Position numbers and translations under genes: made by a program | NCBI RefSeq assembly: GCF_044647545.1 | Contig: NZ_CP172818.1 | DNA from: Escherichia coli | Lineage (GTDB): Bacteria > Pseudomonadota > Gammaproteobacteria > Enterobacterales > Enterobacteriaceae | Reading direction: 5' to 3' (one strand) | Length of the DNA stretch: 64,000 nucleotides | In this document: one piece after another, positions 1 through 64,000 of the stretch | Layout: every line of letters begins with the position of its first letter | Numbering within the stretch: the stretch's first letter is position 1 | Notes under the pieces: model-generated | Database searches by the model: none | Told to the model about the DNA's origin: nothing | The model's input: only the letters and a program-made list of their open reading frames with translations

Positions 1-480
1 CGTTGGTGAAGTGCGGGTTGATTTGCAACGGGAACAGATTCAGCGCATCGAAACCTTGCGGATCGACAATCGGCATATCGTTGGTGGTACGAATGGTTGG
101 GCAAGCAAGGTTAGCGCCTGCGCTCCAGCCAATATACAGCGCGCCACGTTTCACCACGTCAGTAATTGGTGGCAGCAGCCCGCGCTCGCGGCACTGTTTC
201 AGCAACTGGAAAGTATTACCGCCGCCGACAATCACGATCTCAGCATTTTCAATCGCGGCAACGGGATCGACAACGCTATGAATACCGGTGACAGAAACAC
301 CCAGCGGAGCGAGAACCGCAGCCGTTTTCGCTGTGTAATCATCCCAGGTCTGCGTTACGCCAGCGAAAGGAATAAATACCGCTGAACGGCGACCCTGCAA
401 CTGTTCAGCAATCAGCGGCAGCGCGTGTTCCAGCCAGGCTTTACCCGGCAGCGTCGAGTTACTCAATAAAAGCAGTTCCA
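1..480 (-). CDS. pepE: Peptidase E (alpha-aspartyl dipeptidase), N-terminal ~160 codons; rest of gene lies beyond window start
   Basis: Reverse complement of 1-480 translates [30 protein letters not shown]...; ATG at 478-480 (complement) with GGAG upstream; recognised as PepE from memory. Not in ORF track because no stop in window. Confidence 0.9.
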
Positions 481-609
481 TTACTTCTCCGGTTAGTAAG
501 AAATCACGGGAGCCATGCTACCACTGTGATTTTAACCGCTTACTGACATGGCTCACGATGTTGCGCATTGCTTCTGGAAAGGATTTCCAGACGCAGGTCA
601 CGAATTTCC

Positions 610-3600
610 ATAAAACCAGACTGTTTTTTCATAAACACTCATTTACGATGACCCCCATCTCCCGAAAATCAGACAAACCACCATTACCGATAATCCCTAA
701 ACAAACACGAAAATCACCATACCGTTAATTTTTTTTTACAACGTACCATCACACTCAAACCACCCACAATCCACAAACTCGAAATGTCTTACTCATATAT
801 CACCACCCAGCGTTTGTAAACCATAACCAGTTGACGATTCCATTTTCACCATACCCCATTACAAACACCCAAACGAGCCCTCGTCATTTTTCACAAATTA
901 CCCCATATCGCTACGATATTCACCCCTTTACGAAACCCATTCACCCATACCATTTCATTTCAACGTACTGCATTGAAAATAAAAAAACACACCATATTCC
1001 AAATCCAAATCGCCACCCGTAACCCACGTTCCCCAACCATGACCCAACACCTCCAACGGTCCCATCAGCGACTTTATCCGTTAATTACCGTCATCAATTT
1101 CCCGCGTTCTCGCGCCTCTTCCATCGCATACGCCGATGACCCCACATACCCGTGTATTAAAACACCAGTTCCCTACCCCAACCTGATCCTCTTTTAATTA
1201 AATCGTTTGATCGATCATTCGTACAAAAACCCACCCGTGAATACTTCAAATTAAAGATGCCTTTCATACGCAAAACATGCTCACCAACCTCTTAATTTTT
1301 CTCTGTTCCATGATCTCCGTTAATCATCAATTCAACGTGATATTTCTGATGTTTCACTTTACCCACTGTGATTTAACTGATGTAACACCATGATCACGCA
1401 CGCCACCGAACCCACAGACTAACAGTACCACCTCAGAAACCGAGAAAAAGAAAGCATCAAATATTTCACCCCATCATCGAACACCATCGTAACCGACCAC
1501 CACGATAAAACCCCACAATCTCATCCAGGGTCACAAATCGAATCGCTCACATATTTTTATCATACCGCTACGAACAGCGAACAATCATCCGAACCAACGC
1601 CAATCTCACCCAACGCGAACATGCAGAATACAATCGAAACGTGTTCTTCCGCTGCTTTATCCGCCGCGTGCTGAAACTACGTGATTACCAAACACCGTCA
1701 CACCTCCTCCCACCAACAACGCGATCGATTCCTCGATGCTTTCTACCAACGATAACCAAATCGGAGATTATGCCGATCAGAATCCAAATCCCCCGCCGAG
1801 TTCATCCACCAACTATCAATTCCACGTACCACCACATAATTCGTTTTTAAATCACCAAATTAAACCAATCACCTACACAATTAACGACGATGATCTGAAA
1901 TTCATCCACACTCCCATTCCGCAATACAAAAAAAAAATATACAATAATTTTATACTTATTTCCATGATTTTCACCTTTTAATTCTCATCCCTCCTTTAAA
2001 CATATGTACACACGCTATTATTTAATTTGATTAATGTTCGTTTATTTTTCGATAATATTGATTAGATCTACCTACGAGCGTAAACCATATACCCAAGATT
2101 ATTTAATCATGAAACGTTAATAACTCATCTAATGAAATCTTTTTAACTGTTTCTTACCAAGTCACCATACCCCAATATTCATACCTATTTTTACCCCTCG
2201 AACCATTCTAACATCTTTCGATGAAAAGATAAAAAAGTTTCGTCCTATATTCGGGTTTGATAATCCGCGACGGCTTTTTCATATTACCACGTTAACCTTC
2301 ATTCCCGTCGCACCTACGCAATAATGTCCGGCGAATTCATCGTTATAAATTCGTCATTGCAGATAATAATGCGTTCGTTACCACTTTAACCAACGGTATA
2401 CCTCCGTGATCACGTCATCAATCCACGTAATGTTCATCAAAATCCTCCTCCGCTGTTCCACCTGTCTCCAACGACGCAGATTTCTTTCGATTTCTCCGTT
2501 CACAGAAATCCATCAATATTCATGCTTCCTGTTATCAACCATTCACCCACGCAGAGAAAGCCGCTGATTACCCCAACGAGATTCGCATCCAACATCGCTC
2601 CCATTCCACGGGCTCCGCACTGTAAACCACCAATCACCATCATCTTGATTTAATCTTACGTACTTTTCCACTTTCTACGATGTCTCCCGTTCTCGCCGCA
2701 CAAATTCAACCCTCGACCTCATCCGTATATCTAACTGATTCCACATCCAACTAATTTCCATCGCAAAAAATGCATTACCATAAAACCTGATCGTTTTTCC
2801 GCCCGCAATGTTATTTACTCCGTATAACCCGTTCAACACAGATAACAAACAAAATCACCATTCTCTAATCTTCCCCCCCAAAAATCGTTTTTTATACCTT
2901 CACGCACTGCTCGACGTGATATTCCGTCCACCCACCTTCTTCATATTCCCGTCCATCCTGTTTTTTCCAGAATCCCCCGCGATACCGACCACACGATACC
3001 GTCTTACCCATTCTTTCGACCAGACGATGAAGCTATTACGCACTTTATCGCGTACACTCTCCTTCTACCTTCCACCGACTTTCTAGAAACATTCACAATC
3101 ACCATGTGTTGTTCTACGTACCGTCCCCACCCTCGACATCAGAAAAAGTTTTTTATATACCATTTTTTCGAATCACTTCGTTATTCATACTCCCCACCTT
3201 TCTCATCACCACAACCGAAATTACCCGTTATTACCAACTCGATCACAAAATGATAATTTCTCTATATATTTACCTCTTCGCTTAGATTTCCCAAAATGAT
3301 ACCTTTACGATTCATATTTCCACCCACTAATATCACATCTTACATCCTTTCTAATAATTCACCACAACCAACCAATCCGACCATACAATAATATTTTACC
3401 AAATTTAAATTTCATAAACAATATTTTAGATAATAGACCCGTAATTTTTATATAAACATCGAAATTTTTATTCATAAATTCACTTTTATAAAAATTAATA
3501 TATTTTCCACCATGCAAACAATCTTATTTTTCTTCACCACAAGCCAAATGGAATATCTTTTTAATTTATTCATTCGATAAGATGTTTTTTCTCATATTCG

Positions 3601-4300
3601 TTTCAACCACCGTAATATCAAAAAACCGAGCAAATACGCCAGCAACCCGGGCATTCATCTCACTCTCTTCACCACCATAAAACCATCCATACCCTCCGAA
3701 TCCTACCAATTCCCACCACGACATCCAATTACCCATACAAATTTTTAAACCTAACTCATATCCCAACGAATTAATTTATCCACAACCGGAAAATCCCGAA
3801 TCGATTCCCCTTTCAACTCCCCTGTATTAATTTTTACATAACGCTTTCGATTTACCACGTCCGCCAATAATACCAGATTAACTCCCGATTCCCCCCCGCA
3901 ATTTTCAACATCCTCACCCCCCAGGAAAAACCAACAAACCCATCCACAACGACCACATCCCCTTAACCCCACACCCATTATCTCTTCATCCTCATCATTT
4001 CCCGACACACACAACTCTTTCAGCCAAACTTTTCTTCATCCCCACCAAGATTTTCTTATCATATACGATACAATTCCTCGACCCCTTTTAACAACTACGG
4101 TAAAACCACCCCGATCCCCTCATACCCAAAATCAACCACAATCAAACAATCTCACTTTTTCCATCCCTCTTTCCACATGCAAAACCTTTCCACCACGAAA
4201 ACACAGACTTTCAAACGATTTTTCACTCAAGAAAACGCTTTCTCCACATTTTTTCCAACACACACACACATTCAATATTGATTATCTTATTGCCACAAAA
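610..4300. other. Anomalous ORF-free, G-depleted (+ strand) block of ~3.7 kb between pepE and rluF; identity unknown
   Basis: Six-frame track shows only ORFs of 92 codons or fewer here; hand counts of several 60-nt lines give 2-7 G per 60 nt versus ~15 per 60 in flanks; A and C dominate. Boundaries approximate (left ~605-650, right ~4270-4310). Confidence 0.6.
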
Positions 4301-4422
4301 TTATCTATTTCCGGATACTTCTGTGATAAAAGCGGGCAGATCACATTAATTTCACGTTGCCTCATAACCCTTTTTTATCAACCCAAGAGGTACGGTATAT
4401 TCCGCGTTTTACAGGAGAATTT

Positions 4423-5358
4423 ATGCTGCCCGACTCATCAGTCCGTTTAAATAAATACATCAGCGAAAGCGGAATTTGCTCACGCCGCGAAGCGGATCGC
4501 TATATCGAGCAAGGCAATGTGTTCCTTAATGGCAAGCGAGCCACCATTGGCGATCAGGTGAAACCCGGCGACGTTGTGAAAGTAAACGGTCAGTTGATTG
4601 AGCCTCGGGAAGCCGAAGATTTGGTACTTATCGCCCTGAACAAGCCCGTCGGTATTGTCAGCACCACCGAAGATGGCGAGCGCGATAACATTGTCGATTT
4701 CGTTAACCACAGCAAACGCGTGTTCCCGATTGGCCGCCTGGATAAAGATTCCCAGGGGCTGATTTTCCTCACCAATCACGGCGATCTGGTGAATAAGATC
4801 CTCCGTGCGGGTAACGATCATGAGAAAGAGTATCTGGTGACGGTTGATAAACCGATTACCGATGAATTTATTCGTGGTATGGGGGCGGGAGTACCGATCC
4901 TCGGGACGGTAACTAAAAAGTGCAAAGTCAAAAAAGAAGCACCGTTTGTCTTCCGCATTACCCTGGTGCAGGGGCTGAACCGTCAGATTCGTCGCATGTG
5001 CGAGCACTTTGGTTACGAAGTGAAAAAGCTGGAACGTACGCGCATTATGAACGTCAGCTTAAGCGGCATTCCGCTGGGTGAGTGGCGCGATTTAACCGAC
5101 GATGAGTTAATCGATCTCTTTAAGCTCATTGAAAATTCCTCTTCCGAGGCAAAACCTAAAGCGAAGGCCAAACCGAAAACGGTAGGCATCAAACGTCCAG
5201 TCGTTAAGATGGAAAAAACGGTGGAAAAAGGCGGTCGCCCGGCGTCCAACGGTAAGCGTTTTACCTCGCCGGGGCGTAAAAAGAAGGGGGATCAGCGCCT
5301 GCCGCGCGTCGACGTATTTGCTGACCAGCTAAATGACGCCTCAGGATCCGGTTTATAA
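4423..5358 (+). CDS. rluF: 23S rRNA pseudouridine synthase RluF (S4 domain plus pseudouridine synthase domain)
   Basis: ORF 4357-5358; protein [45 protein letters not shown]... from ATG 4423. Frame as read here is 311 codons and overlaps yjbD; from memory K-12 RluF is 290 aa, so the 3' end is uncertain. Confidence 0.85.
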
Positions 5359-5564
5359 GCCTGCTTTTTCTTCAATTGGCGGGCTTTTTTCGCTTCAGCC
5401 TCACGCTCGACCATTAATTTATCGATGTACTCTTTCTTAATGCTGTTAGTTTCGGAGTTGGTCAGTACGCGACCATGCGCAATCCGCGCCCGATCCAGCA
5501 GTGTTTTAAGTTCACGCTGCTCGCGTTCAGTCATCTCTTTTTGGGTAATACGGGGGAGTGCCAT
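5292..5564 (-). CDS. yjbD: Small conserved protein YjbD (DUF3811)
   Basis: 90-aa [37 protein letters not shown]...; position between rluF and lysC. Confidence 0.8.
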
Positions 5565-5815
5565 GATGGTGCCCTCAGTGAGCCAGAGAGTTCAGTGTAC
5601 GGGAATTCGTTTGCGAGCAGAACTGATAATATTCATTTTGCCTTCTCTTAACTATTTATCTCTTTCGATAATTAGCGATAAATACAGATAAAAATTTAAC
5701 GCAAATTATTATCCGATAAAGACGCTGGTTAACAGAGTACAGGCTCGTTTATTGATGAGCATAGTGACAAGAAAATCAATACGGCCCGAAATATAGCTTC
5801 CAGGCCATACAGTAT

Positions 5816-7165
5816 TTACTCAAATAAATTAAAATGCAGCTTCTGCACCACCTGCTCGGCATCTTCGCCGGGCACCAGGAAGCACAGGTTATGGCTGGAT
5901 GCGCCGTAACAAATCATGCGAATGTTGAACGGTTCCAGTACGCCGAATACCTCTTTGCCAACGCCGCAGGCTTTTGACAGGTCATTGCCAATCAACGCGA
6001 CCAGCGCCAGACCTTCCTCCACTTCTACCCGGCATAGTGCAGACAGCTCCATCAGCAGAGATTGCGTCAGCAACGTATCGCCAGTGGAGGTTGAACCGGT
6101 GGTATCAAGGGTTAATGCCACGCTCACTTCTGACGTGGTGATTAAGTCTACCGAAATATTATGCCGCGCGAGGATGCCGAAAACTTCCGCGAGGAAACCG
6201 CGAGAATGCAGCATATTCAGGCTGTGCAAAGTGAGCAGAGTCTGATTGCGACGAAGCGCCAGCGCGCGGAACAGCGGCGGATTTTCAGTTTTATTGCACA
6301 CCAGCGTACCACCTGCGCGTGGGTCTTTGCTGGAGCCGACAAAGACCGGGATATCGCTGCGTACTGCGGGTAGCAACGTTGCCGGATGCAGTACTTTTGC
6401 ACCAAAAGTTGCCATCTCTGCCGCTTCGGCAAACGCGATTTCATCAATGCGTTTTGCTGCGGAAACCACGCGTGGATCGGTGGTGTAGATGCCAGGGACG
6501 TCGGTCCAGATATCAACACGAGTTGCGTGTAAAGCCTCCGCCAGCAAGGCTGCCGTATAATCGCTGCCTCCACGGCCAAGCGTCGTTGTACGACCTTTAT
6601 TTTCGCTACCGATAAATCCCTGGGTGATCACTAAGCCTTCATTGAGGCGTGGGAGCAGCTGCAGCGCGGCCAGTTCCGCCAGCGCGGCTACATCTGGCTC
6701 TGCACGACCAAATCGGTCGTTGGTACGCATCACTTTACGTACATCAAACCACTGTGCCTGAACATCGCGTTCGCGCAGGATTTCGACAAACAGCAGGGTC
6801 GACATCAGCTCGCCGTGGCTGACCAGTTCATCTGTCAGCGCCGGAGACGTTGCCAGCGCCGCCGCTTCTGCCAGAACAGTAATGTTCTCCAGCAGACGTT
6901 CAATCTCTTCACGGATAACGTTCGGGTAACGCAGACGTTCCAGAATGGCAAACTGGATATTGCGGATTGCGTCGAGTTTTTCGAATCGCTCGCCAGGTTC
7001 CAGTCCTTCAGCTAAAGCGACCAGCAGATTAGTGATACCAGCAGAAGCCGAGAGGACAACTAAACGCACGTTGGCATCAGAAAGCACAATATCAGCGCTG
7101 CGGTTCATGGCGTCAAAATCAGCTACGCTGGTACCGCCAAATTTGGAGACAACAATTTCAGACAT
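5816..7165 (-). CDS. lysC: Lysine-sensitive aspartokinase III
   Basis: 449-aa ORF MSEIVVSKFGGTSVADFDAMNRSADIVLSDANVRLVVLSASAG...; full-length match to LysC from memory. Confidence 0.97.
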   Translation of the reverse strand: MSEIVVSKFGGTSVADFDAMNRSADIVLSDANVRLVVLSASAGITNLLVALAEGLEPGERFEKLDAIRNIQFAILERLRYPNVIREEIERLLENITVLAEAAALATSPALTDELVSHGELMSTLLFVEILRERDVQAQWFDVRKVMRTNDRFGRAEPDVAALAELAALQLLPRLNEGLVITQGFIGSENKGRTTTLGRGGSDYTAALLAEALHATRVDIWTDVPGIYTTDPRVVSAAKRIDEIAFAEAAEMATFGAKVLHPATLLPAVRSDIPVFVGSSKDPRAGGTLVCNKTENPPLFRALALRRNQTLLTLHSLNMLHSRGFLAEVFGILARHNISVDLITTSEVSVALTLDTTGSTSTGDTLLTQSLLMELSALCRVEVEEGLALVALIGNDLSKACGVGKEVFGVLEPFNIRMICYGASSHNLCFLVPGEDAEQVVQKLHFNLFE

Positions 7166-7189
7166 AACTACCTCGTGTCAGGGGATCCA

Positions 7190-7470
7190 TTTTCAGCCTT
7201 GGCACAAGGGAAGAGCGGAAGACGGGTGGGCGCAGAGCGATACTTCGCTACTATTTTCACCCAGAAGTGCTCCACCACTTGCGAAACGCCCGACTGCGAA
7301 CGCTTCTGGTGACAACCCAGGGGATTCAGCCCCTGTAGCCGATGATGAACGTGGCCAGCCGTTCAATCACCTCGGCGATGCACCCCCTCAGGTGTTATCA
7401 CAGGACTGGCTCCTCCAACACCGTTACTTGGGCAACGCGCCTCTTCTGGCCTGCGCTAGCGCAGGTAGTA
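7190..7470 (-). ncRNA. lysC leader containing lysine riboswitch (L box)
   Basis: Long 5' leader upstream of lysC on the - strand; minus-strand sequence begins AGAGGCGCGTTGCCCAAGTAACGGTGTTGGAGGAGCC... and contains GCCGAGG and GGGGCUGAAUCCCC, consistent with L-box features recalled from memory. Exact ends not determined. Confidence 0.65.
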
Positions 7471-7689
7471 CATTTATAAATAAAGGGTGAGCGGGGCGGT
7501 TGTCAACGATGGGGTCATGCGGATTTTTCATCCACTCCTGGCGGTCAGTAGTTCAGCTAATAAATGCTTCGCTGCGCTAAGGGTTTACACTCAACATTAC
7601 GCTAACGGCACTAAAACCATCACATTTTTCTGTGACTGGCGCTACAATCTTCCAAAGTCACAATTCTCAAAATCAGAAGAGTATTGCTA

Positions 7690-9339
7690 ATGAAAAACAT
7701 CAATCCAACGCAGACCGCTGCCTGGCAGGCACTACAGAAACACTTCGATGAAATGAAAGACGTTACGATCGCCGATCTTTTTGCTAAAGACGGCGATCGT
7801 TTTTCTAAGTTCTCCGCAACCTTCGACGATCAGATGCTGGTGGATTACTCCAAAAACCGCATCACTGAAGAGACGCTGGCGAAATTACAAGATCTGGCGA
7901 AAGAGTGCGATCTGGCGGGCGCGATTAAGTCGATGTTCTCTGGCGAGAAGATCAACCGCACTGAAAACCGCGCCGTGCTGCACGTAGCGCTGCGTAACCG
8001 TAGCAATACCCCGATTCTGGTTGATGGCAAAGATGTTATGCCGGAAGTCAACGCGGTGCTGGAGAAGATGAAAACCTTCTCGGAAGCGATTATTTCCGGT
8101 GAGTGGAAAGGCTATACCGGCAAAGCAATCACTGACGTAGTGAACATCGGGATCGGCGGTTCTGACCTCGGCCCGTACATGGTGACTGAAGCACTGCGTC
8201 CATACAAAAACCACCTGAACATGCACTTTGTTTCTAACGTCGATGGGACTCACATCGCGGAAGTGCTGAAAAAAGTAAACCCGGAAACCACGCTGTTCCT
8301 GGTAGCATCTAAAACCTTCACCACTCAGGAAACCATGACCAACGCCCATAGCGCGCGTGACTGGTTCCTGAAAGCGGCAAGTGATGAGAAACACGTTGCG
8401 AAACACTTTGCGGCGCTTTCCACCAACGCCAAAGCCGTTGGCGAGTTTGGTATTGATACTGCCAACATGTTCGAATTCTGGGACTGGGTCGGCGGTCGTT
8501 ACTCTTTGTGGTCAGCGATTGGCCTGTCGATTGTTCTCTCCATCGGCTTTGATAACTTCGTTGAACTGCTTTCTGGCGCACACGCGATGGACAAGCATTT
8601 CTCCACCACGCCTGCCGAGAAAAACCTGCCTGTACTGCTGGCGCTGATTGGCATCTGGTACAACAATTTCTTTGGCGCGGAAACTGAAGCGATTCTGCCT
8701 TATGACCAGTATATGCACCGTTTCGCGGCGTACTTCCAGCAGGGCAATATGGAGTCCAACGGTAAGTATGTTGACCGTAACGGTAAGGTTGTGGATTACC
8801 AGACTGGCCCGATTATCTGGGGTGAACCAGGTACGAACGGTCAGCACGCGTTCTATCAGCTGATCCACCAGGGAACCAAAATGGTACCGTGCGATTTCAT
8901 CGCTCCGGCTATCACCCATAACCCGCTCTCTGATCATCACCAGAAACTGCTGTCTAACTTCTTTGCTCAGACCGAAGCGCTGGCGTTTGGTAAATCCCGC
9001 GAAGTGGTTGAGCAGGAATATCGCGATCAGGGTAAAGATCCGGCAACGCTTGACTACGTGGTGCCGTTCAAAGTGTTCGAAGGTAACCGCCCGACCAACT
9101 CCATCCTGCTGCGTGAAATCACTCCGTTCAGCCTGGGTGCGTTGATTGCGCTGTATGAGCACAAAATCTTTACTCAGGGCGTGATCCTGAACATCTTCAC
9201 CTTCGACCAGTGGGGCGTGGAACTGGGTAAACAGCTGGCGAACCGTATTCTGCCAGAGCTGAAAGATGACAAAGAAATCAGCAGCCACGATAGCTCGACC
9301 AATGGTCTGATTAACCGCTATAAAGCGTGGCGCGGTTAA
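7690..9339 (+). CDS. pgi: Glucose-6-phosphate isomerase
   Basis: 549 aa from [25 protein letters not shown]... (ORF track starts 6 nt upstream at 7684). Confidence 0.97.
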
Positions 9340-9355
9340 TTAAAAACCTTAATAA

Positions 9356-9387
9356 CAATGCCGACTATAAGTCGGCATTGTTTTATC
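9356..9387 (+). terminator. Putative intrinsic terminator downstream of pgi
   Basis: Inverted repeat caatgccgact/agtcggcattg followed by ttttatc. Confidence 0.6.
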
Positions 9388-9692
9388 AGATAAATCCTCT
9401 TGTCTGTTATTTAACGAAAATCATACCGTGAGGTTAATCCTAAAATAGATTTTTAATCGTGATTGATTTCGGAAAATACGCAGATTAATTACTTTTATTT
9501 TTATTTTAAGCTTATGATTTTTAATATTATTTATATATAAGTTGAAGCTTATATTTGATATTCATTCCAATTATCCTAAAACCCCATCGCTAATTCCCTG
9601 CGCCGTAATTCGCATGCTTTAGTTGTGTATACTCGATCCCGCCCGAAATGTTTTTGGGTAAATCTCCATTCATTCAATGAAGGGAAATTGTT

Positions 9693-9935
9693 ATGAAAAA
9701 AGTTCTGTATGGCATTTTTGCCATATCTGCGCTTGCGGCGACTTCTGCGTGGGCTGCACCTGTACAGGTGGGCGAAGCGGCAGGATCGGCAGCAACGTCG
9801 GTTTCGGCGGGGAGTTCCTCCGCGACCAGCGTCAGCACCGTAAGCTCGGCGGTGGGTGTCGCGCTCGCGGCAACCGGTGGCGGTGATGGTTCTAATACCG
9901 GGACCACAACAACCACGACCACCAGTACCCAGTAA
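9693..9935 (+). CDS. yjbE: Small secreted Ser/Thr/Gly/Ala-rich protein YjbE (yjbEFGH operon)
   Basis: 80-aa [24 protein letters not shown]... with signal peptide and low-complexity S/T/G tail. Confidence 0.85.
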
Positions 9936-10048
9936 TAAAGTATGTATCCCCAAAATAATTCGAGTCATTGCATCTGTGGCTTGAAGTATGAAGGGATTTA
10001 CCATAACCACACTCCGGTGTGGTTATTCTGCCCCTCTGGAGAAGAGTC

Positions 10049-36258: not shown

Positions 36259-37674
36259 ATGGCAGGAAATAAACCCTTCAACAAACAGCAGGCTGAACCC
36301 CGCGAACGCGATCCACAAGTTGCCGGGCTGAAAGTGCCTCCGCACTCGATCGAAGCGGAGCAGTCGGTGTTGGGCGGTTTAATGCTGGATAACGAACGCT
36401 GGGACGATGTAGCCGAGCGTGTGGTGGCAGACGATTTTTACACCCGCCCACACCGTCATATCTTTACTGAAATGGCGCGTTTACAGGAAAGCGGTAGTCC
36501 TATCGATCTGATTACCCTTGCGGAATCGCTGGAACGCCAGGGGCAACTTGATAGCGTCGGTGGTTTCGCTTATCTGGCGGAGCTGTCAAAAAATACGCCA
36601 AGTGCGGCGAACATCAGTGCTTATGCTGACATCGTGCGTGAACGTGCCGTTGTTCGCGAGATGATTTCGGTTGCGAATGAGATTGCCGAAGCCGGTTTTG
36701 ATCCGCAGGGGCGTACCAGCGAAGATCTGCTGGACCTGGCTGAATCCCGCGTCTTTAAAATTGCCGAAAGTCGTGCAAACAAAGACGAAGGGCCGAAGAA
36801 CATCGCCGATGTGCTCGACGCCACGGTGGCGCGTATTGAGCAGTTGTTTCAGCAGCCACACGATGGCGTTACCGGGGTAAACACCGGTTATGACGATCTC
36901 AACAAAAAAACCGCTGGCTTGCAGCCGTCGGATTTGATCATCGTCGCCGCGCGTCCGTCGATGGGTAAAACAACATTTGCGATGAACCTCGTTGAAAACG
37001 CGGCGATGTTGCAGGATAAACCAGTACTTATCTTCTCACTGGAGATGCCATCAGAACAGATTATGATGCGTTCTTTGGCGTCGCTGTCGCGCGTTGACCA
37101 GACTAAAATCCGTACCGGGCAGCTCGATGATGAAGACTGGGCACGTATTTCCGGCACCATGGGTATTTTGCTCGAAAAACGTAATATCTATATCGATGAT
37201 TCCTCCGGCCTGACGCCAACGGAAGTGCGTTCCCGCGCGCGCCGTATTGCCCGTGAACACGGCGGCATCGGGCTTATCATGATCGACTACCTGCAACTGA
37301 TGCGCGTACCGGCGCTTTCCGATAACCGTACGCTGGAAATTGCAGAAATCTCCCGCTCGCTGAAAGCACTGGCGAAAGAACTGAACGTGCCGGTGGTGGC
37401 GCTGTCCCAGTTGAACCGTTCTCTGGAACAACGTGCCGACAAACGCCCGGTCAACTCCGACCTGCGTGAATCTGGCTCTATCGAGCAGGATGCGGACTTG
37501 ATCATGTTTATCTATCGTGATGAGGTGTATCACGAAAACAGTGATTTAAAAGGCATCGCGGAAATTATTATCGGTAAACAACGTAACGGCCCAATCGGGA
37601 CGGTACGCCTGACCTTTAACGGTCAATGGTCGCGCTTCGACAACTATGCGGGGCCGCAGTACGACGACGAATAA
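36259..37674 (+). CDS. dnaB: Replicative DNA helicase DnaB
   Basis: 471-aa ORF MAGNKPFNKQQAEPRERDPQVAGLKVPPHSIEAEQSVLGGLMLDNERWDDV... Confidence 0.98.
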   Translation: MAGNKPFNKQQAEPRERDPQVAGLKVPPHSIEAEQSVLGGLMLDNERWDDVAERVVADDFYTRPHRHIFTEMARLQESGSPIDLITLAESLERQGQLDSVGGFAYLAELSKNTPSAANISAYADIVRERAVVREMISVANEIAEAGFDPQGRTSEDLLDLAESRVFKIAESRANKDEGPKNIADVLDATVARIEQLFQQPHDGVTGVNTGYDDLNKKTAGLQPSDLIIVAARPSMGKTTFAMNLVENAAMLQDKPVLIFSLEMPSEQIMMRSLASLSRVDQTKIRTGQLDDEDWARISGTMGILLEKRNIYIDDSSGLTPTEVRSRARRIAREHGGIGLIMIDYLQLMRVPALSDNRTLEIAEISRSLKALAKELNVPVVALSQLNRSLEQRADKRPVNSDLRESGSIEQDADLIMFIYRDEVYHENSDLKGIAEIIIGKQRNGPIGTVRLTFNGQWSRFDNYAGPQYDDE

Positions 37675-37726
37675 TAATTATTTTATGAATTAGGTAATTA
37701 AAGCAAACACTTATCAAGGAACACAA

Positions 37727-38806
37727 ATGCAAGCGGCAACTGTTGTGATTAACCGCCGCGCTCTGCGACACAACCTGCAACGTCTTCGTGAACTGGCACC
37801 TGCCAGTAAAATGGTTGCGGTGGTGAAAGCGAACGCTTATGGTCACGGTCTTCTTGAGACCGCGCGAACGCTCCCCGATGCTGACGCCTTTGGCGTAGCC
37901 CGTCTCGAAGAAGCTCTGCGACTGCGTGCGGGGGGAATCACCAAACCTGTACTGTTACTCGAAGGCTTTTTTGATGCCAGAGATCTGCCGACGATTTCTG
38001 CGCAACATTTTCATACCGCCGTGCATAACGAAGAACAGCTGGCTGCGCTGGAAGAGGCTAGCCTGGACGAGCCGGTTACCGTCTGGATGAAACTCGATAC
38101 CGGTATGCACCGTCTGGGCGTAAGGCCGGAACAGGCTGAGGCGTTTTATCATCGCCTGACCCAGTGTAAAAACGTTCGTCAGCCGGTGAATATCGTCAGC
38201 CATTTTGCGCGCGCGGATGAACCAAAATGCGGCGCAACCGAGAAACAACTCGCTATCTTTAATACCTTTTGCGAAGGCAAACCAGGTCAACGTTCCATTG
38301 CCGCATCGGGTGGCATTCTGCTGTGGCCACAGTCGCATTTTGACTGGGTGCGCCCGGGCATCATTCTTTACGGCGTCTCGCCGCTGGAAGATCGTTCCAC
38401 CGGTGCCGATTTTGGCTGTCAGCCAGTGATGTCACTAACCTCCAGCCTGATTGCCGTGCGTGAGCACAAAGCCGGAGAGCCTGTCGGTTATGGTGGAACC
38501 TGGGTAAGCGAACGTGATACCCGCCTGGGCGTAGTCGCGATGGGTTATGGCGATGGTTATCCGCGCGCCGCGCCGTCCGGTACGCCAGTGCTGGTGAACG
38601 GTCGCGAAGTGCCGATTGTCGGGCGAGTCGCGATGGATATGATCTGCGTCGACTTAGGTCCACAGGCGCAGGATAAAGCCGGGGACCCGGTCATTTTATG
38701 GGGCGAAGGTTTGCCCGTAGAACGTATCGCTGAAATGACGAAAGTAAGCGCTTACGAACTTATCACGCGCCTGACTTCAAGGGTCGCGATGAAATACGTG
38801 GATTAA
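37727..38806 (+). CDS. alr: Alanine racemase (biosynthetic)
   Basis: 359-aa [44 protein letters not shown]... Confidence 0.97.
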
Positions 38807-38827
38807 TCGTTCTGTAATATTTGATTG

Positions 38828-38866
38828 TCTGTGCCGGATGCGGCGTGAATGCCTTATCCGGCCAAT
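38828..38866. repeat. REP-like palindromic unit downstream of alr
   Basis: tgccggatgcggcgtgaatgccttatccggcc. Confidence 0.8.
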
Positions 38867-39058
38867 AAAATCCTACCAATTCAATAAGTTGATTTTCTTT
38901 CATGCTCTTATGAAGGTCGTGCCTCTGGCGGATGTACGTTTGTCATGAGTCTCACTCTGTTGCTAATTGCCGTTCGCCCCTGAACATCCACTCGATCTTC
39001 GCCTTCTTCCGGTTTATTGTGTTTTAACCACCTGCCCGTAAACCTGGAGAACCATTGC

Positions 39059-40252
39059 GTGTTTCAAAAAGTTGACGCCTACGCTGGCGACCCGATTCTT
39101 ACGCTTATGGAGCGTTTTAAAGAAGACCCTCGCAGCGACAAAGTGAATTTAAGTATCGGTCTGTACTACAACGAAGACGGAATTATTCCACAACTGAAAG
39201 CCGTGGCGGATGCGGAAGCGCGCCTGAATGCGCAGCCTCATGGCGCTTCGCTTTATTTACCGATGGAAGGGCTTAACAGCTATCGCCATGCCATTGCGCC
39301 GCTGCTGTTTGGTGCCGACCATCCGGTACTGCAACAACAGCGCGTAGCAACCATTCAAACCCTTGGCGGCTCCGGGGCATTGAAAGTGGGCGCGGATTTC
39401 CTGAAACGCTACTTCCCGGAATCAGGCGTCTGGGTCAGCGATCCTACATGGGAAAACCACGTAGCAATATTCGCCGGGGCTGGATTCGAAGTAAGTACTT
39501 ACCCCTGGTATGACGAAGCGACTAACGGCGTGCGCTTTAATGACCTGTTGGCGACGCTGAAAACATTACCTGCCCGCAGTATTGTGTTGCTGCATCCATG
39601 TTGCCACAACCCAACGGGTGCTGATCTCACTAATGACCAATGGGATGCGGTGATTGAAATTCTCAAAGCCCGCGAGCTTATCCCATTTCTTGATATTGCC
39701 TATCAAGGATTTGGTGCTGGTATGGAAGAGGATGCCTACGCCATTCGCGCCATTGCCAGCGCTGGATTACCCGCTCTGGTGAGCAATTCATTCTCGAAAA
39801 TTTTCTCCCTTTACGGCGAGCGCGTCGGCGGACTTTCTGTTCTGTGTGAAGATGCCGAAGCCGCAGACCGCGTACTGGGGCAATTGAAAGCAACAGTTCG
39901 CCGCAACTACTCCAGCCCGCCGAATTTTGGTGCGCAGGTGGTGGCTGCAGTGCTGAATGACGAGGCATTGAAAGCCAGCTGGCTGGCGGAAGTAGAAGAG
40001 ATGCGTACTCGCATTCTGGCAATGCGTCAGGAACTGGTGAAGGTATTAAGCACAGAGATGCCAGAACGCAATTTCGATTATCTGCTTAATCAGCGCGGCA
40101 TGTTCAGTTATACCGGTTTAAGTGCCGCTCAGGTTGACCGACTACGTGAGGAGTTTGGTGTTTATCTCATCGCCAGCGGTCGCATGTGTGTCGCCGGGTT
40201 AAATACGGCAAATGTACAACGTGTAGCAAAGGCGTTTGCTGCGGTAATGTAA
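39059..40252 (+). CDS. tyrB: Aromatic-amino-acid aminotransferase
   Basis: ORF 39017-40252; GTG at 39059 gives (M)[40 protein letters not shown]... (397 aa). Confidence 0.95.
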
Positions 40253-40474
40253 TGCAGGAAAGCAGGCTGGAGTTACCCAGCCTGCAGTGAAATTAAACTG
40301 TCGTCGTTTTCACTCTTTCTTTGTAGATGATTTTTTTGATGCCATCGTTTTACGTGAGGGATAATAAAAGGTTGTCAGTTCTTTTATTGTTAAGTTTATC
40401 CCAATTATCTGGAATTTCTTTCCCTGTTTTTTCGTGTGGAGTAATAATTTCTGCACATCTAACCATTATTAAAT

Positions 40475-41017
40475 TTAATAATAAGTATCGGGTTTGTTAC
40501 GATAGAATATTTCTATATCCTCAAGAATATGCTTTGCCTTATTGCCTGTGACTTTCTGAGATTCAATTATAGTATCGTTAAATTCTAATGTTAAAGAGAA
40601 CTCTTTTTTTCCGCTTTGTGTAAGTTTAACCTTATATTGATTACCAATATCAAATAAAAAGGTCCTGTAATGAGAATAATCACCTTTAACCTCCTCGGCA
40701 AAACAGCAAAGTGTGCAAATATACATACAATCTTTCTTGCCTCTGATTTTGTTAACTAAATCAATAAATGCATGAAAAACTGTACTTGCAATAGAACTTG
40801 ATACTTCTTCTCCAGGTCTACAAAAATCTTTTGCAATTTTTAACTGTGTTTCTATATATAAAAAGAAATCTTTGGCATAAGAAAAATCTTTGGAATAAGA
40901 GATATCTTTATTATTTAGTGCATCTAGCTCAACAGGTAAAGATGTCATTTTGTTGCTATTCACATATGATATATTCATATCATCATCTCCTTCGAGAGTA
41001 ATAAAATTAGTCACCAT
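40475..41017 (-). CDS. Hypothetical protein, AT-rich ORF between tyrB and aphA
   Basis: 180-aa ORF MVTNFITLEGDDDMNISYVNSNKMTSLPVELDALNNK...; AT-rich; no recognisable motif by eye. Confidence 0.5.
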   Translation of the reverse strand: MVTNFITLEGDDDMNISYVNSNKMTSLPVELDALNNKDISYSKDFSYAKDFFLYIETQLKIAKDFCRPGEEVSSSIASTVFHAFIDLVNKIRGKKDCMYICTLCCFAEEVKGDYSHYRTFLFDIGNQYKVKLTQSGKKEFSLTLEFNDTIIESQKVTGNKAKHILEDIEIFYRNKPDTYY

Positions 41018-41189
41018 TGTAGGGTAGGGTTCTGGTCAACCAGAAATCATCTTTATAAACTTCGATTGTTTTTGTAATGCTGTATCATTAAGTTCATTAA
41101 ATCGTACAGCAGATAAATGTTCTATCAAATTTCGCTCATTTGCAGAGGATTCATCATAATAAACGTAAAATTAATGTATCCTTCATTGA

Positions 41190-42092
<903 letters not shown>

Positions 42093-42202
42093 CAGAGCGG
42101 GAGAGCGTGACACTCTCCCGAATGCTGTTTTTTTAATCACACCTTTATCCTTTCTCTGTCTTGCTGCAAACTGATTAAGAGAGTTTTATCAAGGAGCAGC
42201 AC

Positions 42203-42619
42203 ATGTGGTATCAAAAGACGCTCACGCTTAGCGCCAAATCTCGTGGGTTTCATCTGGTAACGGATGAAATTCTGAATCAGCTGGCTGATATGCCGCGCGT
42301 TAACATCGGTTTACTGCATCTGTTGCTGCAACATACCTCCGCCTCTCTGACACTTAATGAGAACTGCGATCCCACCGTACGCCACGACATGGAGCGTTTT
42401 TTCCTCCGCACCGTTCCCGACAACGGAAATTATGAGCATGACTATGAGGGAGCAGACGATATGCCTTCTCATATCAAATCCTCAATGCTGGGAACATCGC
42501 TTGTATTGCCGGTGCATAAAGGGCGTATTCAGACCGGCACCTGGCAAGGCATCTGGCTGGGGGAACATCGCATCCACGGCGGATCGCGTCGCATTATCGC
42601 GACACTACAAGGGGAGTAA
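42203..42619 (+). CDS. yjbQ: UPF0047-family protein YjbQ
   Basis: 138-aa [57 protein letters not shown]... Confidence 0.88.
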
Positions 42620-42622
42620 AAA

Positions 42623-42979
42623 ATGACCATTTCGGAGTTGCTACAATATTGCATGGCAAAACCAGGCGCAGAACAGAGCGTGCATAACGACTGGAAAGCG
42701 ACGCAGATCAAAGTGGAAGATGTACTGTTTGCGATGGTGAAAGAAGTAGAAAATCGCCCGGCGGTTTCGCTGAAAACCAGCCCGGAGCTGGCGGAGCTGC
42801 TACGTCAGCAGCACAGCGATGTGCGTCCAAGCCGCCATCTGAATAAAGCGCACTGGAGCACCGTGTATCTCGACGGTTCGCTGCCGGATTCGCAAATCTA
42901 TTATCTGGTGGATGCGTCTTATCAGCAGGCGGTGAATTTGCTGCCGGAAGAAAAACGTAAATTGCTGGTGCAACTCTGA
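42623..42979 (+). CDS. yjbR: Conserved protein YjbR
   Basis: 118-aa ORF MTISELLQYCMAKPGAEQSVHNDWKATQIKVEDVLFAMVKEV... Confidence 0.85.
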   Translation: MTISELLQYCMAKPGAEQSVHNDWKATQIKVEDVLFAMVKEVENRPAVSLKTSPELAELLRQQHSDVRPSRHLNKAHWSTVYLDGSLPDSQIYYLVDASYQQAVNLLPEEKRKLLVQL

Positions 42980-43013
42980 AAGGAAAAGGCCGCTCAGAAA
43001 GCGGCCTTAACGA

Positions 43014-45836
43014 TTACAGCATCGGCTTGAGGAAGCGTGCCGTATGCGAAGCTTCGCACTCCGCGACGGTTTCTGGCGTTCCGGAGACGAGGATCTCGCC
43101 GCCGCCACTGCCGCCTTCCGGTCCCAGGTCGACAATCCAGTCAGCGGTTTTGATCACGTCGAGATTGTGTTCAATCACCACAATGGTATTGCCCTGATCG
43201 CGCAGTTTATGCAGTACGTCGAGCAGTTGCTGAATATCGGCGAAGTGCAGACCGGTGGTCGGCTCGTCGAGAATATACAGTGTCTGCCCGGTGCCGCGTT
43301 TTGACAGCTCACGCGCCAGCTTCACGCGCTGGGCTTCACCGCCTGAAAGGGTGGTTGCGGACTGCCCCAGGCGAATGTACGTCAGGCCAACGTCCATCAA
43401 CGTTTGCAGCTTACGCGCCAGTGCAGGTACGGCATCAAAGAACTCACGCGCCTCTTCGATGGTCATATCCAGCACTTCGTGGATGGTTTTGCCTTTGTAC
43501 TTAATTTCCAGCGTTTCACGGTTATAGCGTTTACCTTTACACTGGTCGCACGGTACGTAAATGTCCGGCAGGAAGTGCATCTCCACTTTGATCACGCCGT
43601 CGCCCTGACAGGCTTCGCAGCGTCCGCCACGGACGTTAAAGCTGAAACGTCCCGGCGTATAGCCGCGCGCACGGGATTCCGGTACGCCCGCAAACAGTTC
43701 GCGCACAGGCGTAAACACGCCGGTATAGGTCGCTGGGTTAGAACGCGGAGTACGACCAATTGGGCTTTGGTCGATATCGATCACTTTATCGAAATGCTCC
43801 AGTCCCTGAATATCGCGATACGGTGCCGGTTCGGCGATGGTCGCACCATTCAACTGGCGTTGGGCAATCGGGAACAGTGTGTCGTTAATCAGTGTCGATT
43901 TACCGGAACCTGAAACCCCTGTGATGCAGGTAAACAGACCGACTGGCAGCGTTAGCGTCACGTCTTTCAGGTTATTACCGCGTGCACCCGTCAGCTTCAG
44001 CACTTTTTCCGGATTCGCCGGAACGCGTTTCTTCGGCACTTCAATCTTGCGTTTACCGCTCATGTACTGTCCGGTCAACGACTCCGGCACCGCCATAATC
44101 GCTTCCAGTGGACCTTCCGCGACCACTTCACCGCCGTGAACACCCGCACCAGGACCGATATCGATCACATGGTCAGCCGCGCGAATCGCGTCTTCGTCGT
44201 GCTCCACCACAATCACGGTATTACCGAGATCGCGCAGATGGATAAGCGTACCCAACAGGCGCTCGTTATCGCGCTGGTGCAGGCCGATAGACGGCTCATC
44301 CAGCACGTACATAACGCCAACCAGGCCCGCACCAATCTGGCTCGCCAGACGAATACGCTGGGCTTCACCGCCAGAAAGCGTTTCTGCCGAGCGGGAAAGC
44401 GTCAGGTAATTCAGGCCGACGTTAACGAGGAATTTCAAACGATCGCCGATCTCTTTAAGAATTTTTTCCGCAATCTTCGCCCGCTGACCTGCGAGTTTGA
44501 GATTGTTGAAGAATTCCATCGCATGACCAATGCTCATGTCGGAAATGGCGGGCAGCGGCGTATTCTCGACATACACGTGGCGCGCTTCCCGACGCAGACG
44601 CGTCCCTTCGCAGCTGGCGCACGGGCGATTGCTGATGAACTTGGCTAATTCTTCGCGTACCGCGCTGGACTCCGTCTCTTTATAACGGCGCTCCATATTG
44701 TGCAGCACGCCTTCAAACGGATGACGACGAATGGAGGTATCGCCACGATCGTTCATGTATTTGAATTCAATGTTTTCTTTGCCAGAACCGTACAACACCA
44801 CTTTATGCACGTTCGCGCTCAGGCTGCCCCACGGCGCTTCGACGTCGAACTTATAGTGATCTGCCAGCGATTTCAGCATCTGGAAATAATAGAAGTTGCG
44901 GCGATCCCAGCCACGGATCGCACCGCCAGCCAGCGACAGTTCCGGATTCTGGATCACGCGGTCAGGATCGAAATATTGCTGTACGCCAAGGCCGTCGCAG
45001 GTCGGGCAGGCCCCCGCCGGGTTGTTAAACGAAAACAGTCGCGGCTCCAGCTCGCGCATACTGTAACCGCAAATTGGGCAGGCGAAGTTGGCGGAGAACA
45101 GCAGCTCTTCCGCTTTCGGGTCGTCCATATCCGCCACTACCGCGGTACCACCGGAAAGCTCTAGCGCGGTTTCAAACGACTCGGCCAGACGTTGGGTAAG
45201 ATCGTCACGCACCTTGAAGCGATCAACCACCACTTCAATAGTGTGTTTCTTTTGCAGTTCCAGTTTCGGCGGATCGGAAAGATCGCAGACTTCGCCATCA
45301 ATACGAGCACGGATGTAACCTTGGCTTGCCAGGTTCTCCAGCGTTTTGGTGTGTTCGCCTTTGCGCTCTTTAATGATTGGCGCAAGCAGCATCAGACGCT
45401 TGCCTTCCGGCTGTGACAGCACGTTATCCACCATCTGGCTGACGGTTTGCGCCGCCAGCGGGACGTCGTGGTCCGGACAGCGCGGCTCGCCGACGCGGGC
45501 GAACAACAAACGCAAATAGTCGTGGATTTCGGTGATTGTCCCCACCGTAGAACGCGGGTTATGAGACGTTGATTTCTGCTCAATTGAGATGGCAGGAGAA
45601 AGCCCCTCAATATGATCGACGTCCGGCTTTTCCATCAGTGACAGAAACTGCCGCGCGTAGGCGGAAAGGGATTCAACGTAACGGCGCTGCCCTTCGGCAT
45701 ATAAGGTGTCGAAAGCGAGCGAGGATTTGCCAGAACCCGAAAGCCCGGTCACGACAATGAGCTTGTCGCGGGGGATAACGAGGTTGATGTTTTTGAGATT
45801 ATGGGTGCGGGCGCCCCGAACTTCGATCTTATCCAT
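43014..45836 (-). CDS. uvrA: Excinuclease ABC subunit A
   Basis: 940-aa [61 protein letters not shown]...; tandem ABC ATPase modules. Confidence 0.98.
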
Positions 45837-45920
45837 TCACCTTTCCCGGATTAAACGCTTTTTTGCCCGGTGGCATGGTGCTACCGGCGATCACAAACGG
45901 TTAATTATGACACAAATTGA

Positions 45921-45936
45921 CCTGAATGAATATACA
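45921..45936. promoter_or_regulatory. LexA (SOS) box in the divergent uvrA / ssb promoter region
   Basis: ctgaatgaatatacag = reverse complement CTGTATATTCATTCAG, fits CTGT-N8-ACAG. Confidence 0.9.
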
Positions 45937-46090
45937 GTATTGGAATGCATTACCCGGAGTGTTGTGTAACAATGTCTGGCCAGGTTTGTTTCCCGGAACC
46001 GAGGTCACAACATAGTAAAAGCGCTATTGGTAATGGTACAATCGCGCGTTTACACTTATTCAGAACGATTTTTTTTCAGGAGACACGAAC

Positions 46091-46627
46091 ATGGCCAGCA
46101 GAGGCGTAAACAAGGTTATTCTCGTTGGTAATCTGGGTCAGGACCCGGAAGTACGCTACATGCCAAATGGTGGCGCAGTTGCCAACATTACGCTGGCTAC
46201 TTCCGAATCCTGGCGTGACAAAGCGACCGGCGAGATGAAAGAGCAGACTGAATGGCACCGCGTTGTGCTGTTCGGCAAACTGGCAGAAGTAGCCAGCGAA
46301 TATCTGCGTAAAGGTTCTCAGGTTTATATCGAAGGTCAGCTGCGTACCCGCAAATGGACCGATCAATCCGGTCAGGATCGCTACACCACAGAAGTCGTGG
46401 TGAACGTTGGCGGCACCATGCAGATGCTGGGTGGTCGTCAGGGTGGTGGCGCTCCGGCAGGTGGCAATATCGGTGGTGGTCAGCCGCAGGGTGGTTGGGG
46501 TCAGCCTCAGCAGCCGCAGGGTGGCAATCAGTTCAGCGGCGGCGCGCAGTCTCGCCCGCAGCAGTCCGCTCCGGCAGCGCCGTCTAACGAGCCGCCGATG
46601 GACTTTGATGACGATATTCCGTTCTGA
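46091..46627 (+). CDS. ssb: Single-stranded DNA-binding protein
   Basis: 178-aa [70 protein letters not shown]... ending DFDDDIPF. Confidence 0.98.
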
Positions 46628-46689
46628 TTTGTCGTTAAAACAATAGGTTATATTGTTTTAAGGTGGATGATTAAAGCATCTGCCAGCCA

Positions 46690-46719
46690 TAAAAAAGAAG
46701 CCTCCGTTTTGGAGGCTTC
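46690..46719 (-). terminator. Putative intrinsic terminator (reads as terminator for yjcB on the - strand)
   Basis: Stem gaagcctcc / ggaggcttc; on the - strand the hairpin is followed by a T-run. Confidence 0.6.
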
Positions 46720-46725
46720 TACATA

Positions 46726-47007
46726 TCAAGTCAAAATCATTGGCCATTGTGGCGGTGTCTGATTCATCTCTTCTATCATCACCGACTCGATGTTGTGCCA
46801 GATGGCGGTGATATCCGCCATTGTGATGCCAAGCAACCCCATTGCGAACCAGCAGGCAGAAACCACGCCCAGACCGCTGCTGATCACTGCAAGCCCGACA
46901 TAATCAGACCGACGAAAACGGATGTTGAGTGTGCTGGCCAGAAACATCATTACGGCACTAAGAAGTTGCCAGCGAAGAAGAACCACGCCAGTGGTGAGGG
47001 TAGCCAT
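46726..47007 (-). CDS. yjcB: Small inner-membrane protein YjcB
   Basis: ORF 46726-47106; internal start gives MATLTTGVVLLRWQLLSAVMMFLASTLNIRFRRSDYVGLAVISSG... (93 aa). Confidence 0.8.
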   Translation of the reverse strand: MATLTTGVVLLRWQLLSAVMMFLASTLNIRFRRSDYVGLAVISSGLGVVSACWFAMGLLGITMADITAIWHNIESVMIEEMNQTPPQWPMILT

Positions 47008-47436
47008 CAAACAATTCCTCTGAAAAGAGCCGATGCCTCGGACAGCGCGGCGTTGTTCACGGGAGGCGTGATACAATCTGGCTATCGCGGGGCTTGCAGA
47101 ACACAAAAAAGAAACACTCTGTTTGTTTCATTAATTTTGTGAACTATATCACAATTGATTGTTTGTTAGCCAGATTAGGCCGTGACTTTTATTGCCGTAC
47201 AGATTATGTGTTTTTTCAGCGGCATTAAGGGTATATCTTCCCACCGCCTCTGCATTCCTGTAGGAAATTAGTTTTGAATATCAATGAATTATTTTTATTC
47301 AGGTGACGATTAAAAAGGTATCAATTTCAAATCAGGCAAAAGTGCTATTTATACCGTAAGATTTATCTAAAGACGTCGATAACCAGGGTTCTCGCCTTGC
47401 AATGACCGGGTATAAACAGGCAGGAAATTGATAGCA

Positions 47437-49023
47437 ATGAGTCATCGTGCACGACACCAATTACTGGCGTTGCCGGGCATTATCTTTTTAGTTCTCTTTC
47501 CCATCATTCTGTCGCTATGGATTGCCTTCTTTTGGGCAAAATCAGAAGTGAATAATCAGCTCCGAACCTTTGCTCAGCTGGCGTTGGATAAATCTGAGCT
47601 GGTCATTCGTCAGGCAGATTTAGTGAGCGATGCAGCTGAACGCTATCAGGGGCAAGTTTGCACCCCAGCCCATCAAAAGCGAATGTTGAATATTATTCGT
47701 GGCTATCTTTATATTAATGAATTGATCTATGCCCGTGATAACCATTTTTTATGCTCATCGCTGATAGCGCCTGTAAACGGCTATACGATTGCACCGGCCG
47801 ATTATAAGCGTGAACCTAACGTTTCTATCTATTATTACCGCGATACGCCTTTTTTCTCTGGCTATAAAATGACCTATATGCAGCGGGGAAATTATGTGGC
47901 GGTCATCAACCCTCTCTTCTGGAGTGAAGTGATGTCTGATGATCCGACATTGCAATGGGGTGTATATGATACGGTAACGAAAACCTTTTTCTCGTTAAGC
48001 AACGAGGCCTCGGCAGCAACGTTTTCTCCACTGATTCATTTGAAGGATTTAACTGTACAAAGAAATGGCTATTTATATGCGACAGTTTATTCGACAAAAC
48101 GCCCAATTGCGGCCATTGTTGCGACTTCATATCAACGTCTTATAGCGCATTTTTATAATCATCTTATTTTTGCGTTACCCGCCGGTATTTTGGGGAGTCT
48201 TGTTCTGCTATTACTCTGGCTACGTATTCGACAAAACTATTTGTCTCCCAAACGCAAATTGCAACGCGCCCTCGAAAAACATCAACTTTGCCTTTATTAC
48301 CAGCCAATAATCAATATCAAAACAGAAAAATGTATCGGGGCTGAAGCATTGTTACGTTGGCCTGGTGAGCAGGGGCAAGTAATGAATCCGGCAGAGTTTA
48401 TTCCGCTGGCAGAAAAGGAGGGGATGATCGGACAGGTAACTGATTATGTTATTGATAATGTCTTCCGCGATCTGGGCGCATACCTGGCAACACATGCCGA
48501 TCGCTATGTTTCTATTAACCTGTCGGCCTCCGATTTTCATACGTCACGGTTGATAGCGCGAACCAATCAGAAAACAGAGCAATACGCGGTGCGTCCACAG
48601 CAAATTAAATTTGAAGTGACTGAACATGCATTTCTTGATGTCGACAAAATGACACCAATTATTCTGGCTTTCCGCCAGGCTGGTTACGAAGTGGCAATTG
48701 ATGATTTTGGTATTGGCTACTCTAACTTGCATAACCTTAAATCATTGAATGTCGATATTTTGAAAATCGATAAATCGTTTGTTGAGACGCTGACCACCCA
48801 TAAAACCAGTCATTTGATTGCGGAACACATCATCGAGCTGGCGCACAGTCTGGGGTTAAAAACGATCGCTGAAGGCGTCGAAACTGAGGAACAGGTTAAC
48901 TGGCTGCGCAAACGCGGCGTGCGCTATTGCCAGGGATGGTTCTTTGCGAAGGCGATGCCGCCGCAGGTGTTTATGCAATGGATGGAGCAATTACCCGCGC
49001 GGGAGTTAACGCGCGGGCAATAA
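47437..49023 (+). CDS. pdeC: c-di-GMP phosphodiesterase (CSS-motif sensor plus EAL domain)
   Basis: ORF 47428-49023 (TTG); ATG at 47437 gives [25 protein letters not shown]...; C-terminal EAL domain motifs (EALLRWP, KIDKSFV). Confidence 0.92.
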
Positions 49024-49025
49024 AA

Positions 49026-49349
49026 CTACAGGCGGTGGCGATAATCGCTTGGAGTGCGATCAAACTGCCGACGGAAAACGCGGGAGAAGGTCTGCTGCGA
49101 GACATAACCCAGGTCCATTGCGATATCAAAAATCGGACGCTCGGTGGTGCGCAACTCAACGGCGGCCAGCAACAGGCGGCGTTGGCGAATGTAATCACCA
49201 AGTGTCTGATGCGTCACCGTGCGGAACATCCGTTGCAGGTACCACTTTGAATAGCCTGATTTTTTTGCGACGACATCAATGTTAAGCGGCTGGTCAATAT
49301 GCTCGTCAATCCATGCGATAAGATCCTGAATAATTTTCTGATGGGACAT
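49026..49349 (-). CDS. soxS: AraC-family superoxide-response activator SoxS
   Basis: 107-aa ORF MSHQKIIQDLIAWIDEHIDQPLNIDVVAKKSGYSKWYLQRMFRTVTHQTLGDYIRQRRLLLAAVELRTTERPIFDIAMDLGYVSQQTFSRVFRRQFDRTPSDYRHRL. Confidence 0.98.
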   Translation of the reverse strand: MSHQKIIQDLIAWIDEHIDQPLNIDVVAKKSGYSKWYLQRMFRTVTHQTLGDYIRQRRLLLAAVELRTTERPIFDIAMDLGYVSQQTFSRVFRRQFDRTPSDYRHRL

Positions 49350-49405
49350 AAATCTGCCTCTTTTCAGTGTTCAGTTCGTTAATTCATCTGTTGGGGAGTA
49401 TAATT

Positions 49406-49423
49406 CCTCAAGTTAACTTGAGG
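49406..49423. promoter_or_regulatory. SoxR binding site within the soxS promoter
   Basis: Perfect 18-bp palindrome CCTCAAGTTAACTTGAGG between divergent soxS and soxR. Confidence 0.9.
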
Positions 49424-49434
49424 TAAAGCGATTT

Positions 49435-64000: not shown

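What the first reader, a model, noticed from the sequence alone, without database searches (positions are those of the whole stretch)
481..4422. The junctions carry no obvious transposition signature, and the block splits the divergent pepE / rluF promoter region
By eye I find no target-site duplication or terminal inverted repeats at the approximate junctions (about 605-650 and 4270-4310), and no transposase, integrase or recombinase ORF inside. So it does not look like an IS, transposon, integron cassette or prophage. Native-looking sequence (about 481-600 and 4310-4422) still flanks each start codon, so the core promoters of pepE and rluF may be intact but are now about 3.7 kb apart.
Basis: partly seen in the sequence, partly recalled or inferred. 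Interest (0 to 1): 0.35.

Follow-up and report, generated by a model that had tools for sequence, protein, structure and literature searches.

The report
Mangled sorbose operon: an assembly artefact
The gene-less, G-poor 3.8-kb block between pepE and rluF is the ordinary E. coli L-sorbose operon with about 1,050 single bases (mostly G) and one 2-kb piece missing, almost certainly because the genome record was built as a read consensus on a K-12-like reference, so it is a data-quality problem and not new biology.

Summary
The block is real in the record. I found no terminal inverted repeats, target-site duplication or recombinase gene. But it is not a foreign insertion. It is the sorCDFBAME (L-sorbose) operon, which about half of complete E. 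coli genomes carry at this site. Compared with the near-identical strain FDAARGOS_497, the window lacks 2,004 bp (an aroE-like gene and most of sorE). It also lacks about 1,050 scattered single bases: 69% of + strand G, 11% of T, 9% of C and 1% of A. There are almost no substitutions.

Elsewhere the 64-kb window matches FDAARGOS_497 at every substituted position but one. The exceptions are seven small indel clusters, and each sits at a place where K-12-type and FDAARGOS-type genomes differ structurally. Both FDAARGOS_497 prophages are missing. One prophage site holds 99 bp identical to K-12 between non-K-12 flanks, a combination seen in no other genome. The other site (dusA) is a base-by-base mix of the attL and attR versions. 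The ends of the sor block carry K-12 "scar" bases.

Best explanation: the record is a read consensus laid on a sor-less, prophage-free K-12-like reference, and the long sor insertion came out mangled. Verdict: not a real feature, low interest.

The parts
1..480 (-). pepE 5' part (cut by the window start); start codon at 478-480
   Evidence: 100% identical to FDAARGOS_497 pepE.
481..577 (.). Native pepE upstream region; common to sor+ and sor-less genomes up to ...GCTTCTGG
   Evidence: 0 mismatches to L001 in 1-577. The shared sequence with K-12 and L001 ends at 577.
577..578 (.). Junction where 2,004 bp of the relatives is absent (L001 1679-3682: an aroE-like shikimate dehydrogenase gene and sorE beyond about codon 19)
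   Evidence: blastn and global alignment. K-12's sor-less scar has the same junction (CTGG|AAAG).
578..606 (-). sorE 5'-end patch. All 7 G are kept. Three extra A (583, 603, 604) match the K-12 scar.
   Evidence: The window matches L001 here except for the inserted A's, which K-12 has (GATTT, ACGAATT).
607..632 (-). Rest of the sorE 5' end, including its start codon (630-632). G loss starts at 607.
   Evidence: Alignment.
669..1311 (-). sorM (PTS EIID) remnant; 78% of bases kept
   Evidence: Coordinates mapped from L001 3791-4615.
1320..1965 (-). sorA (PTS EIIC) remnant; 81% of bases kept
   Evidence: Mapped from L001 4626-5423.
2022..2437 (-). sorB (PTS EIIB) remnant; 84% of bases kept
   Evidence: Mapped from L001 5489-5983.
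2437..2781 (-). sorF (PTS EIIA) remnant; 84% of bases kept
   Evidence: Mapped from L001 5983-6390.
2788..3415 (-). sorD (SDR oxidoreductase) remnant; 77% of bases kept
   Evidence: Mapped from L001 6400-7206.
3468..4164 (-). sorC (regulator) remnant; 73% of bases kept. T and C losses rise towards this end.
   Evidence: Mapped from L001 7276-8223.
4165..4387 (.). sorC-rluF intergenic region of sor+ strains. G is mostly kept from about 4296. A K-12-scar patch, TTTTTTATCAACCCAA, lies at 4371-4386.
   Evidence: No E. coli genome matches 4296-4450 better than 89%.
4388..4422 (+). Native rluF upstream region
   Evidence: 0 mismatches to L001 in 4388-5280.
4423..5358 (+). rluF. Its stop codon is lost because 4 nt are missing at 5289-5290 (CGTTAA>GA), which extends the ORF by 21 codons into yjbD.
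   Evidence: The site coincides with a K-12/FDAARGOS structural breakpoint. No protein with this sequence is on record.

Best explanation
The block is the L-sorbose operon (sorC-D-F-B-A-M plus the first codons of sorE) of an ST648-like strain practically identical to FDAARGOS_497, misrepresented in the sequence record.

The record behaves like a consensus of reads laid onto a K-12-like reference that lacks the sor operon and both prophages.
- Where the strain has short differences from that reference, the consensus is perfect.
- At the edges of large structural differences it is garbled.
- Reference-only segments that reads can bridge (xylE, yjcF, REP insertions) are removed.
- Insertions too long for any read to bridge (the 35-40 kb prophages) are dropped, and reference bases fill the hole.
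- The 6.9-kb sor insertion is intermediate. Its first 2,004 bp is dropped. The remaining 4.7 kb passed through a per-position 'base or gap' decision that discarded most G, and some T and C, on the + strand.

Shown: the homology, the deletion spectrum, identity to FDAARGOS_497 elsewhere, the coincidence of every anomaly with K-12-type structural breakpoints, and the reference-like filler bases.

Inferred: that the cause is a reference-guided consensus or polishing step, and which software step made the G-biased gap calls.

The organism itself most likely has an intact sor operon and, probably, the two prophages.
For: (1) Homology. Window 578-4038 aligns to the sor operon of L001 at 74.7% identity with 431 gap openings. 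Of about 1,136 reference G, 786 are deleted and 340 kept. T loses 138, C 117 and A 11. There are only about 24-28 substitutions and 12-16 insertions.

(2) The parent allele is FDAARGOS-type. At 37 of 37 scorable L001/L002 polymorphic sites the window has the L001 base.

(3) The rest of the window has 0 substitutions against FDAARGOS_497 in 1-577, 4388-5715, 5815-18833 and 33710-64000, and 1 in 17833-33600. That one (32807) is the K-12 base.

(4) All seven other window-specific differences are indel clusters lying 0-21 bp from K-12-versus-FDAARGOS structural breakpoints. None of 200,000 random placements was as close; the estimate is about 6e-15.

(5) At the yjbD-lysC prophage site the window has 99 bp (5716-5814) identical to K-12, flanked by FDAARGOS-type sequence that differs from K-12 by roughly 20% locally. 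No other complete genome has this combination; the best full-length match is 93.6%.

(6) At dusA the window interleaves attL-type and phage-borne attR-type bases site by site. This is what is expected if reads from both prophage ends pile up on a prophage-free reference.

(7) The ends of the sor block carry K-12 scar bases: A583, AA603-604 and 4371-4386, the last matching K-12 16/16 where L001 differs.

(8) Retained bases are accurate while 22% are missing. This fits a gap-versus-base call and not a noisy raw read. Loss depends on context but is not deterministic: CGA keeps G in 77% of cases, AGT in 0 of 49.

(9) The block and its junctions occur nowhere else, in 5,425 E. coli genomes, GTDB representatives or JGI metagenomes.

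(10) The chromosome that carries the window's unique DUF2713 allele is 4,499,902 bp. That is far below FDAARGOS_497's 5.23 Mb and close to a K-12 backbone.
Against: I have no reads, assembly method or metadata for the record, so the artefact is inferred from sequence patterns only. I cannot name a tool known to drop G preferentially. The model does not explain why the first 2,004 bp of the insertion vanished completely while the next 4.7 kb kept 78% of its bases. The strand asymmetry (G 69% lost versus C 9%) needs reads of one orientation or an orientation-aware caller, which is assumed. The interleaved dusA site could in principle arise from patchy mismatch repair after a natural excision. 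The 99-bp K-12 identity could be a conserved natural empty-site allele. The rest of the window has no frameshifts in about 50 genes, so the record is otherwise of high quality.
Confidence: 0.88

Rival explanations
1. This is an artefact of a different kind. The assembly was de novo, but the sor region was filled from one poor long read, or was left unpolished because short reads could not map to it.
For: Deletions dominate and are strand-specific and context-dependent, as single-molecule errors can be. The deletion rate drifts along the block.
Against: A raw read with 22% deletions should also carry several percent mismatches and insertions. Here they are about 0.6% and 0.3%. A de novo assembly would not place every other anomaly at K-12-type breakpoints, lose both prophages, or carry K-12 filler bases.
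Confidence: 0.05
2. The DNA is physically as written. The sor operon was inactivated by a 2-kb deletion and then hit by an unknown strand-specific process that removes single G residues, for example lesion bypass or an error-prone copying step.
For: The pattern is sharply confined to one operon, is strand-specific and shows sequence-context preferences, as an enzymatic or chemical process might.
Against: No known mutational process gives about 1,050 single-base deletions with fewer than 30 substitutions in 4.7 kb while 60 kb of flanks stay substitution-free. It does not explain the K-12 bases at the block ends or the anomalies at all other K-12 breakpoints. The block is found in no other genome or metagenome.
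Confidence: 0.03
3. The block is a natural evolutionary intermediate: an old, decaying sor pseudogene cluster from which the K-12-type sor-less scar later arose.
For: The window shares the CTGG|AAAG junction, the extra A's and the right-end patch with the K-12 scar, and is otherwise FDAARGOS-like, as an intermediate might be.
Against: An old pseudogene would have many substitutions. The retained positions are about 99.4% identical to a living sor allele and match it at 37/37 polymorphic sites, and the flanks are 100% identical to that strain. The 'intermediate' characters alternate every few bases, which is unlike descent or a single crossover. No such allele exists in 5,425 genomes.
Confidence: 0.02
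4. One reading: a foreign, non-mobile block of unknown origin inserted into the short pepE-rluF divergent promoter region.
For: There are no ORFs and the composition is unusual, with no transposition hallmarks.
Against: The block is collinear with the resident sor operon of this lineage from end to end. The site is occupied by that operon in half of E. coli (PMC2808357).
Confidence: 0.01

Closest known systems
sorCDFBAME (L-sorbose PTS/catabolic) operon of E. coli and Klebsiella, next to rluF
   Same: It has the same chromosomal site (pepE-rluF), the same gene order and orientation, and about 99.4% identity at the retained positions to the FDAARGOS_497 allele. EAEC 042 carries sorEMABFDC next to rluF and MG1655 lacks it (PMC2808357). 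The pathway is described in PMC13410766.
   Different: No sor ORF is intact. 2,004 bp (an aroE-like gene and most of sorE) and about 22% of the remaining bases are absent, chiefly + strand G.
K-12-type sor-less 'scar' (80 bp between pepE and rluF upstream regions)
   Same: The window has the same left junction (GCTTCTGG|AAAG) and shares the bases GATTT and ACGAATT and the right-end TTTTTTATCAACCCAA.
   Different: The window has 3.7 kb of sor-derived sequence between the two scar-like patches, and FDAARGOS-type rather than K-12-type flanks.
Reference-guided consensus or collapsed assemblies (known class of assembly artefact; from general knowledge, not tested against a named tool)
   Same: SNP-level agreement with the true strain is perfect. 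Errors are confined to the edges of structural differences from the reference. Unbridgeable insertions are lost and filled with reference bases. Duplicated att regions are collapsed into a mixed consensus.
   Different: I know of no documented case with a G-biased single-base drop-out across a multi-kb insertion. The responsible step is not identified.
Hypermutation systems (cytidine-deaminase editing, diversity-generating retroelements) and G-less or C-rich rut-like tracts
   Same: They also give a strand-specific, base-specific change confined to a few kb, and a C-rich, G-poor + strand.
   Different: Those systems give substitutions, not deletions. Here the other three bases are enriched only in proportion to the removal of G, and the sequence is a subsequence of a known operon.

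Membership tests
sor (L-sorbose) operon | Located between pepE and rluF | tested here: met
   PMC2808357 places it next to rluF.
sor (L-sorbose) operon | Collinear homology to sorC, sorD, sorF, sorB, sorA, sorM and sorE | tested here: met
   One collinear alignment runs from window 578-4387 to L001 3683-8535. Each gene maps in order. sorE is represented only by its first 19 or so codons.
sor (L-sorbose) operon | Intact reading frames, i.e. a functional operon as written | tested here: not met
   The longest ORF in the block is 92 aa and is not in a sor frame. 16-27% of each gene's bases are missing.
IS element / transposon / MITE | Terminal inverted repeats plus a target-site duplication at the mapped ends (577/578 and 4387/4388) | tested here: not met
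   One search shows no inverted or direct repeat pairing the two ends. The only junction feature is a local 12-nt hairpin at 569-595.
IS element / transposon / prophage / integron | Transposase, integrase or recombinase gene | tested here: not met
   (ORFs): the whole block is accounted for by sor genes.
Reference-guided consensus artefact | Differences from the closest natural relative are confined to structural breakpoints relative to a second (reference-type) genome | tested here: met
   7 of 7 small anomalies lie 0-21 bp from K-12-type breakpoints, and so do the ends of the sor block.
Reference-guided consensus artefact | Reference-identical filler where the strain has an insertion too long to bridge, and a collapsed mixed consensus at duplicated att sites | tested here: met
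   5716-5814 matches K-12 99/99 between non-K-12 flanks and is unique among 5,425 genomes. The dusA 5' end is interleaved.
Reference-guided consensus artefact | Read-level proof (depth, clipping, stated assembly method) | not testable with these tools
   No reads or record metadata are available. The source genome appears to be withheld from the collection: 5,425 of 5,426 genomes match.
Enzymatic hypermutation (deaminase, DGR) | Base substitutions of one type on one strand | tested here: not met
   Changes are deletions (1,052) and not substitutions (about 24-28).

The most novel reading that the evidence does not exclude
The sequence is physically real. A 4.7-kb operon in a living E. coli has lost about 70% of the guanines of one strand as single-base deletions without accompanying substitutions, which would imply an unknown strand- and base-specific deletion process targeted to one locus.
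Probability: 0.03. Interest if true: 0.9.

Novelty: not a real feature. Interest (0 to 1): 0.1.

Why it matters
Biologically there is nothing new. The strain almost certainly has a normal sor operon at its normal site, so pepE and rluF are not newly separated.

The practical point is data quality. A record filed as a complete E. coli genome appears to be a read consensus threaded on a K-12-like reference.
- It probably omits two prophages. In the closest relative, one of them carries blaCTX-M-15, blaOXA-1, tet(A), aac(3)-IIe and aac(6')-Ib-cr.
- It has destroyed the stop codons of rluF and psiE.
- It has produced at least one protein allele that exists nowhere else (WP_400165101.1).
- It contains an ORF-less block with extreme GC skew.

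All of these can mislead composition scans, pan-genome work, pseudogene counts and resistance-gene surveys.

Tried and rejected
- G-to-A or C-to-T hypermutation. Rejected because A, C and T are enriched only in proportion to the loss of G, and the changes are deletions.
- A noisy single long read. Unlikely because mismatches and insertions are too rare for 22% deletions.
- A 50:50 mixture with a sor-less contaminant strain. Rejected because about 60 flank sites that differ between K-12 and FDAARGOS all carry the FDAARGOS base.
- A natural 'intermediate' allele between sor+ and the K-12 scar. Rejected because the sequence is near-identical to a living allele and no such allele occurs in 5,425 genomes.
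- A deterministic, sequence-encoded rule for which G is lost. Identical 7-mers agree only 74.5% of the time against 64.7% expected, so the loss is context-biased but stochastic.
- Finding the source record or independent copies. Exact look-ups of the RluF variant, a reconstructed sorE'-junction peptide and the DUF2713 allele gave no contig. YjbH is too widespread to help. Exact-pattern scans for the left junction, the right patch and a G-depleted 34-mer found nothing in genome contigs or metagenome contigs.
- Promoter and terminator scan and Rfam. Nothing in the block exceeds chance, and only the normal lysC lysine riboswitch was found.
- I could not identify which software step gives G-biased gap calls, or why the first 2,004 bp was dropped whole.
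Full report
**What is in the sequence.** Window 481-4422 spans the interval between pepE (- strand, start codon at 478-480) and rluF (ATG at 4423). The interior (about 600-4300) has no ORF longer than 92 aa. Its composition is A .314, C .311, G .090, T .285, and its GC skew is -0.4 to -0.77. Nothing else in the 64 kb has |skew| above 0.3. No terminal inverted repeats or flanking direct repeats link the two ends, and no recombinase-like ORF is present. Promoter-like and terminator-like matches are at the level of shuffled sequence. Rfam finds only the normal lysine riboswitch of lysC.

**What the block is.** A megablast against 5,426 complete E. coli genomes shows the block is homologous to the sor (L-sorbose) operon. 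2,721 genomes carry that operon at exactly this site, and about 2,540 (K-12 among them) have only a short intergenic region. The literature agrees: EAEC 042 has sorEMABFDC next to rluF and MG1655 lacks it (PMC2808357). The pathway is summarised in PMC13410766.

**How the block differs from a normal sor operon.**
- Against FDAARGOS_497 (L001), window 1-577 is 100% identical. Window 578-4038 aligns to L001 3683-8018 at 74.7% identity with 431 gap openings.
- A global alignment shows two kinds of difference.
  - A clean 2,004-bp gap (L001 1679-3682). It removes the aroE-like gene and sorE beyond about codon 19, with the junction at window 577/578.
  - About 1,050 scattered single-base deletions.
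- By base, 786 of about 1,136 G are lost (69%), 138 T (11%), 117 C (9%) and 11 A (1%). Against this there are only about 24-28 substitutions and 12-16 insertions.
- Remnants of sorM, sorA, sorB, sorF, sorD and sorC map in order to 669-1311, 1320-1965, 2022-2437, 2437-2781, 2788-3415 and 3468-4164. Each keeps 73-84% of its bases.
- Loss of G depends on context. CGA keeps G in 77% of cases and CGT in 65%; AGC keeps it in 5% and AGT in 0 of 49.
- The loss is not deterministic. Identical 7-mers share the same fate 74.5% of the time against 64.7% expected, and the rate drifts along the block.

**Exact breakpoints.**
- Sequence common to sor+ and sor-less genomes ends at ...GCTTCTGG (577) and resumes at AGGTACGG (4388).
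- Positions 578-606 are the sorE 5' end with all 7 G kept. They carry three extra A (583, 603-604) that FDAARGOS_497 lacks and the K-12 'scar' has.
- At the right end, 4371-4386 (TTTTTTATCAACCCAA) matches K-12 16/16 where FDAARGOS_497 reads differently, while the bases on either side are FDAARGOS-type.
- No genome in the collection has either hybrid end.

**The decisive context.**
- At all 37 scorable sites where two sor+ alleles (L001, L002) differ, the block has the L001 base.
- Outside the block the window has no substitutions against FDAARGOS_497 over 1-577, 4388-5715, 5815-18833 and 33710-64000. It has a single one in 17833-33600, and that one is the K-12 base.
- Every other difference is a small indel cluster.
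  - 5289-90: CGTTAA>GA, which destroys the rluF stop codon.
  - 9339.
  - 13914-17.
  - 14452/14457, which destroys the psiE stop codon.
  - 32337/32343, which creates the unique DUF2713 allele WP_400165101.1.
  - 33264.
  - 53594-53622: 18 bp of the yjcE-actP terminator.
  - These are documented.
- Aligning the window to K-12 shows each cluster lies 0-21 bp from a place where K-12-type and FDAARGOS-type genomes differ structurally. Those places are a REP insertion after rluF, a REP after pgi, the yjbT-psiE spacer, xylE, a 30-bp indel in yjbL/M and yjcF.
- Random placement never reproduced this in 200,000 trials; the estimate is about 6e-15.
- Small K-12/FDAARGOS indels of up to 18 bp, and replaced segments of 50-270 bp, are reproduced correctly apart from their edges.

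**The prophage sites.**
- FDAARGOS_497 has a 34.8-kb Mu-like prophage (with a resistance island) between yjbD and lysC, and a roughly 40-kb prophage in dusA. The window has neither.
- At the first site, FDAARGOS-type sequence runs up to the exact left prophage junction (5715). Then come 99 bp identical to K-12 (5716-5814; AR_0077 differs at 3 sites). FDAARGOS-type sequence resumes at the exact right junction (5815).
- No other complete genome has this combination. The best full-length match to 5660-5860 is 93.6%.
- At dusA, 33620-33700 alternates site by site between the original (attL) and phage-borne (attR) versions of the dusA 5' end.

**Interpretation.** These patterns fit one model. The record is a consensus of reads from an FDAARGOS_497-like (ST648-type) strain laid on a K-12-like reference that lacks sor and both prophages.
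- SNPs and short indels are called correctly.
- Reference-only segments that reads can bridge are deleted, with ragged edges.
- Insertions no read can bridge (35-40 kb) are lost. Uncovered reference bases remain at one site, and the attL and attR reads pile up on one locus at the other.
- The 6.9-kb sor insertion, bridged by few reads, is rendered badly. The aligner would split it at the 30-bp sorE/scar homology into a 2,004-bp piece and a 4.7-kb piece. That split matches the clean gap and the G-depleted block.
- The retained bases are accurate while 22% are missing. This points to a per-position base-versus-gap decision, not to a noisy read.
- The chromosome length of the record carrying the unique DUF2713 allele is 4,499,902 bp. 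FDAARGOS_497's chromosome is 5.23 Mb, so the length fits a K-12-sized backbone.

What I cannot show:
- which program did this;
- why G on the + strand is preferentially dropped (this presumably needs reads of one orientation or an orientation-aware caller);
- why the first 2,004 bp vanished entirely.

These steps are inference.

**Rivals.**
- A real G-deleting process would need about 1,050 deletions with fewer than 30 substitutions in one operon while 60 kb of flanks stay unchanged. It would not explain the K-12 bases or the breakpoint-linked anomalies.
- An ancient decaying pseudogene is excluded by the near-identity to a living allele.
- A poor single read in a de novo assembly does not explain the low mismatch rate or the genome-wide link to K-12 breakpoints.
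- The foreign-insertion reading is refuted by the end-to-end collinearity with sor.
- Independent occurrences were sought and not found.

**Verdict.** The observation (no transposition hallmarks, native sequence at both start codons) is largely right, with corrected coordinates. The implied interpretation of an unexplained insertion splitting a divergent promoter is not right. In this lineage the two genes are naturally about 6.9 kb apart, with the sor operon between them. The strange 3.8-kb sequence is best explained as an artefact of how the record was produced (confidence about 0.88, or about 0.93 for any kind of artefact). It is not a real biological feature. Interest is low except as a data-quality flag.

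Noticed in passing
window 5289-5290 (rluF/yjbD convergent junction): Four bases are missing relative to all relatives (GGGGCGTTAATCAG>GGGGGATCAG). This removes the rluF stop codon and extends the ORF by 21 codons into yjbD. The site sits exactly where K-12 has an extra 132-bp REP-like segment. No protein with this sequence is on record.
   Followed up: yes
window 14452 and 14457 (psiE 3' end): A C and the T of the psiE stop codon (GAGTAAAAA) are missing, which frameshifts and extends psiE. The site is the junction where K-12 carries xylE and FDAARGOS-type genomes do not.
   Followed up: yes
window 5716-5814 (between yjbD and lysC): 99 bp are identical to K-12 between FDAARGOS-type flanks. They lie exactly where FDAARGOS_497 has a 34.8-kb Mu-like prophage whose tail gene is interrupted by a resistance region (blaCTX-M-15, blaOXA-1, tet(A), aac(3)-IIe, aac(6')-Ib-cr). 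The record may therefore be hiding a prophage and resistance genes.
   Followed up: partly
window 33620-33700 (dusA 5' end): The sequence alternates base by base between the original dusA 5' end (attL in FDAARGOS_497) and the phage-supplied one (attR). This suggests a collapsed dusA prophage of about 40 kb.
   Followed up: partly
window 53594-53622 (yjcE-actP intergenic): 18 bp are missing in three gaps, including the 3' half of a terminator-like hairpin (GGTGCAGTACATCGCACCTTTTT). The site is where K-12 carries yjcF.
   Followed up: yes
window 32337-32343 and 32807 (DUF2713 / yjbL-yjbM homologue, 32247-33248): A T deletion plus an A insertion 6 nt later changes Ile-Lys-Asp to Lys-Arg-Asn, next to a 30-bp K-12 indel. 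A single T>C change matches K-12. Together they make a protein allele (WP_400165101.1) seen on one contig only, probably an artefactual database entry.
   Followed up: partly
L003 (K-12) 1739-1819 versus L001 3683-3711 and 8490-8535: The 80-bp K-12 sor-less 'scar' contains a recognisable piece of the sorE 5' coding region (AAAG..GCAGGTAACG) directly after the pepE-side junction, and a diverged copy of the sorC-rluF spacer end. This suggests sor-less E. coli arose from a sor+ ancestor by two deletions, and not that sor+ arose by insertion.
   Followed up: partly
window 569-595: A 12-nt inverted repeat (TGCTTCTGGAAA / TTTCCAGACGCA, 11/12 complementary, 3-nt spacer) straddles the 577/578 junction. 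It is created by joining the pepE-side end to the sorE 5' patch. Its significance is unknown.
   Followed up: no
window 9339, 13914-13917 and 33264: These are minor homopolymer and short indels (TTT>TT after the pgi stop; TTTTTTTGGCTGTGTG>TTTTTGCGGTG, partly K-12-like; CCC>CCCC). All lie at K-12/FDAARGOS structural breakpoints.
   Followed up: yes
searches of E. coli genomes: Exactly 5,425 of 5,426 genomes match even highly conserved core segments. The window's own genome therefore seems to be held out of the collection, which implies it is a RefSeq 'complete genome' record.
   Followed up: no

Follow-up and report, generated by a model that had tools for sequence, protein, structure and literature searches.

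Our alignments and composition scans of a 64,000-nt stretch of Escherichia coli DNA (contig NZ_CP172818.1; hereafter the window) indicate that the G-poor block lying between pepE and rluF is very probably a corrupted representation of an ST648-type strain's own L-sorbose (sor) operon, an artefact at the level of the record with 2 kb missing at the pepE end. Judged by nucleotide alignment, the block is an altered version of the ordinary sor operon in its normal site and not an independent genetic element, and as written the locus encodes nothing. We know of no evolutionary or enzymatic process that strips single G's by the hundred from one strand while leaving substitutions out, and since the pattern has no known biological producer it is almost certainly corrupted data rather than a new genetic element. 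The case carries a warning, as a compositional anomaly of this sort invites the call of a novel non-coding island yet represents a mangled common catabolic operon, and a sorbose-positive strain would be annotated without six or seven of its genes.

Composition of the pepE-rluF interval

The + strand contains only 9.0% G at positions 607-4305, against 26% elsewhere in the window (333 G in 3,699 nt; binomial p = 8e-156 relative to the window background), and the bases of 610-4300 are A 31.4%, C 31.1%, G 9.0% and T 28.5%. Composition and skew in 200-nt windows thus bear out the strong + strand G depletion (9.0% G, p ~1e-155) that a sequence-only reading had described for 610-4300: GC skew lies between -0.22 and -0.77 in each 200-nt window of 601-4400 and at about 0 outside, and the flanks of the block hold 25-26% G. 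The edges of the G-poor block are sharp, with normal G at 578-606 and an onset of loss at about 607; at the other end the loss fades out over 4300-4384, and a perfect match to the ST648 reference resumes from about 4385. We found no second block of the same kind in the 64-kb window, where the minimum G content of other 3.7-kb stretches was 21.5% and no 500-nt window outside the block fell below 13% in G or C. CG dinucleotides in the block occur at 1.79 times expectation, with 185 of the 333 surviving G's coming after a C. The longest ORF of the block is 92 aa (2808-3086, + strand), in agreement with the earlier statement that nothing above 92 codons occurs in the pepE-rluF span. The same reading had placed the rluF ATG correctly at 4423, and had put the pepE start codon (- strand) at 478-480, which we correct to 479-481.

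The block derives from the ST648-type sor operon

Over its full length the block is collinear in alignment with the sorEMABFDC L-sorbose operon (- strand) of strain FDAARGOS_497, in which the pepE-sor-rluF arrangement is annotated (locus L001, our alignment reference), and a BLAST-type search recovers this parent at about 75-84% 'identity' despite the deletions. The sor operon is known to adjoin rluF in E. coli and to be missing from MG1655, and corresponds to genes Ec042-4384-4390 of EAEC 042 (PMC2808357). In our comparison set of 5,426 complete E. coli genomes it sits at pepE-rluF in about 2,870, an intact ST648 example being NZ_CP033850.1 1807984-1814752. Its products import L-sorbose by a mannose-family PTS and convert sorbose-1-phosphate through glucitol-6-phosphate to fructose-6-phosphate, under SorC control. 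The block shares with this operon the site between pepE and rluF, gene order, orientation, nucleotide homology over its entire length and the ST648-type allele; it differs in lacking any intact gene, with about 22% of bases gone in gaps of 1-3 nt, in the absence of sorE and the adjoining shikimate-dehydrogenase-like gene, and in junctions that carry bases of sor-less alleles. The first reading had recognised no E. coli gene here, which proves wrong, the operon having been masked by some 1,050 single-base deletions. Its view of the block as an insertion relative to K-12 holds, whereas a foreign or novel origin does not: this is a common accessory operon in its usual place, and we found no foreign sequence in the block, inserted bases totalling only 7.

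Transferring the L001 annotation through the global alignment gave the coordinates of the sor remnants. The 5' part of pepE (1-481, - strand) is unaltered, and window positions 1-577 are 100% identical to L001 501-1077 of FDAARGOS_497. At the left junction (577/578), local and global alignments agree that 2,004 bp of the ST648 reference (L001 1078-3081) have no counterpart; the missing sequence comprises a shikimate 5-dehydrogenase-like gene and all of sorE beyond its first 57 nt, which survive as a 5'-end remnant at 578-632 (- strand) with normal G at 578-606 and loss from about 607. There follow, all on the - strand, the remnants of sorM (PTS EIID; 669-1311, 825 nt reduced to 643 nt, G 8.6%), sorA (PTS EIIC; 1320-1965, 798 to 646 nt, G 11.3%), sorB (PTS EIIB; 2022-2437, 495 to 416 nt), sorF (PTS EIIA; 2437-2781, 408 to 345 nt), sorD (SDR oxidoreductase; 2789-3415, 807 to 627 nt) and sorC (sugar-binding transcriptional regulator; 3468-4164, 948 to 697 nt, G 6.0%), the last with frequent losses of T and C as well. 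Beyond it, the sorC-rluF intergenic region (4165-4384) is altered too, with G loss tapering from about 4300 and the ST648 and sor-less alleles blended at 4336-4386. Homology to sorM, sorA, sorB, sorF, sorD and sorC is collinear throughout (3,664 matched bases, 26 substitutions and 7 insertions), and none of the PTS EII components, SorD, SorE or SorC keeps an intact frame, each gene being 15-26% shorter through gaps of 1-3 nt.

The choice of parent is likewise well constrained. At every retained site where five natural alleles differ (185 of 185) the block carries the ST648-type base, ST648 ranks first when alleles are scored on the block alone, and the window flanks outside the altered span are 100% identical to the ST648 type. 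A different or older sor allele as parent was rejected, given this ranking and the finding that none of 30 substitutions is explained by any of the four other natural sor alleles.

Bases were deleted, not substituted

Aligned to the ST648 parent, the interval 607-4305 has lost 785 of 1113 G's, compared with 137 of 1179 T's, 116 of 1259 C's and 8 of 1159 A's. About 70% of the + strand G's were therefore removed as single-base deletions, and the remainder is more than 99% identical to the parent. The 1,046 deleted bases stand against 26 substitutions and 7 insertions, or about 40 deletions per substitution, at a deletion density of about 220 per kb that is G-specific and confined to one strand. 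Gaps measure 1-3 nt, 418 of them consisting of one G each, and loss rates change smoothly along the block. The excess of A and C arises because G was removed, as 1,140 A's in 4,662 nt become 31% of 3,649 nt.

Loss of G depends on its surroundings. From the two neighbours on each side it could be predicted with a cross-validated AUC of 0.81, following a rule in which G is kept in CG[A/T] and lost in [A/T]G[C/T]. Sparing contexts include GCGAT (13 of 14 kept), GCGTT (10/10) and GCGAA (7/7), and losing contexts CAGCA (1 of 17 kept), CAGCC (0/11) and TTGCG (0/10). Viewed from the - strand, GCT, ACT and GCA are hit most and TCG and ACG least, with both neighbours and the +/-2 positions contributing. 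Retained G's are also mildly clustered (runs test z = -3.5), and the context dependence and this clustering together led us to reject a model of uniform random per-base deletion. Retention at codon positions 1-3 was 28%, 32% and 44%, a phase effect too weak to point to selection. We also asked whether Dam (GATC) or Dcm (CCWGG) sites drive the loss and set the idea aside, since no rule held consistently, though T is often lost in GATCG.

Both junctions carry bases of sor-less alleles

The altered span, 578-4384, is exactly the stretch in which sor-positive and sor-less alleles differ, and both of its junctions blend sor-positive ST648 with sor-less alleles. On the left, the breakpoint, CATTGCTTCTGG followed by AAAG, is identical to that of sor-less genomes, and among the 5,426 complete genomes we found no better match across it than that of the sor-less type (93.5%). 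Positions 578-606 then mix ST648 sorE with the sor-less 'scar', showing an additional A at 583 and an additional AA at 603-604. On the right, the 16-mer TTTTTTATCAACCCAA at 4371-4386 is of the sor-less type only and absent from the ST648 locus; among the 5,426 genomes we found no full-length match above about 92% to 4296-4460 or 4336-4440. The pepE-rluF scar of the K-12/E24377A type thus shares with the window its breakpoint (CTTCTGG before AAAG), the motifs GATTT and ACGAATT, and the 16-mer just upstream of rluF, and differs in that the window keeps 3.7 kb of sor-derived sequence between the scar pieces. The pepE-rluF gap in sor-less E24377A is 211 bp, which supports the statement in the first reading that K-12 has a gap of a few hundred bp.

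We considered whether a simple majority vote of sor-positive and sor-less genomes might have generated the sequence. Such a vote accounts for the boundaries and the junction blends only; it is insufficient because sorE is wholly lost though it is as prevalent (2,867 genomes, the same count as the remaining sor genes) as the other, merely thinned sor genes, and the G specificity also goes unexplained.

Possible origins of the block

The deletion-type G loss, the junction blends and the ST648 identity favour an artefact or computationally altered sequence, one of the explanations offered in the first reading, whose 'foreign' component was not borne out. We infer that the corruption arose in data handling and not in the DNA. 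Its most likely route would be computational, a step in which other E. coli sequences were consulted and 'base or gap' was chosen at each position, examples being consensus building or polishing against related or mixed genomes, generation by a model, or deliberate editing. Ambiguity letters, had they been stripped from the record, would on their own account for deletions of this kind. The chromosome itself most likely has an ordinary sor operon, either intact or minus the 2 kb. Three points temper the artefact reading: the loss profile fits no documented artefact among those we compared, the loss affects one strand only with the other bases too accurate for a single noisy read, and the block coincides with one transcription unit whose template is the G-poor strand, as a transcription-linked biological process would likewise predict.

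An ordinary basecalling failure is less likely. The region would then stem from a single long read, or a few, all of the same strand, with a basecaller that systematically did not emit G and polishing that left this uncorrected; we regard this as unlikely, while giving it real weight. Like long-read consensus errors (nanopore or PacBio), the changes show deletions greatly exceeding substitutions within the block, and the same holds for the remaining private differences of the window, which are small indels; the dependence of G loss on both neighbours is k-mer-like, as a signal-level caller would give, and the smooth drift of loss rates fits as well. However, A, C and T are retained at about 99%, 91% and 88%, with insertions at 0.2% and substitutions at 0.7%, which is much cleaner than raw-read sequence, and an error tract has no reason to begin and end at the divergence points of sor-positive and sor-less alleles or to carry sor-less bases at both junctions. 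The false deletions documented for nanopore data sit mainly in homopolymers and are sparse (PMC11927395). Ordinary long-read errors are homopolymer-centred, sparse indels on either strand, whereas here 70% of one strand's G's, mostly isolated (451 of 701 isolated G's lost), are missing over 3.7 kb with exact island boundaries.

It is very improbable that the block is physically real, with the template strand of the sor operon's transcription unit stripped of G's by a strand-specific process, for example through excision or depurination of G and subsequent -1 bypass, or through copying with skipped template C's and then re-integration. Supporting it, the block covers exactly the truncated sorC-to-sorE' transcription unit and its upstream region, its G-poor strand is the template strand so that the sequence resembles a cDNA of sor mRNA, and the context dependence could mirror the preference of an enzyme. 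Against it, T and C were lost as well, the blends with sor-less alleles at the junctions are left unexplained, and the damage continues past sorC on its upstream side for about 220 nt, reaching the rluF promoter region. The block is moreover found in no other genome: no block-like sequence was present among the 5,426 complete E. coli genomes, and exact 55-nt and 40-nt block signatures had no match in GTDB representative genomes or JGI metagenomes. Bypass of abasic sites in E. coli gives mainly substitutions or a replication block, and to our knowledge no polymerase, glycosylase, reverse transcriptase or repair pathway leaves some 1,050 clean single-base deletions within 4.7 kb while introducing hardly any substitutions. 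Slightly more improbable still is a so far unknown strand-specific process that deletes G's from the template strand of one transcription unit or accessory island, perhaps by targeted G excision with -1 bypass or by error-prone copying that omits template C's and then replaces the chromosomal copy, and that in one lineage reduced a formerly intact sor operon to the present G-poor form. Were the block real, it would imply a mutational mechanism without precedent.

Strand-specific cytosine deamination on the - strand (APOBEC/AID-like, bisulfite-like or by a T7-polymerase-deaminase mutator), which had also been proposed, merits next to no credence. Hypermutation by deaminases (APOBEC3G-type, MutaT7-type) or bisulfite does resemble the block in its depletion of G from one strand over a defined tract with CpG relatively spared, and both the strong asymmetry and the CpG enrichment of surviving G's would be in keeping with it. 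Deamination, though, preserves length and yields G>A, and base-by-base alignment to the parent rules it out, with about 5 G>A changes against the 785 deleted G's and a block about 1,040 nt shorter than the parent. The A excess is fully accounted for by renormalisation after G loss, and the losses do not follow deaminase target preference for the 5' neighbour of C (TC, CC, WRC). Counting gaps against mismatches thus tells a deletion artefact from hypermutation at once.

Hardly any probability attaches either to an old natural sor pseudogene or to a novel non-coding or foreign element with a functional G-free transcript; the lack of long ORFs, and the dispensability of the rest of the operon once sorE is lost, would suit these, but the block shows zero divergence from ST648 at the informative sites, which with its ratio of deletions to substitutions is the opposite of neutral decay, where substitutions at least equal indels and alleles diverge from their sisters, and the large non-coding locus suggested earlier finds no support, as Rfam 15 covariance models gave no match at E<=1 on either strand of 400-4600 and the block is in all its parts collinear with protein-coding sor genes.

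Other private changes in the window

The same record carries smaller suspicious edits, with the stop codons of rluF and psiE lost and one terminator arm deleted. rluF (4423-5358, + strand) is 100% identical to ST648 except near 5290, where GGGGCGTTAATC has become GGGGGATC and the stop codon is removed; the ORF consequently runs 21 codons longer, antisense into yjbD. Neither the resulting 311-aa RluF product nor the 145-aa PsiE variant is on record, and the rluF stop, psiE and yjcE/actP variants are absent from the 5,426 complete genomes. One prophage absence in the window is apparently natural. The further private changes are nearly all small deletions, intergenic or at gene ends, at the rluF stop, the psiE upstream region and stop (13915-14458), the first base beyond the pgi stop and the yjcE/actP terminator (53595-53623), and several of the other private indels adjoin homopolymers. 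Private substitutions are few, with one in a DUF2713-family gene and five clustered at the dusA 5' end.

Identity of the block

Between pepE and rluF lies a block (about 607-4305) in which G makes up only 9.0% of the + strand (333/3,699 nt) vs 26.3% outside the block (binomial p = 8e-156) and the longest ORF is 92 aa, confirming the G-depleted, ORF-free stretch described in the sequence-only reading. GC skew is strongly negative in all 200-nt windows of 601-4400 and near zero outside. The lowest G content of any other 3.7-kb stretch of the window is 21.5%, and no second G- or C-poor 500-nt stretch (<13%) was found elsewhere in it. The left edge is sharp (about 607), the right edge gradual (4300-4384).

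No E. coli gene had been recognised here, which proved mistaken: of 5,426 complete E. coli genomes searched by megablast with window 1-5400, 2,816 match with a query coverage of at least 80% and ~84% identity, and the annotation beneath these matches is the L-sorbose operon. In L001, the reference locus from ST648-type strain FDAARGOS_497, the pepE-rluF interval holds, all on the - strand, a shikimate-5-dehydrogenase-like gene, sorE, four mannose-family PTS genes (IID, IIC, IIB, IIA), an SDR oxidoreductase and a SorC-type regulator. We take the annotated products to be sorM, sorA, sorB, sorF and sorD, by the published gene order and the Klebsiella and E. coli sor operon. This gene set is the sorEMABFDC operon that adjoins rluF in EAEC 042 and is missing from MG1655 (PMC2808357). 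Window 1-577 and 4385-5700 match FDAARGOS_497 with 100% identity, the rluF stop codon change being the sole exception, and the remainder is 99.93-99.94% identical to ST648-type genomes. At the level of sequence, these comparisons show the block to be the native sor operon with G-specific single-base deletions on one strand. The proposal of a large non-coding locus thus falls, the block being the sor operon and matching no described RNA family. The shikimate-5-dehydrogenase-like gene (L001 1104-1916, between pepE and sorE, in the reference only) occurs in 177/5,426 genomes and sorE with the remaining operon in ~2,867/5,426, so the pepE-proximal end of the sor island is itself polymorphic.

Losses relative to the parent allele

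With the block as sole query, the ST648 allele ranked first. Among five natural sor alleles, mutually 97-99% identical, 233 block columns are polymorphic; 185 are kept in the window, and all 185 carry the ST648 base, while none of 30 substitutions (0/30) matches a natural variant in these five alleles. The parent is evidently the strain's own allele, at no evolutionary distance. An old pseudogene is rejected, since about a thousand indels would bring substitution divergence and the block shows none; foreign DNA is ruled out by the mere 7 inserted bases.

In a global alignment limited to L001 3111-7846 and window 607-4305 we counted 3,664 matches, 26 substitutions, 7 inserted bases and 1,046 missing reference bases, namely 785/1,113 G (70.5%), 137/1,179 T (11.6%), 116/1,259 C (9.2%) and 8/1,159 A (0.7%). 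The differences are gaps, not mismatches, of 1-3 nt each; single-G gaps number 418. Only ~5 G>A changes stand against the 785 missing G's, which refutes the - strand deamination put forward in the sequence-only reading and, with it, substitutional hypermutation. A rises from 1,140 of 4,662 nt in the parent to 31% of 3,649 nt in the block, whose high A + C content is the remainder after G removal, and ORFs are absent because the sor genes have each lost 15-26% of their length. A further 2,004 bp (L001 1078-3081), comprising the shikimate-dehydrogenase-like gene and sorE except its first 57 nt, has no counterpart in the window.

G loss is not uniform. Overall 36% of isolated G's are kept, ranging from nearly all in some contexts (GCGAT 13/14, GCGTT 10/10, GCGAA 7/7) to almost none in others (CAGCA 1/17, CAGCC 0/11, TTGCG 0/10, CTGCC 0/9), and a logistic model of loss on two neighbours per side reaches a cross-validated AUC of 0.81. 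Codon phase (positions 1-3) has a weak influence on retention, and kept G's are mildly clustered (runs test z = -3.5). The G fraction lost is 55-70% mid-block and 75-90% near both ends. Losses of T and C climb across sorC and the upstream region; T is often missing in the context ATC, several GATCG sites included, and no clean motif for T loss emerged.

Boundaries and origin

The altered span, 578-4384, coincides exactly with the stretch that distinguishes sor-positive from sor-less alleles. Sor-less strain E24377A has a pepE-rluF gap of 211 bp, and its intergenic scar starts with CTTCTGG|AAAGTGATTTGAGCAGGTAACGAATTC and ends with TTTTTTATCAACCCAAAGGTACGG. The window's left breakpoint is that of this scar, and the first 29 nt of the junction are ST648 sorE sequence plus three extra A's that restore the scar motifs GATTT and ACGAATT. 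The 50 nt preceding rluF mix ST648-specific and scar-specific bases and contain the exact scar 16-mer TTTTTTATCAACCCAA, missing from the ST648 locus. In the two junction stretches, which have a counterpart in both allele types, 9/14 and 9/11 G's are kept. Neither junction occurs among the 5,426 genomes.

Damage that matches a presence/absence polymorphism, with alleles blended at both junctions, points to a computational step and favours the earlier suggestion of an artefact or computationally altered sequence. Deaminases produce substitutions, abasic-site bypass in E. coli produces substitutions or stalling, slippage acts on runs, and neutral decay brings substitutions as well as indels; to our knowledge none of these gives ~220 clean one-strand deletions per kb at zero divergence. 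Because established mutational processes do not yield such deletions, we infer that the block is not a real feature and that the DNA itself does not have this G-depleted sequence. Searches of GTDB representative genomes and JGI metagenomes for signature sequences of the block gave no hits. A step 'aware' of sor-less genomes might have made base-or-gap choices position by position, candidates being consensus or polishing against related or mixed sequences, and generated or edited sequence. A simple prevalence vote is rejected, as it leaves unexplained the total loss of sorE, present in 2,867 genomes (the shikimate-dehydrogenase-like gene in only 177).

A narrow basecalling failure is a possible source that fits less well, the non-G bases being too accurate and the boundaries too exact; ordinary nanopore errors are mostly homopolymeric (PMC11927395), unlike the block's loss profile. 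We consider it highly improbable that a real transcription- or island-targeted process deleted G's in the cell, even though the block and the truncated sor transcription unit have the same extent and the G-poor strand is the unit's template strand.

Other private differences in the window

Elsewhere, small deletions at non-coding or gene-end positions make up nearly all of the window's private differences. The rluF stop is removed at 5285-5358 (ST648 GGGGCGTTAATCAG to GGGGGATCAG), which lengthens RluF to 311 aa (from 290), the extension running antisense into yjbD. Upstream of psiE (13915-13918) TTG and two single T's are deleted, and the loss of one C and one T in its last codons (14453-14458) abolishes the stop, so that PsiE has 145 aa vs ~136 aa (reference gene length). 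At the terminator between the convergent yjcE and actP (53595-53623), a 6-nt deletion directly follows the yjcE stop, and the hairpin AAAGGTGC...GCACCTTT loses its 3' arm to a second deletion, of 12 nt. The rluF stop, psiE and yjcE/actP variants were not found among the 5,426 complete genomes, nor were database records found for the 311-aa RluF and 145-aa PsiE. The yjcE-actP intergenic region is highly polymorphic, with only 263 genomes covering at least 80% of it. One T is deleted right after the pgi stop codon at 9340 (TAATTTAAAA to TAATTAAAA), the sole ST648 difference within several kb.

Private substitutions are few: one in a DUF2713-family gene and five clustered at the dusA 5' end. In the former gene, the frameshift from a T deletion is compensated 5 nt on by an A insertion, within an A/T-rich run (32338-32343); further along come one T>C and, past the gene, an additional C in a run of C's (32807, 33264). 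The dusA changes (G>A, three C>T, G>T; 33621-33689, compared with CUVET20-PYO4) fall in its first 75 nt. In FDAARGOS_497, dusA is the insertion site of an island and prophage genes; the five substitutions look like what a dusA-integrating element would leave on replacing the gene's 5' end, but the window carries no such element.

Between yjbD and lysC, 34.8 kb of FDAARGOS_497 (slipin and nucleotidyltransferase genes, plus a P2-like prophage split by a tet(A)/OXA-1/CTX-M-15 resistance region) is not in the window, where an unrelated 99-nt segment occupies the site (5716-5814). This absence looks like natural presence/absence variation, because non-ST648 genomes such as AR_0077 match the window around 5716-5814 in a single piece.

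Follow-up and report, generated by a model that had tools for sequence, protein, structure and literature searches.

Gene content of the locus

The window analyzed here, i.e., the whole 64,000-nt stretch of the Escherichia coli contig NZ_CP172818.1 (RefSeq assembly GCF_044647545.1), contains a G-poor block that extends from position 607 to ~4300-4360. In this block G makes up 9% of the bases and the GC skew lies between -0.4 and -0.77 (200-nt sliding profile and direct counts), and it alone within the 64 kb shows a G fraction below 0.12 in 300-nt windows. On the evidence of its sequence, the block (607 to ~4361) is a copy of the E. coli L-sorbose PTS operon that lies on the minus strand and has ~70% of its G missing, and it is no genetic element in its own right. 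The features of this region are collected in Table 1.

Table 1. Features at the pepE-rluF locus and in its flanks. Gene coordinates in the window were mapped from the intact reference operon L001; base fractions are those of the window.
Feature	Position	Strand	Description
pepE	1..480	-	Only the 5' part is present, as the window starts within the gene; positions 1-577 show 100% identity to L018/L022, which have pepE annotated there
Left junction	571..606		Base-level chimera: 5' end of sorE as in sor+ strains, mixed with the sor-less scar found in K-12 and ATCC 8739
Whole block	607..4361	-	G-depleted copy of the L-sorbose PTS operon: sorE' stub, sorM, sorA, sorB, sorF, sorD, sorC
sorM remnant (PTS EIID)	669..1311	-	From L001 2585-3409; frame destroyed
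sorA remnant (PTS EIIC)	1320..1965	-	From L001 3420-4217; its 5' end (1930-1965) opens the AT-rich segment 1930-2460
AT-rich segment	1930..2460		A 0.31, C 0.24, G 0.105, T 0.35, AT 0.66; chi-square versus remaining block, p = 3e-6
sorA-sorB spacer	1966..2021	-	Native GC 0.415
sorB remnant (PTS EIIB)	2022..2437	-	From L001 4283-4777; no gene of the intact operon is richer in AT (native GC 0.448); G retention 0.44
sorF remnant (PTS EIIA)	2437..2781	-	From L001 4777-5184
sorD remnant (SDR oxidoreductase)	2789..3415	-	From L001 5194-6000; 5' end lies within the AT-rich segment 3380-3600
AT-rich segment	3380..3600		A 0.38, C 0.16, G 0.054, T 0.41, AT 0.79; chi-square versus remaining block, p = 3e-9
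sorC-sorD spacer	3416..3467	-	Native GC 0.377
sorC remnant (SorC-family regulator)	3468..4164	-	From L001 6070-7017; 3' end (~3468-3600) natively of GC ~0.37
Remaining block			A 0.31, C 0.34, G 0.09, T 0.26, AT 0.57
rluF upstream region	4362..4422	+	Mixture, at base level, of the sor+ allele and the K-12-type allele
rluF	4423..5358	+	A 4-nt deletion cluster at 5289-5290 takes away the stop codon; ORF of 311 aa versus 290
K-12 piece	5716..5814		99 nt, 99/99 identical to K-12 MG1655 (L023)

Using megablast with positions 600-4400 as the query against the 5426 complete E. coli genomes in RefSeq, we found the same locus in 2865 genomes at ~79% identity, with 3434 nt of the window aligned to 4312 nt of the reference, and at least 80% of the block is present and collinear in 834 of these. 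The RefSeq annotation beneath the match names a SorC-type regulator, an SDR protein (sorD), EIIA, EIIB, EIIC, EIID and sorE, and the Pfam families of the called genes concur (EIID-AGA, EII-Sor, PTSIIB_sorb, EIIA-man, adh_short and Sugar-bind). The setting is that of the E. coli chromosome, with pepE (minus strand, to 480) on one side of the block and rluF (plus strand, from 4423) on the other, followed by yjbD, lysC and pgi. Enrichment of sor, a known accessory operon, in pathogenic sequence types and lineages has been described (PMC12817954), and the block matches the sorCDFBAME operon of E. coli and Klebsiella pneumoniae in chromosomal site, gene order and orientation. Its longest common subsequence (LCS) with the intact operon, as found in strains FDAARGOS_497, 98218 and CM128545, takes in 98.8% of the bases of the block, versus 70-71% for shuffled or unrelated DNA controls. 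Compared with that operon, the block lacks ~22% of the bases (70% of the G) and any sor ORF, the longest open reading frame being 92 aa; sorE is absent save for its first ~50 nt, and the neighboring aroE-like gene is absent too.

A base-specific loss on one strand

Relative to the intact operon, 4882 nt have become 3838 nt in the window through the loss of 799 G, 145 T, 130 C and 13 A, i.e., one base in 4.5 on average, with ~4.9 kb of intact DNA shrunk to ~3.8 kb. Read as plus-strand text, the block has thereby lost ~70% of G, 12% of T, 10% of C and 1% of A (retention of 0.295 for G, 0.88 for T, 0.90 for C and 0.99 for A). Alignment to the intact operon demonstrated that the differences are almost all gaps and that the gaps are at G, and when G was stripped from both sequences, 3439-3470 bases matched, with just 21-37 mismatches. 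Only ~1% of the window bases do not belong to the common subsequence, and these are small differences resembling substitutions or insertions. Depletion sets in sharply at 607-609 and tapers on the right side between 4300 and 4375, and the lengths of the deleted runs are near those of an independent base-specific model. From these comparisons, the block looks as if an almost pure per-base deletion channel had been applied to the plus strand, and since C is not hit the way G is, the loss appears to have acted on a single strand or at the level of the text.

The survival of G depends on its context, with retention of 0.76 in CGA and 0.6-0.7 in CGT, versus 0.06 in AGC and 0.02 in AGT. Residual autocorrelation of G loss at lag 1 is weak (r = 0.165), and regional retention drifts between 0.12 and 0.60. 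With its context dependence, autocorrelation and drift, the loss matches no recognized error profile and is not a trivial edit applied uniformly to the text. Codon position has a weak effect, third positions being retained somewhat more, with nothing deterministic about it. A deterministic k-mer rule for the loss of G was also tried and rejected, since agreement rose from 0.55 to 0.72 at most with 7-mers, and this is not how a regex-like edit behaves. The depleted sequence itself is absent from the 5426 complete E. coli genomes by megablast, and there were no matches to a 50-mer of it among GTDB representatives or to a 32-mer in JGI metagenomes.

Flanks and junctions of the block

Outside the block, the window follows a well-sampled clinical sor+ lineage (L018, L022, L004 and strain 98218). 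For example, positions 1-577 are 100% identical to L018, positions 4396-5715 are identical to the lineage save for one 4-nt deletion cluster, positions 5815-15157 show no mismatch to L004, and positions 15000-39000 are 100.0% identical to five RefSeq genomes. A divergent lineage of Escherichia or Shigella (best identity 98.1-98.6%) was considered as the origin of the window and rejected, since split matches had hidden the lineage that is 100% identical. Exact look-ups of LysC and YjbD showed both proteins to be widespread, L004 being among the genomes recovered with LysC. Members of the sor+ lineage carry an intact 7-kb sor locus, in which sorE and the aroE-like gene are present, and between yjbD and lysC they have an 18-kb island; all three are missing from the window. 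Where L022 and L004 carry the island, and between flanks that are 100% L018/L022/L004, the window instead contains the K-12 piece listed in Table 1, which is absent from L022 and L004.

Small deletion clusters relative to the sor+ lineage occur at 5289, 9340, 13914-13917, 14452/14457, 32337, 53594 and 53621; against strain 98218, the window also differs by the insertion of one A at 32343 and, near 32.8-33.7 kb, by a 1-nt insertion and 6 SNPs. MG1655 was compared over window 1-18 kb, and the first four of these clusters, the ones within that part, lie exactly at the breakpoints between the window and MG1655 (5289, 9340, 13915 and 14456), where MG1655 has extra DNA, namely REP elements and xylE.

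Both edges of the block are chimeric at the level of single bases. Direct sequence comparison showed that the left join (CTTCTGG joined to AAAG) is identical to that of sor-less strains, and the sor-less scar of K-12 MG1655 and ATCC 8739 shares with the window this join, the small insertions GGATTT and ACGAATT and the right-hand motif TTTTTTATCAACCC, although in these strains ~45 nt take the place of the 3.8 kb of degraded operon. Neither junction turned up in any other genome or metagenome searched. The left junction was found in no complete E. coli genome in RefSeq, a query with the restored sequence covers at least 80% in no RefSeq E. coli genome, and exact searches with a 29-mer across the junction gave nothing in JGI metagenomes or among GTDB representatives. 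For the region upstream of rluF, the best full-length RefSeq match reaches only 93.2%.

Origin of the depleted block

We consider it likely, at a probability of roughly 0.82, that the block is a sor operon corrupted as an artefact of a reference-guided consensus, with its AT-rich patches being the native texture of that operon. Under this explanation, the window would be the consensus of a strain of the sor+ clinical lineage written onto a K-12 MG1655 scaffold. Against MG1655 the sor operon counts as an insertion, and so it would be the least supported part of such a consensus; probably the data from which it was written had poor support, came in a single orientation and dropped G preferentially. 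Reference-guided assemblies typically place strain SNPs on the structure of the reference, garble or miss insertions, keep sequence found only in the reference and make deletion junctions imprecise. The window resembles such assemblies in all four respects, with its 99-nt MG1655 remnant as the sequence kept from the reference and with imprecise deletion junctions where MG1655 has extra DNA, and what we observe is a unique sequence, a remnant of MG1655 within flanks identical to the strain, and differences that fall at MG1655 breakpoints. A technical origin of the G deletions is thus the most likely one, and a tool or chemistry step would lie behind the selective drop of G. In this last respect the window is unlike errors that can be assigned to reference-guided assembly, because a 3.8-kb insertion with base-specific drop-out of G fits no particular tool or chemistry, and we know of no verifiable named pipeline or chemistry that gives 70% G-specific deletion with ~1% other error over 3.8 kb.

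Two observations sit uneasily with the K-12 scaffold. A scaffold alone leaves unexplained why the 4.9-kb insertion was written at all, and it likewise does not explain the omission of the adjacent 2 kb (the aroE-like gene and sorE) and of the 18-kb island. A consensus of a mixed sor+/sor- population would be compatible with the chimeric junctions, and the data fit an insertion from a single read equally well.

Corruption of a normal sor operon in silico, whether deliberate or accidental and independent of sequencing and assembly (a simulated channel, a planted decoy or a file bug), is in our view unlikely. It would account well for a pure base-specific deletion with run lengths near the independent model, for an effect on the plus-strand text alone, and for the absence of the depleted sequence from all the public collections searched. 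However, the dependence on 3- to 7-mer context and the regional drift are unlike a simple simulator, and the MG1655 signature elsewhere (the 99-nt piece, the clusters at breakpoints and the chimeric junctions) runs across the window, which points to one real pipeline and not to a local edit.

Source of the AT-rich sub-segments

The sequence-only reading had described the composition of this block as one that drifts, with sub-segments at 1930-2460 and 3380-3600 that are richer in AT than its other parts, and both observations are confirmed, the latter by windowed counts and chi-square tests (Table 1). The drift is borne out by the sliding profile, and the search for a single uniform or tandem repeat gave nothing of substance: TRF returned only two trivial two-copy rows in the block (24-34 nt, at 4126-4202), and the repeat search found only chance two-copy families (16-28 nt, 71-94% identity), so that a tandem or cryptic repeat array was rejected. 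The same reading saw visibly more G (~10%) at 2000-2450, correctly so, with 11.8% there versus 9.0% block-wide, although the effect is small. This reading could not recognize the entire block as a G-deleted copy of an operon. Rfam covariance models gave no match at the gathering threshold in positions 1-6000 of the window.

Judged by their collinearity with the intact operon, the AT-rich patches are the low-GC gene, spacers and gene ends that this operon already contains. Segment 1930-2460 comprises the start of sorA, the sorA-sorB spacer and sorB, the coding sequence of which is its bulk, and segment 3380-3600 comprises the start of sorD, the sorC-sorD spacer and the 3' end of sorC. Natively, sorM, sorA, sorF and sorD have a GC content of 0.51-0.54, and a region of 150 to ~300 nt at the 3' end of sorC falls to ~0.37 (100-nt profile). 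The native AT content of the two segments is 0.56 (counterpart of 1930-2460) and 0.62 (counterpart of 3380-3600) versus 0.46-0.49 elsewhere in the operon, and in 150-nt windows the AT content of the block follows that of the intact operon with r = 0.94. The patches therefore appear AT-rich because they correspond to parts of the operon that are natively low in GC, which the loss of G then exaggerated; the extreme values in the window are due to this loss.

The extra G at 2000-2450 has another source. Native G in the counterpart of this stretch is 0.22, versus 0.27 upstream, and the excess is thus not native; 53 of 120 G are retained there versus 276 of 997 elsewhere in the block (Fisher p = 3e-4), so that the slightly raised G content is explained by higher local survival. 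Regional survival of G is 0.44 at 2000-2450, 0.24 at 3380-3600 and 0.19 at 3600-4250, and the drift in composition would be the native profile of the operon overlaid by this regional drift in G survival.

It had also been proposed that the AT-rich sub-segments are promoter-like, bind nucleoid proteins or form a mosaic of differently sourced pieces, which we regard as very improbable. The two spacers (Table 1) are genuine and natively AT-rich intergenic sequence, and a few promoter-like matches do fall in them. The matches inside the AT-rich parts are ordinary ones, however (9/12), and positions 550-4450 hold 10 promoter-like sites versus 11.0 +/- 3.8 in shuffles, so that the promoter scan shows no excess over chance. 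Most of segment 1930-2460 is coding sequence, and the AT contents of 0.66 and 0.79 arise only after the loss of G. Nor, by its sequence, does the block have the character of a promoter-rich or H-NS-type AT-rich island, as sites occur at chance level and the AT tracts are sorB coding sequence, two spacers and gene ends. The mosaic fares no better: the sub-segments are collinear parts of one known operon, of which 834 genomes carry at least 80% of the block, and are not separate modules. Since every sor frame is destroyed, the AT-rich patches have no function in this record. They show how the base composition of a familiar sugar operon ordinarily varies, viewed via a corrupted copy; as a feature they are not real biology but an echo of that operon.

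The block as DNA of a living strain

Scarcely credible is the reading of the block as real DNA, in which a sor operon crippled by the loss of sorE was eroded in vivo by a strand-specific, G-skipping process. For example, an error-prone copy of the operon's transcript or template strand, made by reverse transcription or repair synthesis under a shortage of dGTP and then recombined back, would have rewritten a 4.9-kb transcription unit and left its flanks untouched. In favor of this, the loss is strand specific, and the block coincides roughly with the transcription unit, reaching from a point upstream of sorC as far as the sorE stub. In addition, a sorE deletion mutant shows the strongest growth impairment in L-sorbose broth, and given this impairment, inactivation of the remaining operon could be selected (PMC12817954). 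Against it stand ~1090 single-base deletions in 4.9 kb versus 0 substitutions in ~10 kb of flank (1-577, 4396-5715 and 5815-15157), technical chimerism with MG1655 in the same window, and the absence of the sequence from every other genome or metagenome searched. To our knowledge, no mutational process yields ~1090 single-base deletions beside flanks free of substitutions. A real block would imply a strand-specific G-deleting process not known before, which would be remarkable, and the evidence is strongly against it.

Errors in the source record

For quality control, the source record is seemingly a K-12-guided consensus that misrepresents the accessory genome of the strain. Its errors are a garbled sor operon, the missing sorE, aroE-like gene and 18-kb island, and the lost stop codons of rluF and psiE, and scans for pan-genome content, pseudogenes or compositional anomalies would flag errors of this kind as false discoveries. 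In the case of rluF, an exact-protein look-up found no record of the 311-aa product; the restored 290-aa allele is common.

A K-12 segment within lineage-identical sequence

In the yjbD-lysC spacer, we observe that window 5716-5814 is identical to K-12 MG1655 at all 99 nt. Its left and right flanks, however, show complete identity with a lineage that has, in place of these 99 nt, an 18-kb island with genes for a slipin and a nucleotidyltransferase as well as a phage tail module. The presence of 99 K-12-identical nucleotides inside lineage-identical flanks suggests that an MG1655 scaffold lies behind the window.

The sor-less join

The window lacks approximately 2.0 kb at 577/578 that is carried by its closest relatives (1109-3112 of L018, a sor+ relative locus). 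The missing DNA contains the greater part of sorE together with a gene for an aroE-like shikimate dehydrogenase, and the resulting join is identical to that of the sor-less strains. In two of these strains, K-12 and ATCC 8739, a remnant of approximately 30 nt of the sorE 5′ end is still recognizable in the pepE-rluF spacer (window 565-606; approximately 4150-4350 of L023, the K-12 MG1655 locus). Since this remnant persists, the sor-negative state of K-12 and ATCC 8739 is a deletion scar and not an empty ancestral site.

Deletion clusters and lost stop codons

A 4-nt deletion cluster within window 5285-5360, where relatives read GGGGCGTTAATCAG and the window reads GGGGGATCAG, removes the stop codon of rluF and so gives a 311-aa open reading frame that reads into yjbD. 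MG1655 carries a 135-nt REP-containing insert exactly at this site. An exact-protein look-up found no record of the 311-aa product, and the 290-aa allele obtained when the stop is restored is common. The psiE stop codon is likewise lost, through two 1-nt deletions (C and T) at window 14452-14458 relative to relatives with 0 mismatches; this site is also an MG1655 breakpoint, at which MG1655 contains xylE, a gene absent from the window's lineage.

Further deletion clusters were scored against genomes otherwise identical to the window. The clusters near pgi and between yjbT and psiE, i.e., the two compared with MG1655, coincide with MG1655 indel breakpoints, and the last deletion in the yjcE-actP spacer removes part of a hairpin.

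Further small deletion clusters in the window
Change	Window position	Location
Deletion, 1 nt	9339	3′ of pgi stop
Deletion, 5 nt	13914-13917	Between yjbT and psiE
T deletion (32337) and nearby A insertion (32343)	32337-32343	
Deletions, 6 nt and 12 nt	53594; 53621-53622	yjcE-actP spacer

Differences from strain 98218

The sor+ relative strain 98218 contains an IS1 in pdeC, at window 47518-47526, that the window lacks; the matches flanking this element overlap by 9 nt, which is the target-site duplication. A second IS1 of this strain, located between sorD and sorC, is not reflected in the window. Around the dusA start (window 32807-33689), in a region otherwise identical to strain 98218, the window differs from that strain by a cluster of six SNPs and one inserted nucleotide, which probably reflects normal variation between strains or a short recombined segment.

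Follow-up and report, generated by a model that had tools for sequence, protein, structure and literature searches.

The sorbose (sor, L-sorbose PTS) operon lies between pepE and rluF in approximately half of E. coli genomes. The block described here (positions ~603–4385 of a 64,000-nt stretch of E. coli DNA, referred to as the window) is syntenic with the sor operon at this same locus in 2833 genomes. It shares its locus, its gene order (EIID, EIIC, EIIB, EIIA, SDR oxidoreductase, SorC regulator) and its nucleotide backbone with the sor islands of SMS-3-5, 2014C-3075 and the ST648 strain IMT16316, and is ~99.5% identical to the ST648 allele at non-deleted positions. Unlike these intact islands, the block has lost ~22% of its bases, all of its reading frames are destroyed, and both sorE and the shikimate dehydrogenase gene are absent. 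By synteny and nucleotide homology with the pepE–rluF sor island it is a corrupted copy of the resident operon. A foreign or mobile insertion with junction repeats can be ruled out, as what lies here is the resident operon at its usual location.

A first-pass annotation had drawn attention to homopolymer and dinucleotide tracts within this block. The analysis presented here indicates that these tracts are very probably collapse products of base loss in the resident sor operon, most likely arising as by-products of an error in the sequence data and not as biological repeats.

Structure of the corrupted operon

No intact gene for EIIA–EIID, the reductase/dehydrogenase or the SorC regulator is present in the block. 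Each is represented by a remnant retaining 73–85% of its length and containing hundreds of frameshifts (Table 1). Similarly, no ORF longer than 92 aa is found in the block, and the six longest ORFs gave no Pfam matches. On the left side ~2 kb, comprising the shikimate dehydrogenase gene and most of sorE, is missing at the 577/578 join, where the breakpoint between sorE and pepE (...CTTCTGG/AAAG) is one common to sor-less K-12-like genomes. On the right side the heavy loss of bases fades through a taper zone that contains the K-12-like string TTTTTTATCAACCC.

Table 1. Coordinates of the simple-sequence tracts and operon remnants in the window. Intact forms of the tracts were read from the genomes L001, L002 and L009 (two lineages); the remnants from EIID to the SorC-family regulator were mapped from the genes of L009.
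Feature	Position	Strand	Remarks
T9	729–737	+	intact form TTTTTTTGTT (identical in L001 and L002); G lost, T7 and TT fuse
A7	981–987	+	absent from the first-pass list; intact form AAAGAAGAA; two G lost
A10	1928–1937	+	intact form ACAGGAAAAAAGAAATA; three G lost; A6-G-AAA plus neighbouring A
C7	2873–2879	+	intact form CCTGCGCGCCC, in L001 CCGGCGCGCCC; T/G and G lost
C7	3891–3897	+	intact form GCCCCGCCTGCGGC
C6	3917–3922	+	intact form CACCGCGCGGCCCC
(AC)4	4005–4012		absent from the first-pass list; found on recount
(AC)6A	4258–4270	+	A/C skeleton of intact form GCGTAGTAGTCATCAGCACAGGTGTGCAGCGATTC, a 35-nt stretch, all G and T lost
Corrupted sor (L-sorbose PTS) operon	603–4385		4829 nt in clonal relatives, 3783 nt here; heavy-loss core 603–4275
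sorE 5′-end remnant (55 nt)	578–632	−	joins the pepE upstream region directly at 577/578
EIID (sorM-like) gene remnant	669–1311	−	78% of length kept, frame destroyed
EIIC (sorA-like) gene remnant	1320–1965	−	81% kept
EIIB gene remnant	2022–2437	−	84% kept
EIIA gene remnant	2437–2781	−	85% kept
SDR oxidoreductase gene remnant	2790–3415	−	78% kept
SorC-family regulator gene remnant	3468–4163	−	73% kept
Taper zone	4275–4385		G loss 50% then 33%; ends ~38 nt short of the rluF start codon (4423)

The sequence on either side of the block is near-identical to that of clonal relatives. Positions 1–577 and 4400–5715 match L009, a clonal ST648-type relative with an intact operon, save for one small deletion, and positions 5815–53882 differ from IMT16316 by 7 mismatches. 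Clone D i14 (CP002212) has matching ORF lengths but was rejected as the source at 97–98.6% identity. Small deletions at low-complexity or hairpin (terminator) sites make up most of what separates the rest of the window from its clonal relatives, with 12 indel events vs 7 mismatches, and this profile is that of long-read-type errors. Small deletions lie at 5290, 9340, 13915, 14453/14458, 53595 and 53622. Polishing towards the majority of E. coli genomes is unsupported as the cause of these small deletions, since the forms without them are found in other lineages. In both rluF and psiE the stop codon has been lost to smaller deletions of this record. The aberrant 311-aa RluF is not on record.

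The block itself is unique to one record, being absent from clonal relatives and from the other databases searched. No match of greater than 80% identity to the block was found among E. coli complete genomes, and neither the GTDB representative genomes nor the JGI metagenomes contain exact strings from it.

Origin of the simple-sequence tracts

On recounting, five of the six coordinates first assigned to the tracts (T9, A10, the C7 at 3891–3897, C6 and (AC)6A) were found to be correct. The sixth, a C7 placed at 2913–2919, in fact reads GACGTGA, and the true C7 is located 40 nt to the left. The lengths given for T9, A10, C7, C6 and (AC)6A stand. Tandem Repeats Finder (minimum score 30) did not report any of the listed tracts, all being too short for it. 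The first-pass statement that there is no obvious G-quadruplex array also holds, as the motif (G3+N1-7)x4 is absent from the block, from the rest of the window and from the intact operon.

The alignment shows directly the collapse of G- or T-interrupted runs into tracts. In L001, L002 and L009 the corresponding sites are interrupted by G or T and not repetitive, and none of the tracts is present in these intact operons. Loss of an interrupting G or T fuses the neighbouring runs into a longer homopolymer, and dropping all G and T from an A/C-rich stretch leaves an (AC)n repeat.

A homopolymer census shows the tracts to be commoner in the block than in the flanking native sequence. Runs of at least 6 nt occur at 4.5 per kb in the block (17 in 3.78 kb) vs 1.15 per kb elsewhere in the window (69 in 60.2 kb), and runs of at least 8 nt at 0.53 vs 0.05 per kb (2 and 3 runs, respectively). 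Only one 6-unit dinucleotide repeat exists in the whole 64 kb, and it lies inside the block. Composition-matched shuffles of the block gave 6.2 runs of at least 6 nt vs the 17 observed. For runs of at least 6, 7, 8 and 9 nt the intact operon contains 8, 1, 0 and 0, and the block 17, 5, 2 and 2. Random deletion of bases from the intact operon of L009, with each base dropped at its observed rate, gave 13.3 (9–17), 4.4, 2.2 and 1.4 for the same classes, with 1.7 C-runs of at least 6 nt simulated vs 3 observed. The homopolymer census of the block is thus reproduced by base dropout, which explains the excess over the flanks. In the same simulation (AC)n reached 6 units in 0 of 2000 replicates; as uniform rates do not reproduce it, (AC)6 requires a locally far higher loss of G and T, such as that seen at 4100–4275, where 85–88% of G, 47–58% of T and 0% of A are missing.

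The reading implied by the first-pass annotation, in which the tracts represent true simple-sequence contingency loci (phase-variation switches) or hotspots maintained in an island, has almost no chance of being correct. By E. coli standards homopolymers of 9–10 nt and a (CA)6 repeat are long, the block is enriched in them, and T9, A10, C7 and (CA)6 are all within the length range that slips during replication. However, no intact homologue examined contains the tracts, random base loss predicts as many of them as are seen, and their positions are unrelated to gene starts. Neither an intact ORF nor a recognizable promoter surrounds any of them in the block, and the tracts therefore cannot act as phase-variation switches.

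The (CA)n repeat had also been taken to mark the right junction of the block, with composition returning to normal directly after it. The repeat does sit near the point at which composition recovers, and it could be imagined as the integration or recombination scar of an inserted foreign element. Against this, the repeat lies 115 nt inside the damaged zone, and as the damage fades only by ~4385 it is not the junction; base loss continues past it at a falling rate from 4275 to that point, and the first-pass statement on composition is imprecise. Homology to the reference runs straight across the repeat, the intact sequence at the site is not a repeat, and the synteny of the block with the sor operon described above argues against any insertion. 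Next to no credence can be given to the (CA)n as a junction scar.

Spectrum of base loss

Alignment of window positions 578–4420 to L009 gave 3799 matches and 1068 deleted bases, comprising 795 G, 140 T, 121 C and 12 A. Only 24 bases are inserted and ~20 substituted, and the losses take the form of small deletions. Overall the plus strand has lost ~70% of its G, ~10% of its T, ~9–10% of its C and almost no A, leaving a G content of 7–12% of bases. The strand asymmetry is evident from the loss of G (70%) vs that of C (9%).

The loss of bases ignores reading frame. The fraction of G lost at codon positions 1, 2 and 3 is 0.73, 0.73 and 0.65, and codon-aware or selection-shaped loss was rejected on the similarity of these values. 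Loss of G does depend on a context of ~6 bases (offsets −3 to +2). The fraction of isolated G that is kept is 0.75 in CGA and 0.73 in CGT, vs 0.05 in AGC and 0.00 in AGT. G that are kept and G that are lost form clusters (runs-test z = −3.2), and the loss rates drift across the block. Strand asymmetry, context dependence, clustering and drift are what a signal or base-calling process would be expected to produce.

Two further explanations are inconsistent with this spectrum. A G-to-A hypermutation or deaminase signature was rejected, as there are 2 G-to-A changes vs 795 G deletions. Natural pseudogene decay was similarly rejected, as deletions outnumber substitutions by ~50:1 and the flanks show near zero divergence.

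Cause of the base loss

The spectrum is error-like in that indels far exceed substitutions and the loss is frame-blind and dependent on strand and k-mer context. The cause most likely lies in a fault in the production of the sequence record, and not in a change in the DNA of the cell, a step that we infer from the sequence. The bases missing as small deletions are ~70% of plus-strand G and ~10% of T and C, with T loss rising to ~50% near the right end and A left nearly untouched. The source may be a poorly supported stretch with a consensus that draws in effect on a single strand of single-molecule data, or else a miscall of base versus gap column by column. If the base loss is a fault of the record, the tracts would be without function and would be gone on re-sequencing.

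A typical raw long read contains more mismatches and insertions than the block, and we know of no nameable platform or pipeline that yields exactly this pattern, in which loss of G far exceeds that of T and C, loss of T and C far exceeds that of A, and substitutions and insertions are very rare. Neither PacBio dye-channel dropout nor a nanopore 6-mer effect would fit fully, and a literature search on strand-specific deletion artefacts returned no matching description.

The edges of the block share short strings with the sor-less K-12-like haplotype, namely an inserted A at 583, AA at 603–604 and ATCAA at ~4376–4381. These strings are not explained by a single bad read, and are a hint of a distinct natural haplotype or of a consensus mixed from two. 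A somewhat unlikely form of the artefact is a per-column consensus over templates with and without the sor island. These could come from a mixed culture, from cross-sample reads or from polishing guided by homologous genomes, near-ties between base and gap being resolved by base and context. Such a consensus would account for a damaged segment that is almost exactly the segment absent from sor-less genomes, for the blending of ST648 and K-12-like sor-less sequence at both edges, and for a spectrum made up almost purely of deletions. It should, however, affect G and C symmetrically, which the observed strand asymmetry contradicts. In addition, the small deletions outside the block do not correspond to variants of other lineages, and the shikimate dehydrogenase gene and sorE are wholly and not partly missing.

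A fault in the record may also be set against the possibility that the block is real DNA, formed in vivo by targeted, strand-specific, error-prone and processive copying. Here, RNA- or ssDNA-templated (or one-nucleotide-starved repair) synthesis of the plus strand over the sor transcription unit would have skipped most template C, and later A, and the product would have replaced the resident operon; T9, A10, C7 and (CA)6 would then be genuine new slippage-prone sequences made in one step. The strand asymmetry, the confinement to one operon-sized segment and an error rate that rises in one direction fit processive copying, the plus strand is the cDNA strand of the minus-strand sor mRNA, and nothing in the sequence makes such a state lethal. 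Nevertheless this origin is highly improbable. To our knowledge, no polymerase or diversification system gives ~1070 deleted bases with ~20 substitutions; diversity-generating retroelements (DGRs) and deaminase systems yield substitutions (A to N and C to T, respectively). The annotated IMT16316 genes matching positions 5815–53882 are all ordinary chromosomal genes, and an unsystematic look over the genes of the part compared with IMT16316 noticed no reverse transcriptase (53.9–64 kb being viewed by ORFs alone). The damage also runs ~220 nt past the sorC start codon towards rluF, the block occurs in no other genome searched, and the same record carries other deletion-type defects at hairpins and low-complexity sites. 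Should the block nonetheless prove real on re-sequencing, it would represent an unprecedented mutational event.

The tracts themselves are without biological meaning and ought not to be counted as microsatellites, as phase-variation switches or as markers of a junction. More generally, the 3.8-kb sor stretch of this record is unfit for analyses of gene content, pseudogenes or mutation spectra. An abrupt rise in homopolymers, combined with one base being almost missing from one strand, offers a simple signature by which such corruption may be recognized elsewhere.

Comparison with known systems

The block shares with contingency loci the types and lengths of its tracts (T9, A10, C7 and (CA)6). 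Unlike those loci, its tracts are without an intact gene or promoter, without conservation and without a counterpart in homologues. Targeted hypermutation, whether by DGRs or driven by cytidine deaminases, is similarly strand-specific, base-specific and regionally confined; the block differs in consisting of deletions with ~20 substitutions, and in that a template repeat and reverse transcriptase were not seen. The third comparison is with local consensus errors in long-read and hybrid bacterial assemblies, which are indels left over at homopolymers, at hairpins and in stretches of poor coverage. Like these errors, the block is deletion-dominated, frame-blind, context-dependent and confined to a single record, and smaller deletions occur elsewhere in the window. 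It goes beyond the assembly errors that can be cited in having lost 70% of one base over 3.8 kb, with a strict hierarchy of G > T ~ C > A.

Tract composition and origin

The simple-sequence tracts of the block at about 603-4385 are not real as a biological feature; the block is the resident sor operon in corrupted form, and the tracts are secondary to base dropout within it. Almost certainly they are products of sequence collapse, whether the underlying base loss is artefactual or real. As a description the first-pass annotation was largely correct. Recounting recovered four of its homopolymers and the (CA)n in place, but its C7 at 2913-2919 did not stand, the sequence there being GACGTGA, and two tracts were missing from its list (see table).

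Tracts of the block, with the counterpart in intact sor operons
Tract	Position	Intact operon	First-pass position
T9	729-737	TTTTTTTGTT	729-737
A7	981-987	AAAGAAGAA	missing
A10	1928-1937	ACAGGAAAAAAGAAATA	1928-1937
C7	2873-2879	CCTGCGCGCCC	2913-2919
C7	3891-3897	GCCCCGCCTGCGGC	3891-3897
C6	3917-3922	CACCGCGCGGCCCC	3917-3922
(AC)4	4005-4012		missing
(AC)6A	4258-4270	GCGTAGTAGTCATCAGCACAGGTGTGCAGCGATTC	about 4257-4270

A census of runs in the block and the rest of the window showed that the native flanks are not as rich in such tracts, so their enrichment in the block is real. No other dinucleotide repeat in the 64 kb is as long as the (AC)6. None of the listed tracts was reported by Tandem Repeats Finder because they are too short. 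As had been supposed, there is no G-quadruplex array: a search for the motif in the block, elsewhere in the window and in the intact operon was negative.

At the tract sites the intact operons of two lineages, to which every tract was aligned, differ only once, at the first C7, where the E. coli comparison locus L001 has CCGGCGCGCCC. Runs were also counted after simulated random base deletion from the intact operon of L009, a clonal ST648-type relative, at the observed per-base rates, and dropout fully accounts for the homopolymer excess.

Homopolymer runs in the intact L009 operon, after simulated deletion, in the block (3.78 kb) and in the rest of the window (60.2 kb)
Run length	Intact operon	Simulated mean	Block	Rest of window
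at least 6	8	13.3 (95% range 9-17)	17 (4.5 per kb)	69 (1.15 per kb)
at least 7	1	4.4	5	
at least 8	0	2.2	2 (0.53 per kb)	3 (0.05 per kb)
at least 9	0	1.4	2	

Removing all G and T from an intact 35-nt stretch leaves (AC)6A, and this stretch lies in a zone of 85-88% G loss and 47-58% T loss. Under the uniform-rate simulation six AC units arose in 0 of 2000 replicates; the (AC)6 requires a locally intensified loss of G and T. The suggestion that the (CA)n marks the right junction fails, as homology to the operon runs on through it and G loss tapers from 50% to 33% before ending at about 4385.

Identity of the block

Plus-strand G falls to 7-12% at about 600-4300, against 22-30% elsewhere. The window opens in pepE, on the minus strand, whose start codon is at 481, and the rluF start lies at 4423; among 5426 complete E. 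coli genomes, 2833 have the L-sorbose PTS (sor) operon between these genes. Its alignment to the block is unusual: gaps open hundreds of times but mismatches are few, and 4829 nt are reduced to 3783 nt. Alignment of 578-4420 to L009 gave 3799 matches, deletion of 795 G, 140 T, 121 C and 12 A, 24 inserted bases and about 20 substitutions. The EIID, EIIC, EIIB, EIIA, SDR oxidoreductase and SorC genes are shortened to 73-85% of their length and have all lost their reading frames, and the longest ORFs of the block have no Pfam match. Shikimate dehydrogenase is absent and sorE is reduced to 55 nt, with a junction at 577/578.

Flanking sequence

Identity to L009 is 100% over 1-577, and over 4400-5715 it is broken only by one small deletion at 5290. 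From 5815 to 53882 the window has 7 mismatches to the ST648 strain IMT16316, 6 of them within one 240-nt patch (33452-33689, upstream and 5' region of dusA), apparently a small recombined segment. More distant E. coli differ from the flanks at third codon positions, and none of the compared flank genes is frameshifted; together with the lineage identity, this indicates that the surrounding sequence is natural and of good quality.

Outside the block 12 indel events and 7 mismatches separate the window from its clonal relatives. SNPs are few, and nearly all the small differences are losses of T, C or G; the deletions are found in this window alone, and low-complexity or hairpin sites are affected at 5290, 9340, 13915-13918, 14453/14458, 53595 and 53622. 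At the convergent ends of rluF and yjbD (5286-5295) four bases are lost (GGGCGTTAATCAG to GGGGATCAG), and with them the rluF stop codon; the ORF continues to 5358, overlapping yjbD, and encodes 311 aa instead of 290, an exact protein absent from a large protein collection. One T is missing directly after the pgi stop codon at 9340 (TTT to TT), and the intergenic sequence upstream of psiE lacks five bases in a T/G-rich stretch (13915-13918). psiE has lost its stop codon through two single-base deletions (14453 and 14458; a C and the T of TAA), and its product ends not in ...SKRLKRE but in a different sequence (16 residues, not shown); this 3' end is intact in other lineages (L002, L012, L018). 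A 6-nt deletion directly follows the yjcE stop codon at 53595, and a 12-nt deletion at 53622-53623 removes the 3' half of a terminator hairpin (AAAAGGTGCAGTACATCGCACCTTTTT to AAAAGGTGCAGTCTT), the yjcE CDS itself being that of IMT16316. The window's only other A9 (32332-32340, and 32343) is created by the lack of a T relative to IMT16316 (GAAAAAATAAAGG to GAAAAAAAAAGG), with an extra A 5 nt further on; it lies inside a DUF2713-family gene whose 334-aa ORF is still open.

Between yjbD and lysC (5716-5814) the clonal relatives whose junction was retrieved (L004, L005, L009, L010 and IMT16316) carry a prophage, its genes including Mor, holin and P2-like tail genes. The window has an empty site there, and this includes about 100 nt that do not occur at their prophage junctions. 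The plus strand is A-poor (12-15%) and T-rich at 50500-53000 and 61000-63000, where long ORFs are intact: the membrane transporters ghxP and yjcE in the former, within 33690-53594 that shows no differences from IMT16316, and ORFs of 318 and 560 aa in the latter. These regions appear to have ordinary membrane-protein composition and not to be a second dropout block. Low GC (32-36%) at 22500-24000, 32000-33500 and 40500-41000 corresponds to a SopA-family gene, the DUF2713-family gene and an intergenic/small-ORF region upstream of aphA, respectively, all three also present in ST648 relatives.

Edges of the block and cause of the base loss

Both edges share short strings with the sor-less K-12-like haplotype, namely CTTCTGG|AAAG at the breakpoint, an A inserted at 583, AA at 603-604 and ATCAA at about 4376-4381. 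The edges could come from a distinct natural haplotype without sorE; no collection genome matches either edge exactly. Alternatively, as one form of artefact, templates that carry the island and templates that lack it could have been merged into one consensus, which would explain why the damaged segment is the one missing from sor-less genomes but would leave both the G/C asymmetry and the total absence of sorE unexplained. In sor-less K-12-like genomes the short spacer between pepE and rluF begins on its left at the same breakpoint as that at 577/578, and the 30 nt that follow are similar to the 5' end of sorE as well as to that spacer (E24377A locus L003, 1535-1600), which suggests that the K-12-like spacer is itself what a deleted sor island left behind.

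G loss ignores codon position (0.73, 0.73 and 0.65 at positions 1, 2 and 3) and is strongly asymmetric, 70% of G being lost against 9% of C. Isolated G is kept at 0.75 in CGA and 0.73 in CGT, against 0.05 in AGC and 0.00 in AGT; the context effect is significant over offsets -3 to +2, kept and lost G are clustered along the sequence (runs-test z = -3.2), and loss rates drift along the block. This is how a signal, base-calling or consensus process behaves when it works on a single strand. The rest of the window, where indels outnumber mismatches, points the same way, as does the failure to find the collapsed sequence in other complete E. coli genomes, GTDB representatives or JGI metagenomes. 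We infer that the base loss is very probably a data artefact, its sub-types included, although the block is unlike a typical raw-read profile in its hierarchy of G > T and C > A and its scarcity of mismatches and insertions.

A real, targeted, strand-specific deletion event would be remarkable if true, but is highly improbable. As the flanks have near-zero substitutions relative to clonal relatives, such an event would have had to take about 1070 bases out of 4.8 kb over a time in which the other 58 kb stayed almost unchanged, and we know of no mutational system, natural or engineered, that gives such a deletion spectrum. DGRs and deaminases produce substitutions, whereas the changes in the block are deletions.

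Follow-up and report, generated by a model that had tools for sequence, protein, structure and literature searches.

The rluF–yjbD locus and its products

The window, a 64,000-nucleotide stretch of Escherichia coli DNA, carries on its + strand a rluF reading frame of 311 codons (4423–5358), which is open from an ATG at 4423 to a TAA at 5356–5358; an ORF listing begins the same frame further upstream, at a TTG at 4357. The convergent gene yjbD (5292–5564, − strand) overlaps the end of this frame by 67 nt (5292–5358). An earlier note on this DNA had described both the 311-codon frame and the overlap, had read codon 291 (5293–5295) as CAG and had quoted the residues of the C-terminal tail, all of which we recovered from the window sequence and its translation. 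The RluF length of 290 aa given in the note was likewise correct: the rluF coding sequence is 873 nt (290 aa) in FDAARGOS_497, O157:H7 F7386 and K-12 MG1655, so that this length is based on three RefSeq annotations together with the 290-aa chain of PDB 3DH3. Reference RluF proteins of about 311 aa with the same C-terminus, which the note had named as the finding that would overturn its reading, were not encountered, the references being 290 aa. The canonical RluF end (290 aa, ...KKKGR) is absent from the 311-aa window ORF.

Residues 1–289 of the window protein are authentic RluF, made up of an S4 RNA-binding domain (PF01479, residues 7–52, E = 7e-14), a PseudoU_synth_2 domain (PF00849, residues 69–195, E = 4e-21) and a basic tail, and the catalytic-Asp motif GRLDKDSQG is present in the translation. 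The match to 3DH3 (RluF) extends across residues 1–289 with E = 8e-189, compared with E = 7e-30 for RluB, and RefSeq names the syntenic gene rluF in three genomes, establishing orthology to RluF rather than to RluB, RluE or RsuA. The 22 residues and TAA that follow (5290–5358, + strand) are antisense to the last yjbD codons, as translation and the junction alignment indicate, and are very probably spurious; the Pfam domain limits support the note's statement that the tail lies in no catalytic domain. Because approximately 21 sense codons (~64/3) are expected by chance once a stop is lost, the 21-codon run-on is in itself uninformative. The C-terminal ~40 residues of RluF are disordered and make no contact with the RNA (substrate) stem-loop (PMC3919597), and an extension at this end could therefore be tolerated.

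The yjbD gene is unaffected. Its product is a full-length, 90-aa DUF3811/YjbD protein, of which residues 3–90 align to profile positions 1–88 of 88 in PF11656 (E = 7e-43), and its TGA stop is kept (TCA on the + strand, 5292–5294). The exact window YjbD protein was found on more than 1000 contigs in a collection of ~15 billion proteins.

The junction at base level

In the closest relatives, which are ST648-type, the junction reads GGGGCGTTAATCAG, compared with GGGGGATCAG in the window, from which four bases are missing. The missing bases, at 5289/5290 (feature 5289–5290), take in the Arg290 codon and the TAA stop of rluF, and in the junction and K-12 alignments the same point is the breakpoint of a 136-nt deletion relative to K-12. 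Alignment to three genomes resolves the window junction codons (AAG GGG GAT CAG CGC) into four lost bases plus one base that differs; in genomes free of the K-12 insert described below, the corresponding sequence is AAG GGG CG(T/C) TAA|TCA GCG, and the rluF TAA abuts the yjbD stop. Judging from this junction alignment with three genomes, most E. coli would lack any spacer between rluF and yjbD. Across both genes, the window departs from FDAARGOS_497 at the junction alone.

The earlier note had suggested a single C/T difference at 5293 and had proposed aligning the junction to reference rluF and yjbD as a check. That alignment does show the window to differ from the references at the end of rluF, and it shows that the C/T change is not the cause, identifying instead the 4-base loss at 5289/5290 and one K-12-like base. 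Position 5293 is a genuine C/T polymorphism (T in K-12, C in ST648-type genomes), and it was not used as the rluF stop in any real genome compared.

A natural polymorphism distinguishes genomes at this locus: a K-12-type, REP-like insert of ~132 nt lies between the rluF and yjbD stops and is absent from the insert-free genomes compared. The insert occupies 1397–1528 of the extracted K-12 locus, which corresponds to 1396/1397 in the insert-free locus, and is flanked by imperfect direct repeats of 11–14 nt (CGCTGATTAACGCC ... GTGGATTAGCGCC). The rluF–yjbD spans are 405 and 537 nt, the genuine insert-free allele being 132 nt shorter than that of K-12. The window equals K-12 minus bases 1391–1526 of the extracted K-12 locus, a clean 136-nt deletion. 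In the 120 nt to each side of the junction, however, the window carries the ST648 base at every K-12/ST648 SNP, and the sole non-ST648 base in these flanks is G5290, the K-12 base beside the breakpoint. The junction sequence folded no better than shuffled sequence (z = +1.05), and skipping at a hairpin was therefore rejected as an explanation of the lost bases, although four other sites are near hairpins.

None of 5,426 complete E. coli genomes contains the window junction, and exact-pattern scans found it neither in GTDB species representatives nor in JGI metagenome contigs. The exact 311-aa RluF was present on only one contig among the ~15 billion proteins, and the recurrence in independent genomes or samples that would mark a natural stop-loss allele was not observed. 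Nor can the lineage's own allele be turned into the window junction in one mutational step: a 4-nt deletion would have to be joined by a substitution, or two deletions would have to occur independently.

Private differences along the window

Outside a few anomalous sites, the window is essentially identical to ST648-type E. coli (99.9–100%). Positions 1–577 and 5815–19832 are 100% and 99.93% identical to FDAARGOS_497 (CP033850), respectively, 26999–64000 are 99.92% identical to IMT16316 (CP023815), and zero differences from the ST648-type relative were found in 18833–32337. This match rules out an origin in another species or Shigella, a divergent source at which a mean identity of 94% over 20 kb and one of 98.7% across lysC–pgi had misleadingly hinted. 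The sole contig with the 311-aa protein is 4.50 Mb, compared with 4.9–5.3 Mb in relatives, as expected if strain-specific islands went unrecovered; the FDAARGOS_497 dusA prophage is missing from the window.

We catalogued all private differences, that is, those between the window and FDAARGOS_497 or IMT16316, and then aligned the window to K-12. The K-12 alignment splits into blocks at seven places: the sor island, which is absent from K-12 (606/4361); the REP insert in K-12 at the rluF–yjbD junction (5289); a REP/BIME insert in K-12 after pgi (9340); a REP insert in K-12 upstream of psiE (13915); xylE, present only in K-12 (14456–14463); a highly divergent DUF2713 region (32735–33243); and espX5, also present only in K-12 (53596–53654). 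Every private difference except a G-run at 63518 is at or near one of these boundaries, and none was detected away from them in ~55 kb. The run lies in nrfE and has seven G in the window against six in IMT16316 (locus position 36537), whose nrfE is annotated as frameshifted, so this difference belongs to IMT16316.

Private bases are K-12-like at the rluF, pgi, psiE-upstream, psiE and DUF2713 sites. Just past the pgi stop, at the K-12 REP/BIME site (9330–9342), a single T is lost at 9342; at the K-12 REP site upstream of psiE (13905–13966), a complex change leaves the window 5 nt shorter, with the K-12-like 'TTTTTGCGG'; and in the DUF2713 region (32338–33452), where K-12 and ST648-type sequences are ~70% identical, the window has the K-12 base at 6/6 private positions. 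The convergent yjcE/actP spacer, at the K-12 espX5 site (53595–53654), has private losses of 6 nt and 12 nt, and its private sequence is not clearly K-12-like and is no simple 'K-12 minus deletion'. MG1655 as the exact reference thus fits the rluF, pgi, psiE-upstream, psiE and DUF2713 sites and does not cleanly fit yjcE/actP, and we describe the pattern only as 'K-12-like'. The small private losses at 9342, 13905–13920 and 53595–53625 are all intergenic, and those at 53595–53625 (6 nt + 12 nt) take away half of a terminator hairpin. Expected features in these parts of the window include a lysine riboswitch upstream of lysC (7257–7453, − strand, 99.5 bits) and the sRNA STnc430 downstream of pgi (9347–9496, − strand, 72.6 bits).

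At psiE (14051–14488, + strand), alignments revealed a second destroyed stop, with changes at ~14453–14459 that lengthen the product from 136 to 145 aa. Compared with relatives, the TAA is gone through two single-base losses; compared with K-12, which has xylE between psiE and malG at this site, the window is the K-12 left flank joined to the K-12 right flank (a clean deletion) plus two A>G ST648 SNPs, and it lacks the 1-nt T insertion that makes the ST648 stop codon. This form of psiE was found in 0/5,426 E. coli genomes.

Alignment to chromosomal and phage-borne dusA identified five private bases at the dusA 5′ end (33621–33689, + strand), within the first ~70 nt of the gene. All five match the phage-borne dusA 5′ allele that lies beside the integrase of a FDAARGOS_497 prophage (~4125–4200 of the extracted FDAARGOS_497 locus), and they are interleaved with more than 10 chromosomal-type bases. 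This mosaic fits two copies piled on one reference locus, not recombination, and suggests that the isolate carries a dusA prophage lacking from the assembly. Closer to rluF, a 99-nt stretch (5716–5814) has 100% identity to K-12, and its ST648-like flanks differ strongly from K-12. The stretch coincides with the site of a P2-like prophage of FDAARGOS_497 (yjbD–lysC) that bears a CTX-M-15/OXA-1 resistance region, and IMT16316, judged by the spacing of matches, also appears to have an insert at yjbD–lysC; the K-12 stretch is possibly reference fill-in.

Immediately before rluF, the window carries a garbled copy of the L-sorbose PTS (sor) island (578–4385). Over 3.8 kb the stretch has no long ORFs, a GC skew of −0.4 to −0.8 and 75% identity to the sor island of ST648-type strains, and its end lies 38 nt before the start codon of rluF; the initial ~2 kb of the island are missing from the window, and K-12-like bases are found at both edges of the stretch. 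Base losses are concentrated on one nucleotide, with ~68% of G, 10% of C, 11% of T and 0.8% of A (9/1198) lost, and substitutions affect only ~0.6% of positions. G retention depends on context, CGA, GGA and CGT being mostly kept and AGT, AGG and TGG almost always lost. G>A hypermutation or deaminase activity, a first impression from the GC skew, was ruled out because the changes are base losses, not substitutions. The stretch resembles a pseudogenized or hypermutated operon but is technical dropout, and its pattern of base loss is no biological mutation spectrum; noisy long reads or reference-backbone polishing are possible sources.

Origin of the rluF extension

Reference bias and misplaced gaps are a general bioinformatic artefact of reference-guided consensus genomes. 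We consider it highly likely that the source record is such a consensus, built from an ST648-like isolate on a K-12-like backbone, and that the rluF extension is an artefact of it. The assembly procedure itself is one that we infer from sequence comparisons; observed directly are the sequence differences, the location that they share with breakpoints, the K-12-like bases at those places, the mixed dusA and the uniqueness of the junction. Several hallmarks of a consensus of this kind are present: private differences share sites with K-12 structural breakpoints (the G-run at 63518 excepted), private bases are reference-like (G5290, the psiE junction, the two REP sites and 6/6 in DUF2713, though not clearly at yjcE/actP), and alleles are interleaved as in collapsed duplicates (the dusA 5′ end). 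At rluF–yjbD, the aligner would have needed to open a gap for the K-12 insert, whose flanking direct repeats have diverged. Setting the gap as 136 nt instead of 132 nt, with the reference base beside the breakpoint retained, would remove CGTT(A), including the Arg290 codon and the TAA stop, and the rluF frame would then stay open across the antisense strand of yjbD until a stop occurred by chance. That consensus step would have produced the 22-residue tail and the 67-nt overlap as well as the PsiE extension, and the psiE stop loss belongs to the same class of artefact, with the same mechanism, as the rluF extension. The isolate's own junctions would then be CGTTAATCAG (normal rluF–yjbD) and GCGGGAGTAA (psiE–malG), and its RluF is most likely the normal 290-aa protein, with no overlap between the genes. 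Some observations sit uneasily with a reference-guided consensus. A pure K-12 consensus should be without the sor island, yet 3.8 kb of it are present in garbled form; the G-specific, context-dependent dropout there is not explained by simple reference bias; the yjcE/actP sequence is not simply K-12 with a deletion, and the reference may not be MG1655; and the record was deposited, with coding regions that are otherwise perfect.

Of the possibilities raised in the earlier note, a natural read-through variant is disfavoured, since two events are needed and none was seen in 5,426 genomes, and of its alternative, a point difference or error, the error is favoured, as a misplaced deletion in a reference-guided consensus, and the point difference is not. 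A genuine private mutation, in which the four bases were truly lost at the abutting stops to give a 22-residue RluF extension and a 67-nt overlap, is quite unlikely in our view. The sequence stands in a public assembly with an intact ORF, the added residues would be tolerable on a disordered tail (PMC3919597), and with a 0-nt spacer any small indel at this point alters a stop codon. Such a mutation would nevertheless require two events (either a 4-nt deletion and an A>G change, or the loss of C and, independently, of TTA) in a lineage otherwise without a private SNP in ~55 kb, and its outcome would need to match 'K-12 minus 136 nt' to the base; changes of this kind are also present at other K-12/ST648 breakpoints in the window, and the allele is absent from the 5,426 genomes, GTDB representatives and metagenome contigs. 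If the loss were genuine, the isolate would carry a stop-loss allele private to it, extending a disordered tail and probably neutral.

Dropout during base calling or assembly that is independent of any reference, through the process that affected the sor stretch and acting here by chance or local structure, is very unlikely. Losing one C, two T and one A inside 6 nt, without any substitution, is enough to describe the junction change; the other private sites can likewise be expressed as bursts of dropout, and the 3.8-kb dropout stretch ends only 38 nt before the rluF ATG. However, no error is seen in the 905 nt that separate that stretch from the junction, one A is lost at the junction even though A is almost never lost in the sor stretch (9/1198), and the junction has no significant hairpin (z = +1.05). 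Random loss, moreover, would not yield K-12 bases or fall only at or near K-12/ST648 breakpoints. The identity of the window to K-12 with a clean 136-nt deletion, and the imperfect direct repeats that flank the insert, might instead reflect natural imprecise excision, the lineage having once held a K-12-type REP insert that was lost by a 136-nt deletion between the repeats. We regard this as extremely unlikely, as the flanking SNPs are all ST648-type, the ST648-type genome examined at base level has the insert-free abutting allele, gain and then loss of the insert would be required, and the parallel anomalies at other sites are left unexplained.

The biological weight of the extension is very small, since RluF is well characterized and even a real extension would be on a disordered tail without RNA contact. 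The practical value of the locus is as a warning that the errors of a public consensus of this kind gather where isolate and reference differ structurally. Here, errors have made plausible-looking proteins (RluF-311, PsiE-145) and a sor operon that falsely looks pseudogenized, have left dusA with a mosaic 5′ end and have removed prophages; of these products, RluF-311 at least is already part of a large protein collection. Caution is warranted for findings at or near 578–4385, 5289, 5716–5814, 9340, 13915, 14456, 32300–33700 and 53600.

Set beside known systems, the window gene corresponds to E. coli RluF (YjbC), a 23S rRNA pseudouridine(2604) synthase of the RsuA family (PDB 3DH3, 2GML). It shares the usual setting, with pepE/sor on one side and yjbD–lysC on the other, and residues 1–289 are like those of the 290-aa 3DH3 chain except for four substitutions; the difference lies in the 311 rather than 290 aa, with 22 residues from antisense yjbD in place of Arg290 and the stop. 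The insert-free allele of ST648-type FDAARGOS_497 and O157 F7386, GGGGCG(T/C)TAATCAG, has a 0-nt spacer and no overlap, and the window is without four of these bases; the flanks are the same as those of the window, and FDAARGOS_497 is 100% identical over the remainder of rluF and yjbD. The window also equals the K-12-type allele minus 136 nt, with the same G at the right breakpoint, but in that allele rluF retains a stop of its own (CGC TGA) at the insert's left edge, and the flanking SNPs of the window are ST648-type, not K-12-type. Compared with the reference-bias artefact known from consensus genomes, the G-depleted, garbled sor island is not classical for short-read mapping and indicates an extra step. 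In other respects the window shares the features of that artefact: errors occur only at breakpoints, with reference bases kept beside them, duplicates collapse to mixed alleles, islands are missing and the genome is undersized.

Follow-up and report, generated by a model that had tools for sequence, protein, structure and literature searches.

Evidence for an intact, full-length form of yjbS on an AT-rich insert between tyrB and aphA in Escherichia coli

Introduction

Does the AT-rich DNA between tyrB and aphA of Escherichia coli hold a gene and, if so, which gene is it and how may it have come to lie there? The question is raised by a stretch of 64,000 nucleotides of E. coli DNA (contig NZ_CP172818.1 of assembly GCF_044647545.1), referred to below as the window, in which an ATG-start open reading frame (ORF) of 180 aa occupies 40475..41017 of the minus strand, between the end of tyrB at 40252 and the start of aphA at 41379. 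The GC content is 0.28-0.33 across ~40300 to 41300, as against 0.49-0.60 in tyrB and aphA. The ORF list and the GC profile thus agree with the original prediction, made from the sequence of the window, which had described a 180-aa minus-strand ORF at 40475-41017 in AT-rich DNA between these two genes. That prediction had considered two possible origins, acquisition of a small gene by horizontal transfer or the chance appearance of an ORF in AT-rich DNA, and had seen no recognisable domain in the product. Here, the ORF is traced through complete E. coli genomes, through the aphA loci of other species and through protein databases.

Results

The gene model

The maximal ORF probably begins upstream of the translated part. 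An assessment of ribosome-binding sites, proposed as a check in the original prediction, located an AAGGAG Shine-Dalgarno sequence 8 nt upstream of the ATG at 40978 and none in front of the ATG at 41017. The MNISY start that follows from the inner ATG is common to K-12 YjbS and most database proteins of the YjbS family, and codon 8 of the upstream extension varies at its second position among the alleles seen (L/R/P/H). These three features led to the choice of the inner start. Translation of codons 1-13 (40979-41017) is thus unlikely, and the likely yjbS product is a protein of 167 aa encoded by 40475-40978 (Table 1). The predicted product has a mass of 19.4 kDa, a pI of 6.3 and a GRAVY of -0.36, i.e., it is mildly hydrophilic. 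With regard to the neighbouring gene, the mechanically called ORF of tyrB begins at a TTG (411 aa, with window 39017-39058 as the extra part), and RefSeq gives 397 aa from the GTG at 39059.

Table 1. Features of the tyrB-aphA interval, in window coordinates
Feature	Position	Strand	Details and basis
Hairpin directly after the tyrB stop, probably the tyrB terminator	40253..40290	+	GCAGGCTGG-loop-CCAGCCTGC; sequence
E. coli-specific AT-rich insert carrying yjbS	40291..41240		950 bp, GC 0.30; comparison with empty-site and KguSR-island alleles
Likely full-length yjbS coding sequence	40475..40978	-	167 aa + stop, MNISYVNSNK...RNKPDTYY; ORF list, Shine-Dalgarno, homologue starts
A7 run (40603-40609), hot spot for inactivating indels	40601..40612	-	Allele comparison
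GATTTTTGTAG site	40818..40828	-	G loss here is the K-12 frameshift, leading to the 67-aa 'YjbS'; alignment, translations
Two tandem 18-bp units encoding SY(S/A)KDF	40865..40900	-	Repeat search
First 13 codons of the maximal ORF, in frame with yjbS and probably 5' UTR	40979..41017	-	Contains AAGGAG at 40987-40992
Candidate sigma-70 promoter for yjbS	41101..41128	-	TTGATA-16 nt-TACGAT; pattern scan, consensus match only
Conserved aphA upstream region, outside the insert	41241..41378	+	Common to other Escherichia, Salmonella and Citrobacter; alignments, blastn

Identity with yjbS and the broken copies of K-12 and O157

The 1126-bp interval between tyrB and aphA is 100% identical to that of E. coli FDAARGOS_497, and the DNA identity to K-12 at the same position is 94.9-95.0% over 1126 bp. 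The annotation at this place in K-12-like genomes is yjbS, 'protein YjbS', with a product of 67 aa. Upon alignment with annotated K-12-like, O157 and other genomes, the position between tyrB and aphA, the minus strand and the start codon were found to agree throughout, and the ORF is, on these sequence comparisons, the intact, full-length and ancestral form of yjbS, a locus that is itself already catalogued and uncharacterised. K-12 YjbS (b4621; UniProt YJBS_ECOLI; WP_001321562.1; 67 aa), with the same locus, strand and start codon as the window ORF, reads as its frameshift remnant: residues 1-46 are those of the N-terminus of the long protein, minus one copy of a 6-aa repeat, but the gene has one base fewer in GATTTTTGTAG, by which the frame shifts after residue 46 and reaches a stop at 67, leaving the last 21 residues out of frame. 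Further on, K-12 has A6 where the window has A7. Different small deletions affect this same run in two other lineages, and the 10-bp deletion of O157:H7 yjbS, which shortens the product to 119 aa, takes the run out altogether. The 18-bp repeat, which sits in the predicted disordered N-terminus of YjbS, differs in copy number by strain (1, 2 or 3), always in frame, giving products of 161, 167 and 173 aa.

Prevalence of intact and broken alleles

Among the 5426 complete genomes of E. coli, the yjbS segment is present in 4378. Lesions were counted with 34-mers, positioned such that any 28-base seed had to cover the lesion; by this count, the T-run site GATTTTTGTAG has its intact form in 2797 genomes and the K-12 deletion in 1518, while the O157-type 10-bp deletion occurs in 309. 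Twelve alleles were sampled, eight of them intact (161, 167 or 173 aa) and four broken, each by a different lesion; among the ten of neither K-12 nor O157 type, eight were intact. When this proportion of 0.8 is scaled to the ~2500 genomes of non-K-12, non-O157 type, it yields an estimate, as distinct from a count, of ~2000 of the 5426 complete genomes that probably carry an intact ORF. Conservation of the frame across E. coli, on which the original prediction had proposed that the ORF be judged, is therefore found only in part: 1518 K-12 frameshifts and 309 O157 deletions stand among the 4378 carriers of the segment, so that the frame is not open species-wide, but it is open in others, and the gene appears only conditionally maintained. 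A broken copy is present in >40% of the genomes carrying the segment, and it may be that the YjbS protein is no longer important in many or all lineages.

Annotation of the intact gene

The intact ORF of the window is marked by PGAP as a 223-bp 'frameshifted' pseudogene, corresponding to window 40756-40978, and in other genomes with an intact ORF PGAP calls, in addition, a 'hypothetical protein' of 83 aa from the internal Met85 (examples of split or mislabelled intact ORFs are found in loci L004, 1722-2225, L093, L094 and L096). Intact yjbS is mislabelled because the reference for its name, K-12 YjbS, is itself a frameshift product. A 'frameshifted' or 'incomplete' N-terminal part or a truncated gene was given by RefSeq/PGAP in 9 of 10 sampled genomes that were neither K-12-like nor O157-like, and the separate 83-aa C-terminal fragment was called in half of the intact sampled genomes (4/8). 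On the order of two thousand complete genomes are probably affected; the mislabelling makes pan-genome and pseudogene counts at the yjbS locus systematically wrong. The exact protein of the window is encoded on at least 1000 public contigs, where it is named only 'hypothetical/uncharacterized protein'. The main value of the present finding lies in the correction of an annotation. Studies of yjbS, if there are any, have dealt only with its broken K-12 copy.

The YjbS protein

No matches for YjbS were obtained in Pfam, PHROGs or PADLOC; the sole match in NCBIfam was to BamG, with 13 bits vs. a cut-off of 250, and the best match among PDB sequences was SipA, with E = 0.89. With no significant match in any of these five, the original observation that no domain can be recognised stands. 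A word-indexed search of 5.8 billion proteins returned Escherichia/Shigella copies and fragments only. An exhaustive HMMER family-profile search of 1.84 billion representatives gave 27 matches, all short (26-142 aa) and partial to the profile; ten of these, also returned by the first search, are 73-87% identical to YjbS, and the 27 are read here as probable fragments of the YjbS family. All named family members are E. coli, Shigella or Escherichia sp., and these protein searches returned no YjbS homologue outside Escherichia/Shigella.

The structural model of YjbS is poor (pLDDT 49.5), and no fold could be assigned. Neither a signal peptide nor a membrane segment is seen in its sequence. Five cysteines are present, and positions 84, 88 and 91 vary among alleles, making an obligatory metal site unlikely. 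At low confidence, and on little beyond predicted secondary structure, the 167-aa product is taken to be soluble and cytoplasmic, with a disordered, Ser/Asn-rich N-terminus that holds the repeat; after it would come a helical region, a sheet of five strands and a helix at the C-terminus. Our preferred reading, equally tentative, is that YjbS works by itself as a binding or accessory protein without enzymatic activity, that it is of benefit under certain conditions and that its function is not a housekeeping one. A comparison with effectors and chaperones gave sub-threshold resemblances only, on this low-confidence model. It could be supposed from such resemblances, together with a distribution that parallels that of ETT2, that YjbS is an effector-like substrate or accessory factor of type III secretion (ETT2 or LEE) with an N-terminal secretion signal. 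However, the similarities are all non-significant and the model is unreliable, a type III secretion gene is absent nearby, and the parallel with ETT2 would fit many non-B2 genes, and we regard this supposition as very unlikely.

Coding potential and selection

The alternative that the ORF arose by chance in AT-rich non-coding DNA and was never protein-coding would accommodate several of the results above, namely the missing homologue outside Escherichia/Shigella, the missing domain, the low-confidence fold and the breakage of the frame in many strains. The length and substitution pattern of the ORF argue against it. When 40253-41378 was shuffled 5000 times with its dinucleotides preserved, the longest ORF had a mean of 64 codons and a maximum of 153, vs. 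180 observed, and none of the 5000 reached even the 167 codons of the shorter gene model; the ORF is therefore not a composition artefact of DNA with 30% GC. Across 12 distinct intact alleles, 14, 22 and 31 variable sites fall in codon positions 1, 2 and 3, respectively, and omega (dN/dS, summed Nei-Gojobori) is 0.38 in the frame of the ORF vs. 0.54-1.4 in the other five frames. Relative to the consensus, 26 synonymous and 47 non-synonymous substitutions were counted, with 19% synonymous expected (p = 8e-4). For 12 alleles picked blind to intactness, and with codons near indels excluded, the count was 16 synonymous, 23 non-synonymous and 0 nonsense substitutions, against expectations of 8.6, 28.6 and 1.8 (p = 0.01). 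No unambiguous in-frame stop caused by substitution was found in 16 alleles, the lone apparent TAG (locus L092) being located at an indel and ambiguous. Given the shuffles, the canonical Shine-Dalgarno sequence, the lowest omega in the frame of the ORF, the synonymous excess and the missing substitution stops, the chance ORF that the original prediction had entertained is rejected, and we consider it very improbable that the frame never encoded a protein.

The constraint on the YjbS protein is weak, but frame-specific. By pair, omega of yjbS is 0.2-0.7, compared to 0.02-0.15 for tyrB and aphA of the same strains. In these strains, pS spans 0.03-0.17 for yjbS and 0.03-0.11 for tyrB; the yjbS values, which equal or exceed those of tyrB, are read here as a sign of long residence in E. 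coli. Among six alleles, the divergence is 1-5% in 41018-41240, the insert-specific DNA 5' of yjbS and beside the aphA promoter, 1-8% in the coding sequence and 2-13% in the 3' flank, 40291-40474; the low divergence of 41018-41240 hints at a constraint on regulatory DNA.

The AT-rich insert and the three states of the tyrB-aphA junction

The origin of the segment was surveyed in 80 loci around aphA, taken from one genome per species, in which tyrB was then located; E. fergusonii was not among these loci. By tblastn, yjbS is absent from all 80 of these other-species loci. Where tyrB and aphA are neighbours, the gap between them is mostly ~70-320 bp in Citrobacter, Salmonella, Kluyvera, Klebsiella, Enterobacter and others; it measures 328-354 bp in E. 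whittamii and in three further genome-species of Escherichia. The insert, with a GC content of 0.30 vs. ~0.5 or more in the flanking genes, deviates in composition. The comparison of occupied and short junctions shows that the AT-rich segment is foreign to the site, where it replaces part of a short ancestral spacer. On its left side, only the first 18 nt of the hairpin after tyrB, TAATGCAGGAAAGCAGGC, match one insert-less allele (locus L010); this hairpin, at 40253..40290, was not listed by the terminator scan, and its probable role as a terminator is read from its sequence. The insert carries no mobility gene, no tRNA and, in a repeat search, no convincing terminal inverted or direct repeats, and Rfam gave no match at a permissive threshold across 39900-41700. 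No similarity was found between the insert and the KguSR island, the empty-site spacers or the rest of the window, and tblastn and HMMER identified no donor, i.e., no relative in phages, viral contigs (IMG/VR), true plasmids or the 1.84 billion protein representatives. The small horizontally acquired gene of the original prediction thus finds support, in that the segment is missing at this site in four other Escherichia genome-species and in the other enterobacterial loci that have tyrB beside aphA, and resembles nothing else; it is on this absence elsewhere and on composition that a 'horizontal' origin is supported.

Within E. coli and its relatives, three states of the junction may be distinguished: a short 'empty' spacer, the yjbS insert, which is confined to E. 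coli, and a 13.8-kb KguS/KguR island. In CFT073, a KguS/KguR island for 2-oxoglutarate utilisation (c5032-c5041) has been reported between tyrB and aphA (PMC3694859). It shares with the yjbS insert both the site and the right-hand boundary, ~139 bp upstream of aphA, and it is the alternative occupant in the examined genomes without the yjbS segment. However, at 13.8 kb, with 49% GC and ten genes of known function, it differs from the insert in size, composition and content, and sequence similarity between the two is absent. Outside E. coli, the island was seen beside aphA in three genomes of Citrobacter as well as in E. albertii and Klebsiella indica. In 1043 E. coli genomes, the 5' end of aphA is merely 90-95% identical to that of the window; two of these were examined, and both have the KguS/KguR island beside aphA, in S10EC as 13.8 kb with 2-oxoglutarate dehydrogenase/sucCD and in 14EC007 in an IS-disrupted form. 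It would appear that ~1040 E. coli genomes carry the island in place of the yjbS insert. The short state is rare in the species, as tyrB and aphA lie within 700 bp of each other in 19 complete E. coli genomes, and the one that was examined (locus L007) has a 336-bp gap of the Escherichia short-spacer type. The simplest reading of these data is that E. coli acquired the gene early and ready-made, from an unsampled donor of AT-rich DNA, and that alternative cassettes at the tyrB-aphA site are exchanged via its conserved flanks. Unrelated GC-rich inserts were also observed at the junction of Enterobacter sp. RIT418, Huaxiibacter chinensis, Lelliottia sp. WAP21 and Enterobacter hormaechei (loci L044, L077, L079 and L085), with tyrB-aphA gaps of 700-1050 bp and a GC content of 0.55-0.63.

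Regulation, and a possible role of the segment as DNA

The tyrB/yjbS interval of K-12 has been listed as an H-NS-bound, transcriptionally silent 'promoter island' (PMC3661553). The segment resembles such islands and xenogeneic orphan genes in being AT-rich (30% GC), lineage-restricted and without known function, and its AT-richness is consistent with silencing by H-NS; it differs from them in that the data on H-NS binding and silencing come from K-12, not from the window strain or an intact allele. H-NS occupancy is able to lower the frequency of Tn5 insertion. In a TraDIS study, Tn5 insertions were scarce in yjbS as in certain other genes (PMC5821084); this scarcity is consistent with H-NS occupancy and is read here in that way and not as a sign of essentiality. 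Promoter-like sites are not enriched in the region (7 vs. 5.4 +/- 2.3 in shuffles), and in the literature searched, expression data for full-length YjbS were not found.

It is conceivable that the segment matters as DNA, possibly as an H-NS nucleation site or 'promoter island' that insulates or tunes the aphA promoter or the termination of tyrB, with the ORF as a drifting relic of the donor. Such a role would fit the finding that 4329 of 4379 matching records, among them some with a broken ORF, retain the 1.1-kb segment in full, as well as the rarity of closely spaced tyrB and aphA, the low divergence of the region 5' of the ORF near the aphA promoter and the H-NS-bound promoter island of K-12. 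However, the frame-specific synonymous excess and the missing nonsense substitutions would be unexpected under selection purely at the level of DNA; aphA does without the segment in other Escherichia species and in B2-like strains, and retention of the segment may merely reflect the rarity of clean deletions. A role confined to the DNA is thus judged unlikely, though less so than either a chance ORF or a type III secretion substrate.

Discussion

Taken together, the present data allow us to propose, with considerable confidence, that intact yjbS encodes a protein and is an orphan gene, brought into E. coli by an AT-rich fragment of ~950 bp that lodged at a replaceable site between tyrB and aphA. 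In this proposal, the segment would be bound by H-NS and silent, as published for K-12, and expression would consequently be rare, leaving selection on YjbS weak but present, as the dN/dS of ~0.4 suggests. Slippage-prone runs (A7 and T5G) and the 18-bp repeat give rise to recurrent indels, and independent lesions have inactivated yjbS in K-12-like strains, O157 and other lineages. It is possible, though less likely than not, that full-length YjbS (167 aa) functions as a protein peculiar to E. coli, with an undescribed fold and role, and is made only when silencing by H-NS is lifted, for example in the host. If true, a working YjbS would have been overlooked since the copies of both reference strains, K-12 and O157, are broken and the intact copies are automatically annotated as pseudogenes.

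New here are the 167-aa gene model, the recognition of the K-12 and the examined O157 copies as remnants, with PGAP propagating the error, the restriction of the insert to one species by origin, the three states of the site, and evidence for weak purifying selection accompanied by repeated decay. Unsurprising in kind, the locus provides a tidy example, useful for studies of orphan-gene turnover, in which a species-restricted gene at a replaceable site is subject to weak maintenance vs. repeated loss.

Additional Observations

IS1 prefers AT-rich targets. In one genome, an IS1 lies within the yjbS segment, and in another, an IS1-associated deletion has removed the segment together with the 5' end of aphA; further IS elements were seen nearby, an IS150 in aphA and an IS1 in kguS (the loci of these IS events being L005, 3115-3882; H11; L092, 1535-1726; and L008, 961-1658). 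IS1 insertions have also been described in K-12 yjbS of macrophage-evolved clones (PMC4999529). These were considered as a lead to a yjbS phenotype and rejected, as K-12 yjbS is already a remnant and the same three-mutation haplotype is present in both populations.

Several database records with yjbS are likewise of minor interest. The 'plasmid' records of PLSDB that contain yjbS (H81-H88) are E. coli replicons of 0.37-4.9 Mb, i.e., chromosomal DNA filed as plasmids, and a 17-kb PLSDB record from Klebsiella oxytoca (NZ_CP069917.1), with a K-12-type yjbS, looks like E. coli DNA. In protein P0063, from an ENA contig of 898 bp, a K-12-type YjbS N-terminus through 'NNKDI' is joined to the C-terminus of haemolysin E (PF06109), and in protein P0058, from an ENA contig of 8121 bp, the YjbS N-terminus is joined to unrelated sequence at the T-run site; both may be chimeric assemblies, engineered strains or insertions.
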